DNA from: Octopus vulgaris
Taxonomy: Eukaryota
NCBI GenBank assembly: GCA_951406725.2
Contig: OX597830.1
Location: forward strand, 22,444,001-22,508,000
Direction: 5' to 3'
Length of the DNA stretch: 64,000 nt
Shown here: piece after piece, positions 1-64,000 of the stretch
Position numbering within the stretch: the stretch's first letter is position 1
Layout of the letters: the number at the start of each line of letters is the position of its first letter
The notes under the pieces: generated by a model
What the model was told of the DNA's origin: nothing
Database searches by the model: none
What the model saw: the letters and a program-made list of their open reading frames with translations, nothing else
Program-made: the position numbers and the translations under genes

Positions 1-114
1 ATATATGATGATGATGATAATGTACATATATGTATATATATATATATGATGATGATGATAATGTACATATATGTATATATATATATATGATGATGATGAT
101 AATGTACATATATG

Positions 115-148
<34 letters not shown>

Positions 149-190
149 TATATATATATATACACACACATATATACATATACATATATA
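1..190. repeat. Compound microsatellite / ~41-bp tandem (ATAT...GATGATGAT...AATGTACAT) forming the expanded middle of a SINE A copy (head at about 190-350, minus)
   Basis: Three repeats of the unit, followed by (TA)n(CA)n and the SINE A head. Confidence 0.85.
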
Positions 191-878
191 CGATGGGGTT
201 CTTTCAGTTTCTGTCTACCAAATCCACTCACAAGGCTTTGGTCGACCCGAGGCTATAGTAGAAGACACTTGCCCAAGGTGCCATGCAGTGGGACTGAACC
301 TGGAACCATGTGGTTCATAAGCAAGCTACTTACCACACAGCCATTCCTATACATTACTGTATAAACAGCTGAACTTAGAATACAGACCTGAAACAGATGC
401 CACAAACCTGATGTACTAACATTCAGCTAAACCACTGTTTGGGATGAACGTTTTATTTATTGCACTTCAAAAGGATGAAAAGCAAAGTTGACAAAAGCAT
501 GATTTGAATTCAAAATGCAGATAGCCAGGACAAATATCACAATGCTTTGTGTCCAACCTAGTAACTGTGATCTTTGAAGGTCCTCTCAGACTAGTGAAAC
601 TCATGTAGTTGATACCCAGCCTGAACATTTATAGGTAAAACATTGATACAGAGGTATTCAGGGGTCTGGTTTGAATGTAATCAAAAAGGCACCCAAGGGA
701 CAAGGTCATCATCATCAGCAGTTGGACAGTGCAAGAGAAACTGATAAACCAGTGGTCTGTGCCAAGCTCTAATGTTTACTTTGACATGGTTTCTACAGCT
801 GGATGCCCTTCCTAAAACCAACTACTTCACAGAATATATCGGGTACTTTTTCCTTGTGACAAAAAAGTTTCTACTTAC

Positions 879-1371
879 CAGTTTCTCATCCGGCAGAAGT
901 GTTAAAACAAGATAAGGAGGTGAGAGAAGAGGAATGCTCAGATCGGAGTCTTTTAAATGTGGGGCACAACAGGTAAGCGAAGCAGATTCTTTGGCCTGGT
1001 GTTTCTCCTCTGTCAAGTCAGTTTGAACAACCAGTTCGACATTAGATACATCCACAGGTCTGTCGGCTAAATCCATGATGTAGTTAGAATGAGGTGTCTT
1101 CTCTACTATTTTCACTCCCAGTGGTATGTCCTGCATCAAGTTGTTGAGAAGGGGGTTACGCAGGATCTGCTCTTTCAGGGAATCGGTGGGTAACGTCATC
1201 TTGTCTGTTTCTGTGAGTTTCTGAGCTTCATTCTCAGTGGGTGGAGTTTCGCTGGGAGGGCTGTTGGTCTCAGTGGATTGCTCCATCTTCTTCGATGTGG
1301 TACAGGATTCTAACTCAGCTTTCAGAGGTTTCCACAAGCCTTCTATCCAAGGCTCCACTACAAGTTCTAAC
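879..1371 (-). CDS. MTRR: Methionine synthase reductase, fourth coding exon (end of FMN domain plus hinge/linker); the gene continues left of the window
   Basis: gaatag|G then LELVVEPWIEGLWKPL (MTRR 'LELVVEPWIAGLWPAL') ...DSDLSIPLLSPPYL...EKL|gtaagt. 493 nt, phases 2/0. Confidence 0.93.
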
Positions 1372-1534
1372 CTATTCAATGGAAAATGGTTCTAATGTGT
1401 AACCACACTTAGACAATAATATATCACAAATATATACAAATGCTGTGTATGTGTGTAGAAATAGGTGCTTTTCTTTGAAGGTTAATAAATTCTTTGAATT
1501 CCTTATTGACAAGATAGGAAACTAGCTAAATATT

Positions 1535-1744
1535 CATTATTTACATTTGACGGATATTTGTCCTCATCTTGTTTGTTGTTAACACAATGTTTTGGCTGAT
1601 ATACTCTCCAGCCTTCATCAGGCATCTTGGGGAAATTTCGAACCTGGGTTCTCATTCCTAAGGTATTTTTCAATGTTGGTGTTGTTATTATTACTATTAT
1701 TATAATTATTATTCAGGTCACTGCCTGGAATCGAACTCGGAATC
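1535..1744 (-). mobile_element. Short retroelement with tRNA-like B-box, (AAT/AAC)n spacer and hammerhead-like motif; inverted copy at about 2060-2250 (+)
   Basis: About 150 bp shared in inverted orientation with 2075-2220. Minus strand GAGTTCGATTCC at 1738-1727. Confidence 0.7.
1581..1626 (-). ncRNA. Second, inverted copy of the same hammerhead-like motif (decayed)
   Basis: Minus strand GAUGC-CUGAUGA-A-GGCUG(loop)CAGCC-AAAA-C-AUU-GUGUU. Differs from CCGAAACGUU by two CpG-type transitions. Confidence 0.6.
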
Positions 1745-2048
1745 ATCATCATCATTGTTTAACGTCCGCTTTCAATGCTAGCATGGGTTGGACGGTTTGA
1801 CTGGGGTCTAGGAAGCCAGGAGGCTGCACCAGGCCCAGTCTGATCTGGCAGTGTTTCTACAGCTGGATGCTCTTCCTAACGCCAACCACTCTGTGAGTGT
1901 AGTGGGTGCTTTTTACGTGCCAGGCGAGTCAGGCAACGGCCACGATCGGTTAGTGCTTTTTACGTGCCACCGGCATGGAGGCCAGTCGAGGCAGCGCTGG
2001 CAATGGCCATGTTCGGATGGTTCTTTTACATTCCACCGGCACTGGTAT
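1742..2048 (-). mobile_element. SINE-like family C ((GAT)n tail, internal degenerate tandem units)
   Basis: Shares 'tttctacagctggatgcccttcctaacgccaaccac' and 'ccatgctagcatgggttggacg' blocks with copies near 5490, 6280, 16085-16420, 19400, 32452-32912, 34030 and 44630. Confidence 0.75.
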
Positions 2049-2123
2049 CACAACTACCATTACAACAACAACAACATTGAAAAATACCTTAGGAATGAGA
2101 ACCCAGGTTCAAAATTTCCCTAA

Positions 2124-2169
2124 GACACCTGATGAAGGCTGGAGGGAATATCAGCTGAAGCGTTGTGTT
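2124..2169 (+). ncRNA. Minimal type-I hammerhead ribozyme-like motif (decayed) in a dispersed repeat
   Basis: GACAC-CUGAUGA-A-GGCUG(loop)CAGCU-GAAG-C-GUU-GUGUU. Stem I GACAC/GUGUU, stem II GGCUG/CAGCU. GAAA is changed to GAAG. Confidence 0.65.
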
Positions 2170-2935
2170 AACAAGAAACAAGATGAGGACAAATATCTGT
2201 CAGATGTAAATAATGTACATGATTCCTCATCTCTTAAATATAGAACTGTAGCTAAATATTATTATTGATATTATTGTACCATATGGATGTAGAGTAGACC
2301 ACAGCAGTATTATTTATGCTTACTGTAGTCATAAAGACTTGGCTTCTGAGAGCCCAGTAATGATAATACCATCTATGGGGTTTGTAGGATAACATATGAG
2401 AACATGTTAAAGAAGCATATGGACTATTCCAGCACCAATGAGCTGCATTTTTGATTGACTGGGGAATGTGGAGAGGTGTTGCCTCAAAACTAAGAGTCAC
2501 TTCATTGGTTTTGACTCAATAAATTTGAACGATTTATAGCTTGAAAGACAATAATTCTTCAAAGAAGGAATACAGTCTTTGAAGGCGATGAAAAAAAAAA
2601 GTTGTTGAATCTAATGGAGTCTGTTTTGATTAATAAATATTGATTTTTTTTTTTTAATTATTAAATTCCTTTCGTCTGTGAATTAATATCAAAATTATAA
2701 TTTAGCAACATATTCTTACAGAAAGGGAAAAAAAAAAATTAATTGTATTTTTTTTTTCATCTAGTTTCAGCTCACGAGCTGTGGCCATGCTGGGGCACTG
2801 CCATTATAAAAGATTAATTTATCAATCATCCCGCCTACACGATAGAATTACTTCAACAAAGAAAAAAAGAAACAAAAATGAAATGTTTATATATTGTTGA
2901 CATGTAGTTTGCTCCCCTTGATAAGCTTTTAACTA

Positions 2936-3442
2936 CCGTAAACCCACGAGTATAGTCCACCCTTGAGTATAATAAGCAGGGGGGGGGGCTGTACCTCTGA
3001 AAAACCTAAACCTTGTGTATAATACGCACCACTTCTCTAATTTGAATCAAGGAGGTCAATATAACGTCCTTGGTTTGTAAAAATGTATACAGTAATGTCC
3101 TTTATTATTATTGTATATATAACATAATACAAACGTGTAGCTTTTTTGTGCATTTTGTTTACAGAAAATAAAGAAATAACAGTAATAACGTTTAATAAAT
3201 ATTGCTTATTGCAAGTTATGGATGATTCTCTTATGTCTTCATTGCTTTCAGGCTTAGCTTAAGGTATTTTCGCGTCCGACATCACAGAATGCGTCTGAAT
3301 AAACATTGCCAGACAGCAAATAGAGACTCGGACATTGCTTAGAAAATATTTTTCATTTTTAACCTCGTGTATAATATGCACTAGGGATTTTGACCTTTAA
3401 ATTTTTTGGCGGAAAATGCGGATTATACTCGAGGATTTACAG
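2936..3442. mobile_element. Non-autonomous Tc1/mariner/pogo-type MITE
   Basis: TA|ccgtaaacccacgagtatagtcc ... ggattatactcgaggatttacag|TA: imperfect ~23-bp TIRs with a TA duplication. Confidence 0.8.
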
Positions 3443-3983
3443 TACTTATTTTCCTTGCATCAAATGTATACAATACTTAAAAGACAAAGGAAATGGTGTG
3501 TACATGTCTTTGTCTTGTAAGCTGGAGTGTGTGACCGTGTTATTTATTTTGCTATTATTGCATGCGATGAATTTTAAAAGACTGCATTGCTACATTTGGT
3601 TAAATAAATAAATTGAGAGAATCTAGAGTTAATTAAAAATGGGTTTAATTTGTTAAGAGACAAAAAAGATATGCTTACAGTGTAGTTTTTATTAAATATA
3701 TTATGGGGGAAATATTTAACTTTACACTTTAAAAATTTCAATGGAAATTTTTATCCAAACATATACATGCAATATATAAAAGAACACAGTCTGTGATTTC
3801 TATGTGAATCAAATATTGAACCAAACACGAGATTTATAAAATGAGGATGCAACTTATTGACTGGCTTGGCTTCTAGATGAGTATATATAGAATATCGTTA
3901 ACATAATCATTGATTTCCTAACGTAACCAGAGTTTCTGTCACTAATATTATGGCTACAAATAATATACTATTGTGTCTGTAAT

Positions 3984-4410
3984 GATTTCAAATTTTGGCA
4001 CAAGGCCATCGATTTTGGGAGATGGAGTAAGTGGATTATAACGACCCCAGTGCTCAACTGGTATGTATTTTATCATCCCAGAAAGGACGAAAGGCAAAGT
4101 CGACCTCAGCAGAATTTGAACTCAGAAGCTAAAGACAGACAAGATGTTACTAGGCATTCTACCTGGTGTGTTACCAATTCTGCCAGCTTGCTGCCTTGTG
4201 TATTGCTAATATTACCTCAGCAAAAGCGGCGAGCTGGCAGAAACGTTAGCATGCTGGGTGAAATGCTTAGCACTGAGTTCAAATTCCGCTGAGGTCGACT
4301 TTCATCCTTTTGGGGTTGATAAATTAAGTATCAGTTGTGTATTGGGGTTGATCTAATCGACTGGCCTCCTCCCCAAAAATTTCAGGCCTTGTGCCTAGAG
4401 TAGAAAAGAA
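3984..4410. mobile_element. Two head-to-head copies of tRNA-derived SINE family B (3984-4196 minus, 4222-4410 plus)
   Basis: 'gcggcgagctggcagaaacgttagc...gagttcaaattccgctgaggtcgactt...catcctttcggggtcgataaattaagtaccag'-type sequence recurs more than 10 times in the window. Confidence 0.8.
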
Positions 4411-4780
4411 TAATACATCAGAATATAATCTGCCGTTATTTATATAACAACAATCTATACTGCTAATTAATATCGGTGGCAGAAGAGCAAATAAACGAGC
4501 CTCAACATGGACACTTGACCTGCTAGAAATAGCAACCAAATCTCCTTCAGACAACATTTTCTCATAAGATATACTGGATAATGCAGTCCTTCAAACCCCT
4601 AAAAAGATAGGGATGGACACATCTAGAATGTCTTTTGTTATAGGTCTGCTCAAGCAAGAACCTGGGGTTAACAGCATCATCATCATCATCATTCATGACA
4701 TCAATGACGACAACGACCACCACCACCACCACCATCGTCATCTTCATTAATGACCCAGTAGCAGGACCCATAGAACTTAC

Positions 4781-4898
4781 CCAACAGCATCATCAGCCCA
4801 ACCACACTCATAAAACAGGTGAGCCCCTAACTCCTCAAGTTTTCTGTTGATAGTTTTGCCACCATTGCAGAATGCATTGTAATTGGTGTCTCCCAGAC
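4781..4898 (-). CDS. MTRR: Methionine synthase reductase, third coding exon (not shown in this frame in the ORF track)
   Basis: Hand translation: ttgcag|(G)[38 protein letters not shown](G)|gtaagt. Matches MTRR '[25 protein letters not shown]...GHADDCVG'. 118 nt, phases 1/2. Confidence 0.95.
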
Positions 4899-5174
4899 CT
4901 GCAACAAGGACAAAGTAACGGTTTTTATTTGGCCAACATTGGAAGTTATTTCAACATGACATGACTGTACAGGGAGCAGATTGTGTGATGATGGGGGTGA
5001 AGCAACACTTTGTGTGAGTTTCAAGACCTTGAGAAGTTTGTGTGAGTGTGGTATTTCTAAAATTTGAAGGAGTATGATGTGTGTGTGTGTGTGGAGGTGA
5101 GGGGGGATGATGGATAGTAAATAAAATTGTTGGCTTAGTGGGAAGATAATGTATTTTCTAAGTCTTTAAAAAGC

Positions 5175-5177
<3 letters not shown>

Positions 5178-5247
<70 letters not shown>
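5178..5247. repeat. (GA)n microsatellite
   Basis: About 35 perfect GA units. Confidence 0.95.
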
Positions 5248-5252
<5 letters not shown>

Positions 5253-5783
5253 GACAGAGATGGAGAGAACAGAAGTGTGGTGGGTAAGAAGTGAGACTAA
5301 TGAAAGAGGAAGGAAGGGAAGATGAGAGCAGAGTAAAAGGGAGGAGAGAGCAAAGTAAGGAGAGGGGAGAGAAGGGTAAGAGGCAAGGGTAAAGGAAAAG
5401 AAAAAGGGAGAGAAAAGAGTACAGTAAATTGATTTTAGGTAAGACAGATGTTCTAGTTATCTACATGAGATTTACCTCCACCTCATCATTTAATGCCCGT
5501 TTTTCATGCTGGCATGGGTTGGATGGTTTGAGAGGGGCTGGCAAGCCAGAGGACTGTGCTGAACTCTATTACCTGCTTTAGCATGGTTTCTACAGCTGGA
5601 TGCCCTTTCTTATGCCAACTTATTTACCCAGGTGCTTTGTATGTGGCACCAGCACCAGAGGGGGTCACCAAGTAAATTGCAAGACAAAGTCCCCCTTGAT
5701 TAGGAGGTGGGGGTGGAGAAGGAGTAGTATCGAGGGAAATGGTTTAAAACAATACTCAGAGTACCAACAAATGATGTACTCAC

Positions 5784-5934
5784 CAAGAACTGTGTATGAC
5801 AGATGTCTCAAGTATTCTTCTTGTTTGGACTTTTTTTTCAGTTTGCGCAGAAATCTCCCGGCTGTGTCAGGGACATCTCCATCGCCTGTGGTGGACACGA
5901 CAAAAACAACACTGCTTTCATCCTCGATCTTGAA
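5784..5934 (-). CDS. MTRR: Methionine synthase reductase, second coding exon
   Basis: ctccag|FKIEDESSVVFVVSTTGDGDVPDTAGRFLRKLKKKSKQEEYLRHLSYTVL-G|gtgagt. Contains the flavodoxin STTGxGDxPD motif. 151 nt, phases 0/1 fit the neighbouring exons. Confidence 0.95.
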
Positions 5935-6730
5935 CTGGAGACATAGAATGGTGATAAGAAAGTTAAGTGGTTGTGCTGCTGGTGATTTTTGTTGTTGCAC
6001 TTGTTATTTAACCCCAAGTCAGCCCCAACTGAGCAGATCTATGATTAAAGGTATTCGGCCATGACCAACTTATTTTTCATGTAAACCTAGCACTACTTAC
6101 TTGTTCAATGTATCCTTCCTCCTTTTTTGTCTAAGACAACAGAATGTGATTTGAGGGATATTTGGCTGCTATTTTTAGCATGTCAAGCAACTATGTAGAG
6201 CAGTGGTTCTCAACCATTTTTTTTCTGATGGACACCTTTGATTCCTATTTTATTCAGGTTGGACCCTCATAACCATTCATCATCATCATTTAACGTCTGT
6301 TGTCCATGCTGGCAAGCTGGGAGCTGCACCAGGTTCCAGCATGATTTGGCATGGTTTCTACAACTGGATGCCCTTCCTAATGCCAACCACTTTACAGAGT
6401 GTACTGAGTGCTTTTATGAGACACCACACAGGTACTTTTACGTGACGCTGCATGGTTGCTCTTATGTGGTACCACATGGGTGCTTTTACATGGCACTCCC
6501 ACAAGTGCTTTACATCAGCAGCAGGATCAGTTTTAACACTTCTGCTGCAGAGTATGGGTCTTCTTGAGCACAGCAAGGCACCAGGTATCTCAGTCTTTTG
6601 TCATCTCACCTGAAAGGTTCAGTATCCTGAGGTCTTTCTTCAGTACATCATCCCATGTCTTCCTGGCTCCCCCACCTCCATGTGTCCCATCTACTTTGAG
6701 AGATTGGCATTCAGTATTTTAGAATCCTAT

Positions 6731-6905
6731 TATCTATTATATAAAATCTGTTCTGTCTGTCTGTGTATGTGTCTTCTAGGATCTTGGGCATCCTCCATGC
6801 GATTGCACTCAAGTTTGATTTGTAGATACCGACGGTATCAGGGCATGTATAAGTTTTGAAAAAAATTACAAAAATCAATTCCAGGTGAGAATGCGATCGA
6901 TAAAG
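6731..6905 (+). mobile_element. Possible non-autonomous Helitron 5' fragment
   Basis: A|TCTATTATATAAAA followed by (TCTG)n/(TG)n, a layout typical of invertebrate Helitron 5' ends. No 3' end seen. Confidence 0.4.
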
Positions 6906-7369
6906 TGAATAAAATCGTTTTTCTTTGGAATAGAAAAAAAGTCTATCTTTATTTCTTCTTTTGCTGGTGTCTCAAATTTAGGTTAAATCAGTGTTTCTCA
7001 AAGGGGAGGCCTATGGGACGGTTGGACAAGTTGTTTTGAGAAAATTTGGTTTAAATGTTTGACAACTCAGCACCGTCCATTGGAGGTGGGGTCGTTTTGC
7101 TTGTATTTTTATAATTAAATATTATTAAGGAATCATGTAAAAAAATTGTTAAACTATTTTGTGTATTGTAGAAATATAACCAATTAATCGGGGATAAATT
7201 TTAATAACAAAATCTTATATGGGCCTCACAAGGGACATAGGAACCCCGGTTGAGAACACTGAAAGGATTTATAGTTGGTTTATCTGATGTTGTTTCATAT
7301 ACTCATTTCAGTCATCAGTCTGCAGTCATGCTGGGACACTGCCTTGAAGTACTGAGATTGAGTTCTTAC

Positions 7370-7782
7370 TTCTTTATTGCCCACAAGGGGCCAAACACAG
7401 AGGGGACAAACAAGGACAGAGAAAGGGATCAAGTCGATTACATTGACCCCAGTGTGTAACTGGTACTTAATTTATTGACCCCGAAAGGATGAAAGGTAAA
7501 GTTGACCTCAGTGGAATTTGAACTCAGAATGTAAAGACAGACGAAATACCTATTTCTTTATTACCCACAAGGGGCTAAACACAGAGGGGACAAACAAGGA
7601 CAGACATAGGTATTAAGTCGATTACATAGACCCCAGTGCGTAACTGGTACTTAATTTATCGACCCCGAAAGGATGAGAGGCAAAGTCGACCTCGGCGGAA
7701 TTTGAACTCACAACGTAACGCAGACGAAATACCGCTAAGCATTTCGCCTGGCGTGCTAATGTTTCTGCCAGCTCACTGCCTT
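7370..7782 (-). mobile_element. SINE family B with tandemly duplicated 3' part
   Basis: 7370-7550 and 7553-7735 are near-identical direct repeats. The head ends at about 7782. Confidence 0.8.
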
Positions 7783-8762
7783 TTGATTGATTTCTATTGA
7801 CTTATTCCATCAGCTTCTTTAACCAAACTGCTAAGTCACAGGGATGTAAACAAACCAACATCTGTTGTCAAGCAGTGATGTAAATTAGTCAAAAGAAGGG
7901 GTAGTGCACATCAGATTTAAAGTTCCTCTGAGACAGGTGAAATTGATGAGGTTAATATTCAGCTTGAATATCTATTTTTGGTCAATGTTTGCGGGATAAT
8001 TGTGGATAGGGAGGTAATTTCAGTGGGTTACTACTGCGAGGAGAAAGGACTGGTTGAAGTATTTCATGCAGGTGTGTGTGTGTGTGTATGTGTGTGCATT
8101 TAAGATGAGACAAAGCGAGGGTGATGGAAAAAGGAGATGAGAGGATCAGGTGGGCATGGGTGGAATGGATACTTATTTAGAGTTAGATGGACTTGGTTGC
8201 ACACAGTTCTGGTCACAAGATACAAACTTCTGTCAGTTCTGCTGGTTGTCTGTTAAACTATCATCATGGACATCTGCATTTTTGTCTATGTATACAAGCA
8301 TGCTATTCTGCGCTCTGAATATGTGTAGTTGGCTGTTGTTTGGTGCAGGTCAGACTTATTTTAGCAACCCTATGACCAAAGGTTTTTCAGTAGTGACCAT
8401 ATTGCCACTTTTTTAGTAATTGTATCTATGACTATATTCATCATCTTATTAAAAAAACTATAGGGTATATGGTTGTTTTCTTCTAGCAGGTCATTGACCA
8501 TGTAGAAGCTATCTTTTTTAATCTAATTGTATAAATAACCATGTATACATGTAAACACACGCACACCCAGTATGTGCACAGACACACCTGTCTGTCTATC
8601 TAATCGGCAGACACTACAAAGTGACTCAAACTAGTTTTTGTAAGTGTGACGTGCACAAAACCCTTGGCCCTTGAGTCACATTGTCACTTATGCTGACTAA
8701 AAATATAAAATATATATATACTCATGTTTTGAGTTTTATTTATTCTGTTTGAAGAACTAAAC

Positions 8763-8812
<50 letters not shown>

Positions 8813-8826
8813 TACATGTACACACA

Positions 8827-9000
8827 CAGTAGCCCCTTGGATATTGCAGGTGTTATGTTCAAACCCCACCCTGTACTGTAAATTTTTAAAATTATTTTTA
8901 TAATTTGTATATATTTATTTTATTATAAATGCAAAACAACACCATGGAAGAATCAACGTAAGCTTAAATGACAAACCGTGATATGGCGTAGGATTACTGT
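8827..9000. mobile_element. Small degenerate Tigger/pogo-like MITE
   Basis: cagtagccccttggatattgcagg ... ccgtgatatggcgtaggattactg|ta form imperfect TIRs. Confidence 0.5.
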
Positions 9001-9823
9001 ACATAGGCACACATTAGTATGTCAAAATGCATTCAAACAGAAATAACAGGAAAGATAATAGTGACAGGCAGAGAGAGAGAGGGGGGGGGGAGAACTGAGC
9101 CTCAAATGTATATAGATTATATTAAGTATGTGTACATGTTTTTTAACTGTGTATATATGTACATGTGTGTAACAGGAATATATAACAAGGGGAAAAAATG
9201 GATAAAGGAGATGTGGTGTGTTGATTATGTAATATATATTGACTATAAAATTGATTATATAAAATTAAAGTTGAATAGGAAATAATTAAATCAATCAAAA
9301 AGAATAGGACAAATGTTTAATTGGACAAAAGAGATGGAAAGAGGATTAAATAAGACAAAAAAAAAGTGTTAAAAGTTTGATATATGAAACACAACCAAAA
9401 GTAGGACCAGAGCAAATTAAGTGAACTGCAATGTAGGTCAAATATTAAATAGGACAAAAACACAAGTTTAAAGTGGGACAGGAGTTAAATAGGACAGTAA
9501 TGGAGGGAGGGAGTTTAATTAAAGCAATGGTGAAGGAAGAACCAAGGTAAATAAGTTAATGAACAGTAGAAAAAGGGGTAAGTTAAAAAGGATAACACCG
9601 AAGGAATATTAAATATATCTGATGATAAAGAGTATTAAAAACAGATAGGAAGTTAAGTGGGATTATAATTATAATGAAGGTAATTATTTTGTAATTAATT
9701 AATTAAAAACATAGCGATAATCAAAGAATGTCCGTGCATATTTCGAAGTACCAATTTGAGAATTTAGGCAGTTTGGAAAATGTGGAGAGAGAAGTTATGG
9801 TAAAAGACAAAGGCATCAGTTAC

Positions 9824-9970
9824 TTTGTCATCGGTGCTACTGAGGCAATGGCGTTCTACAGAGAGACCACTGGCCACGGCATTGTCGTAGATTAACTCGG
9901 AAATGGACTCTGCCTGACCTGTCTGGGAGGCATATAGCAACAGAAAGTGACTGGTGTGAGGGGCTGGCAT
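9824..9970 (-). CDS. MTRR: Methionine synthase reductase, first coding exon (flavodoxin/FMN domain N-terminus); the exon begins at the acceptor at 9997 with 27 nt of 5'UTR
   Basis: Encodes MPAPHTSHFLLLYASQTGQAESISELIYDNAVASGLSVERHCLSSTDDK, similar to MTRR 'FLLLYATQQGQAKAIAEEI...LHCISESDK'. Polypyrimidine/cag acceptor upstream and GTAACT donor after 9824 (phase 0). Confidence 0.93.
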
Positions 9971-10170
9971 GACACTGCAAGTAACAGAAGAACATTCCTG
10001 AAGAAAGGAACAAAGGAAAAGACAAACAAGCAAGATAACATAGGAATGCAAGAAAAATATATGAAATGAAATAGCCATTCGCGTATCATACTAAATGCAA
10101 ATACATCACAAAAAAGGCAATTTAAATGTAGTGTCCATCTGGAGATTAACATCTTTTATGAACATAATAT

Positions 10171-10526
10171 TCTTTTATTTGTTTCAATCATTTGACTGCG
10201 GCCATGCTGGAGCACCGCCTTGAGTTGAGCAAATCGACCCCCAGGACTTATTCTTTGTAAGCCTAGTACTTATTCTATTGGTCTCTCTTGCCAAACCGCT
10301 TAGTGACGGGGACGTAAACACACCAGCATCGGTTGTCAAGCGATGGTAGAGGGGACAAACAAAGACACACAAATATATACATACACACACACACACACAT
10401 ATATATATATGACAGGCTTATTTCAGTTTCCGTCTACCAAATCCACTCACAAGGCATTGATTGGCCTGAGCCCGGAACCATGTGGTTGGTAAGCAAGCTA
10501 CTTACCACACAACCACTCCTATGCCT
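10171..10526 (-). mobile_element. tRNA-derived SINE family A (internal TA/TG microsatellite, GTAAAAGA tail)
   Basis: Head 'ggagtggctgtgtggtaag...ccgggttcagtccc' (A/B-box-like) and tail 'ccagcatggccgcagtcaaatgactgaaacaagtaaaaga'. More than 20 full or partial copies in the window. Confidence 0.88.
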
Positions 10527-10659
10527 ATGTTTAATCCTTTAGCATTCAGATTACTCTGTCAAGTGTAATGCTTATTTATTTACATTGTTTTGAATTAATC
10601 ATGCATTATCTCATAGCTTTGAGATTTTCATGTGTGATTATTTCTTTTTGGAATATCAT

Positions 10660-11020
10660 AGGTGCAGGAGTGGCTGTATGGTAAGTAGCTTGCTTACCAA
10701 CTATATGGTTCCGGGTTCAGTCCAACTGCATGGCAGCTTGGGCAAGTATCTTCTACTATAGCCTCAGGCCAACCAAAGCCTTGTGAGTGGATTTGGTATA
10801 TGGAAACTGAAAGAAGCCCGTTGTATATATGTATATATATATATGTATGTGTGTGTGTGTGTATATGTTTGTATGTCTGTGTTTACGTCCCTGTAACTTA
10901 GCAGTTCGGCAAAAGAGACCGATAGAATAAGTACTATGCTTACAAAGAATAATCCTGGGGTTAATTTGTTTGACTAAAAGGCAGTGCTCCAGCATGGCTG
11001 CATTCAAACAAGTAAAAGAG
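10660..11020 (+). mobile_element. SINE family A, inserted into a TTAA MITE (about 10531-11115)
   Basis: Family A head and tail. The flanks join into the 'ttaaccctttagcatt...aatgctaaagggttaa' MITE also seen at 20288-20516. Confidence 0.85.
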
Positions 11021-11947
11021 TAGGGTAGGTGTGAGAGGTCAGATCTGGCCAGCTTGAATATAAAACAGGAAGAATATTTGGATTGGACATGGCTGGTTTA
11101 AATGCTAAAGGGTTAAAAACAAAAACACACCAGTTAGCAGGAGCTGACAAAAATTGTGCAGCAGCAGTAGTGAGGAATGCTGCCACATCTGTTGCATATA
11201 ATGCTACTACTACTGATATATCTTCCTGTTTTTAAACACAGTACATCCATAAGAGATATTACCTCTGAATGAACACTGCATTTAATTTGCCTTTTCACAA
11301 TGTATTTGCATTTAGTATGATTCATGGATGGTTATTTTAATCTAATACTGCTTCTTTTGCATATAATGGATAAAATAAGATAATAAAATAAAATAAAAAA
11401 AGCAAGAGAAGAACTCAAATAAATAATTGGCCACAAGTCAATGGCATGCAAGAAAGTTGGTGTTGTGCATCTCCAGGACAGTTTCAATCCCAAAGAACTA
11501 TGGCATGCAAATAGGCAGCTGAACAGTTAGGTATGACCCATAGGTCTATTGTTCCAGATGTACAATGTTTCAATGTAGTTGCATTCTCTCTACTATCCAA
11601 TCAATTTCCTTAGTTGATTAACCCAAATCAACCATGGTTATGCAAACAATATGTCCAAAGCTTTAGACATACATTTACATGGCCATCCTGACTTTATTTT
11701 CCAGATATAATATCTAGTGTTCTCATGTTACTCTAATGACATTAAAGTGTGGTTTGAAATAGATTTAGCTGCTATTTTTAGTAGGTAGATTTTTCAATGC
11801 ACCTTCCCTGTTTTTTTTAAAAGTCAGTAAGGTGTATTTTAAAGGATATGTAATTATGATCAGTTTTAGTCTGGTATGGCCATGTGGTTAAGAAGTTTGT
11901 TTCACAGCCATGTAGTTTCAGGTTCAATCTCAATGTGTGGCACCTTG

Positions 11948-12148
11948 AAGGCGGCGAGCTGGCAGAAACGTTAGTACGCTGGGCGAAATGCTTAGCGGTA
12001 TATTGTCATCTTTACGTTCTGAGTTCAATTTCCACCGAGGTTGACTTTGCCTTTCATCCTTTCAGAGTTGATAAATTAAGTACCAGTTGCATACTGGAGT
12101 TGAGCTAATCGACCCCCCCTCCTCAAAATTGTGCCTAAAGTAGAAAAG
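11948..12148 (+). mobile_element. SINE family B with 16-bp TSD, nested in an older SINE A-like copy
   Basis: aatgtgtggcaccttg at 11932-11947 and 12149-12164. Confidence 0.9.
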
Positions 12149-12574
12149 AATGTGTGGCACCTTGGACAAATGTCGTCTATTATAGCCTTGAGTTAACCAA
12201 GACCTTATGAGTGAAATTAAGTGAATGGAAACTATACAGAAACCCATCATGTGTGTGTGTTACTGTCCCCCATAAGTCTTTGCATTGATACTGCTTAGGG
12301 AGCAATAATGTTTGTTTATGTCCTGCAGCTTAACAATTCAATTCAATAAAGTGCCTTACTTGAAAACAAGGGTTGATAATAAGAAGGGCATTTGGTAGAA
12401 GCAATACTATATCAGGTGGTCATGTCCAACCCATGCCAGCATGGAAAAAGTAGACAAAAAAATGATGATGATTGATGATGATGATGATGATAAATAATCA
12501 AACCTCTGGTATTTAGTTAGACTCCATTATGTTCCAATTTAAAATCCTCCATATGTCCCCTTTATTGTTATCGT

Positions 12575-12910
12575 ATGGCTCAGTGGTTAGAGTGTCAAGT
12601 TCATAATCATGAGGTAGTGAGTTCAATTCCTGGACTGGGCTATGTGTTGTGTACTCAAGTAAGATACGTCATTTTATGTTGCTCCAGTTCACTCAGCTGT
12701 AGAGATGAGCTGTGATGTCACTGGTACCAAGCTGTATCGGCCTTTGCCTTTCCCTTGGATAACATCGGTGGCATGGAGAGGCGAGGCTGGTATGATTGGG
12801 TGACCGCTGGTCGTCCTTAAACAACCTTGTCCAGACTTGTGTCTTGGAGGGGAACTTTCTAGGTGCAATCCCATTGTCATTCATTACCGAAGGGGGTCTT
12901 TACCCTTTAT
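12575..12910 (+). mobile_element. tRNA-headed SINE family D
   Basis: Head tggctcagtggttagag...gagttcaattcc. Body homologous to 13082-13431 and 53294-53632. Confidence 0.85.
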
Positions 12911-13081
12911 TCTAAGGTCACTTGAAATAATTAAATGGGATTAATGTAACTGGTTACACCTTAGTAAAAAATAGCCCAGCATGGCCACAATCCATTATCA
13001 GAAAACAGTAAAAGAATAAGAACATTGCAATATTTTACTATCCACATCCCCAATCACTGTGCTGGGATGCAAACCTACACA

Positions 13082-13431
13082 AAAAAAAAAGGGTAAAGTC
13101 TCCCTTAGGTCATGAATGACTATGGGATTGCACCTAGAAAGTTCCCTTCTGAGGCACAAGTCCAGGCAAGGTTGTTTATGGAAGACCAACAGTCACCCAT
13201 GCATACCAGCCTCTCTTCTCCACATCACTGATGTTATCCAATGGAAAGGCAAGGGCTGATACAGCTTGGCACCAGTGACGTCACAAATCATTTCTACAGC
13301 TGAGTGAACTGGAGCAACATGAAAGAAGGTGTCTTGCTCAAGAGCACAACATGCAGCCTGGTCCAGGAATCGAACTCACTACCTCATGATTGAGAGCCTG
13401 ATGCTCTAACCACTGAGCTATGTGCCTTCAC
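13082..13431 (-). mobile_element. tRNA-headed SINE family D with 12-bp TSD
   Basis: caaacctacaca at 13070-13081 and 13432-13443. Confidence 0.9.
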
Positions 13432-14090
13432 CAAACCTACACACCAACTTTGTCTTTCATCCTTTTGGAGTCAATAAAATACAGTAACTAGTCAAGTACT
13501 GGGATTGATGTAATCGACTAAACCCCTCACACCACCCCTAAAAGTTGCTGGCCTTGTGCCAAAAGGCCAGTAATTCTAAGTAGGGACAGAGAAGTTAATG
13601 ACATTGGTCACTGTGCTCAACTGGTACTTGTTTTGTAGACCTCGAAAGGATGAAGAGAAACGTCAGCTTCAACAGCATTTGAACTCAGGATGTGAAGAGC
13701 TACAAAAAAATGCCACTAAGCATTTCGTCTCATGCAACAGCAATTCCACTTGTTTGCCACTTAAAAAACAAACAACAACAAACAAACAATTATTCATGTT
13801 ATGGTTGTTTAAGGAGGTGAGCTGGCAGAATTTTCAACATGCTGGGCGAAATGTTAAGCAGGTATTTCGTCTGTCTTTATGTTCTGAGTTCAAATTCTGT
13901 CAGGATCAACTTTGCCCTTCATCCTTTCAGGGTTGATAAGATAAGTACCAATCGAACACAGAGGTTGATTTAATCAACTTAGCCCCATTACCCTGCCAAA
14001 CTTGCTTTGAAGCCAATATCATGATTATTTTTCAGACGGGTAAAATGCTTAGAGGCATTTTGTTCAACTTGATGTGGTATATGCAAAGTA

Positions 14091-14319
14091 TTAACCCTTT
14101 CATTACCGTATTTATTTCGAGATGCACTGTCTTTCTTTCAATAACTTTAGATGTAACAAAGAATTGAGTAAAATAACTTAGTTATCATTCAGCTAGTGTT
14201 AGGAACGTAAATTGTGACTAAGGTTTGGTGGAAGATTTTAATTCAAAGCTTATGAAAACAAGACATTTGTACTACAGAGCCAGAGGCAGTTTCAGCCGGG
14301 TTGGTAACGAAAGGGTTAA
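14091..14319. mobile_element. piggyBac-type MITE (TTAA|CCCTTT...AAAGGG|TTAA)
   Basis: ttaaccctttcattacc ... ggtaacgaaagggttaa. Relatives at 46591 and about 51357-51573. Confidence 0.8.
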
Positions 14320-14348
14320 AAGACGTTCAGGGAAAGAAAGAAAGGGTG

Positions 14349-14381
14349 TTTTATGTTTCGAGCAAAGCTCTTCTTCAGAAA
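14349..14381 (-). ncRNA. Minimal type-I hammerhead ribozyme-like motif
   Basis: UUU-CUGAAGA-A-GAGC-UUU-GCUC-GAAA-C-AUA-AAA. Both core boxes intact and stem II perfect. The downstream flank (TCCCTGAACG) resembles the flank of the 57957 copy (TTCCTGAGCG). Confidence 0.6.
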
Positions 14382-15469
14382 GTTTTGAGCTTGAATTGTG
14401 CCAAGGTTTACTTTGCTTGTCACCTTTCAAGGTCATCATCACCATTTAGCATCTGGTCTCCATGCTGGCATGGGTTAGACAGTTTGACTGGAACTGGTAA
14501 GCCGGAGAGCTAAAATAAATACGTCTTGAGCACTGGGGTCGATGTAATCGACTTTTTCCCTCTCCACAAATTGTTGGCCTTGTTCCAAAAGTTGGAATCA
14601 ATATTATGGTTATTTTTGTTGTTGTTTTTATTACTATAGATGCTTTTGTTTCCAGATTTTCAGTTTCAGAGCAAAAATAAAACTGAAAATCCAATAAAAT
14701 GAGCGGTCAATAAAACAGAAATTCAATGAAGTGAGAATTCACAAAAAACCCCCCAAAAAACAAAAAAAGAAGCCAAAAATGTAGTTGCCAACACTGTTAT
14801 TATGAACGTGAGAAATGCCATATTATTTTACAGAAAAGATATAACAGCAATTAAAAATAAACAAACAACGACTTCCACTTAACGACTTTGTAAAGTTGTG
14901 AAGCAAGTTTTTTAAGTGAGTCATTAAAACTGGGAATTTAAATGATACAATAGTGAGAAAACTCGTTAAAGTACAAAGGCTGATGGATTTATGTAGTTGG
15001 GAATATTGTGAGTTCAAACTATACCGCAGGTATAAAAGTAAACATAGTCTATGTGTTCTACTAAAAAAAAGGTCTATATGGTTGTTTTGTTTTTTACTTG
15101 TTTCAGTCAGTTGCGGCCAGGCCTGGGCATCGCTTTCAACAGTTTAGAGAAAACAAATCAACCCCAAGCTCTGTCGGGGCAAACCTGTTATCAGATATGC
15201 TTTTACTGTAACCATTGCATCTTTCTGTATATCCTGGTTCACAATGTCTCAGTTTCTTTTCAAGGCTTCTAAATACTTGAAAGAGGTGCCTTTAACTATT
15301 GTTCGAGTGTGCTGGTGTGTTTAGGCCCTCGTAACTTAGCAGTTTGGCAAAAGAGACCAATAGAATAAGTACTAGGCTTCCAAAGAATAAGTCCTGGGGG
15401 CGATTTGCTCGACTAAAGGCGGTGCTCCAGCATGGCCACAGTCAACTGATTGAAACAAGTAAAAGAGAG

Positions 15470-15855
15470 AGAGCTGATGTACTCGCCTCTAGTTTATTTA
15501 ATTTATACACTGAAAGGTTTTCAAGGAAGACATACCAGGGGCGTCAATATGAGGTACGAATATCAACAATGGCTTAGAAATACAGAAGACACTGCCTTAA
15601 CATTCAGCAAAAACAACCACGTGTAATTACAACAAATGACAAAGAAATGACCTATGGAATGGCAATGAATGTAAAGAAAATAAAATCAATGATAAACAGC
15701 AAGAAAACAACAGTCACCTTAAAATAAATTTTACAATTGATAGAAAGCCAACTGCATGAATTTAGATAAGGAGCAAAATCAACAAAATGTTATATATCAA
15801 TTCTCATAGTAAATAAATGTCTTTTTTTTTTCATGGCTTAGTTAGAGGAAGAAGG
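15470..15855 (+). pseudogene. Decayed RTE/BovB-like LINE reverse transcriptase fragment
   Basis: Frameshifted remnants 'VLASSLFNLYTE' and 'TNINN..LR..EDTAL', similar to RT motifs CVLSPxLFNLYxE and NINNLRYADDTAL. Confidence 0.6.
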
Positions 15856-16084
15856 ACAATGTCTCAGTTTCTTTTCAAGGCTTCGTAATACTTGAAAGAG
15901 GTGCCTTTAACTATTGTTCGCAGTACCTGAGGGCCCCAGGTAATGATGTTAAAATAGATGAGAGATTAAGTCTATAGCAATCAACTAAGGAGGCTATGCC
16001 ATGTGGTTAAGAAGCTTGCTTTGCTACCATGTGATTTTAGGTTCAGTGCCACCATAGAGCACTTTAGACCAGTGAGTCAATTTT

Positions 16085-16420
16085 GGATAGACACTTTGAG
16101 GCACTTGTGCCAGTGGCACGTGAAAAGATTATTCGAGTGAGGTCGTTGCCAGTGCCGCTGGACTGGCTCCTGAGCAGGTGGTATGTAAAGACACCATTTG
16201 AGCATGGCCATTGCCAGTACTGCCTGACTGGCCCTCATACTGGTGGCATGTAAAAGCACCCACTACACTCTCGGTGTGGTTGGCATTAGGGAGGGCATCC
16301 AGCTGTAGAAACTGCCAGATCAGACTGGAACCTGGTGCAGCCATCTGGTTTGCCAGTCCTCAGTCAAATCGTCCAACCCATGCCAGCATGGAAAACAGAT
16401 GTTAAACGACGATGATGATG
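16085..16420 (+). mobile_element. SINE-like family C
   Basis: Highly similar to 32585-32912. Ends gttaaacgacgatgatgatg. Confidence 0.8.
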
Positions 16421-16423
16421 ATA

Positions 16424-16477
<54 letters not shown>

Positions 16478-16523
16478 TACACCCATCTACATAACTTTAT
16501 ATCTTCCTTGGAGCATTTAAAAT

Positions 16524-16602
16524 GCTCTGAAGAAGCTATAAGGTGATGCACAAGCATTCAGCTGTGAGTGCACAGCTTTTTGTAGCAGAAACAACAGTAA
16601 GT
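16524..16602 (+). ncRNA. Hammerhead-like motif with extended stem II (decayed)
   Basis: GCU-CUGAAGA-A-GCUAUAAG...UUUGUAGC-A-GAAAC-AACA-GUA-AGU. 8-bp stem II base with further UGCAC/GUGCA pairing. Confidence 0.4.
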
Positions 16603-17957
16603 TAATGAAGCTGATTACGTAATTCCTGTTCCCTTGTCATTCCATTATATATAACATATATTACGCACTATAGAAGATAATATTTTAAAAAAGTAAGAAA
16701 ATTTAATATTGGTTTGAAATTTTGGCACAATTTCAGAGGAGGGGTTAAGTCAATTACATCAACTCCAGTGCTCAACTGCTATTTATTTTATTGACCCCGC
16801 AAGGATAAAAGGCAAAGCTGGACCTCTGTGGAATTAGATCTCAGAATGTAAAGACAGACAAAATGCTGCTGAGCATTTGGCCTGGCATACTAACGGTCCT
16901 GCTAGCTTGGTACCTTAGAAGAGAATTTAATATAAAATTTCCTTTGAATAAATTCAATATTGGCTATCATTTTTGATGACATTGGTATATAAGATATATA
17001 TATATGTATATAAGCTTTGAATGTAAATTGTGACAGCAGGCAAAAATGACATTTCACAGGAAATTAAAGTACTAGGTGACTAATTCTTGATTCAGTTTCA
17101 AATGTCATTTGTGTCAGCATGCACACTTCATTTAAATATAGAAAATTAATTCTGAAATAAGAATTTTATTTACATACATAATTCTTAAATATAAAAACAA
17201 TTTCAATAAAGATTTATTGTAATCACTAATGGGAAAATAATCAATACCACCATGAGCCTGAAATTTTGGAGAAGGAGCTTGTTGATAACATTGGCCCCAG
17301 TGCTTGAGTGGTACTTATTACTTTGACCCCAAAGGGATAAAACACAAAGTTGACCTCAACGGAATTTGAACTCAGAACGTAAAGGCAGACAAAATGCCGC
17401 TAAGCATTTCATGTTGTGTGCTGATGATTCTGCCAGCTTGCAGCCTTACTAATGGAAAAATGTTGGTTTCAAATTTAGGCACAAGGCCAGCAATTTTGAG
17501 GGATAGGTAAGTGGATTTCGTTGACTCCCAGTGCTCGACTGGTATTTATTTTATCAACCCCAAAAGGATAAAACACAAAGTTGACCTCAGTGGAATTTGA
17601 ACTCAGAACGTAAAGGCAGACAAAATGCTGCTAAGCATTTCATCTGGCATGCTAACAATTCTGCTAGCTGTCACCTTATTAACGGAAAAATAATAATTGT
17701 CGTTATTCCGTCTTTTAAAAGATTAACTGTGAGTTTTAACCCTTTAACTGTGTAATTTAATTTTATGGGTTTTTCTCATAATGAAGTTAATTATCCACTA
17801 AAACATAGAATTGGTATTTTCTGAAAGTCACATTGCCTATAAATTTGACATATTTCCTAATAAGATATTTTGAAACATGACATTCCTCAACAAAAGACAG
17901 ATTGGTATATAAAACAGCTTTCTACAATTAAGGAAATAAAATTTTGAGTGGATATAT

Positions 17958-18707
17958 ACTCTTTTACTTGTTTCAGTCATTTGACTGCGGCCATGCTGGA
18001 GCACCGCCTTTAGTCGAGCAAATCGACCCCGGGACTTATTCTTTGTAAGCCCAGTACTTATTGTATCGGTCTCTTTTGCCGAACCGCTAAGTAACGGGGA
18101 CGTAAACACACCAGCATCGGTTGTCAAGCAATGCTAGGGGTACAAACACAGACACACAAACACATAGGAGTGGCTGTGTGGTAAGTAGCTTGCTAACCAA
18201 CCACACGGTTGCGGGTTCAGTCTCACTGCGTGGCATCTTGGGCAAGTGTCTTCTGCTATAGCCCCGGGCCGACCAATGCCTTATGAGTGGATTTGGTAGA
18301 CGGAAACTGAAAGAAGCCTGTCGTATATATGTATATATATGTATATGTGTGTGTGTTTGTGTGTCTGTGTTTGTCCCCCTAGCATTGCTTGACAACTGAT
18401 GCTGGTGTGTTTAGGTCCCCGTCACTTAGCAGTTCGGCAAAAAGAGACCGATAGAATAAGTACTAAAAGGTGGTGCTCCAGCATGGCCGCAGTCAAATGA
18501 CTGAAACAAGTAAAAAGAGAAAAAGAGTAAAGAGTATATATACGACAGGCTTCTTTCAGTTTCCGTCTACCAAATCCACTCACAAGGCATTGGTCGGCCC
18601 GGGGCTATAGCAGAAGACACTTGCCCAAGATGCCACGCAGTGGGACTGAACCCGGAACCATGTGGCTGGTTAGCAAGCTACTTACCACACAGCCACTCCT
18701 GCGCCTA
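17958..18707. mobile_element. Minus-strand SINE A interrupted in its microsatellite by a plus-strand SINE A (about 18167-18534)
   Basis: Order is tail(-), head(+), tail(+), head(-). Confidence 0.85.
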
Positions 18708-20287
18708 TCTGAATTTCTGCAGTAAAAGTGTTAATAGGAAATCATCATCATCATCACCCTCATCACCACCATCATTATCACCAATATCACCACCACCACC
18801 ATCATCATTAAGGTGGCGGGCTGGTAGAATCGTTAGCAGGCCGGGCAAAATGCTTGGCAACATTTCGTCTGTCCTTACGTTCTGAGTTCAAATTCTGCTG
18901 GGGTTGACTGTGCCCTTCATCCTTTCAGAGTCGATAAAATACATACCAGTTAAACACTGGGGTCAATTTAATCAACTCAGCCCCTCCCCTAAACCTGCTG
19001 GCTTTGTGACAAAATTTGAAACCAGTATTATTATTATTATTATTATATTCACTTTTTCCATGATGGTATGGGTTAGGTGAGATTCCTTGAAGCAGTATTC
19101 TATAGCCAGATGCTCCACCTGATATCAAACCTCACTTGCTTTCAAGTGAGGTACTTCATTCTACTGGTCTTTGCATGTTGCTCTGCCAAGCTGTTGTACA
19201 CATTGTTTATTTAGAAGATAGACAAACATCATGGGGATGACAGAGGACGGAGACTTCTGGAGGTTTGCTGCGCTTGAAAAGATATGTTAAGCTAAGTAAA
19301 AGCATGGTTGCCCTTGCATACAGGCTCACCCGCTGCAACCCTCTCCAGATGAGCATCCCTAATCTCATGGGCTCAGTGCTGGTGTCACATAAAAAGTACC
19401 CATTACCCTCTGTAAAGTGGTTGGCATTTGGAAGAGCATCCAGCTGTAGAAACCATGCAAAAACAAACGGAACCCGAACAGCCCTTCAGCTAGTCAGCTC
19501 CTGCCAAACTGTGCAACCCATGCCAGCATGGAAAACAGACATATGATGATAATAATGATGGATGATGATATAGGTGCAGACATGTCTGTGTGGTTAAGAA
19601 ACTTGCTTTGCAAGCACATGGTTTTGAGTTCAGTCCCACAGTGTGGCACTTTGGGCAAGTAATTTCTACTACAGTCCCATGTTGACTGATGCTTTGTGAA
19701 TGAATTTGGTAACCAGAAACTGTGTGGAAGCTTGTCATATATGTGTATGTGTGTGTATGTCTCTGTGTCTGTGTTTATCACCCCTCACCATCGCTTGACA
19801 ACTGGCGCTGGTGTATTCATGTCCCTGTAACTTAGCAGTTTGGCAAAAGAGACCGATAGAATAAGTATTAAGCTTAAAAAAAAAAAAATCTAAGTACTAA
19901 GGTTGATTCATTCGACTAAAAATTCAAGGCGGTGCCCCAGCATGGCCGCAATCAAATGACTGAAACAAGTAAAAGAAAAGAACACAAAAATATACATACA
20001 CCTACGCAGACACACACAGCTGTGACTACAGACTAATCTCTGCCCAAAATAAGAACAATAGCTTTAAGCTGATATGAACAGCTGACAAACAGACATTACT
20101 GAAAACTCAACTGATCTTCACAGATTTCTTATTTGCCCCACCCACTCTCTTCAGATCAATCGGGCTGATTATTGATAGGATTCATATTGACAAAGAATAA
20201 TCAAAGCTATCAAATAATGATTTTTAAAAATTAGGCATTAAATCTCTGAGTATGTGGGAGGAAAGTTCCTGATGTTTAACGCTTTGT

Positions 20288-20516
20288 TTAACCCTTTAGC
20301 ATTTAAACTGGCCATATCCGGCCAAAAGTATTCTGCCTGTTTTATGTTCAAACTGGCCAGATCTGGTCTCTCACACCAACCCTACAATATCGTTTTAAAA
20401 ATTAACAGCTACCTCATCAAAATCTCAAAGCCACAAGATAATGCATTATTAGTTCAAAACAATGTGGATAAAAAAGGATTAATTTTGGCAGAATAATGTG
20501 AACACTAAAGGGTTAA
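20288..20516. mobile_element. piggyBac-type MITE
   Basis: TTAA|CCCTTTAG ... CTAAAGGG|TTAA. Relatives at 10531, about 37572-37788 and about 55000-55228. Confidence 0.8.
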
Positions 20517-20714
20517 TGGTTCTCTCATTTGTACAAGGTTTTGTTACATTAAGTGCAAAGTATAAAGCCTTGTATCATTGATGAAAAGGATTAGGTTAGA
20601 GACAGAGAGAAGGAGTTGGTTTTATCAAGGTCTATTGAAGACTTCTAAATGTGAGTAGCCGTGTAACTCTACATAAAGAACCTGCTTTCCTTCCATGTAT
20701 CTCATACTTTAACC

Positions 20715-20891
20715 CAATGCTTTTCAAACTTTTTGCTGGAGTGGAACCCCAAGGAAACATTCCACTGGCTCAAGGAACCCCTGTGCAATAATTTAATTGT
20801 CTTATGCACACATATCTGCACAGGAGAATTAAAAATTAGTCGATTTTAGCATTTTTGTAACTTCTTGCGGAACCCTGGTTGAAAACCACTG
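20715..20891. mobile_element. hAT-type MITE with 8-bp TSD
   Basis: ctttaacc|caatgcttttcaaac ... ggttgaaaaccactg|ctttaacc. Confidence 0.85.
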
Positions 20892-21153
20892 CTTTAACCA
20901 CTCATCTCCTAGCATAAAGCTGTTCCTCCGACACCACCTGGGATTTTGTAGTCTTGCAAGCAACATAGCAGCTTTAATATAAGAAGATGGGTGGGGTGCA
21001 AGTTAAGTTTTTGTGATATCTCTATTTCTTATTTTTTTTACTGGCATGGGTTTGAGGGCTAGAAAAGATCCAACAGGTCCAAAGGACTGTAGCATTCTTT
21101 TGTGTCTGTTCTGACATACATGGTTTCAATGGCTTGATGCCCTTCCTAATACC

Positions 21154-21411
21154 TATTTCTTTACTACCCACAAGGAGCTAAACACAGAGGGGACAAACAA
21201 GGACAGACATAGGTATTAAGTCGATTACATCGACCCCAGTGCGTAACTGGTACTTAATTTATCGACCCCGAAAGGATGAAAAGCAAAGCCGACCTCGGCG
21301 AAATTTGAACTCAGAACGTAACAGCAGACGAAATACCGCTAAGCATTTCGCCCGGCATGCTAACGTTTCTGCCAGCTCGCTGCCTTTCTGTAATCACTAA
21401 TGGGAAAATAA
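21154..21411 (-). mobile_element. Young SINE family B with 11-bp TSD and extra 5' filler
   Basis: ttcctaatacc at 21143-21153 and 21412-21422. Nearly identical to 7550-7782. Confidence 0.88.
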
Positions 21412-22149
21412 TTCCTAATACCAGTTGCTTTGCAGCATGTACTGGTACTTTTTTCATGAATCCTTTACTTGTTGAGCAAGTATTTCTCCCTTGTTTTAAC
21501 TTGGGAATTTTAAGCTAGTCAAGTTATTTTTCAGCAAGACTAAATACATTCTTAAATGCAGAATCTGCAATATTGTGCCTTTCACAGTTTTATTGACCGC
21601 ACAATGATGAAAGAAATTCAACCTTGGTGGGGGACAAACACAGACATACACACGGAAGGCTTCTTTCAGTTTCCAAATCCACTCACAGGGCATTGGTTAG
21701 CCTGAGGCTTAGTACAAGACACTTGACTAAGTTGCCATGCAGTGGGACTGAACCCAGAACCATGTGGTTGGAAGCAAATTTCATGAGGTCTCAAATTTGT
21801 ATGGAAAGGATAGTACTGAATATGTGATCTTTTGAGAATATGTACATATTTGCACTTGCTTTCCATCAGCAATCTGATGAGAATAAGTACTAAAATTGTC
21901 AGGTAATGTTACACTGAGTAAGAATGGTGTCCAGTTCAAGCTGACATTTATCTCCAGTTCATGTCATTTGAAAATTTAGTTAAATACTGATTCTCAAGAG
22001 GCTTTCTGGATTGAAGAGACATTCATTTTTAATGTCATTAGAATAAAGTAATTTTTTTATCCAATGAAAAATGATAGCAATGAAAGCATTATATGAATCA
22101 TTGAACTTTATTTCTCCTCATAGCACACCAGTATAGACTATCACGTACC

Positions 22150-22528
22150 CTCTTTACTCTTTTACTTGTTTCAGTCATTTGACTGTGGCCATGCTGGGGC
22201 ACTGCCTTTAGTCGAGCAAATCGACCCCAGGACTTATTCTTTGGAAGCCTAGTACTTATTCTATCGGTCTCTTTTGCCGAACCACTAAGTTACGGGGACG
22301 TAAACACACCAGCATCGGTTGTCAAGCGATGTTAGGGGGACAAACACAGACACACACATATATACGATGGACTTCTTTCAGTTTCCGTCTACCAAATCCA
22401 CTCACAAGCCTTTGGTCGGCCCGAGGTTATAGTAGAAGACACTTGCCCAAGGTGCCACGCAGTGGGACTGAACCCAGAACCATGTGGTTGGTAAGGAAGC
22501 TACTTACCACACAGCCACTCCTGCGCCT
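22150..22528 (-). mobile_element. Full-length SINE family A
   Basis: Complete head and tail, with CpGs largely retained. Confidence 0.88.
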
Positions 22529-23154
22529 ATAATATTTGATTAATATTTTATTCTGGTGGGTCCCCATTGCCATTTGATGTTTAAAAACTAGTTTTATTGA
22601 AACTTTCAAAATTCCTATTTTGTTTTTCACACATTCACTTGTTTAGGTTGAACTATTTAAAATGTTAGAGAAAGAAACCTAGCTGTTTCTTGCAATACAT
22701 ACCAACACATATATCTAAAGCAAATTTTTCTTTAGGGGTCCTTAAAATACTACAGTGGATTTACTATTTTGTTGCATTGACCTCACCCCAATCTGATATG
22801 GACCCTGGTTGAGGACAACTAATCTAGAGGTTGCTGCGCATGCTCGTCGTACTTGAAGTTACAGAAGTTGGTGCCACAGAGGGCTGAGTTCAAATTTCTC
22901 AGGCACTGAAAATAAGTGCTTGTAGATAAGCACCATTTCTTCAGAAATGGTTTCGTCACTCGTCAAATACGAAGCACTACATGGTGCTGTCTTGTTTAGC
23001 CCTAAGTAAACCCTGATTGACCAAATTTATGATTAAAAGAATTCCACTCAAGACTACATTATCCAATGTGTCCTCTTTTTTCTAAGGCAGTGTATAATAT
23101 TAGGAAAATTTGGTTGCTATTTCTAACAGGTAGAACTGATGAACACACAGAGAC

Positions 23155-23300
23155 CAGGACCACCTTAGTATCAATACAGGCCCCTAGACAAATCAGTACA
23201 TTAGACCCTATAGTATTTATTATCTACTGACGGTAAGCCACAACATACATAGATTAGAAATGGGTCTCCGGGCAACTGTCCATGTCTAAAGGAGGCTCTG
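23155..23300. mobile_element. Small hAT-type MITE
   Basis: acagagac|caggaccaccttag ... ctaaaggaggctctg|ccagagac (7/8 TSD, CAG...CTG termini). Confidence 0.65.
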
Positions 23301-23527
23301 CCAGAGACTCCCTCGTTGACACTCTAGATGTGATAAGCCTTAAATATTTGGTATACATAAATCGCTACATCTAGCTAGTATCTCACACAGTCGTTTTCGG
23401 TTCACATATAACTTACACAGAGGTGTCACACGGCTGAATACTTGGTTATATTTGATTTATTTGATATATAAATACGTCGGTATTTAGGACCGAAGGATTG
23501 GTTAGCGTCATGCTTCAACAAGCCGTA

Positions 23528-23590
<63 letters not shown>

Positions 23591-23699
23591 GTAGATATAC
23601 AAGCGTACAAAGTATATTTTAACCAGTTTAGTCAACTATTTGTAGATGACTTTTGTGACCAACAAATAGTTTAACATCAAGTTAGCACATAAGGAGGTG

Positions 23700-26600
23700 C
23701 GACCTTACCTTACACGATAAACATGGAACAAAAACATCAGAAAAATTGACGCCAAACAAAAATATGTAAAATATTTATATTATCAAATTACCCCCATTGG
23801 AATGCTATTCAAAATCCAACAACTGTTATAGCTTTCTCCCAATCTTATTATTTAAAGACATGTCACTGCATTTTACGATTATTTATAAATGTTTCATTTA
23901 ATGGTTGCTGTCATTGAACTGTGACTATGTTGGGGCACCACCCTCAGGGGTTAGCCGAGTCGATTGTTTCGTCTCCACCACAGTCTAGTGCTTAATTGAT
24001 CGACTTCGAAATAATAGAAACCAAATGCGACCCGAGCAAGATATTAACTGATATATACTTATATATTTTATATTTTACATCAAATCTATTTTATTGTTTA
24101 CATCATATCTAAAGTGATGGGTGCCAAGTTTAACTCCGAACGGTTCTTTTCTCTTGTCAAACATTTAGAAATCGAGAAATGGAAAAAGAAAATCACGAAT
24201 TTTGTTTTTTAAAAAAGGGCTCCAATTTCCTAAAAAAAAAAAAAAGAAAAAGAAAACAAATTGTTCTTAATCAATCATAAGATTCAGTGTCAAAAACTAA
24301 ATCATGCTAAGTGTTAAAAACTTGGGTCATCATGTGTCGTTCATTGAGATTCAGAAATAGAAAATATTTATTTACTATTTCCATTAATCCAAGCAGTAAG
24401 GATATCAAGCAAAATAAAAATGAAAAATAAATTTATAAGTAAATAAAAATACCAATGCAAAATAATGCGAAAAAGGGGTAAAACAATGAAAGTTAATTTG
24501 TAAAACGTAAGGTGTATGGGAAATAAATCAAGCCATTTTCTAAAGGGATAACAACTTTTTATACTCACAATAGTATTTGGAAATTAAATGTTATTTTGAC
24601 TACTAATTAATGGAGAAAGACAAAAAGTGATCGTAAAAGGGCTGACAGAGAAAAGGTACTGAGGTACCGACAGTTATTTAGTTGGAAATCGAAAATATTA
24701 AAGAAACTGGGAAGAGTTAAGAAATTGAGAGCGTTAGAAGATAAGACGTATCGCGGAGGAAACCAAACTCGACAGACGGTGGGAAAGAACATAACGGAAG
24801 GAACAGAAATTAGAAAGACACCGTTTTCTCCCCTTGTTACGGGGTAGACAGTGGTGGGGGGGATGTGTAACTTGGGATTCATTAGAGTTATCACGTGATT
24901 ATCTCACATGATAAAACAAACCCTTTATGAAAGGGATTTATTTTAACCCCTTTTTTTCCAACGTATCTTTATTTATTCACTGTATTTGCGTCTTCCTAAA
25001 CCTTTCCAGTTTCCTTTCCTCCTAATAATCTTTATTCTCTCCCCTCTCGTAACATTTCCTTTCTCTTTCATTCCCTCTCGTTTTCTTTTCCCTGTCCCTT
25101 TCTTAATCCTTTTTTCTCTCTCTATTCCTTCTACTTTTGTTAACTTGGGCGGGAAGGGTGGAAGTAAGACGCATTTTCCTCCCCCCTGCCCACCATTCTC
25201 AAGTTGTTTTATTCCCCCACGTCATCACTCTGTTCTCTACCCTGTTACTGATTGTAATGACGATGTCGATGTAAACGACGTTTTGCGTATGAACATATTT
25301 GCAAGCATTCAATTCATTTCTGCAACTTCACACTGTCGTCCCTTAATCTTTCTCACCGTCTCACGTACAAGACCGATCAACATAAAACTCACTCTTTCTC
25401 TCTCTCCTACTCTAATCCTCTTTCTTTCTCCCTTCCCCTCTTCTTCTCTATCCTTGCCACTACTCGTTCTTTCATTCTCTACCTTTCCCTCTATATATTC
25501 CTCCACCTTTTCTCTTTTTTTTTCTCTCTGTTTTATCTGTATCCTCTGTCTCCTCCCCTTCTCATGCTTTCCCCCTCTGTCTTATCTTCCTCTCTCTCTC
25601 TTCTCTTCCTTCGTCTCAATTTGTCTTCCTCTCTCTCTCTCTCTTTTCTCTTCCTTCGTCTCAATTTGTCTTCCTCTCTCTCTCCGTTTCCACTTCCTAT
25701 AACTCCCACCCTTACCTCCTCTTCATTTCTCATTAACAAATTACAGCAGAGCAAGAGCGCCGCTGCCTTGCTTTGAAACAACAGGGCGAAGCGGAGGAGG
25801 ATGATCGGACCGTGCTGGTGTCCCTTAACAAACTAATGTCTCCAACACAACCGCCGCACCAATACCACCACGACCACCACTACAAGCACCTAAACTCGCG
25901 ACGGAGTCAGGGGCAGTGGGATACTTAAAACCCCCCGGAGTTTTCTATACAACGGATTTACTTGTTTACAAGCTCACGACATGATGCACGCTTGAAAAGG
26001 GGGAAACACATTATTATTAATTATCAATATCACTCTCCCCTTCTATCGAAATTATACGCACGACATTATATATATATATATAAACGACGAAATATTACAC
26101 GTACACGCGCGTGTGTACGCAGAACAACATTCCCATTGTTTGTGTGTGTATTTGCATGTTTATAGGTGTAAATACAGAAATTATATGGACTTCGAAAATG
26201 GACAGTTTGTAAAGTGGAAGTAAAAGTTACGGCTTTTAGACAGGGACACATGAACACGTATTTAACGACTTACATACACGTAACTAAGAAATATATATTG
26301 TGCATGTGAGTGAAGCGTTGTATGAGGATAACCGTTGGTATGTATGTTTAAGTTGTCGGTTGTCCTTGTCGTTACTTCCTCAACGAATAGCAATACAAAA
26401 CAAGCAAGAACTAGTAATAGACCCCCAAACCGTCTCTATCTCTTTTATTATAGGCTCCTATCTGCCTGTCCCTCATCTGTTTGCCTGTCTTTCTTTTATT
26501 GTATCAATAGCCTTATACACACACACATACACACAAAGATAAACGGGGATTGTTGGTATTGAGACCCTGGCAGGTCAGTTGACCTGAACGAACAAGCAGT

Positions 26601-26886
26601 GTGCCACTGGAAGGAGGTTTGTGCGACCATGTAAGCGGCTCCCTCGCTGGCTTGAAACAAGTGGGGGGTTTTAACGGACGTGTTAAAAACATTTCACCAG
26701 CAACAGAAGAACATTTACAAGCGACAATAGTAGCAGCAACAAGGAGACCGGGCAGTTGTTAAGTGCCAAGTCTTATTGGTGGTGGTTCATGTTTTTGAAG
26801 AGAAACAGTTACTTGGTAATAATAACAACTCTACAAATCGATGTAACCATGCAGTTGGAGGGGTATACCAATGTCGTCCTTCCAAA
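23700..26886. promoter_or_regulatory. Repeat-poor, CpG-retaining divergent promoter / 5'UTR region between MTRR and the LMBR1-like gene
   Basis: No recognisable SINE/MITE copies, visibly more CpG than the flanks (e.g. 25750-26120), a long pyrimidine tract at 25000-25720 and paired E-boxes at 24888-24913. Confidence 0.55.
23709..23770 (-). other. Candidate non-coding first exon of MTRR (5' end uncertain)
   Basis: Strong minus-strand donor AAG|GTAAGG at 23709/23708, at the edge of the repeat-poor, CpG-retaining region. The first coding exon has an acceptor upstream of its ATG, so an upstream exon must exist. No transcript evidence. Confidence 0.35.
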
Positions 26887-26955
26887 ATGATTGGAGACGA
26901 CAATGAATTGGATATCAGAGAGCAAGTTTTTCACAATGCCATTCGCGAACATGTC
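26887..26955 (+). CDS. LMBR1: LMBR1/LMBR1L (limb region 1 / Lilipod-like) membrane protein, first coding exon
   Basis: aaaATG, then MIGDDNELDIREQVFHNAIREHV|gtaagt. Resembles human LMBR1 'MEGQDEVSAREQHFHSQVREST' and Drosophila Lilipod 'QLFHNTVREHI' as recalled. The phase-0 donor sits at the equivalent position. Only 23 codons are visible. Confidence 0.8.
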
Positions 26956-29900
26956 GTAAGTAGAAAAAAAAAAAAAAACGGCAGCACCAGTTGCCTTAAT
27001 TATTATTCATTTTTACATTCATTCTGTATTCTCTGGTCTTCTGTTTCATCCCTCTTGAAAAAAAAAAAAGGGAAAAAAAGCGGTTTCCTTCTACTTAGAA
27101 ATTATTATTGTTTGTTTCATCATTCTAGGATAAATTGAAATAACAGTGAAGTGCTGTGTTGAACTTCATATATAGCGATACCTGATTGATAAATACGCAT
27201 GGATATATATATATGTATGTATGTATATGTGTGTGTATGTGAGAGATAAACATTAAACATGAGTCACATACAATGAATATTTTTCAGTTATGCACATATA
27301 CACACCTGGATGCCCAACTGACCATTTAATTTAATAATTTCGGGCTTATCAACCTTGTGGGCTTTGAGACAAGTAGGATATCCCTCTCTTGTTTTCTGTA
27401 TGTAAATGGAGTCAAAAGTCTCGTTGGAATCGACCTTGTTTTCTATCTCTCCGTGTTCCAAAAAATAAATATCAGTCGTATATTCGATTCTTAAATTAAT
27501 CGATTATATCCCCCCACTTTCCTTAGATGTAAGAAATTGCTGTTATATATTTGTGATATTCTGAGTTCAAATCCCAACAGTTGCTTTACATACTAACTCA
27601 GGTCCCTTCGAGGTCAACTGTGACGTGCGTCATCCAGAGATCGATAAAATCAAGTGCCATTCTATCGTCTTACTGTTTACTTTTGTGAAGTATACTCTTT
27701 TAAACTGGATTGTTCTCCGATTTACTTTTAATGTTTCTAGTTTATTTCATGCAACATATAAATGATAGCCACTAAATGTCTTAAGATCGAATTCTGTTTC
27801 AAAAATGAATCCTAGATATGAGTAGAATTTTATTAGACTGTTGTTTCTCGCTCCGTAGTTAGTAAAAAAAAAAAAGAAAAGAAAAAGAAACTAGAATGTT
27901 GCGATGCCCCAGCATGGCCGCAGTCTAATGACTGAAACAAGTAAAAAGATAAGAGATATGTTAGAACAGTGATAATCAAGTTATACCACCAGATATCACT
28001 TCCTACTTCAGCAAGAAATCAATACTTGTTGCAAGTGATCCTGACCTCCTGATTCCAAGTTCAGAACACTGCAAAGTGAATGAAATACATGTCATTAATA
28101 ATAAATATAGTCTGTTCTTTCGAGATTATACTCGGTCGAACTGGTTTTCGTTTTCCGGTTACATTTTCTCTTAACGTCGCAAAAGCCTCCCTGGAATGAA
28201 AACAATCAGAATTTGTCAACTATGTTCTGTGGATAATTACTCTCATCCCTTTGTATTTTGTCTTCAGATTCTGTTCGGTGTCGTTGTTTGTCTTTCATCA
28301 CTCATACCGGGGTCAATAAATCTTGTATATAACATATAACTGGAATTGTTTTGTTTCACTTATTTTAAACTCTCCCCCCCATTTCTGTACAAATTTCTGG
28401 CCTTGTGCCAATGTGAAAAAAATATATATATCTCATTTATTAAGGTACTTATTGCATTTAGCTTTGTTAGTTGGGTTTGCTGTCTAGTTTCGATTTCAGA
28501 TTGAGTGTGGCTTAACCTCGTTAATTAATTAATTAATTAATTATCACTCTGATAAGATAAAGAAAAAAATAATTGAACACCCCCCTCCTATCTTCAATTT
28601 TGAAACGTCATACCTATACAAGAGACCAACTACTACCACTACTACAAGTGGCAATGCTACCCATGACACAATTCTCATGTTTTATCCAGTGCTACCGTTT
28701 GTTTACGCTCTAACATGGTGTCGTTCTTTGTTGCTGTTCCCGTCGGGATTGAAGGAGGTGTCTCCTAAAGAATTCTTCTCTCTATTTTTTAAAAATTCTT
28801 TCGCACACTGTACCAGATTGAGTCCAAGATCTCACCGGCCAGTTCGATTTACTGATTGCTTAAGGCACACGCCACCCTTAATCCCTTCTAACATTACGTT
28901 AATACTACCACGTAGGTAATACTTCTCAGATTGTAAGTGCAAATGCGTAACACAGGTTTTTTTTCTCTTATTTTACAAGTACTAGCGGTGTGTCAAGTGA
29001 AAGGTTGCAATTGAAATCGAAACCAGGTCACCGACAAAGTACATATTACTTGCATTTGGATTTCTTATCTCTTTCTCCCGTTTCGTTCATCAATCCAGTC
29101 ACTATCTTTGTAGTATTCTAAATCGTGTAGGATTGTTTCCCCCAGTGGTTGGGAAGTTGTGGTTTATATTTCATATGATGAATGCTATTCCAACCGTAAC
29201 CATCCGTTTGGGAAAAGTATTTGGCGTAATTCTGGTTTAAGCACCCCATATAATCAGTCCCTCACTCTAGTACTATCATTATCAAACACTTACCTTATCG
29301 ATCATGTGGGAGTTCCCGCGGAAAGTTCAGTAAGAGGGTAGCCTATACCTCATTTGTCAAAGGTGGCAGAAGATATATCATAATTAATGCGTTCCATTTA
29401 CTTTAATGTTACATTCAAATAGTCAATCTTTGAATTTTGGAAAGTGAAAGTGATGTCCCAAAGTCAAGGATCGCTCATGTCAGTTCACTGTCGAGAGAGA
29501 AAACTGAATCTTAAGTATTAAACACTTGATATCCAAGCGGGAAATAAAAACCCTCTACACGTCGCCTATTCTGTGTATCACATGTGATACATTGGGCATA
29601 TTTCCCTGGTATCAATGCATCATATATGGTACACATTCTTAATTTTCTCAACCACCAGAGTAATTTGGAACCTATGAAAGGACACCTCTATATTATTCAT
29701 AGTGTTTCTCGTAGGAGAAAGGGGCTAACTAAAAATCTGGATAACAAGCATTGACGTTTGAGACAAACTTATGCGAAATCCTTTGGACAGGCAAAGGTTA
29801 ATGTACTTCACCTCCCTCTCAGAGACTAGTTGTGAAGGATCCTGCTTAGATGACACCCTATCAACAGTCGCCCCCTTTTCGTCAGTATCACCCATCCTCA

Positions 29901-30804
29901 GACATTTTCTCGCGTCTCGGCTTGGATGATGAAGAATGAAGGAATGACTAACTTGGTTTTGGATGGAAGACGAGGATAAACTGTTGCGATAGTAATGTTT
30001 TCTGTCCGTATACTGGTGTATGTAATACGTGTACATCATGACTCATGTAAATTTATAGATGATGTTACTTCTGTCACTACACACACGTCATGCTTCTTAT
30101 TATTGTGTCTTTATATCATATCAGTGCTTCGTTTATTTTATTTCATTTATAAGTCATTTAGTGAGTTTAAAGTTCTAAAAAAAGAAAATTTACACAAAAC
30201 TTCATCCACAAAGTTTGTATTTACATATACATACTAATGTATATGTGTAATGGCATGTATACATTATCTATCTATGTATCCTTATATATATATATATATA
30301 ATGTGTGTGTGTGTATAATTCGTGTGTACTTCTGGCAATATACGTATGTCACTGTCACATACAAATACGTGTCTGTATAATGATAACCTAATATTAAATG
30401 TCAGTCATTTAGTGAGTTTAAAGTTCTGCAAATAAATAAATAAAACAAAAAATGCATAACCCCCCCTCCCGTCATTAAACAAGATGATTATATCTGTTTT
30501 ATCTTTTACATATTTTCCTCTTTTTCTCTTGTTTCATTTTCCTTTTAGTTTCCGGTTTAAAATTCCATTCATTGCATCGATTTAGCCACCTGAGAGCGGC
30601 TTCGACTTGGTGGTCATTTTTTTAAAAGTTGCATTATCATTTTCATTCAGCACAGGCGTGGATTTGTGGCGAGAAGTTTGTTTCTCAACCACATGGTTTC
30701 GAGTTCAGTCTCACCTTGAGAAAATGTCTTCCATAAAAGCCCTGCGCCAACCAAATCCTTGTTGGTGGATTTGTTAGACAGAAACCGTGTGTAGGCCATT
30801 CATA

Positions 30805-30862
<58 letters not shown>

Positions 30863-31112
30863 CAAATCTAGGGAATGGAGTTGATAAAATCCAGGCTACA
30901 TAGGTTTCATAGCAAGCAGAGCCTCAGAAATAGTTATCCAAACGATGGGTAATCCGCTATCTACTCACTGGGCCAAAATACCTTAATCAAATGAAGTTTA
31001 CATGTATTGTCAAGGGATCCCATGTTAACTTGCAGGAGATTTGATCTTCTATGGACTGCTCAAAGCTTACTAACTTCCAACACCTTGATCCTTGGATCTT
31101 ATCTTTACACAC

Positions 31113-31917
31113 ACAAGGTGTGTTCCAGAAATTTTGAAACTTTTTCAAGACAAACATTTAATTTCAAAGCACAAAACTCTAATCTCCTTTGAAGTAGCAT
31201 CCTCTGACATCAGTGAACTTGTAACACTCCAGCCACTTCTGGGGACTCTTCGTCACAACTTCCTTCATTTTGGGGAACAACAAAAAGCCACAGGGAGCAA
31301 GGTCGGTCTGGACTGTAGGGAGGGTGAAGTACAGTTTTGATGTCTATCTCTGTCAAATACTTGGTTATCATGATCAATTGGTGCAGGTGCTCTGACATTT
31401 TGTGATGAAATCTCTTCCAAAACTCCCCCAAAACCTCCACAAAGTAGTCTTTGTGGACCAACTGCCAAGGAGGAATCCAGTGGATGTAGATGATACCTTT
31501 TCTGTTAAAAATGGGATCACGATGTGCTTCCTAAATGGACATGTTTTTCCTGGCCTCTTGTGCCAGTGAAAAATAGATACTCGGCTCATACAAGTTAATC
31601 CATGAGCAGTCTGGGGTATTTCATAAATTTCTGTTGCATTTCTGCCATGTTCAACATAAAACTTTATTGCATAGCAAGCTTCCAAATTATTTTCATGTCC
31701 CAATTGCATTTTGCAAACTAGTTAGCTGTGACAAGTAGTATTTTGTAGGGTGTGTTCAAAGTGTTGTTATACCCACTTCCTCAGTCCGGAATAACAAAAG
31801 TTGGCAGGTCAGCTTAGCTATATTGAAATGGTTTACTAAAATTACATTAGCTAGGACAGTTATAACTACCTCTCCTAAAAAAAAAGAAAAATCTAAAAAC
31901 TTCTGGAATGCACTGCA
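31113..31917 (-). mobile_element. Internally deleted, decayed mariner transposon
   Basis: Fragments 'YAIKFYVEHGRNATEIYE...MSRVSIFHWHKR' (HTH) and 'TVLHPPYSPD'. Imperfect TIRs gtgtgttccagaaatttt / aaaacttctggaatgcac. Confidence 0.85.
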
Positions 31918-32451
31918 TCTCTGTCTGTCTGTCTCTCTTTCTCCCTATCTATATACACATACACATGTGTGTGTGTGTATGTGTCTATCCCTCCCCACCA
32001 CTTGGCAAGTGATGGTTTGTTTACATCTGTGTAACTTAGCAGTTCAGCAAAAGAGACCAGCAAAATTAGTACTGGGGTTGATTTGTTTGACTAAAACCCT
32101 TCAAGCCAGTGTCCCATCATGGCCACAGTCTAATGACCCCATGAAAGATAAAGGCAGTGGTGTAGCTTAAATTTGTGCTGCCTGAGGCAGCCCTTGAATT
32201 TGCTGCTCCCCCACTTCTGACAGACACCTGCATACACAGGCTTACACAGTAGACCTAAAAGTGCTTAACCCAATAAAAGCATTGCTTTGGGTGGGGCCCC
32301 ATCCCTTCCTTCACTGTTGCTATGCTTCTGGTTAAAAAGCAAAAGTTAACCTTAGTGGTTTTGACCCGAGAATGTAAAGAGGAGGGACAAATACTATATA
32401 GCATTTCGACCAACACTCTAAAAATTCTGTCAATCTGCAAATTCTTAAATT

Positions 32452-32912
32452 CGATGACTGGCACCTGTGCTAGTGGAGCGCTAAGAGCACCATCCGAGTG
32501 TGATTGTTGCCAGAGCAGCAAACTGGCTTTCGTGCCGGTGGCATGTAAAAGGCACCATTCGAGCGTGATCGTTACCAGTGTCGCCTTACTGGCACTTGTG
32601 CCGGTGGCACATGAAAAAGCTTTCGAGCGAGGTTGTTGCCAGTGCCACTGGACTGGCTCCTGTGCAGGTGGCACGTAGAAAACACCATTTGAGCGTGGCC
32701 ATTGCCAGTACTGCCTGACTGACCCTTGTGCTGGTGGCACGTAAAAGTACCCACTACATTCTCGGAGTGGTTGGTGTTAGGAAGGGCATCCAGCTGTAGA
32801 AACTCTGCCAGATCAGACTGGAGCCTGATGCAGCCTTCTGGTTCGCAAGTCCTCACTCAAATCGTCCAACCCATGCTAGCATAGAAAGCAGACGTTAAAC
32901 GATGATGATGTT
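32452..32912 (+). mobile_element. SINE-like family C with internal tandem units
   Basis: Repeated 'gtgccggtggcacgtaaaa..caccattcgagcgtg..gttgccag'-like units and a (GAT)n tail. Confidence 0.8.
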
Positions 32913-35552
32913 GTTGCACACTCAATTTGTATATAGGCATTTAAGCTTTATATACTTTCCTGCTCCGTATTCAGCTCTTAAATGATTTGTCAGTATTTCC
33001 ATGAAAATTCAAACACACAATGATGTAATAAAGCAGCTAATTACTTTTGATCTGCATATCATAGGGATAGACAAACAATGATGGAAACTCGCTGCTAATT
33101 AAATTAGTAGATTATTATAATAACTTGATAGTAATTTTTTTAATTATCACATTGTTTACTTAAAACTCATTACTCACCACCCGTCTTATACAATTTCCAG
33201 CCAATATTGAAGCCATTGCAACATCTATACAATATTAGGGTTTGTAATTCATTTTTGATTTGCAGCTTAGAATATTCAGGATTCACAGAAATATGAGGTT
33301 ACAAGTTCCTTGCTTGTCTTCAAAAGAAATATTTGGGGAAGATGTTTAGCTGTGGGTCAAATCTGATCAAAAGCCTTCCAGTCATGGCAGTCGTATCATT
33401 TAAAAAATTTTTTCATCAAAGACTTCAGCGTTGTAATTTGTGAGGAGATTGCTTTGTAATATCTAGTAAGTTGTGCTCACGGGCTCATGTTTGGTGGGAG
33501 TGCTTCATGCTTATATCATTTACTTTGTTTCAGTCATCAGACTGCGGCCATGCTGGGGCACTGCTTTGAAGAATTTTTTCAGTCAAATGAATCAATCCCA
33601 GTACTTTTTTTAAAGACTGGTACTTATTCTATCAGTCTCTTTTGTTGAACCACTGAGTTACAGGGATGTAAACAAACCAACACTGATTGTCAAGCATCAG
33701 TGGTGGACACACACACACACACACACACGTGTGTGTGTGTGTGTGTGTGTGTCTTTCCCTTGCTCATACCTGTGGCTAGGTTACCATGTATCTCCTTTGC
33801 AGCAGCACACCTCTTTCTTCTTAACTCCCATTCTCTCTTTCTATAGGTTAACTGTTTTTGCCCTCATTCTTAACTCTCAGCCTCTTTCTCTCTCTCCCTC
33901 TCTTTGGCTGGGTAACCATAGACCTCCTCTGCATCAAGACATCAGTTTCTGCCTCTCTGTTACACTCTAATCTTTCATCATCTGACACAAGATCACCTCC
34001 CCTCTCAATGACTCTTTGTCTTGCAAAGTCATTTAGTGACCACTTAAAAAGCACTCAATCCACACTGTAAAGTGGTTGGCATTTGGAAGGGCATCCAGCT
34101 GTAAAAACCATGCCAAAATTGACCTCACCTGTGTGAGTGCTACATAAGCACTCGGCTCACTCTATGAGTAGTTGGTGGTAGGAAGGGCATCCAGCCATAA
34201 AATCTATGCCAAAACAAACACAGAAGCATGGCACAGGCTCCCGTCTAGCCAGCCCCTGTCAAACCGTCCAACTCATGCCAGCATGAAAGGAGGACGTTAA
34301 ATGATGATGTATATACATACCATATTTTAATGTGTATAAGGAACCCTTTTTTGTCAAAAATTAGGTTAAAACAATATGGGAGTTTCTTATACATGGATGG
34401 TATTGTAATCCTTTACAAAACTTTTTTTCCAAATTTGAAGCCCAAAATTAATGGGGGTTCCTTGTACACGTTAAAATACAGTATGTTTGTATATGTTCAT
34501 ATGTGTGTGTCTTTGCTTCTGTGTTTGTTTACATCCTCATAACTTAACAATTTGGCAAAAAAAAAAATACCCCAATAAAATAAATACCAGACCTAAAATT
34601 AAATACTGGGTTTGACATATTTGACTAAAACCCTTTCATGCTGTACCCCAGCATGGCTGCAGTCTAATGACTGAAGCAAATTAAAGATAAAAGATAGCCA
34701 TACAAGTTTGTTAAGCACATACCACACAGCCGGATTGGTATCGAAAGGGTTAAGATATCTTGAGTGAGAGATTGCCTGTGAAATGAAAGGCATGCAAGTC
34801 GAATGTGCATGAGTAGAATCTTTAACTCGGTGAATATGCTTTTCAAAACTCATGTTAACATTTCTGAGCATTCTTTCAGCTGTTTCACTTGATTCTGGAT
34901 CATAGGTTTACATTTGGTTCTTATAAACCCTGTTCATAAATCATTATCATGAAATCCAGGGTTTTAATACTTACGTAGCTGCTTTTGTTTCTTTATTCTT
35001 AACTCTTATTACTGTTGTGGTTTTTAACTGTTTAATTATTGCTCAACCCTGACTGAGCAGTCTTATGATCAAACTCATTCCAGCCTAAAACCATGCTGTC
35101 TTTTTGAAGGTGCTCTTTCCTTATTTGAGAATATATGATGTGATTTGAAGAAGATTTAGCTGTGAATTCTATCAGCTAAAACAGTCAACTAGAAAATTCC
35201 TTTTTAGTTCATCTCTAGTGACCACATAAAGGTTCCATCTTTGGGTCATGTCTAATGCTAATACTTTTTTGTGATCAACTTAAAAATGACTTTTTGTATG
35301 ATCATCTGCAGGAATGAAAATGAGCCTAAGCTAGCTGGTGTTATGGACCTTAGAAAAAAATCAATAAATATACCCTGACTACTAGATGTGTGGCCTACTG
35401 GTTAGGGTCTTGCACTCCTGATTACTAGATCATGGGTTCAATTCCTAGACCATTGTGTTCTTGAGCAGAACTTTTCATTTCATGTTGTTCCTGTAGGCAC
35501 AGGTATGGCTGTGTGGTAAGAAGCTTGCGGTGAGCTGGCAGAAACATTAGCA

Positions 35553-35686
35553 CGCCAATTGAATGCCAGCTAGCTGTATGTGAATGGTTGGAGATTTGGA
35601 CAGTACTCGCGTGTATGTGCGCACGCATGCAGCTGTATATGCATGCACTAGCACTATGACCCGGCATTGCCGGGTCATAGTGCTGG
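35553..35686 (+). mobile_element. Probable Helitron 3' end with terminal hairpin
   Basis: Homologous (inverted) to 47827-47935. Ends in a 17-bp perfect inverted repeat overlapping a CTRR-like CTGG. Confidence 0.6.
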
Positions 35687-36401
35687 CGTATGTATAAGAC
35701 TCCAGTTTTTATACTGGCACATGTCAGTCACTTTACATGATGAAATATGAGGGAGACTTTCCTTTGAATACCTGGAACAGTTATTTCAAAAAATTTATTT
35801 TCAACATAAATAAGATTCAGTTATTATTGCTCATGCCACACGTATCATCCCAGTACGCTTGTTGGGTTTTTTTTTATGGTCCATTACACTAATTAGTTTT
35901 GGCTTGTTCTCATTCCCACATGTTATCATAGAAAAAGCCATTTTTCACTCAATCATAGAAACATAACTTTCAAGACAAGACCCAAAGATAAAACTTCTAC
36001 GTGGTTGCTTGAGCTGAGCTAACAAGACATTCTCTGTCTGGTCGTTTGTCCTGATAGAATTAACAGCCAAACCGCTTTCATGTCTCACCATGTAAGACAT
36101 CCACATTGTCATATTAATGTAGCCATCATGCTTCTAATTTTATCTAATTTCTTGTTGCCATTGAGCCAGAGTGTACATCATCATACACAGCTGTTATCAG
36201 TTATTTATTCAGAGTAATGGAACAATTAATTATTCATTACACTTGATACCATCAACTATTAATTTTTCAATGACTTAAATGGCCTGTCAACAATAGAACA
36301 ATTTCTCCAGTTATTATTGAAATTTTTTTTTTATAATAAACACTAATGTAATTGGCAGCCTCTAAGTTTCATATAACATCAGTTTCTACAATAGAGACTT
36401 G

Positions 36402-36432
<31 letters not shown>

Positions 36433-36941
36433 TCATTCATCCAAACCAACATGATTATTAAATTGCGTCTGTGACAATACATCAACATGGGTTATTTCCA
36501 GATCCTTTTACATATTTCATAATCAAAAGCCCACCATAAGATAAGGTGTAGAAGCTATTGAATTGTTTGCTGAAAGTTTGCTCTAATGGTGTATCATCTG
36601 AGGCCAGTTAAAATTTTTGACCAGGCAGAAATCTAATGCTCTTCAAGTAAATTCACTGTACGGTTGCCAAGGTTTCCCTATCGTTATTTGAGTATCTTGT
36701 TTCAGCTGTAAACACTTTTGATAAATATAGTACATGGTAGCTATCTTGTGAAAGCATATTCATGATAATAGCATTTTTACTTGAATTGATTGTTAAAGCA
36801 ATCTCTTTTGTGATATAAATCTAAACTACTGATATTCAAGACTAAGCTCAGTTTATATCCCACATATGCCTTTTATTGTTGGACACTTCATGTAAATGGG
36901 ACACCGAGTCTACCAAGCAATGCAAGCCACAATACGTTCTC

Positions 36942-37306
36942 TACTCTTTTACTTGTTTCAGTCATTTGACTGCGGCCATGCTGGAGCATCGCCTTTAGTT
37001 GAGCAAATCGACCCCCAGGACCTATTCTTTGGAACCTAGTACTTATTCTATCGGTCTCTTTTGCCGAATCACTAAGTTACGGGGATGTAAACACACCAGC
37101 ATTGGTTGTCACACATTTTTTGGGGGACAAACATACACACACGACAGGCTTCCTTCAGTTTCTGTCTACCAAATCCTCTCACAAGGCTTTGGTCGGCCTG
37201 AGGCTATAGTAGAAGACACTTGCCCAAGGTGTCATGCAGTGGGAATGAACCCGGAACCACGTGGTTCATAAGCAAGCTACTTACTATAGAGCCACTCCTG
37301 CACCTA
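36942..37306 (-). mobile_element. SINE family A
   Basis: Family head and tail. Confidence 0.85.
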
Positions 37307-37996
37307 TAAATAATAATCTCATAGAAATTGACTAAATTCTTTGTTATAAAGTAATTGAAAGAAACACAGAGCATCTCAAAATAAATACAGTAACGAAAGG
37401 GTTAAAATGGTAATTTTTTGCTTTAGGTGTTCAGGTTTTTGGTTTTAATTTTGATTTACTTAAGATTTTTGAACTGGCTGAACAAAAACGTTTTTGATTT
37501 TCTCTTGTGTTTTTAATTATCTGTTTCTCATTTTCTGAGTTTTGCTTTTGACTTAATTGTTTCTGACATCTTTAACCCTTTGGCTTTTGAACTGACCGTA
37601 TCCTTCTCAAATATTCTACCTGTTTTATGTTCCAATCAGCTAGATCCTGCCTCTCACTCCTACCCTGCAATGTCATTCTAAGAATAAACAATCACATCAT
37701 CAACATCTTGAAACTGCGTGACAATTCATAACAATGTGAATAAATGAACATTACATTTGGCTGAGAAATCTTAATGCTAAAGAGTTAATAATAAATAATA
37801 TATAAAATGCCACCTGATGTAAGAAATATGTCTGTGTTCTATCTTTTAATTGTTTCAGTCAGTACTTATTTTCTAAATCTGATGCTTATTCTCTTGGTCT
37901 CTTTGCCAAACTACTAAATTATGTAGATATAAACAGATCAACAATGGTTGCCAAGCAGGTGGGGGAAGGACACAGATGCATTCATGTGTGTGTGTG

Positions 37997-38067
<71 letters not shown>

Positions 38068-39771
38068 ACATGCACAACTGCACACACTCATGCATTGGGC
38101 TTCCGTACAGTTCCTGTTTACTAAATTCACTCACAAGGCATTAGTTGGTCCAGAGCTATAGTAGAAGACACCTGTCTGAGGTGTTGCACATTGGAATTGA
38201 ACCTGAGACCATGTGGTTGGAAAATGAGCTTCATAGCCACACAACTATGCCTGTACCTGTCAGATGTGAATCTGAAAAAAAAAAAAAATTCACTCAATTG
38301 CTTTTTAATATTCTCCTCATTTTCTGAGACCTCCATCTGCCTTCCACCTCACAACCATTTAAAGAGAGGCCTATTTATTCCTACGAGAAGGAACCTTTTT
38401 TTTTTTTTAAAGACTGTCATTAATTAGTTTCTTCAGCCTTTGTTATGACAGATGGCTTAATGTGTGTTGGTAACGATCTTGCCTGAAAATAGCATGACCT
38501 GATATTTTCTTTAAAACTGCGTTAGCTTTATAACCCCTTAAACTCACAGTTTTCCTGGAATTTTAAACTTTCACATTTATAGCAAACTATCAGCATCTTG
38601 TTTCATATAGATTTTTTTTTATTGCAGTCCCATAATTTTGGATTCAGTCCCACTGTGTGTTACCTTGGGTATCTGTCTTCGACTACAGCTCCTGACTAAT
38701 GTCTTGTGAGTGAATTTGGTAGACAGAAATTGTGTACAAGCTTGTTGTATTTGTGTGTTTGTTCCCCAGCACCACTTGGCATCATCTGATATTGGTTTGT
38801 TTACCTCCCCATAGTAGTTTGACAGAGGTCAAACAGAATTAGTAGTAGACTTTAAAAATAGGTAATAGGGTTGGCTTGTTTATCTAAACCCATCAAGACA
38901 GTGTCCCAGCATGGCCACAGTCCAATGACTGAAACAAGTAAAAGATAAAAAAATTCAACAGCAACAACACCGACAGCATTAATTCTTTTGCTAGTTTCCA
39001 TCAAACTTTCCTAAATTTACAGTGAGTGAGTTATCAAGTTGTTTTAGTTTGAAATGGCATTTTTTTCTCTATTGTTTTTAAAAAAACTAGTTTATTCAGA
39101 TCACTCTATAAATTCTGAAATTTTCCAGTAATTTGACTCTTGGTGTCACATATCATCTTAACCTTGTCATGTCATATTGTTGCTACAGCAGGAATAGGTT
39201 AAGCGTCATCTCCTCTGGATTCACAGTAAAGCGGTAATGAACAACACGCATAGAAAAAGATGATGGAGCTGATTCTGTCCATTAGTTTGCCTGCAATTGT
39301 TACCCTTGAGCTGTATATTTATATTTTGGCGTTAGGAAGGGCATCCAGCAGCAGAAACCATGCCAAAACAGAGATGGAACCTGAACAGCCCTTAACCTGG
39401 TCAGCTTCTGTCAAACTGTCCAACCTTTGCCAGCACAAGAAACGGACATCAAATAATGATGATGAAACTGGGTGGAGGGTAAAGTTAGGCACAAGCGCCC
39501 AGGTCTGAGAGGGTTAACATTACTACTACAGGTTAAACACTGGCTTTCCAGTCACTGATGGCCAGGTACTTATTATAACCCACACTAATTTACAAACAGG
39601 GAAACAGAAATTCCTGTGGCTGCCAGACCAGTACAGTATGAGTAAATGTGTATCATTTATACTAGTGGTTCTCAACCATTTTTTGCCTGTAGACCCCTTA
39701 GATTTCTATTTTACATTACTTGACCCTCATACCCTTTCAGTGTTTTAAAAAATCCTATTCTATTTTTATAT

Positions 39772-40090
39772 TTAACACATAAAGTGAGACAGGCCACGAT
39801 CATGGCCATCAGGCACAGGTCGACAGGCCACAATTGTGGCCCAGATAATTGCATTTAATTTATGGGCGTTTGTTGGGGTCTTATCTCACTCAAATGCTCC
39901 GATACCCCCAAGATTGCAAGAGGACTAATAGTTCAACTAATGACTTTTCAGATGATGTAAAACTTGCCACCATTATTTACTAAGAAGTTATTTTAACTAT
40001 TTTTTATGTGTGCATGGTCGTCTCATTTTCATAAAATGTGCTCAGCAGACCATGCTATGTAAGTGCAAATCTCAGCGCTTTATGGGTTAA
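39772..40090. mobile_element. piggyBac-type MITE nested in a hAT-type MITE (starting about 39664)
   Basis: ttaacacataaagtg ... cgctttatgggttaa. The flanks rejoin into the 'agtggttctcaacc...' family. Confidence 0.65.
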
Positions 40091-40167
40091 ATATTATTAG
40101 TAATTGTATAAAAAATTGTTAGAGTATTTTGTGTATTGTAGAAGTATATCCAATTTATTGTATACCC

Positions 40168-40412
40168 TTTACTCTTTTACTGGTTTCAGTCATGCTGGAG
40201 CACTGCCTTTAGTCGAGCAAGTCGACCCCGGGACTTATTCTTTGTAAGCCTAGTACTTATTTTTTCGGTCTTTTTTGCCGAACTGCTAAGTTACGGGGAC
40301 GTAAACACACCAGCATCGGTTGTCAAGCGATGTTGAGGGGGACAAACACAGACACACAAACATATACACACACACACACACACATACATACATACATACA
40401 TACATACATACA

Positions 40413-40448
<36 letters not shown>

Positions 40449-40638
40449 TATATATACACACACACACATATATATGACGGGCTTCTTTCAATTTCAGTCT
40501 ACCAAATCCACTCACAAGGCTTTGGTCGGCCTAAGGCTATAGTAGAAGACACTCGCCCAAGGTGCCATGCAGTGGGACTGAACCTGGAACCATGTGGTTG
40601 GTGAGCAAGCTACTTATCACACAGCCACTCCTACGCCT
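40168..40638 (-). mobile_element. SINE family A with expanded (CATA)n middle
   Basis: Family head and tail, with (TACA)n at 40383-40440. Confidence 0.85.
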
Positions 40639-43600
40639 GTATATAAATTTTTAACAACAAAATCCTTCTATGGACCCTGGTTTAGTCCCATTGACTTGTA
40701 CTAATGTACAGGTATCTGTATTTCATTTAATGAAGTAAATTTAACATTGGTTTAATTTAGTTTGTTGACCTAGGTGAGCAACCTTGGTCTAGAAAAATTA
40801 ATCTGGAAAGGCGTTGGGACCAAATGTTTCAGGAAATTGATATTGTACCTGCACTGAGTTTCACATTAACCATTATATTTTTTATGCCAATTTAATAAAC
40901 ACTTGAAGAAGTTTCATTTTCTGTTTCTTCATTTTCCTCAACCTTTTTCTAAATTTACATACTGACTGACCAGAAGTTACTCTTTTTGCTGCATTTATTA
41001 AATGCTGGGTATTGTGTTGGTGTAAACACATTCCCAAAAGCGACATTTAGAATCAGATATGTACTTGGCATGGATATGTGGTTAAGAAGCTTGTATTGTA
41101 ACTGCATGATTTTAGGTTCAGTCCCACAGCGTGGTACTCTGACCAAGTGTCTTTTATTATAGCCCAGGCCAACCATTGCTTTGTGAAAGAATTTGGTAGA
41201 TAGAAACTTTGTGGAAGCCTATCGTGTGTGTATGTGTGTCTGTATATGTGTAGTAGTGTATATATGTGTGTGTTATTGTTTGTCCACTTACCACCACTTG
41301 ATAACTGGTGTTGATTTGTTTACATCCCCATAACTTAGTGGTTCAGCAAAAGAAACTGATAGAATAAGAATCAAACTTTAAAATTAAAAAAAGTACGAAG
41401 TCAATCTGCTTGACTTAAAAACTCCTCAACATAGTGCCCCAACATGGCCACAGTCCATGACTGAAACCAGTAAAAGATAAATGGTAATATATGACACGAT
41501 GGCATCATTAAGATTGTGCTTGCTTCCTATTTTTTTTCTTTTTTTAGTTTCGTTATCTCAGATTTAGAAATCATTTCAATGCACTGATTAAACTTTGAGT
41601 CGTTGGCAGATTTTCTGATGCTTTTAATACAATGCTCAGATGATTATCATTTATGAGTTTTGTTTAAATTGTACCTTCTTCTGCCCTCTGTCCTTTCAGT
41701 GCAATTTTTTCAAATTCATAAGAAGCTGACTCACATAATCTCTGAGAATAATTTTAGATCAATTCAGATTTTGATGTGATTAGAATTTGACCCTTTCAAC
41801 AATTATTAATTTCTTTTGAGGTACAGACATGGCTGGGTGGTTAGGAAGTTTGTTTTACAACCATGTGGTGTCAGTTTCAGGCCCACTGTTTAGCACTTTG
41901 GGCAAGTGTCTTCTATAGCGCAGGGCTGGCCCAAAGCCTTGTGAGTAGATTAGGTGGACAGAGACTGAAAGAGGATCTTTGTATTTGTGTGTGAGTGTAT
42001 GTTTGTTTACCCTTGTCTAGACATTATGTGATGGTTGTAAACAAGCATCATTGTCATATAGGTGAGGTTGTTTGTTTCCAGTTTTCTGTGAAAAACATGT
42101 CTGGCGTTGGGAGAATATTACTTTGCTTGGAAAGAGGTGAGTGTTGGTGACAGGTGGGGCATCCAGCTTTTCTTTTATTCTTTTACTTGTTTGTCATTTG
42201 ACTGCGGCCATGCTGGAGCACCACCTTTAGTCGAACAAATTGACCCCAGGACTTATTCTTTGTAAGCCTAGTACTTAGTCTGTCTGTTTCTTTTGCCGAA
42301 CCAGTAATTTTACAGGGACGTAGACAAACCAACATCGGTTGTCAAGCAATGGAGGGGAGACACACGTACACAAATATATCCATACATATATACAATGGGC
42401 TTGCTTAAGTTTCCGTCTATCAAATCTACTCCCAAGGCTTTGGTCAGCCCAAGGCTATAGTAGAAGACACTTGCCCAAGGTGCCATGCAATGGAACTGAA
42501 CCCGGAACCATGTGGTTGGGAAGCAAGCTACTTACCACACAGCCACACATGTGCCTGCCTCAACAAATTTTATCTGAGTCATCAAGCAAGCATGGAAAAG
42601 TGGATGTTAAATGATTATGAAGTGATGACATTATCAGAGATGTTGTACTGATAAATATCATTTCCTCATTTTCCAGGGGTTTTACCATAACAGAAACTTT
42701 TTTCAAATGATCACCATATTTGCTTTTGATGGAAACCAGTTTTATTTATCATCACAAATGTCTAGTGGCAAAGCAATGATGATAAGGTTCTATTATTGCT
42801 GAGTCATTAACCGAATGATCGTTGTTATTAAGTGACAATACCTGCATATAATCTATTATGTCAGGAAGCTTTTTTAAAATTGATTAACTGTGCTTTCTGA
42901 CAGTGAATTAGTAGCCACCTTAGTGTTGAACACATGTAATGCAGCAATAATATTAGCATTACATTCTGAGTTCAAATTCTGCTGAGGTCAGCTTTGCTTT
43001 TTATCCTTTTGGAATCGATAGAATAAGTACCAGTTGAGCAGTGGGGTTGATGTAATTGTCTTACCCCCTCCTCTGAAATTGCTGACCTTGTGCTAAAATC
43101 TGAAATCAATACTAGCATAACACTAATCTCACATTTTGTTGTATGTCGGGACAGTCATTACGCCAATGACAAACAAGGCACTCAATTTTATTTCACTTTA
43201 TTTTTATTTGTCAATTAGTTAATCATTTAACCAATTAACTAATCAGTTGTTTGCTTAATTGTTCTGTTAATCACTCAGCTAAGTTTGTCAAAGTCCCTTT
43301 GTTGCCATTTGTAATTTCTCTGCTTCAGGTCTGCTTCTGACTTGTCTGTTTCCATGTCTACAAGTTCTATATTTATATAGATGTGGAGGAGAAAGGGAAA
43401 ATGTATGTGAAAGTTCATCTGTATGTGTGCATGCACTGGTGAATTTGTGTGGCATAATGGATTCTGTGAGTACATATGAGAGAGAACGTGTGTGAGCATG
43501 TGTGTCTTCATGTATGTGTATGGTGTGGGTTTCATGAGTTATGCTTGTCTTTGAGTAAAACCTTGAATATTTGCTTTGATATGGAGCAGTTCATGACTTT

Positions 43601-45527
43601 GGATAAGTTTGTATGCCATGGGTAGAAGAATCATCTTGATGTTTCAAGACTGTCTGCTTTTATTTTTTAACAAATGTTTTTGAGGCAGTACTGAGGAATA
43701 AATGTTAGAAGAGAAGGAAATAACCAACGCAAAGAGGGTGTAGATAGTATATTTGCAAATTAAATGTGTCACCGAGCAAGCAGGGTGGAGCAGTGCATGT
43801 ATGAACAGGGTAAGAGAGTGGTCATGTGATGGAGGCACTACATCAACTGTTTGGTGTCTTATGACATGATCAAGTTTTCTTCCATAAACTTTTAATCATG
43901 TGATTAAAAAAAAGCAAATGTATCGGATAAACACGTTTGTTTACATGTTCTCCTTTTAGTTTACTAAGATGCATATTTTCATCGTTTTATGTTCACTCTT
44001 CTATGCTGGCATGGGTTTGATGGAGACTTATTGCAGTAGTATCTTATACCGAGTCCATTTCCTGTTGCTAACTCTGACTTGTGTTACGAGTAAGGGATTT
44101 CTTTTTCATTTCATTGATCTTCACATGTTGCAGTTGCTGAGTTACAAGAAGTATTGTTTACAAGGGATATAAACCTGACATCACTATTTTTGCTCCGATG
44201 ATGTCATGTGAAGATACCTGGAATGCAAATGTACTCAGATGGGCAAACTCAATGCTTGCATCCCTGGTCTTTCCCTACCCCTGAATAATCATTTTCCACA
44301 TTTGTCCTTCAGCTCTGCCTAATCTTTACAGTTGTTGCCTATCTCCCCTCTCCCAGTCCCTCATCTCTCAACTACTCACACTCCTTGTCCCTTGTTCCCC
44401 ACTCGCTTCTACTTGGCTCATATCTTGAGGGGCCACCTGGACACCTCATTACCACCTATTTAATCTTTTTGCAGCTCTGCCTCATCATTCTTGTTCTCCT
44501 TTCTAAAATGCAAATAGTCATAAACCTGTTTTGCTCTCTCCCCACTTCTCTCCTACTTTAATCCCTCATCTTTTAATGTGAAGCTGCTCCTGACCTTGGG
44601 GTTCATAATCTTGCAAGCTCCATGGTGACCTCACTAGTGCTGGTGGCATGAAAACAGCACCCTTTGCATAATGTAAAGTGGTTGGTGCCAGGAAGGGCTT
44701 CCTACTACAGAAACCTGCCAAAACAAATACTGGAGCATGATGTAGTCCTTAGACCTAGCAGATCCTATCAAACCATCTAAAATGATGATGATGATGATGA
44801 TAATGTGTGTGTGTGTGTGTATATAGTTCAAATCTTCAGAAAACAAATGAAGACAGATGAAAGAACAAGAAGCAGGTGTGTTAGTTTAACATTCAGGAAG
44901 AATGAAAAAGTCTTTGATGTTTCCAGCCTATGCTTATTTGACACAAAGGATGGAGAGAGAAGGAAAAAAAAAAGGAAGAGCGAAAATGTGTAGGAATTAA
45001 CGATTCAACATATATATACATACATACATACATACATACATACATACATGCATGCATGCATGCATGCATGCATGCATGCATGCATATGATGGGTTTCCTT
45101 ACAGTACTGCTACCAATTTCACTCACACAGCTATAATAGAAGTTACTTGTCCAAAGTGCTATGCGGTGGGATAGAAGCTTAAAACTACATGGTTATGAAG
45201 TTTATCTCTGCCTGGCTGTGTGGTAGCTTGCTTACCAACCACATGGTTCCGGGTTCATTCCCACTTCGTGACACCTTGAGTAAGTGTTTTCTATAGCATC
45301 GGGCTGACCAAAGCCTTGTGAGTGGATTTGGTAGATGGAAACTGAAAGAAGCTCGTCATATATATAATTTTGTGTGTGTCTGTGTTTGTCCCCCCCCCCC
45401 CGCAAATCGCTTTATTGGACCTCTTTTGATGTTTTGAGAAATAAAACAATGCACAAAGGTGTATAAAAAAAAAATGTGGGAAGACTTGATACAGGCACGA
45501 AATTAATAAACCCATCAGACTTATGTA

Positions 45528-45909
45528 TACTCTTTACTTGTTTCAGTCATTTGATTGCGGACATGCTGGAGCACCACCTTTAGTTGAGCAAAGTGACCGG
45601 GACTTATTCTTTATAAGCCTAGTACTTATTCTATCGGTCTCTTTTGCCGAACTGCTATGTTACGGGGACGTAAACACACCAGCATCGGTTGTCAAGCGAT
45701 GTTGGGGGGGGGGGGGGGACAAACACAGACACACAAACATATATATATACATATATACGATGGGCGTCTTTCAGTTTCAGTCTACCAAATCCATTCACAA
45801 GGCTTTGGTTGGCCCGAAGACACTTGCCCAAAGTGCGACACAGTGGGACTGAACCCAGAACCATGTGGTTGATAAGCAAGCTACTTACCACACAGCCACT
45901 CCTGTGCCT
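45528..45909 (-). mobile_element. SINE family A (inverted partial copy at about 45210-45400)
   Basis: Family head and tail. Confidence 0.85.
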
Positions 45910-46614
45910 ACATGATATAATTTATTGGCTAGCTAAACCACAAGGGTATGGCAGCATAATATGATCATTGCTTGCTGTACATTTTAGATGAAACAGCAAC
46001 CCGATTAATACAATTCTCAACCTGGGCAAAATCAAAACCTTGAAACTTTGAGAAAAAAAAATGACTCACATTTGATATATTGTTACAAAAAGCAGCATTG
46101 CTTAGCATTTATTCACACACACACACACACACACACACCCATGTATACCCATTCTCTCACACTCTCTCTCACTGCCGAGTGAGATATACATACAAGTGAG
46201 TTTTTAAATCTCTGATGGGATATGTTTCAGGCAATCCTTGTCTTCAATGGGAGTTGCTCCCTAGTTACATTTACTGTGTCCCAATTTATGTGTTTCAGAT
46301 TTTATATACGTCAAGCAACAACAGAAGCACAAATACAATCATTGTTAGTTATACATTCAATGACAATAGGTATTTGTGGCTGTTTGTACCTTGTTCTTAT
46401 TAAAGGTTTGTTGGTTGTCCTATATTTTTGACTTATTATGAACAAACAACCTGCTCTAGTTTACATTATTGCAGTTCTTTTAATCACTGTACTATTAGTA
46501 GGTCTTTACTACTTGACAGATTTTTCATGTAAAAGAAACCTTAATAATAGAAAAAAATGTTGGGGGAAGAATTTTCCAAATTTGTGAAATTTAACCTTCT
46601 TATTATGGTATTTT

Positions 46615-47009
46615 GGATCTTTTCCGTTTGAATGGCAGTTTTTTCTAGTCATCTATAATTATGACTCTAGTATCGATCTATTGTATTTCAATTTGTTTTA
46701 GGGTTAGGGGTGGGGGGAAGGGTATCTTTTTTTTCTTCAGAAATGTAAATAAACCCAATCTGTTTCTTAAACGAGGGCCATATTCATACGGCACAGAATG
46801 TTTTCACCTCAATAGATGTCATTGATTGGTTGAAATTGAAGAAATTAAAGAAAAAAAGACAACAAATATCTTACAAACTATAGAATTTTCTGAATAAAGC
46901 CAAGAGAAAAAGATGTTTTATAAACACATTCTACCAATATACGAAGTTTAAAAGTGTTTAGTTACGTGGAAATTATTTTTAAAAACTGCCGGTCAAACTG
47001 AAAAGATCT
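46615..47009. mobile_element. MITE with ~28-bp TIRs and ~8-bp TSD, nested in a TTAA MITE
   Basis: ggtatttt|ggatcttttccgtttgaatggcagttttt ... aaaaactgccggtcaaactgaaaagatct|ggtatttc. Confidence 0.8.
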
Positions 47010-47826
47010 GGTATTTCTGTTGCAATATTCTCTCTTTGTTTCAATTAATTAAAAAAAAAATTAAGAATTTAGTAAAATAATTTGGTCATTATTAAGCTGG
47101 TGTTTCAAACTTAAATTAGCATCAAATTTTGATGGAAGATTTTAATTTAGATCACTTTAAAATAGGTTGTTTGTGCCCTGGAACCAAGATCAGTCTCGTG
47201 TCGATTGGTAACTTTTGTATCCTTGCATTTTAGATATATGATTTAACAAAATGGAGGTAAAGCTATGTATTCAAAAATATACTTTTGACTACTGCTACTT
47301 GAGACTCCAAACGCTCTCTGTCATTTCAATGATAATATTACTCTTTATAAGAGTCCAAGGAGTCCATCTTTTAATCCTCCAGGGGTGTTAATGTCTATCA
47401 TCACATCTCCCCTTTTGAGATTGACTTCTGTTGAAGGGAATAACTTTTTTTTTTTTCACATCACGTCTCCCTTTTTGAGATTTACTTCCCATAAAGCTTA
47501 ATAATTTTTTTGTTTGTTTTGGAACTACCTCCAAAAATTCTGCGTTTTTTTTCCCTTGTACTGGTATACCTTGGTTTGATGATTTCTTGTGGCATCAACA
47601 CATCTTGCAAAAATTCTAGATTTATTTTCGACCATAAGTGACTTCATTCTAGAAATTCCTGGTTGTTCAGTATGGAATTCCTTTAACATTCGATTTTATA
47701 GTGATACAGGCATTATGACCCTCTGTGCATACATTAGCATATTATCACATATTGAATGCAAATTTGAAGCTGCTACATCTAGCCACATGTATTTTTAAAA
47801 TTTCTTCTGATTTCACTGTTTTACAC

Positions 47827-48167
47827 TGGGTCATAGTGCTAGTGCATGCATATACAGCTGTGTGCATGCGCACATACACGCGATACTGTCCAAATCTCCG
47901 ATAAATCACATACAGCTAGCTGGCATTCAATTGGCATATCAAGTTTCGGGCATTTTGATTGGGTTTTGGATAGAAAATTCACAAAAAAAGTCACTTCTAG
48001 TGATTTTTTAATGGCTTTGCGGGGTGACTGGGGAAATGTAAAGATGTGCACGATCACCCTTGGACGGTTTTGAATGACCATAGAAAGTGTGAGCCCTCAA
48101 ACTGAAAAATTGTGGATTTGTATAAAGGACACACACACACACATTTTGCTGTTTATATATAGAGAGA
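47827..48167 (-). mobile_element. Probable non-autonomous Helitron inserted in the Gypsy pol region
   Basis: Minus strand begins A|TCTCTCTATATATAAA...(TG)n. The 3' part matches 35553-35663 and stops within the first hairpin arm. Confidence 0.6.
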
Positions 48168-48456
48168 TTTGGCTATCTCTGCCTTATTTTTTAATTCCTC
48201 CAATGAGACAGACATTCCATGTACAACATTGCCCAATGTATTTTTTCTTTTCTTTTTGGCCCTTAATGCTGCTGTTACTGTCTTCTAGTGGTTCACTGTA
48301 TTTTGGTATTAATCTTGACAAACCATCTTCATGTCCCAATGTTTTAGATGGCAAATATTCCATCTTGAAGTCATAATTCTGTAGGATCGTTTCTCAGCAG
48401 TGCAATCTGTTGGCTGTATGTGTGGGGATACCCTTTTTTGATCCATAAATCAACAA

Positions 48457-48855
48457 AGGAGTGGCTGTGTGGTAAGCAGCTTGCTTACCAACCACATGGT
48501 TCCAGGTTCAGTCCCACTGCATAGCACCTTGGGCAAGTGTCTTCAACTATAGCCTCAGGCTGACCAAAACCTTGAGTGGATTTGGTAGACGGAAACTGAA
48601 AGAAGCCTGTTATATATATATGTATATGTATGAGTGTGTATATGTTTGTGTGTCTGTGTTTGTCCTCCCCAACATTGCTTGACAACCGATGCTGGTGTGT
48701 TTACGTCCCCGTAACTTACCGGTTCGGCAAAGGAGACCAATGGAATAAATACTAGGCTTACAAAGAATAAGTCCTGGGGTCGATTTGCTCAACTAAAGGC
48801 AGTGCTCCAGCATGGCCATAGTCAAATGACTGAAACAAGTAAAAGAGTAAGAGTA
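48457..48855 (+). mobile_element. SINE family A inserted in Gypsy RNase H (a second, minus-strand partial copy at 49122-49411)
   Basis: Interrupts the pol reading after 'LQTDH' and before 'LLIYGSKKGIPTHTANRL'. Confidence 0.85.
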
Positions 48856-50652
48856 ATGATGGTCAGTGGTCTGTCTGCAAATGGAATCTTCTTCCATGTA
48901 TAAATTTAGGGAATTTTTTTGCTGCAAATATGATGGCTAATGCTTCCTTCTCTATCTGACTAACCTTTCCCAGCTGGCAATAAGGAATGTGAAGCATGAG
49001 CTACAGGTTTCAGCCTATCATCTTAATACTTGTGTAAAATAATAACTCTAATACCACTTTCACTGGTGTCTGATGCTACTACTATTTCTAAATTTAGGTC
49101 AAAATGTGATGACAATTCCAATACTCTTTTACTCTTTACTCTTTTACTTGTTTCAGTCAGTTGACTGCGGCCATGCTGGAGCACCGCCTTTAGTCGAGCA
49201 ACTCGACCCCGGGAATTATTCTTTGTAAGCCCAGTACTTATTCTATCGGTCTCTTTTTGCCGAACCGCTAGGTGACGGGGACATAAACACACCAGCATCG
49301 ATTGTCAAGCAATGCTAGGGGACAAACACAGACACACAAACATACACGCACATATATATATATATATATACGACGGGCTTCTTTCAGTTTCCGTCTACCA
49401 AATCCACTCACATGTTAAGATGTTTTTAATTTCTTCAAAAGCTTTTTGGCATTTGTCCAACCAGCTCCACTTAACGTCTTGTTTTTAGCAAGTTTTTCAG
49501 AAGGGTGCTCTTAAATCATGCATAGTTGGTATGTATACCTGGTAGTAATTTGCGGACCCTAAAAATGCTTGTAACATTGTAATGTTTGTTCGAGGAGGTA
49601 TATTTTTTATTGCACTTACCTTTGACGGATCTGGTCTGCATCCATTTTCATCTATAATCTGCCCTAGATATTTTCTTCTTGGCATAAAAAATTCACACTT
49701 TTCCTCACTGAGCTTAAAATCATAATCTTTTATTTTTCCAAAGACCTTTTTAACATGCTCTGTAAGCTGACCACGAGATTCACTTTTTATGAATATGTCA
49801 TCAAGGTAAGCTATAGTGAAATCAGAACCTGTTGCTACCTTTATACCAAAAGGAAGTTGATTAAATTTATACACTCCTTTGTGGGTATTTATCATTAATA
49901 ATTTAAAATTTTTCACACTCTCTGTTACCAACCCTAGCATAGGTGATGAAATCTTCATCTTTTTTAACCAAACCTAAACACTACCAGCGAATACTGAATA
50001 GGGAACTTCTTTCATTGAAAATTTTCAATAAGTTAATTGTTTCATCAAAATAAATCTCATCTGGTTTCTTCAGCAGAATATAATTACAATATTTTTCGTG
50101 TTCGGCAGGGGATAACTTCCTAAAAAGTAGTTGCACTTTTTACTCATCAATCCAGTTTCTACATTCTTCTTTGAAGATTTCTTCGTAACTTCGAAAATAT
50201 GCAGAGGGAGAAATATCTTCTGGGTTATAAATGAACTCGCCATTTGAGTCCACTACACTGTCCGATGTGAATGACCCTGAAGTACTTTCAGACTTCTTCA
50301 ACATTAATTCTGGCAGTTGTTTTTGTTGCTGTTTTAGTTGCTGTTGCAACTGCATCATGCAGGCTGATAAGTCCTCCATGTTAACAATTTTTTTCTTTGA
50401 TTTTGTACCCAAAAATTTTAACGTCTGACACAAGCTTTGAGTATCTCATCACCACTTTTATATCCTTGTGTTTTGGATATATGCTGTAATGAATCTGAGG
50501 TGAAACAATGTATTCAAAGATGTACTTTGACTACTGCTACAGAAGACTCCAAATGCCATCTGTTGTCTTAATGATAACGTTACTCTTTATAAGAGTTGAA
50601 CGAGTGTTTAATGTCTATCACCACAACAGTAACAAAAGAGTTAAACAAGTTA

Positions 50653-51049
50653 AGGCGTAGGAGCGGCTGTGTGGTAAGTAGCTTGCTTATGAACCACATG
50701 GTTCCGGGTTCAGTCCCACTGCGTGACACCTTGGGCAAGTGTCTTGTACTATTGCCTCGGGCCAACCAAAGCTTTGTGAGTGGATTTGGTAGGTGGAAAC
50801 TGAAAGAAGCCCGTCATATATATATGTATGTGTGTGTATATGTTTGTGTGTCTGTGTTTGTCCCCCCAACATCGCTTGACAACCGATGGTGGTGTTTACG
50901 TCCCCATAACTTAGCAGTTCAGCCAAAGAGACCGATAGAATAAGTACTAGGCTTACAAAGAATAAGTCCTAGGGTCGATTTGCTCGACTAAAGGCGGTGG
51001 GTGCTCCAGCATGGCCACAGTCAAATGCCTGAAACGGCTAAAAGAGTAA
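50653..51049 (+). mobile_element. SINE family A
   Basis: Family head and tail. Confidence 0.85.
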
Positions 51050-51774
51050 CCCGAGGTAGAGAACTGTGGCTTTGGTCTGTTAATATAAAAGTTGAACTTT
51101 GGTGTTTGTTTTTATGTGTTGTTGTTTAGTCCTAAGTCAGTGCTGATGTAGCTGACATGTGTTCAAAGTATACCAGCTTTTATTTGAAGCTTGTGTCACA
51201 CTTTATGACCACATGGAAATAAAATTTCATTGTGACTTAACTGAATTATAAATGCATTACTCAGTGAGTCATACTAAACGCTGAATCTGGCTTAATTGTA
51301 AATCCAAATAATGTTATCAAATTATGACCTACTAGGTCATGTCATTTTTATTTTCATTTACCCTTTTCATACCAACCTGCCTGAAACTGCCCCTGGTTCT
51401 GGTATAAACTCTGTTTGAAAGTGGTCTGAATTAAAACCTCCCATTAAAATTTCATGTTTAATTTATTTCAAGCATCAGCTTAATAACGAGAAAATTATTT
51501 TACCATCTAGTTTTCATTATTTTCCAAAAGAAAAAAATGTAATTTAACAGAAATATGGTGAGATAAGGGTTAACAAGGGTCTAAAACTTGTGAGTGAATT
51601 TGTGAGATGGAAATTGAAAGAAGCCCATTTTGTGTGTGTGTGTGTGTGTGTACCTTGTCTTGATAGTGTGTGATTGTTGTAAGTCACTCTCATACAAGTG
51701 GTTTGTTTCTGGTCTTCTGTTAAAACCATGCCTTGTCATGTGATATTCTACCTTGCTTGCTTGCTTTGGAAATC

Positions 51775-52095
51775 AACATCATCATCATTATTCGACTGTG
51801 GTCGAGACAATGGAATTTACTATGCAACACCAGACTTCACAGTCCATCATAGCATTACGGAGGTCTTGTTGCTGGATGCCTGTATCCCTGGAGATTAGAA
51901 CAGGGTAGGAGAGTGTGCGCCCTCTGGTATCGCGAGTAGATCGCCTCCAGAGGAGAAGAGTAGAAATTGCCTCGTTTTCAGCTCTACAACAATATCCAGC
52001 AAACTGGACTCTCCTACCTTTCACAAGAGATGATACAGGTGGTAGTTTCCCATATATTTGCATTTTGGTTGGATGACACTTCCACAAGAGATTTT
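51775..52095 (-). mobile_element. 3' end of an RTE-clade non-LTR retrotransposon (5'-truncated)
   Basis: 'HPTKMQIYGKLPPVSSLVKGRRVQFAGYCCRAENEAISTLLLW...GRTLSY...RDTG...AMMD..VW' is a typical RTE C-terminus. The stop is followed by a (TGA)n tail. Confidence 0.8.
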
Positions 52096-53293
52096 GAGCT
52101 CTGGAAATGATTTTGAGCTTTGGAAATGATGAGGGTTGGTAACAGGAAAAAAACATCCAACCATAGAAACTCTGCCTCAACAAATTCCACCCAACCCATG
52201 CAGGCATGAAAAAGTGGACATCAAATAATGATGAAGTAAGGATGGTCAGTTTTTCCTCTATGTTTTGTGGCTATGATGAGAGAAATAGTTTGGAGGATGA
52301 GATTAATAAGGTTGAGGATAAGGACCTTCCTATTTGATGAACTCACAGAGGAGGATGGGGAGAAGCATTGCCTTCCTGTAAATTTCCTGAAAGGGATTGA
52401 GTATGGCTTGAGTGGTTGGGTCTATACAAAGCATGTGAATGTATGACCTGAGTGAATGGGTTTACTCTGAGTATGTGAATGTATGGCTGTTGACCACTGC
52501 TGGGACAGGGCTCTTGCTCTTGATAGTATGAAAAACCCAGAATCTGTAGGGTTTCTGACTATACCCCAAATGGCTGTGTCCCTATGGAGACATTGTCATT
52601 TATATTGTTTATTCTCATCTGCTTTCTCATATGCTTAATTCTTGATCCTAACCTCAACTGGTTTGTAACTTGTCCTTCTAATGTCCCCTTATCCATTGCG
52701 CTTGGAATAAAAAAAAATTGTTGTTGGTAGCTTAGCAGAATTGGTAGACAAACACTATATCATTATACTTTTCTACTCTAGTCACAAGGCCAGAAATTTT
52801 TGGGGAGGGGCCAGTCGATTTGATTGAACCCCAATATGCAGCTGGTACTTAATTTATCAACTCCGAAAGGATGAAAGGCAAAGTTGACCTTGGTGAAATT
52901 TGAACTCAGAACGTAAAGACAGATGAAATACAATTATTTTGCCCGGTGTGCTAAATGCTTAACAATATTTTGTCTGTATATCAGGCAATATATAATTATA
53001 ACAATGTCTGTGTTGTTAAATGTGTAAGACCTCATCATAAACCCCTGGACACAACTGCTTTGAGAGTTAGGACTCATAGGGCTCGTTTCCATGGTGCATA
53101 AGTGAATATGATGCCAGATTGTCGCAGGGCTACTCATTTACAACTGAGTGGACTGAAGCAATGTAAAATGAGGTGTTTTGCTCAAGAACACAACACACTG
53201 CCCTATCTGTTATTTGAAACTGCAACACCTTAACCACTTGACCATGTACCTTCATTGTATAAAGTATGCTATTTTATTATTTGGTCACTCACT

Positions 53294-53632
53294 GCTGAGA
53301 CCCCCTTCGGTCATGACTGACCGTAGGATTGCACCTAGAAAGTTACCCTCCCAGGTACAAGTCCGGGCAAGGTTGTTTATGGAAGACCAGCAGTCGCCCA
53401 TGCATACAGGCCTCCCCTCTCCACGCCACTGATGTTATCCAAGGGAAGGGCAAGGGCCGATACAGTGTGGCACCTGTGACATCGCAACTCATTTCTACAG
53501 CTGAGTGAACTGGAGCAATGTGAAATATAGTGTCTTGCTCAAGAACACAACATGCAGCCTGGTCCGGGATTCAAACTCACAACCACTCGATTATAAGCTC
53601 GACGCTCTAACCACTGAGCCATGCGCCTTCAC
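53294..53632 (-). mobile_element. tRNA-headed SINE family D with 11-bp TSD
   Basis: ggtcactcact at 53283-53293 and 53633-53643. Confidence 0.9.
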
Positions 53633-55777
53633 GGTCACTCACTAATCTGTTCGCAATCATCTTGGTATTCCTATCCTTCTTGAAATCTCTGGTTTGACAT
53701 GGCTACTGGGCTGCTTTGTCAGTTCAAGACACCTGATGCCACAAAAAGTACTCTTCTGGTCCTCTCCATGCCATCAGCCAGCCTGTCTGATATGTATAAT
53801 CTGTTGTGCATGCATTTATTCAGTGTTCAGTCATTGCTGATTTATTGGATTTTGTCAAACAGCTGTTGTTGTGTGATTATGGATCCAGTTGCCTGCTGAT
53901 TCCAGCATGAAAAATCTCCCACTGATTTCCATTTTGATTGGGAAAGTCTGGTAGTTATCTTCTTTCTGGTTGTTTTGGTGAATGTGTTGTACTGAAAGTA
54001 TTGAAGATAGATAGCACTGTGTAACATGATTTTTGTCCTTGGATAGCAACTGTCATTTCTTGTTTGCTTACCTCTAGAAAGTATAAAAACTGGCTAATAT
54101 TTCCTTCAAACTTTGCTTTTTTAAAATCTATTGAAGCCCCCCAAAAATCCCTCTCAACACATGGCTATGATGCTCCCCGACTGCTCATGATCAAAGATGC
54201 ACATATTGTCAGCCACTAAGGGACATGCTCAAGTAGATATGGTCAAGCAGCTGACAAGCAAATCTGTGGTGTTGAGCAGAATATTTGCTATAACGATATT
54301 TCTGTTTCAGCAGCTCAGCATCGAATCTATCTGAAATGTAATGAAAAATAGGTTAGTTTCAAAACGTTGATGTCCAGGTCACAAAAGCAAAGTTTGAAGG
54401 GAATAGTTGCCATTTCCCTTGATTTCTAGATAGAAGCAAAAAGGAAGTAGCACCTAAACAGACTAAAGGCAAAAAAAAAAAAAAAAAAATTGTAACTTTT
54501 CTCTCTTGTCAAGTTCTCATCACTGTTTTTAAGTTCCACTTAGAGTGGAAGCTGGAGGGTAGAGAGTTATGTTAATCTCCAGCAAATTTATTCGAAGGTG
54601 AGTGAGTGAGTGGCAGATATGGCCCGAGTGATTTGACCTCTCTCTTTCCATACTCTTGTGGGCTGGGGAGTGACAGCTTGAGAAAGGCACTTATCATAGT
54701 TGGAGTAATCTAGGATGTATGGGGTTCCTTGATTGTCTCTGGATAATGGTCCTACTCAAAAAAAAACAAAACAATTAATAAAAATAAGAAATAAGTGGAA
54801 ATTTTACCGAACACAAAAAGAAAACGACTCTCCCCAGACACAACAGAATTAAAAAAAATTCTGTATAACATAATTGCCATTTCTCATTTGATTTTTGTGC
54901 AAATTCCCACAGTTTTTTGAAACCTGTAAGGGATCATTGTTATCATCATTGATAAGGTGAGAAACTGGCAAATCATTAGCACTGGAAAAAAAAAGTACCT
55001 CAGCCTTTCGGCATTCAGATTACACTGTGAAATGTAATGCTTATTTATTCACATTTAAAAAAAATTAATCCTGCATCATATCATAGCTTTGAAATATTGA
55101 TGATATGATTGTTTATTTTTAGAGTGACATTGTCAAGTAGGTGTGAGAGGTTGGATCTGGTCAGTTTGAACATAGAACAAGTAGAATCTTTGGACCTGAT
55201 AAGGCTGGTTTAAATGCTAAAGGGTTAAGGTATTTGTTCCGAGCCTTTACATTCTGATTTCAAATCCTGCCTAGGTCGACTTTGCCTTTCATCCTTTTTG
55301 TGTAATAAAATATCATTCAATAATTTCAGGCCTTGCACCTATATTATTTCTTATGACTCTTTACATTCTGAGTTCAAATCCCACCTAGGCCCACCTTACA
55401 TTTTCTCACTCCAAGATCAATAAAATAAATGTACCAGTCAAATACTGTGTGTGTGATTTAATCTACTTATCTTTCTTCTAAAATAGTTGGCCTTGTGCCT
55501 AAATCAGAAACAGTTGAGTGTTACTATTTAAGGCAGTCATTTGGCAGAATCATTGGTGTTGGACAACATACTGCAGTATTTCTTTTGACTCTATATGTTC
55601 TGGTTTCAAATCCTCCTGCAGTCAACTTTGGCTTTCATTCATCTAGTGTTGATAAAGTACCCGTCAAGTACTGGATTTGATGGTATCAACTAATCCTTTC
55701 TCCAAAAAATTGCTGGCCTTGTACCGGAATTGCAAATAGTAATTATTATTATTAAGGAACAAACTAGCCGAATTGTT

Positions 55778-55941
55778 AGGAGTGGCTGTGTAGTAAGTAG
55801 CTTGCTTACCAACCACATGGTTTCGGGTTCAGTCCCACTGCGTGGCATCTTGGGCAGGTGTCTTCTGCTATAGCCTTGGGCCGACCAATGCCTTGTGAGT
55901 GGATTTGGTAGACGGAAACTGAAAGAAGCCTGTCGTATATA

Positions 55942-55987
<46 letters not shown>

Positions 55988-56205
55988 TGTGTGTGTGTTT
56001 GTGTGTCTGTGTTTGTCCCCCTAGCATTGCTTGACAACTAATGCTGGTGTGTTTATGTCCCCGTTACTTAGCGGTTTGGCAAAAGAGACCGATAGAATAA
56101 GTACTGGGCTTACAAAGAATAAGTCCCGGGGTCGATTTGCTCGACTAAAGGTGGTGCTCCAGCATGGCCGCAGTCAAATGACTGAAACAAGTAAAAGAGT
56201 AAAGA
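55778..56205 (+). mobile_element. SINE family A (same subfamily variants as the 18 kb copies)
   Basis: Shares ggcatcttggg, ttctgctatagc, gaccaatgcc and ctagcattgc variants. Confidence 0.85.
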
Positions 56206-57122
56206 GACACCGGCCCAAATGCTTAGCAGTATTTTGCCCATTGCTATGTTCTGAGTTCAATTTCCACTGAGGTCAACTTTGCCTTTCATCCTTTCAGAGT
56301 CAATAAATTAAGTACTAGTGAAACACTGGGCCGATGTAATTGACTAGTCCCGTCACCCAAAATTTCAGGCCCTGTGTCTATAGTAGAAAGTATTATTATT
56401 ATTATTATTATTCATGGTTTGAGAAGCAGTGTCAGGAGTTTCCTTTCATCTTCACAAGGAATAAAGTACATCTTGGATGGGATATGTCTACAGATATGTT
56501 TACAGACTTCGGTCTAGTTGTTCTCTCAAGTATACCTGTCTATATTTATAGGCAATCATCTTGTCAGAATCTTTATAGAACTGAGTGATTGTCTATTATT
56601 ACTGCTGTACTAATTACAACTAGGTTAACAGACATTACTTACATGCCGTGGTGTTGTCTATTCAGTATTTATGTCTGTGTAGTTCCTTGACTTCTCAAGT
56701 TTCTTTTACACAACATTTCAGTCAATCAATGTTGTTTTGTCAGTTATTAACATATTAATGTCCTTTTTCTTTCCTTCTGTTTTTATTTATTTTTCTCATG
56801 GGTTGTATAATAAGCCTTTGTTGTGCTATGAGATCTTTGGATTTTTCTGAGACAGATAGCTTTGTGTAAACACAGCACAGAGATTTAGTGACCTCGCAGT
56901 ATATTGGACATAACAAACGCACACACACATGCATACACCCTTAATTCCTTCAGAGAGTAGGCCATTGACATTTTCTTCCATTGTTCTCAGCTCTAGTTTG
57001 TCTTTTCTGTGTCTCCCAGGTCTTGTTGGTTTTACACTGTCATTGAAGATTCCGTAACTTGGCTTTTTTTCCCCTAGGTAGGGTTGTTGGCCTCTGTTGA
57101 TCTGTACTTATTCTATGTAGAG

Positions 57123-57471
57123 AAGTGGTTCTCAGTTGGGGTCCATATAGCCCCTGAGGATCCATATAGGATTTTGGGGGTACACGCAACAAAAGAGTAA
57201 ATTGGGGATCCACAATTGTATTTTAAAGGCCTCTGAAAAAATTTTGCTTTCGATTTATGCATTGGTATGTCTGTAAGAAACAGCTAGGTTTCTTTCTCCA
57301 ACATTTTACATAGTTCAACCTACACAAGTTGAAGTATGAAAAACAAAATTGGAATTTTGGAAGAAGTATCTATAAACTAGTGTTTAAACATTGAATGGCT
57401 TTGTTGGGGGTCTACCAAAGTAAAATAATAATCAAAGGGGTCCATAGATAAAAAATGGTTGAGAACCCCTG
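57123..57471. mobile_element. hAT-type MITE with 8-bp TSD
   Basis: atgtagag|aagtggttctca ... tgagaacccctg|atttagag. Confidence 0.8.
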
Positions 57472-57956
57472 ATTTAGAGCCTATTAGAGTAGAAATGCTC
57501 CTCAGAAGAGAGGGCAACAAAGTAAAAGGACGAAATTTAGTAGAAAGATGAATTACTTGATTAGTAAATTTACAAAGGAGGTACAAGAGAAGAAAGTTTA
57601 GCAAAGCAACAACCGTGGAAGTATTTCTAGAATAAAGTGACAATGTCTCAATGTTGAGAGAAAGGTTGAGGTTTAGTTGCTAAAACAGGACCAATAATGT
57701 TAAGAAATTTGCTTTTGAACTCGATCAAGAAGAGAAAGCACATATCATATCCTGATTAATCTGGTCATAATCTAGCTTTATAAGTCTGTACTTATTCTAT
57801 CGGTCTCTTTTGCTGAATCGCTGTTACTGGGATGTAAACAAACCAACACTAATTGTCGAATGAGTGGGTGGGACAAACGTAATCACACACACACAACTGG
57901 TTATATGTGTATATTTTTTTCTCTCCTTGTTTCTTTCTGTGTTTCTTTTCTGTGTA

Positions 57957-57994
57957 TCTTTCTGTTGAAGAGCGTAGGCTTGAAACGTAAAAGA
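57957..57994 (+). ncRNA. Minimal type-I hammerhead ribozyme-like motif (Penelope pseudo-LTR type)
   Basis: UCUUU-CUGUUGA-A-GAGC-GUAG-GCUU-GAAA-C-GUA-AAAGA. Perfect 5-bp stem I, 4-bp stem II, palindromic ACGU stem III. Core variant CUGUUGA. Confidence 0.6.
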
Positions 57995-58948
57995 CTTGTT
58001 TTATTTCCATTCCTGAGCGCCATACTAATACAATTGTTTGTTTGTATTCCACCTGCCTTCGTCTTTTGTTTATTTTCATAAAGCTTCCCGTTATATATGT
58101 GTATATGCACGAACAGGGTTGTATGGTTGAGAAGTTGTTTCTCAGTCACACAGCTTTGGGTTCAGTCCCCTCTGCATGGCAACATGGCCAAGTGCCTTGT
58201 ATGACCCTGGACTGACCAATGTCATGTGAAGGATTTTGTTAGTCAGAAACTGGAAGAAGTCTGTCATATATTTGTGTATGTGGCTGTGTAAATGTTCACC
58301 ATCTGTGCTGAGCTATGGTTACATTCAGTGACATCACTATTTGCAGCTCCTGCATTCAGTGACATCACTATTTGCAGCTCACCTGCAAGCAGTGATGTTA
58401 GTGTTTGTTGACGTTTCCTGTCAATAAATTGTCAGTAAGCTCTTTGCTTTCAAATTCCTCTGGGAACAAAACATTCTTTGCTGGCAAGGTAAGGGCTGGT
58501 GACAGGAAAACCATCTGGTTGTGAAAGTTGTAGCTCAAATACCATCATATGAACCTTTCTTGCTTGGAAAAATAAATTTCAAATAAATGAATGAACAGAT
58601 GATAAACCAATGTTGGGAAAATTGCTCAGAGATGCCATCTACATGAGCAATAGTTAAGCTTATGCTAAGATAGTTAATGAAGTATTAACTATTGTTTTTC
58701 ATGTGTATGATGTCTCTGGGTAATTTTTTCTTCAGTGGTTTATTATTTTAGTAAATGTGTTAATTTTTATGTACATTTATTGTACATTATGTAGGCACAG
58801 CAGTGGCTGTGTGGCAAGAAATTAGTTTCCTAGCCACATTGTCCTAGGTTCAGTCCCATGGTCTGGTATGTTGGCCAAGTGTCTTCTACTGTAGACCCAG
58901 GCCAACCAAAGCCTTATGATTGGATGGAATCTGAAAGAAAACCACTGT

Positions 58949-58966
58949 GTGTATGTATATGTCTGT

Positions 58967-59024
<58 letters not shown>

Positions 59025-59053
59025 ACACACTCACACACACACTCACACACACA

Positions 59054-59121
<68 letters not shown>

Positions 59122-59147
59122 CACACACACACTCACTCACACACTCA

Positions 59148-59211
<64 letters not shown>
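58949..59211. repeat. Long (CA)n/(CACT) microsatellite inside an old SINE A (58793-59420)
   Basis: About 260 bp of CA with interspersed CT. Confidence 0.95.
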
Positions 59212-59213
<2 letters not shown>

Positions 59214-59478
59214 ATATCTATGTATGTGTGTCTTTGATTTTGGCCTGCATCATCACCACTTGACAATGGGTGTTGGTTGGTTTATGTCCTTGTAATGTAA
59301 TAGTTCCACAAAAGAGACTGACAGAATAAGTATTAGGGGTTGATTTGTTTAACTAAAACCCTTCAAAACAGTGCCCCAGTGTGGGTGCAATTGGAAAACT
59401 GAAACATGTAAATGATGAAAGCTAATTATGTTTTATGATTATCTTTCCACTATTTTGGTAAGTACATTATAGACTATA

Positions 59479-59519
59479 CTTTGTTGAAGAGGTCTAATGA
59501 GAATGAAACCTGTCCAGAG
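59479..59519 (+). ncRNA. Decayed minimal hammerhead-like motif (different family)
   Basis: CUUUG-UUGAAGA-GGUCU-AAUG-AGAAU-GAAA-CCU-GUC-CAGAG. Stem I CUUUG/CAGAG pairs fully, with a GUC triplet and an AATAAA shortly downstream. C3 and stem II are mutated. Confidence 0.5.
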
Positions 59520-60213
59520 ATGTCTTCTGTACTTAATAAATATTATCGAAATAATATCAGCACATTCTGTGTAGTAGTTGGTGTTAGGCAGGGAATCTAG
59601 CCTCAGAAACTATGCCAAAAATTCAACATATGAGGCATGATCTATCAGCTTGTTTGAAAGGGTTGTAACTCTGAACAAGAACTAACTCAGGGCCATGACA
59701 AGTTGTTCAAACTTTGCCAGCATTGAAACCAGACATATGATGATGATGTCATTAAGCTAGTGTCATCTTTTCCTCAATGCATAATTGTTATTAATTAGCT
59801 TTTTGATATGCATTGTATTAAATGTGTTAATACCAGTTGCATGTGGTGGTGGTTTGTTGTAGGGTGTGCTATCATGTTGAATCTACTTCTCTGGCATGAA
59901 AAAAAAATGTATAAATTTTGTGTTATTTCTGTAAATAATCTGTATTATTAGATTCAAAAGCAAATTATGCCTGGATTGTATCATGATATGATATGTTCTT
60001 TCTCTCCTTGATTGAGTTCAGAAGCAGATTTCTAACATTATTGGTCCTGTTTTGGCAGCTAAACTTAACCTTTCTCTCAATGTTGAGACATTGTTGCTTT
60101 ATCTCTATTCTATAAATACTTCCATGGTTGTTGTTTTGCCAAATTTTCTTCCCTTGTACTTTATAAATTTACCAATCAAGTAATTCATCTTTCTGCTAAA
60201 TCTCATCCTTTTA

Positions 60214-61455
60214 TTGGGTCATCCCGTAAATAATGTGATTTTTTTCATACTTCTTTTATTTGTCAAAATTAAGACATAGTACCTTTTTAATCTAAAATAT
60301 ACTCTCCTTCATTTTCTACAATACTCTTCCATCTATCTGGTAGACTTGCAAGCCCCCCCCCTCTTCCAAAATTCACTTTCCCATGATGAAAAATACTCCT
60401 CCAGCACTGTTCTGATCTCGTCTACAGAATTCATATTTTTTCTGTCCAAATGATTTTGAAGACTGCAGAATAAATAATAATTAGATGGGACAATGTCCAG
60501 CAAATATGGTGGATGGGGCATCATTTCTCGTTCAAACTTCTCCAGCCTTTGAAAAGTTATCCTCACTGTATGTGGCTGAGCATTATCCTGATGGAAGAAC
60601 ACCTTTTGTCTTGAAACCAGAGATGGTTGTTTTGCTTCTAGTGCTGACTTAAGCAACTCAAGCTGCTCACTATAGATCTCCTTTGTTATCATTTGAGTTG
60701 GGTTTAAAAGTTCAAGGTGGACTAAACCTTTCATATCCCACCACACAGATAACACCTTATGTGGGTGAAGACCTTCTTTAGCCTGGTGTGCTGGTGTTTC
60801 TCCTTTCCCTACCCACTGTTATCGGCACTTGACATTTTTATAGAGAATCCGTCACCAGTCACTATTCGGTGCAAAAAAGGTTCATTTGTGAGACGTGACA
60901 GCAAAGATTACACATTCACTCTCTACATGTGATTAAACTCAGAAAATTTGTGAGGAACCCAGTGACCCAATTTGCTGACTTTTCTGATGGCACATGAATG
61001 TCAATGAACAGTTGAATGACCAAATCCAAGCCTCTCTGCTAGTTCCTCAACAGTTACAATGGAATTTAGTTTCACCAGGATGTCTTTGTCAAGCTCTACA
61101 TAGCTTCTAGGCTGTAATTCCTAGCTTGGAATTTCTGGAACCACCATTGACACTGGCTTACGCCTATTGTCTGATTCCCATATACTGCATTAATTTTCCT
61201 GCACTTTCCGTTGCATTATTACTTCTATTGAACTCATAAAGCAAAATATGCCGAATATACTCCTTTGTCACTTCCATTATAGCTTTGAAAAAATAACTGT
61301 TAAAATTGAACTGCACTCTTCAAAACTTGCACTAAGAATAAGGACAAGGTAAAATTACTATTTTTATAGCAAATTGATGCAGGTAGTTTATCTTGTCCCC
61401 TTCCGATTTTTAGTTCATGCAAGTGAAAAACCGCATTATTTATGGGATAACCTAA
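60214..61455 (-). mobile_element. Near full-length mariner transposon, inactivated
   Basis: TA|ttgggtcatcccgtaaataatg ... cattatttatgggataacctaa|TA, 1242 bp. Transposase remnant 'MLSVWWDMKG...FHQDNAQPH...PHPPYLLDIVPSNYYLFCSLQNHL' (60333-60755) with upstream frameshifts. Confidence 0.93.
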
Positions 61456-61844
61456 TACTTTGTTGTTCCCTCCTTTAAGAAGTGTTTCTCCCCTAATTTC
61501 TCTCCATGAGCTTCTTGTCTTGTGGCACTTAATCTCTTCCTTCTCGTTTTTTCTTAGATAAATATGATCTTAATGCTTTCAAATTTTGCATTGATTGTTT
61601 TTCTGATTGTTGGAGGCAACTTCTCATTAAATTAAAATAAAATTTTCCTTTCCATTTCTTTTGTAACTCCCAACATGCTTAATTGTTTGCTTGAGGGCTG
61701 TTCTATCATTGGTTGCTTGCTGCCGTGTTGGGAATAACTTCCAATAATAATAATAAAAAAGAAAAAAGGGAAATTGAATTTACCGTCTTTGGTAAATATG
61801 CCCTTGGTTAACACTAAAATATACAGAGCGGTTGTGTTACATTA

Positions 61845-62075
61845 GTGTTGTGGTGGTGGTGAAAATGGTAGTTGTCATGGTAGTAGTTGTGGTGTTGGTA
61901 GTTGCTGTGGTAGTTGTAGTGTTGGTAGTTGTGGTGTTGGTAGTTGTGGTGTTGGTAGTTGTGGTGTTGGTAGTTGTGGTGTTGGTAGTTGTGGTGTTGG
62001 TAGTTGTGGTGTTGGTAGTTTTCATGGTAGTAGTTGTGGTGTTGGTAGTTGTGGAGGTAGTAGTAGTTGTTGTGA
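61845..62075. repeat. 15-bp minisatellite (GTGGTGTTGGTAGTT)n
   Basis: About 7 near-perfect and several degenerate units. Directly followed by a SINE A tail. Confidence 0.9.
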
Positions 62076-64000
62076 TTCTTCACATCTCTGTAACTTAGGT
62101 GGTTTGGCAAAAGGGACCAGTAGAATAAGGAGCTGACTTTAAAAAAAAAAAAAACAGTGTGATCAATTTATTCAACCAAAAACCTTTCAAGGAGGTACTC
62201 CAGCATGGTCACAGTTCAATGGCTGAAATAAGTAGCCCCTGCTGGGGCACTACCTTGAAGTATTTTTAGTTGAATGAATCACCCTCAGTACTTTTTTTTT
62301 TTTTTAATGCTTGAGCATATTTTATTGGGTTCTTTTTGACGAACTGCTAAGTTATGGGGGAATAAACACACCAACACTGGTTGTCAAGCAGTGGAGGTAG
62401 GTGGGACACACACACACACAGATATATAGGTATATATGACAGGTTATTTGTTGAAATTATGTGATTATTAGCCCCACGTCATCAATGATCAAGCAGGTGC
62501 AATCAAGGGTGTTCCAGCTATGACCATCCATCCTTTATTCAGACAATATGTCTAAGATTATTATTATCTGATGTCTTTTGATTCCTATTTTATTCAGCTG
62601 GACCCCTCATAGCCGATTGATGTTGAAAATAAAATCACGTTTTTTATAATTAAAATGTTATTAGGAATTGTATTAAAAGGTTTTTGAAATATTTTGTATT
62701 TTGTAAAAGTATAACCAGTAAAATCTTACATGGACCCTGGTTGAGAACCACTGATTTAAAGGGCCCCTGGTTGTTGAAATTATTGTTGTGATTATTTAGG
62801 TCTAGTTCAGCAATGGTCAAGTAATCCAGCCATGATTAGCTGGTCCTTTATTTAGATTATAAAAACAGTAGTGCAATTTAAGGGAGATTTGACTATTATT
62901 TCTATCAAATAATTATACAGGGGCCCTGTAGTAATCATATTAAAATTAATTATAGTAAACTGGTTATGTGGAATTTACACCCATAATTATTTAGAAATTG
63001 TTGCATATTATGAAGGAATGTACATGAAAGTTAATTTATTACTTGGCGTCAATTTTGTTGTTCATTTCTCCCTGTACAGATTGTTTCATTTAATTCTTGA
63101 TATAAATATCAAGAATTATATCAAAGACCAGGATGTTTTGCAGTTGTTTAGCATTCTTGTCTCTCTCTTTCTACCTCCCTCACACATATACACACACACA
63201 CACATTGGGCTTCAACAATGTTTTTCTATCTGCCAAATTCACTCACAAAGCACTGGTTGGTCTGGGGCTACAGTAGAAAATACTTGTGCCCAGGTCCCAT
63301 GCAGTGGGATTGAACCTGAAACCACATCGTTGCAAAGTGAGTTGTTTTTTTTTTTTAGCCACACTGCCATGCCTATTCATTTAAATCTTATATTCAAACA
63401 GTGTCGTAATCTCAGAAAGGAAACGTTTGTATCCAATTAGTTCGGCAAGCTCGATTTCTCGGGGAAATATATCCACAACAGCAGCAAAATCTGATGGGGG
63501 GAAATATTTGAGGATGCAGTATAGTGATAGTGGTGATAGTAGTAGTAGTATATGTAATAGTAGTAGCAGCAGCAGCTGTAGTAGTTTTTAGGAAATAAAA
63601 GAGAGATTTTAGTTTGAAATTCTTCCAAGCGTTTTCAGATGTTTAGAAATTTTACTTTAGATTAATAATTTAGTTTTAAATTCTGTTTAATGTTTGTGGA
63701 ATGTCTGAAATTTGCTTGTTTCCCCAGTTTGGCATTGATTCAAAGTGCACAGTTTTAAGACGAGATAAAATTGTCAGGTTTATAATTTAGGATGTAATCT
63801 TATAGAGATCTCAGCAGAGCTAAGTTGTCAGGGAATTGAGCTTACTGCTTCAGAAGCTTCAATACTATCTTATCATTTCCATTTACTAGATATCTCTGAA
63901 GAGTACATTGATCATTTGGCAAACCAAGAAGATACTTTTTAATTCATTGGTAAAGCTACTTCCATTGAGATTGCTTAATCCTTTCAATAGTATCTGTTCT

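Follow-up and report, generated by a model that had tools for sequence, protein, structure and literature searches.

The closest described relatives of the octopus repeat reported here are Penelope-like retroelements. In Poseidon_Ac (PAc) of the green anole, two reverse transcriptase (RT) start sites yield a tail, and the hammerhead ribozyme needs protein help (PMC11167929). The octopus element resembles Poseidon_Ac in its RT domain followed by GIY-YIG, its hammerhead over the start of the open reading frame (ORF) and its AT-rich targets; it differs in that the ORF start is inside the hammerhead in Poseidon_Ac and likely about 30 nt before it in octopus, and in that the cited passages on Poseidon_Ac describe no tRNA-derived segment or RNA polymerase III (Pol III) promoter (PMC11167929). 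As in octopus, the minimal hammerheads of metazoan Penelope-like elements are of type I with a 5-bp stem I, G10.1-C11.1, palindromic 15.2-16.2 and an extra base between 9 and 10.1, and they occur as solo motifs and as opposite-strand pairs 100-700 bp apart; unlike in octopus, a tRNA head is not described for these elements in the parts of that source cited here (PMC4209133). Pen2a/Pen3a of Adineta vaga and Penelope of Drosophila virilis share with the octopus element inverted pseudo-LTRs, an optional tail and first codons within the pseudo-LTR, and they have 8-10-bp target duplications, a pseudo-LTR promoter and a 5' palindrome (PMC3846280, PMC2377424). Their promoters are of Pol II type (TATA/Inr-like, or TATA-less with an intron), whereas the octopus repeat has A and B boxes (PMC3846280, PMC2377424); the studied Penelope promoter is internal and TATA-less, with a spliced intron (PMC2377424). 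The layout of an inverted arm with a target duplication is found in rotifer and other Penelope elements (PMC3846280, PMC8557442). The hammerhead, the inversion and the tail are known Penelope features, and a hammerhead in a Penelope end repeat is by itself ordinary.

The schistosome Sm-alpha/Sj-alpha repeats, like the octopus unit, have a Pol III promoter beside a hammerhead; they are non-coding, tandem, SINE-like units, whereas the octopus unit inserts head-to-head and belongs to a coding element as its end repeat (PMC6765202). Plant Cassandra TRIMs also carry the Pol III promoter of a host RNA gene within a terminal repeat, but Cassandra is 5S-derived, of LTR type and non-autonomous, and the octopus element is tRNA-derived, of Penelope type and coding. 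Animal non-LTR retrozymes are short hammerhead units related to Penelope pseudo-LTRs, as are the octopus copies; they form tandem non-autonomous arrays, whereas the octopus copies are dispersed inverted pairs without a separate lineage (10.64898/2026.07.22.740005). The repeat annotation of Octopus vulgaris has 30 recently active Penelope families, with no such detail in the passages cited (PMC13282606). Our search of published papers found no Penelope element with a tRNA-derived promoter, and the PMC13282606 repeat library may already hold the family. Perfect A and B boxes without tRNA pairing, 5' ends at the start of the head and a unit free of TTTT are features that we did not find described.

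We analysed a 64,000-nt stretch of O. vulgaris DNA (the window) and found that positions 1535-2248 are one decayed head-to-head insertion of a Penelope/Poseidon-type pseudo-LTR with a tail on one arm (Table 1). Its two opposite arms (1530-1691 and 2059-2220, 162 nt) are 89% complementary, in agreement with an earlier, sequence-only reading that had reported two copies in opposite orientation. One 12-bp duplication lies outside both arms, and a 28-nt extra end is present only on the right arm. Hence, this is a single insertion, and the single outer target duplication rules out two separate ones. The hammerheads of the arms are on opposite strands, which rules out their pairing as a dimer. By eye, no target duplication was found around the middle repeat (1745-2046). 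The A box missing from this copy may have gone when the element inserted or when the middle repeat arrived. The minus-strand B box and the (AAT)n spacer were present as reported, and the reported core mutations, GAAG and AAAA, were found at 2124-2169 (+) and 1626-1581 (-), respectively. With both hammerhead cores altered, the local copies are dead, as had been supposed. Elsewhere in the window, a second inverted pair at 3986-4406 belongs to a different repeat, SINE-like and very abundant, that matches the window dozens of times, and one hammerhead-like motif from another family lies at about 49617 (minus-strand count).

Table 1. Features of the insertion and of the neighbouring host-gene exons, in window coordinates
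Feature	Position	Strand	Basis or remark
Target-site duplication, left, 12 bp	1523..1534	+	Identical to 2249-2260
Left inverted arm, pseudo-LTR body, without tail	1535..1677	-	
Minimal type-I hammerhead, AAAA for GAAA; helix III and stem I also altered	1581..1626	-	
(AAT)n spacer, left arm, bounds approximate	1678..1709	-	
tRNA-derived head, 3' part only; B box 1738-1727; A box absent in this copy	1710..1744	-	Head collinear with host tRNA genes
Unrelated abundant repeat at apex, (TGA)n end facing 1745	1745..2046	-	16 other matches in window
Degenerate (AAC/AAT)n spacer, right arm, bounds approximate, without head	2047..2072	+	
Right arm, pseudo-LTR body; likely ORF start codon 2095-2097 and first Penelope protein codons	2073..2220	+	
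Minimal type-I hammerhead, GAAG for GAAA; predicted cut after 2164	2124..2169	+	
Penelope tail, right arm only	2221..2248	+	2225-2248: 4,478 exact matches in the searched genome
Target-site duplication, right, 12 bp	2249..2260	+	Identical to 1523-1534
Open frame with MTRR exon downstream of insert	822..1371	-	Acceptor read from sequence at 1373-1372
Open frame with MTRR flavodoxin-domain exon upstream of insert	4780..4950	-	

The insertion had been placed in an intron of MTRR, and the exons on either side bear this out. Minus-strand flavodoxin exons were found at 9764-10090 and 5665-6003, with a third at 4780-4950, and the exon downstream of the insert had human methionine synthase reductase (2qtl) as its sole PDB match (E 1e-6); PDB searches with three MTRR exon queries gave no match. 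Positions 4780 and 1371 bound the host-gene intron that contains the insert. Once transcribed into the MTRR pre-mRNA, the arms (1535-1691 and 2059-2220) could form a duplex of about 160 bp, 165 nt from the splice acceptor, which is a possible substrate for A-to-I editing. About three-quarters of the insertions are inverted, so the family may provide many such duplexes.

In the searched genome (G000, 2.8 Gb), we found at least 2,180 candidates for the pseudo-LTR body and 4,478 exact matches to the 24-nt tail piece, vs 0 in the control. This piece is kept exactly in 22 of 58 tails from other loci. Hence, there are roughly 12,000 tailed insertions, probably an underestimate; family divergence is about 7%. 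Full copies have a 74-nt head before the (AAT)n spacer. Head was followed by body in 27 of 29 head-selected loci, and a 28th was linked via a deletion; the expected linkage of the tRNA-derived head and its B box to the hammerhead therefore holds in other copies.

Our arm sample came from contig C1, where the first 90 tail-anchored insertions listed, unselected on the 5' side, gave 124 arms. Across the 124 arms, the majority base was correct at every core position of the hammerhead; the core was intact in 65 arms, 44 of which also had the CG palindrome. A loose minimal-hammerhead pattern gave 14,894 matches in the genome vs 38 in the reversed control, and 55 of the first 100 matches listed belonged to this Penelope family (by eye). 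The motif is not a chance match. The family majority has the CUGANGA and GAAA core, the NUH triplet, stems I and II and the palindromic helix III of a minimal type-I hammerhead, and stems I and II form in folding, with single motifs showing no distinctive stability (z -0.7 to -1.3). Hammerhead A14 and position 17 are core bases. Hence, the helix-III palindrome that a dimer could use is the 4-nt ACGU; the minimal type-I motif that had been proposed stands, and its six-base palindrome AACGUU shrinks to these four.

Covariance models did not detect the hammerhead. Rfam had 0 matches at gathering score in the window, and at E-value level it found no tRNA and no hammerhead in six head-bearing loci and one 301-nt unit. 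RNA read ends from three runs had no pile-up at the hammerhead cut site. At L016:822-894 (-), the model of the HDV-like CPEB3 ribozyme gave a weak match that fell short of gathering score (26 bits, E 0.0035).

The genome holds further hammerhead families, which have the same frame with different stem II sequences, no tRNA head and abundant TTTT. L261-L300 (G000:C1) include at least three such minimal-hammerhead families, about 200 nt long, T-rich, mostly within (TA)n and without a tRNA head. In the commonest head-less family, copies start sharply about 75 nt 5' of the hammerhead in 17 of 20 loci (by eye), at a motif that we take to resemble a Pol II initiator. Two head-less loci adjoin Neptune-like ORFs on the opposite strand. 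The sharp start of the commonest head-less family suggests that the 5' ends of short copies generally mark the RNA start in the hammerhead elements of this genome.

One body-selected locus had an ORF fragment directly before the head, and a search with this fragment gave 150 scored matches. The ORF stop was followed by the head within about 30 nt in 24 of 29 ORF-selected loci, and the head came after the ORF in all 20 larger stretches, including two that cover loci already counted. At 569 aa, the longest frame matched Pfam RVT_1; its 2,914 homologues carry RT annotation, in some with GIY-YIG PF01541, and the ORF profile matches telomerase RTs. On the decayed frames of the family itself, Pfam gave no GIY-YIG match, and the endonuclease motif was recognised by eye; no intact full-length ORF was found. 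Body and tail continue in frame into the ORF N-terminus, as they do in homologue P0005. Hence, the hammerhead lies within the first ORF codons, with the likely start codon about 30 nt ahead of it. The unit runs from the ORF stop through about 30 nt to the tRNA-like head, followed by (AAT)n, the hammerhead-bearing body, the tail and the next ORF in frame, and the pseudo-LTR (3' UTR and ORF start) is present at both element ends. Contigs from two further organisms span the whole element.

Insertions consist of two arms anchored at the 3' end, with a single tail and a target duplication. An inverted arm was present in 68 of the 90 tail-anchored insertions, and target duplications of at least 8 bp were found in 42 of 90, vs 1.5 in shuffles. 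The repeated unit is almost certainly the pseudo-LTR of an autonomous Penelope-type element. We take the element to be Penelope/Poseidon from its domain order (RT, then GIY-YIG-type) and from its lack of a Neptune-type cysteine linker as in L267; the Poseidon-type placement is putative. The suspicion that Penelope machinery is involved was correct in that head, body and tail belong to an element with an RT and GIY-YIG-type ORF, and the 3' part compared well with Penelope pLTRs (same layout, in-frame junction to the ORF, tail and target duplication). However, the stand-alone non-autonomous retroelement that had been proposed is no such thing, as head, spacer, hammerhead and tail are the autonomous element's own pseudo-LTR, and the inverted pair that had been singled out, although real, is the ordinary form of a Penelope insertion.

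Many junction copies at L383-L409 have lost internal sequence, so that the first 200-450 nt of the ORF abut a second repeat; several break near ORF position 225-263 and may be deletion derivatives copied in turn. At L026:1-750, directly upstream of a copy of the element, is a decayed fragment that looks like a different Penelope-type endonuclease (Naiad-like by eye). At L007, L009-L011, L084 and L099, (AAT)n spacers or arm ends are often fused to the 3' ends of a LINE of the restriction-endonuclease type, which also terminates in (AAT)n, and nested targeting of one microsatellite seems likely.

The head aligned over its whole length with 12 host tRNA genes carrying 8 labels (z 2.6-6.8, best Arg-TCG), in a sample without Ser-GCT and other types. 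Its majority A and B boxes are perfect. Of its stems, 2 of 7 acceptor pairs and 2 of 5 T-stem pairs are left, vs 7 and 4-5 in five host tRNAs, and it folds no better than shuffles (z -0.4 and 0.7). ARAGORN found no tRNA in the window or in 10 head loci. The head is tRNA-derived, then, as had been claimed from the B box; the idea of a full tRNA head held for the two boxes and the collinearity with tRNA genes and failed for detection by ARAGORN and Rfam, for which the head has decayed too far. At L176, seven tRNA-Cys-like genes lie in tandem within 3 kb, some with changed anticodons.

We located the 5' ends of copies by automatic chaining of arms. The 5' end lies in the body for 52 of the 154 arms with body, in the spacer for 31 and in the head for 57; the other 14 arms extend 5' beyond the head. 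Those reaching head position 15 mostly stop at positions 1-15 (37 of 51), and the end rate there is 0.086 per nt, compared with 0.002-0.003 for body, 3' head and ORF side. Many head-region ends fold back on a 5-bp palindrome just 5' of the tRNA +1 base. Among 30 tail-to-ORF junction loci, two start at head positions 6 and 11 and extend into the ORF, and none has a continuation into an upstream ORF; one tandem outside these loci, L259, does continue into an upstream ORF. One study supplied three runs of RNA reads (6,000-12,000 mapped per run); these covered both strands, mirrored the profile of DNA copies and had no start or end pile-up at the head, and they look like read-through of embedded copies. 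No GT-AG joint was seen among the RNA reads shown, at a depth in the 5' part of the ORF (below about 15) that is too shallow for an intron test.

Host tRNA genes are mostly followed by runs of at least four T. In the element's ORF, link, head, body and tail alike, no TTTT site is common to 20% of copies; the lone exception was in one copy of five at a thinly covered site and was not confirmed in the junction loci. By composition, about 5.5 shared TTTT would be expected in the 2.65-kb unit, vs none found (P ~0.004). In 122 kb of copies, observed/expected ratios were 0.91 for T2, 0.85 for T3 and 0.21 for T4+, and runs of G4+ were also scarce (0.27 of expectation). In 79 related Penelope loci from metagenomes, T4+ reached 1.58 of expectation (1.30 in the 42 with like T content), and the near-whole related units (15 of 38 examined) had 3 to 23 TTTT runs each; two Neptune-like ORFs in the searched genome had about 4-5 TTTT per kb. 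Shuffling of synonymous codons gave a weak signal, with 4 TTTT seen vs 8.7 expected in six frames (P 0.04) and 3 seen vs 2.7 expected in the longest single copy. Since the copies all go back to one or two masters, the scarcity of T runs counts as one observation.

Among 52 relatives with ORF cores of at least 1.4 kb, 3 had TTTT-free cores, without tRNA-like boxes. The TTTT-free relatives L301, L303, L304 and L330 had no Pol III boxes, and all had TTTT elsewhere in the unit. An A/B-box pair 3' of the ORF was found in 0 of the 79 related loci, 28 of which extend to a 3' hammerhead-like motif. L330, a metagenome contig, carries a canonical-looking hammerhead upstream of a plant-like Penelope ORF core of 1.6 kb, in which 0 TTTT occur vs 7.4 expected at 28% T.

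We therefore read the locus as a decayed insertion of a pseudo-LTR that, as a family, begins with tRNA-derived A and B boxes which likely make Pol III start the element RNA there, and we put the probability of this reading at about 0.6. It draws on the perfect boxes without tRNA pairing, the 37 of 51 ends at the start of the head and the lack of a shared TTTT; perfect boxes with lost stems are as expected had promoter function been retained. Against it stand the G runs, which are scarce too, the 3 of 52 TTTT-free relatives, the other sharp 5' ends and the lack of an RNA start site in the reads. Since the head-less family is also sharp (17 of 20) and 5' palindromes of pseudo-LTRs are known, the pile-up of 5' ends does not require Pol III.

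The sequence-only reading had seen a tRNA-headed, self-cleaving non-autonomous retroelement, possibly mobilised by Penelope RT. Such a SINE would copy from its own short Pol III transcripts with borrowed Penelope enzymes. Short copies are indeed far commoner than ORF-linked ones, with only 14 of 90 insertions extending 5' of the head; copies that start at the head hold all that a Pol III transcript and a Penelope RT would require, and head, body and tail are all without TTTT. However, the same head is found in the autonomous element, and there is no oligo(A) end. Comparing about 80 arms, with head-selected arms excluded, we saw no variant diagnostic of short vs ORF-linked copies; three columns with linked non-CpG variants had both variants in both classes at like ratios (30 ORF-linked and 76 short arms collected), and divergence from the majority was 6.7% for short copies and 7.3% for ORF-linked ones. 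Hence, the short copies are products of the autonomous element, an independent SINE lineage is not supported, and the earlier proposal is improbable, although some secondary copying of short units may occur. The copies resemble a tRNA-derived SINE in opening with a head that bears A and B boxes, and they lack a non-autonomous lineage of their own. We also rejected classification as a non-LTR retrozyme, as insertions are mostly single head-to-head pairs with occasional direct repeats of the body rather than tandem arrays.

The element could also be an ordinary Penelope, transcribed by Pol II, that captured a tRNA piece in its 3' UTR as a passenger, with 5' ends set by RT stopping or self-priming at the palindrome. 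Fold-back junctions centred on the pre-head palindrome are frequent, palindromes mark the 5' ends of rotifer pseudo-LTRs in the cited account (PMC3846280), the head-less family also has sharp 5' ends, and the TTTT-free relatives and low G runs fit here. We nevertheless find this account doubtful, as the boxes are perfect though the tRNA stems are lost, the head is carried by both subfamilies, a stem of 5 bp makes a poor stop signal for 73% of arms, and the whole unit is without TTTT when 15 of 15 near-whole relatives have at least 3. If the head were instead a processing signal at which RNase P cuts a longer Pol II transcript, fixing the template end at the tRNA-like 5' end, the clustering of 5' ends about tRNA +1 would be expected. 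That is very improbable, however: the acceptor and T stems are mostly unpaired, the head folds like its shuffles, and the ends scatter over 15 nt, with many 5' of +1.

Under the reading we prefer, Pol III, which normally makes non-coding RNA only, would probably start at the head, to judge from the boxes and the copy ends, and the RNA would span the first repeat, the ORF and the second repeat. The element endonuclease would cut both target strands, and on these RT would start internally, once at the tail end and once about 35 nt further in, in line with measurements on anole Poseidon. Complementary DNAs begun in the first repeat would run off the RNA 5' end at the head and then join, or often fold back on the short palindrome there, to give short inverted pairs; the thousands of SINE-like short copies would be by-products of these run-off cDNAs. 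The hammerhead would cut about 70 nt into the ORF, and only as a dimer or with protein help. Since a cut inside the ORF start would need a dimer or protein, the hammerhead would be a processing or translation switch and not a simple releaser. An uncapped Pol III RNA would need cap-independent translation; ribozyme-linked translation initiation is reported for viral RNAs in the cited passages (PMC13725137).

A bolder version of this scheme is one we advance tentatively. Here a coding retrotransposon would have swapped its Pol II promoter for a captured tRNA promoter, its RNA of about 2.9 kb would be Pol III-made from end to end, and every TTTT would have been purged. The uncapped RNA would be translated via the hammerhead or the (AAT)n leader, and run-off repeats would be ready-made SINEs, a snapshot of the birth of Penelope-borne SINEs.

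For repeat annotation, libraries may label the short copies SINE although they are Penelope fragments. From the roughly 12,000 insertions, the two RT start sites and the 5' end of the RNA can be read, and these natural data support the in-vitro internal-initiation model. If the head is a working promoter, this would be an autonomous protein-coding mobile element transcribed by Pol III. If true, this bears on the translation of uncapped RNA in animals, the purpose of the Penelope hammerhead and the origins of SINEs.
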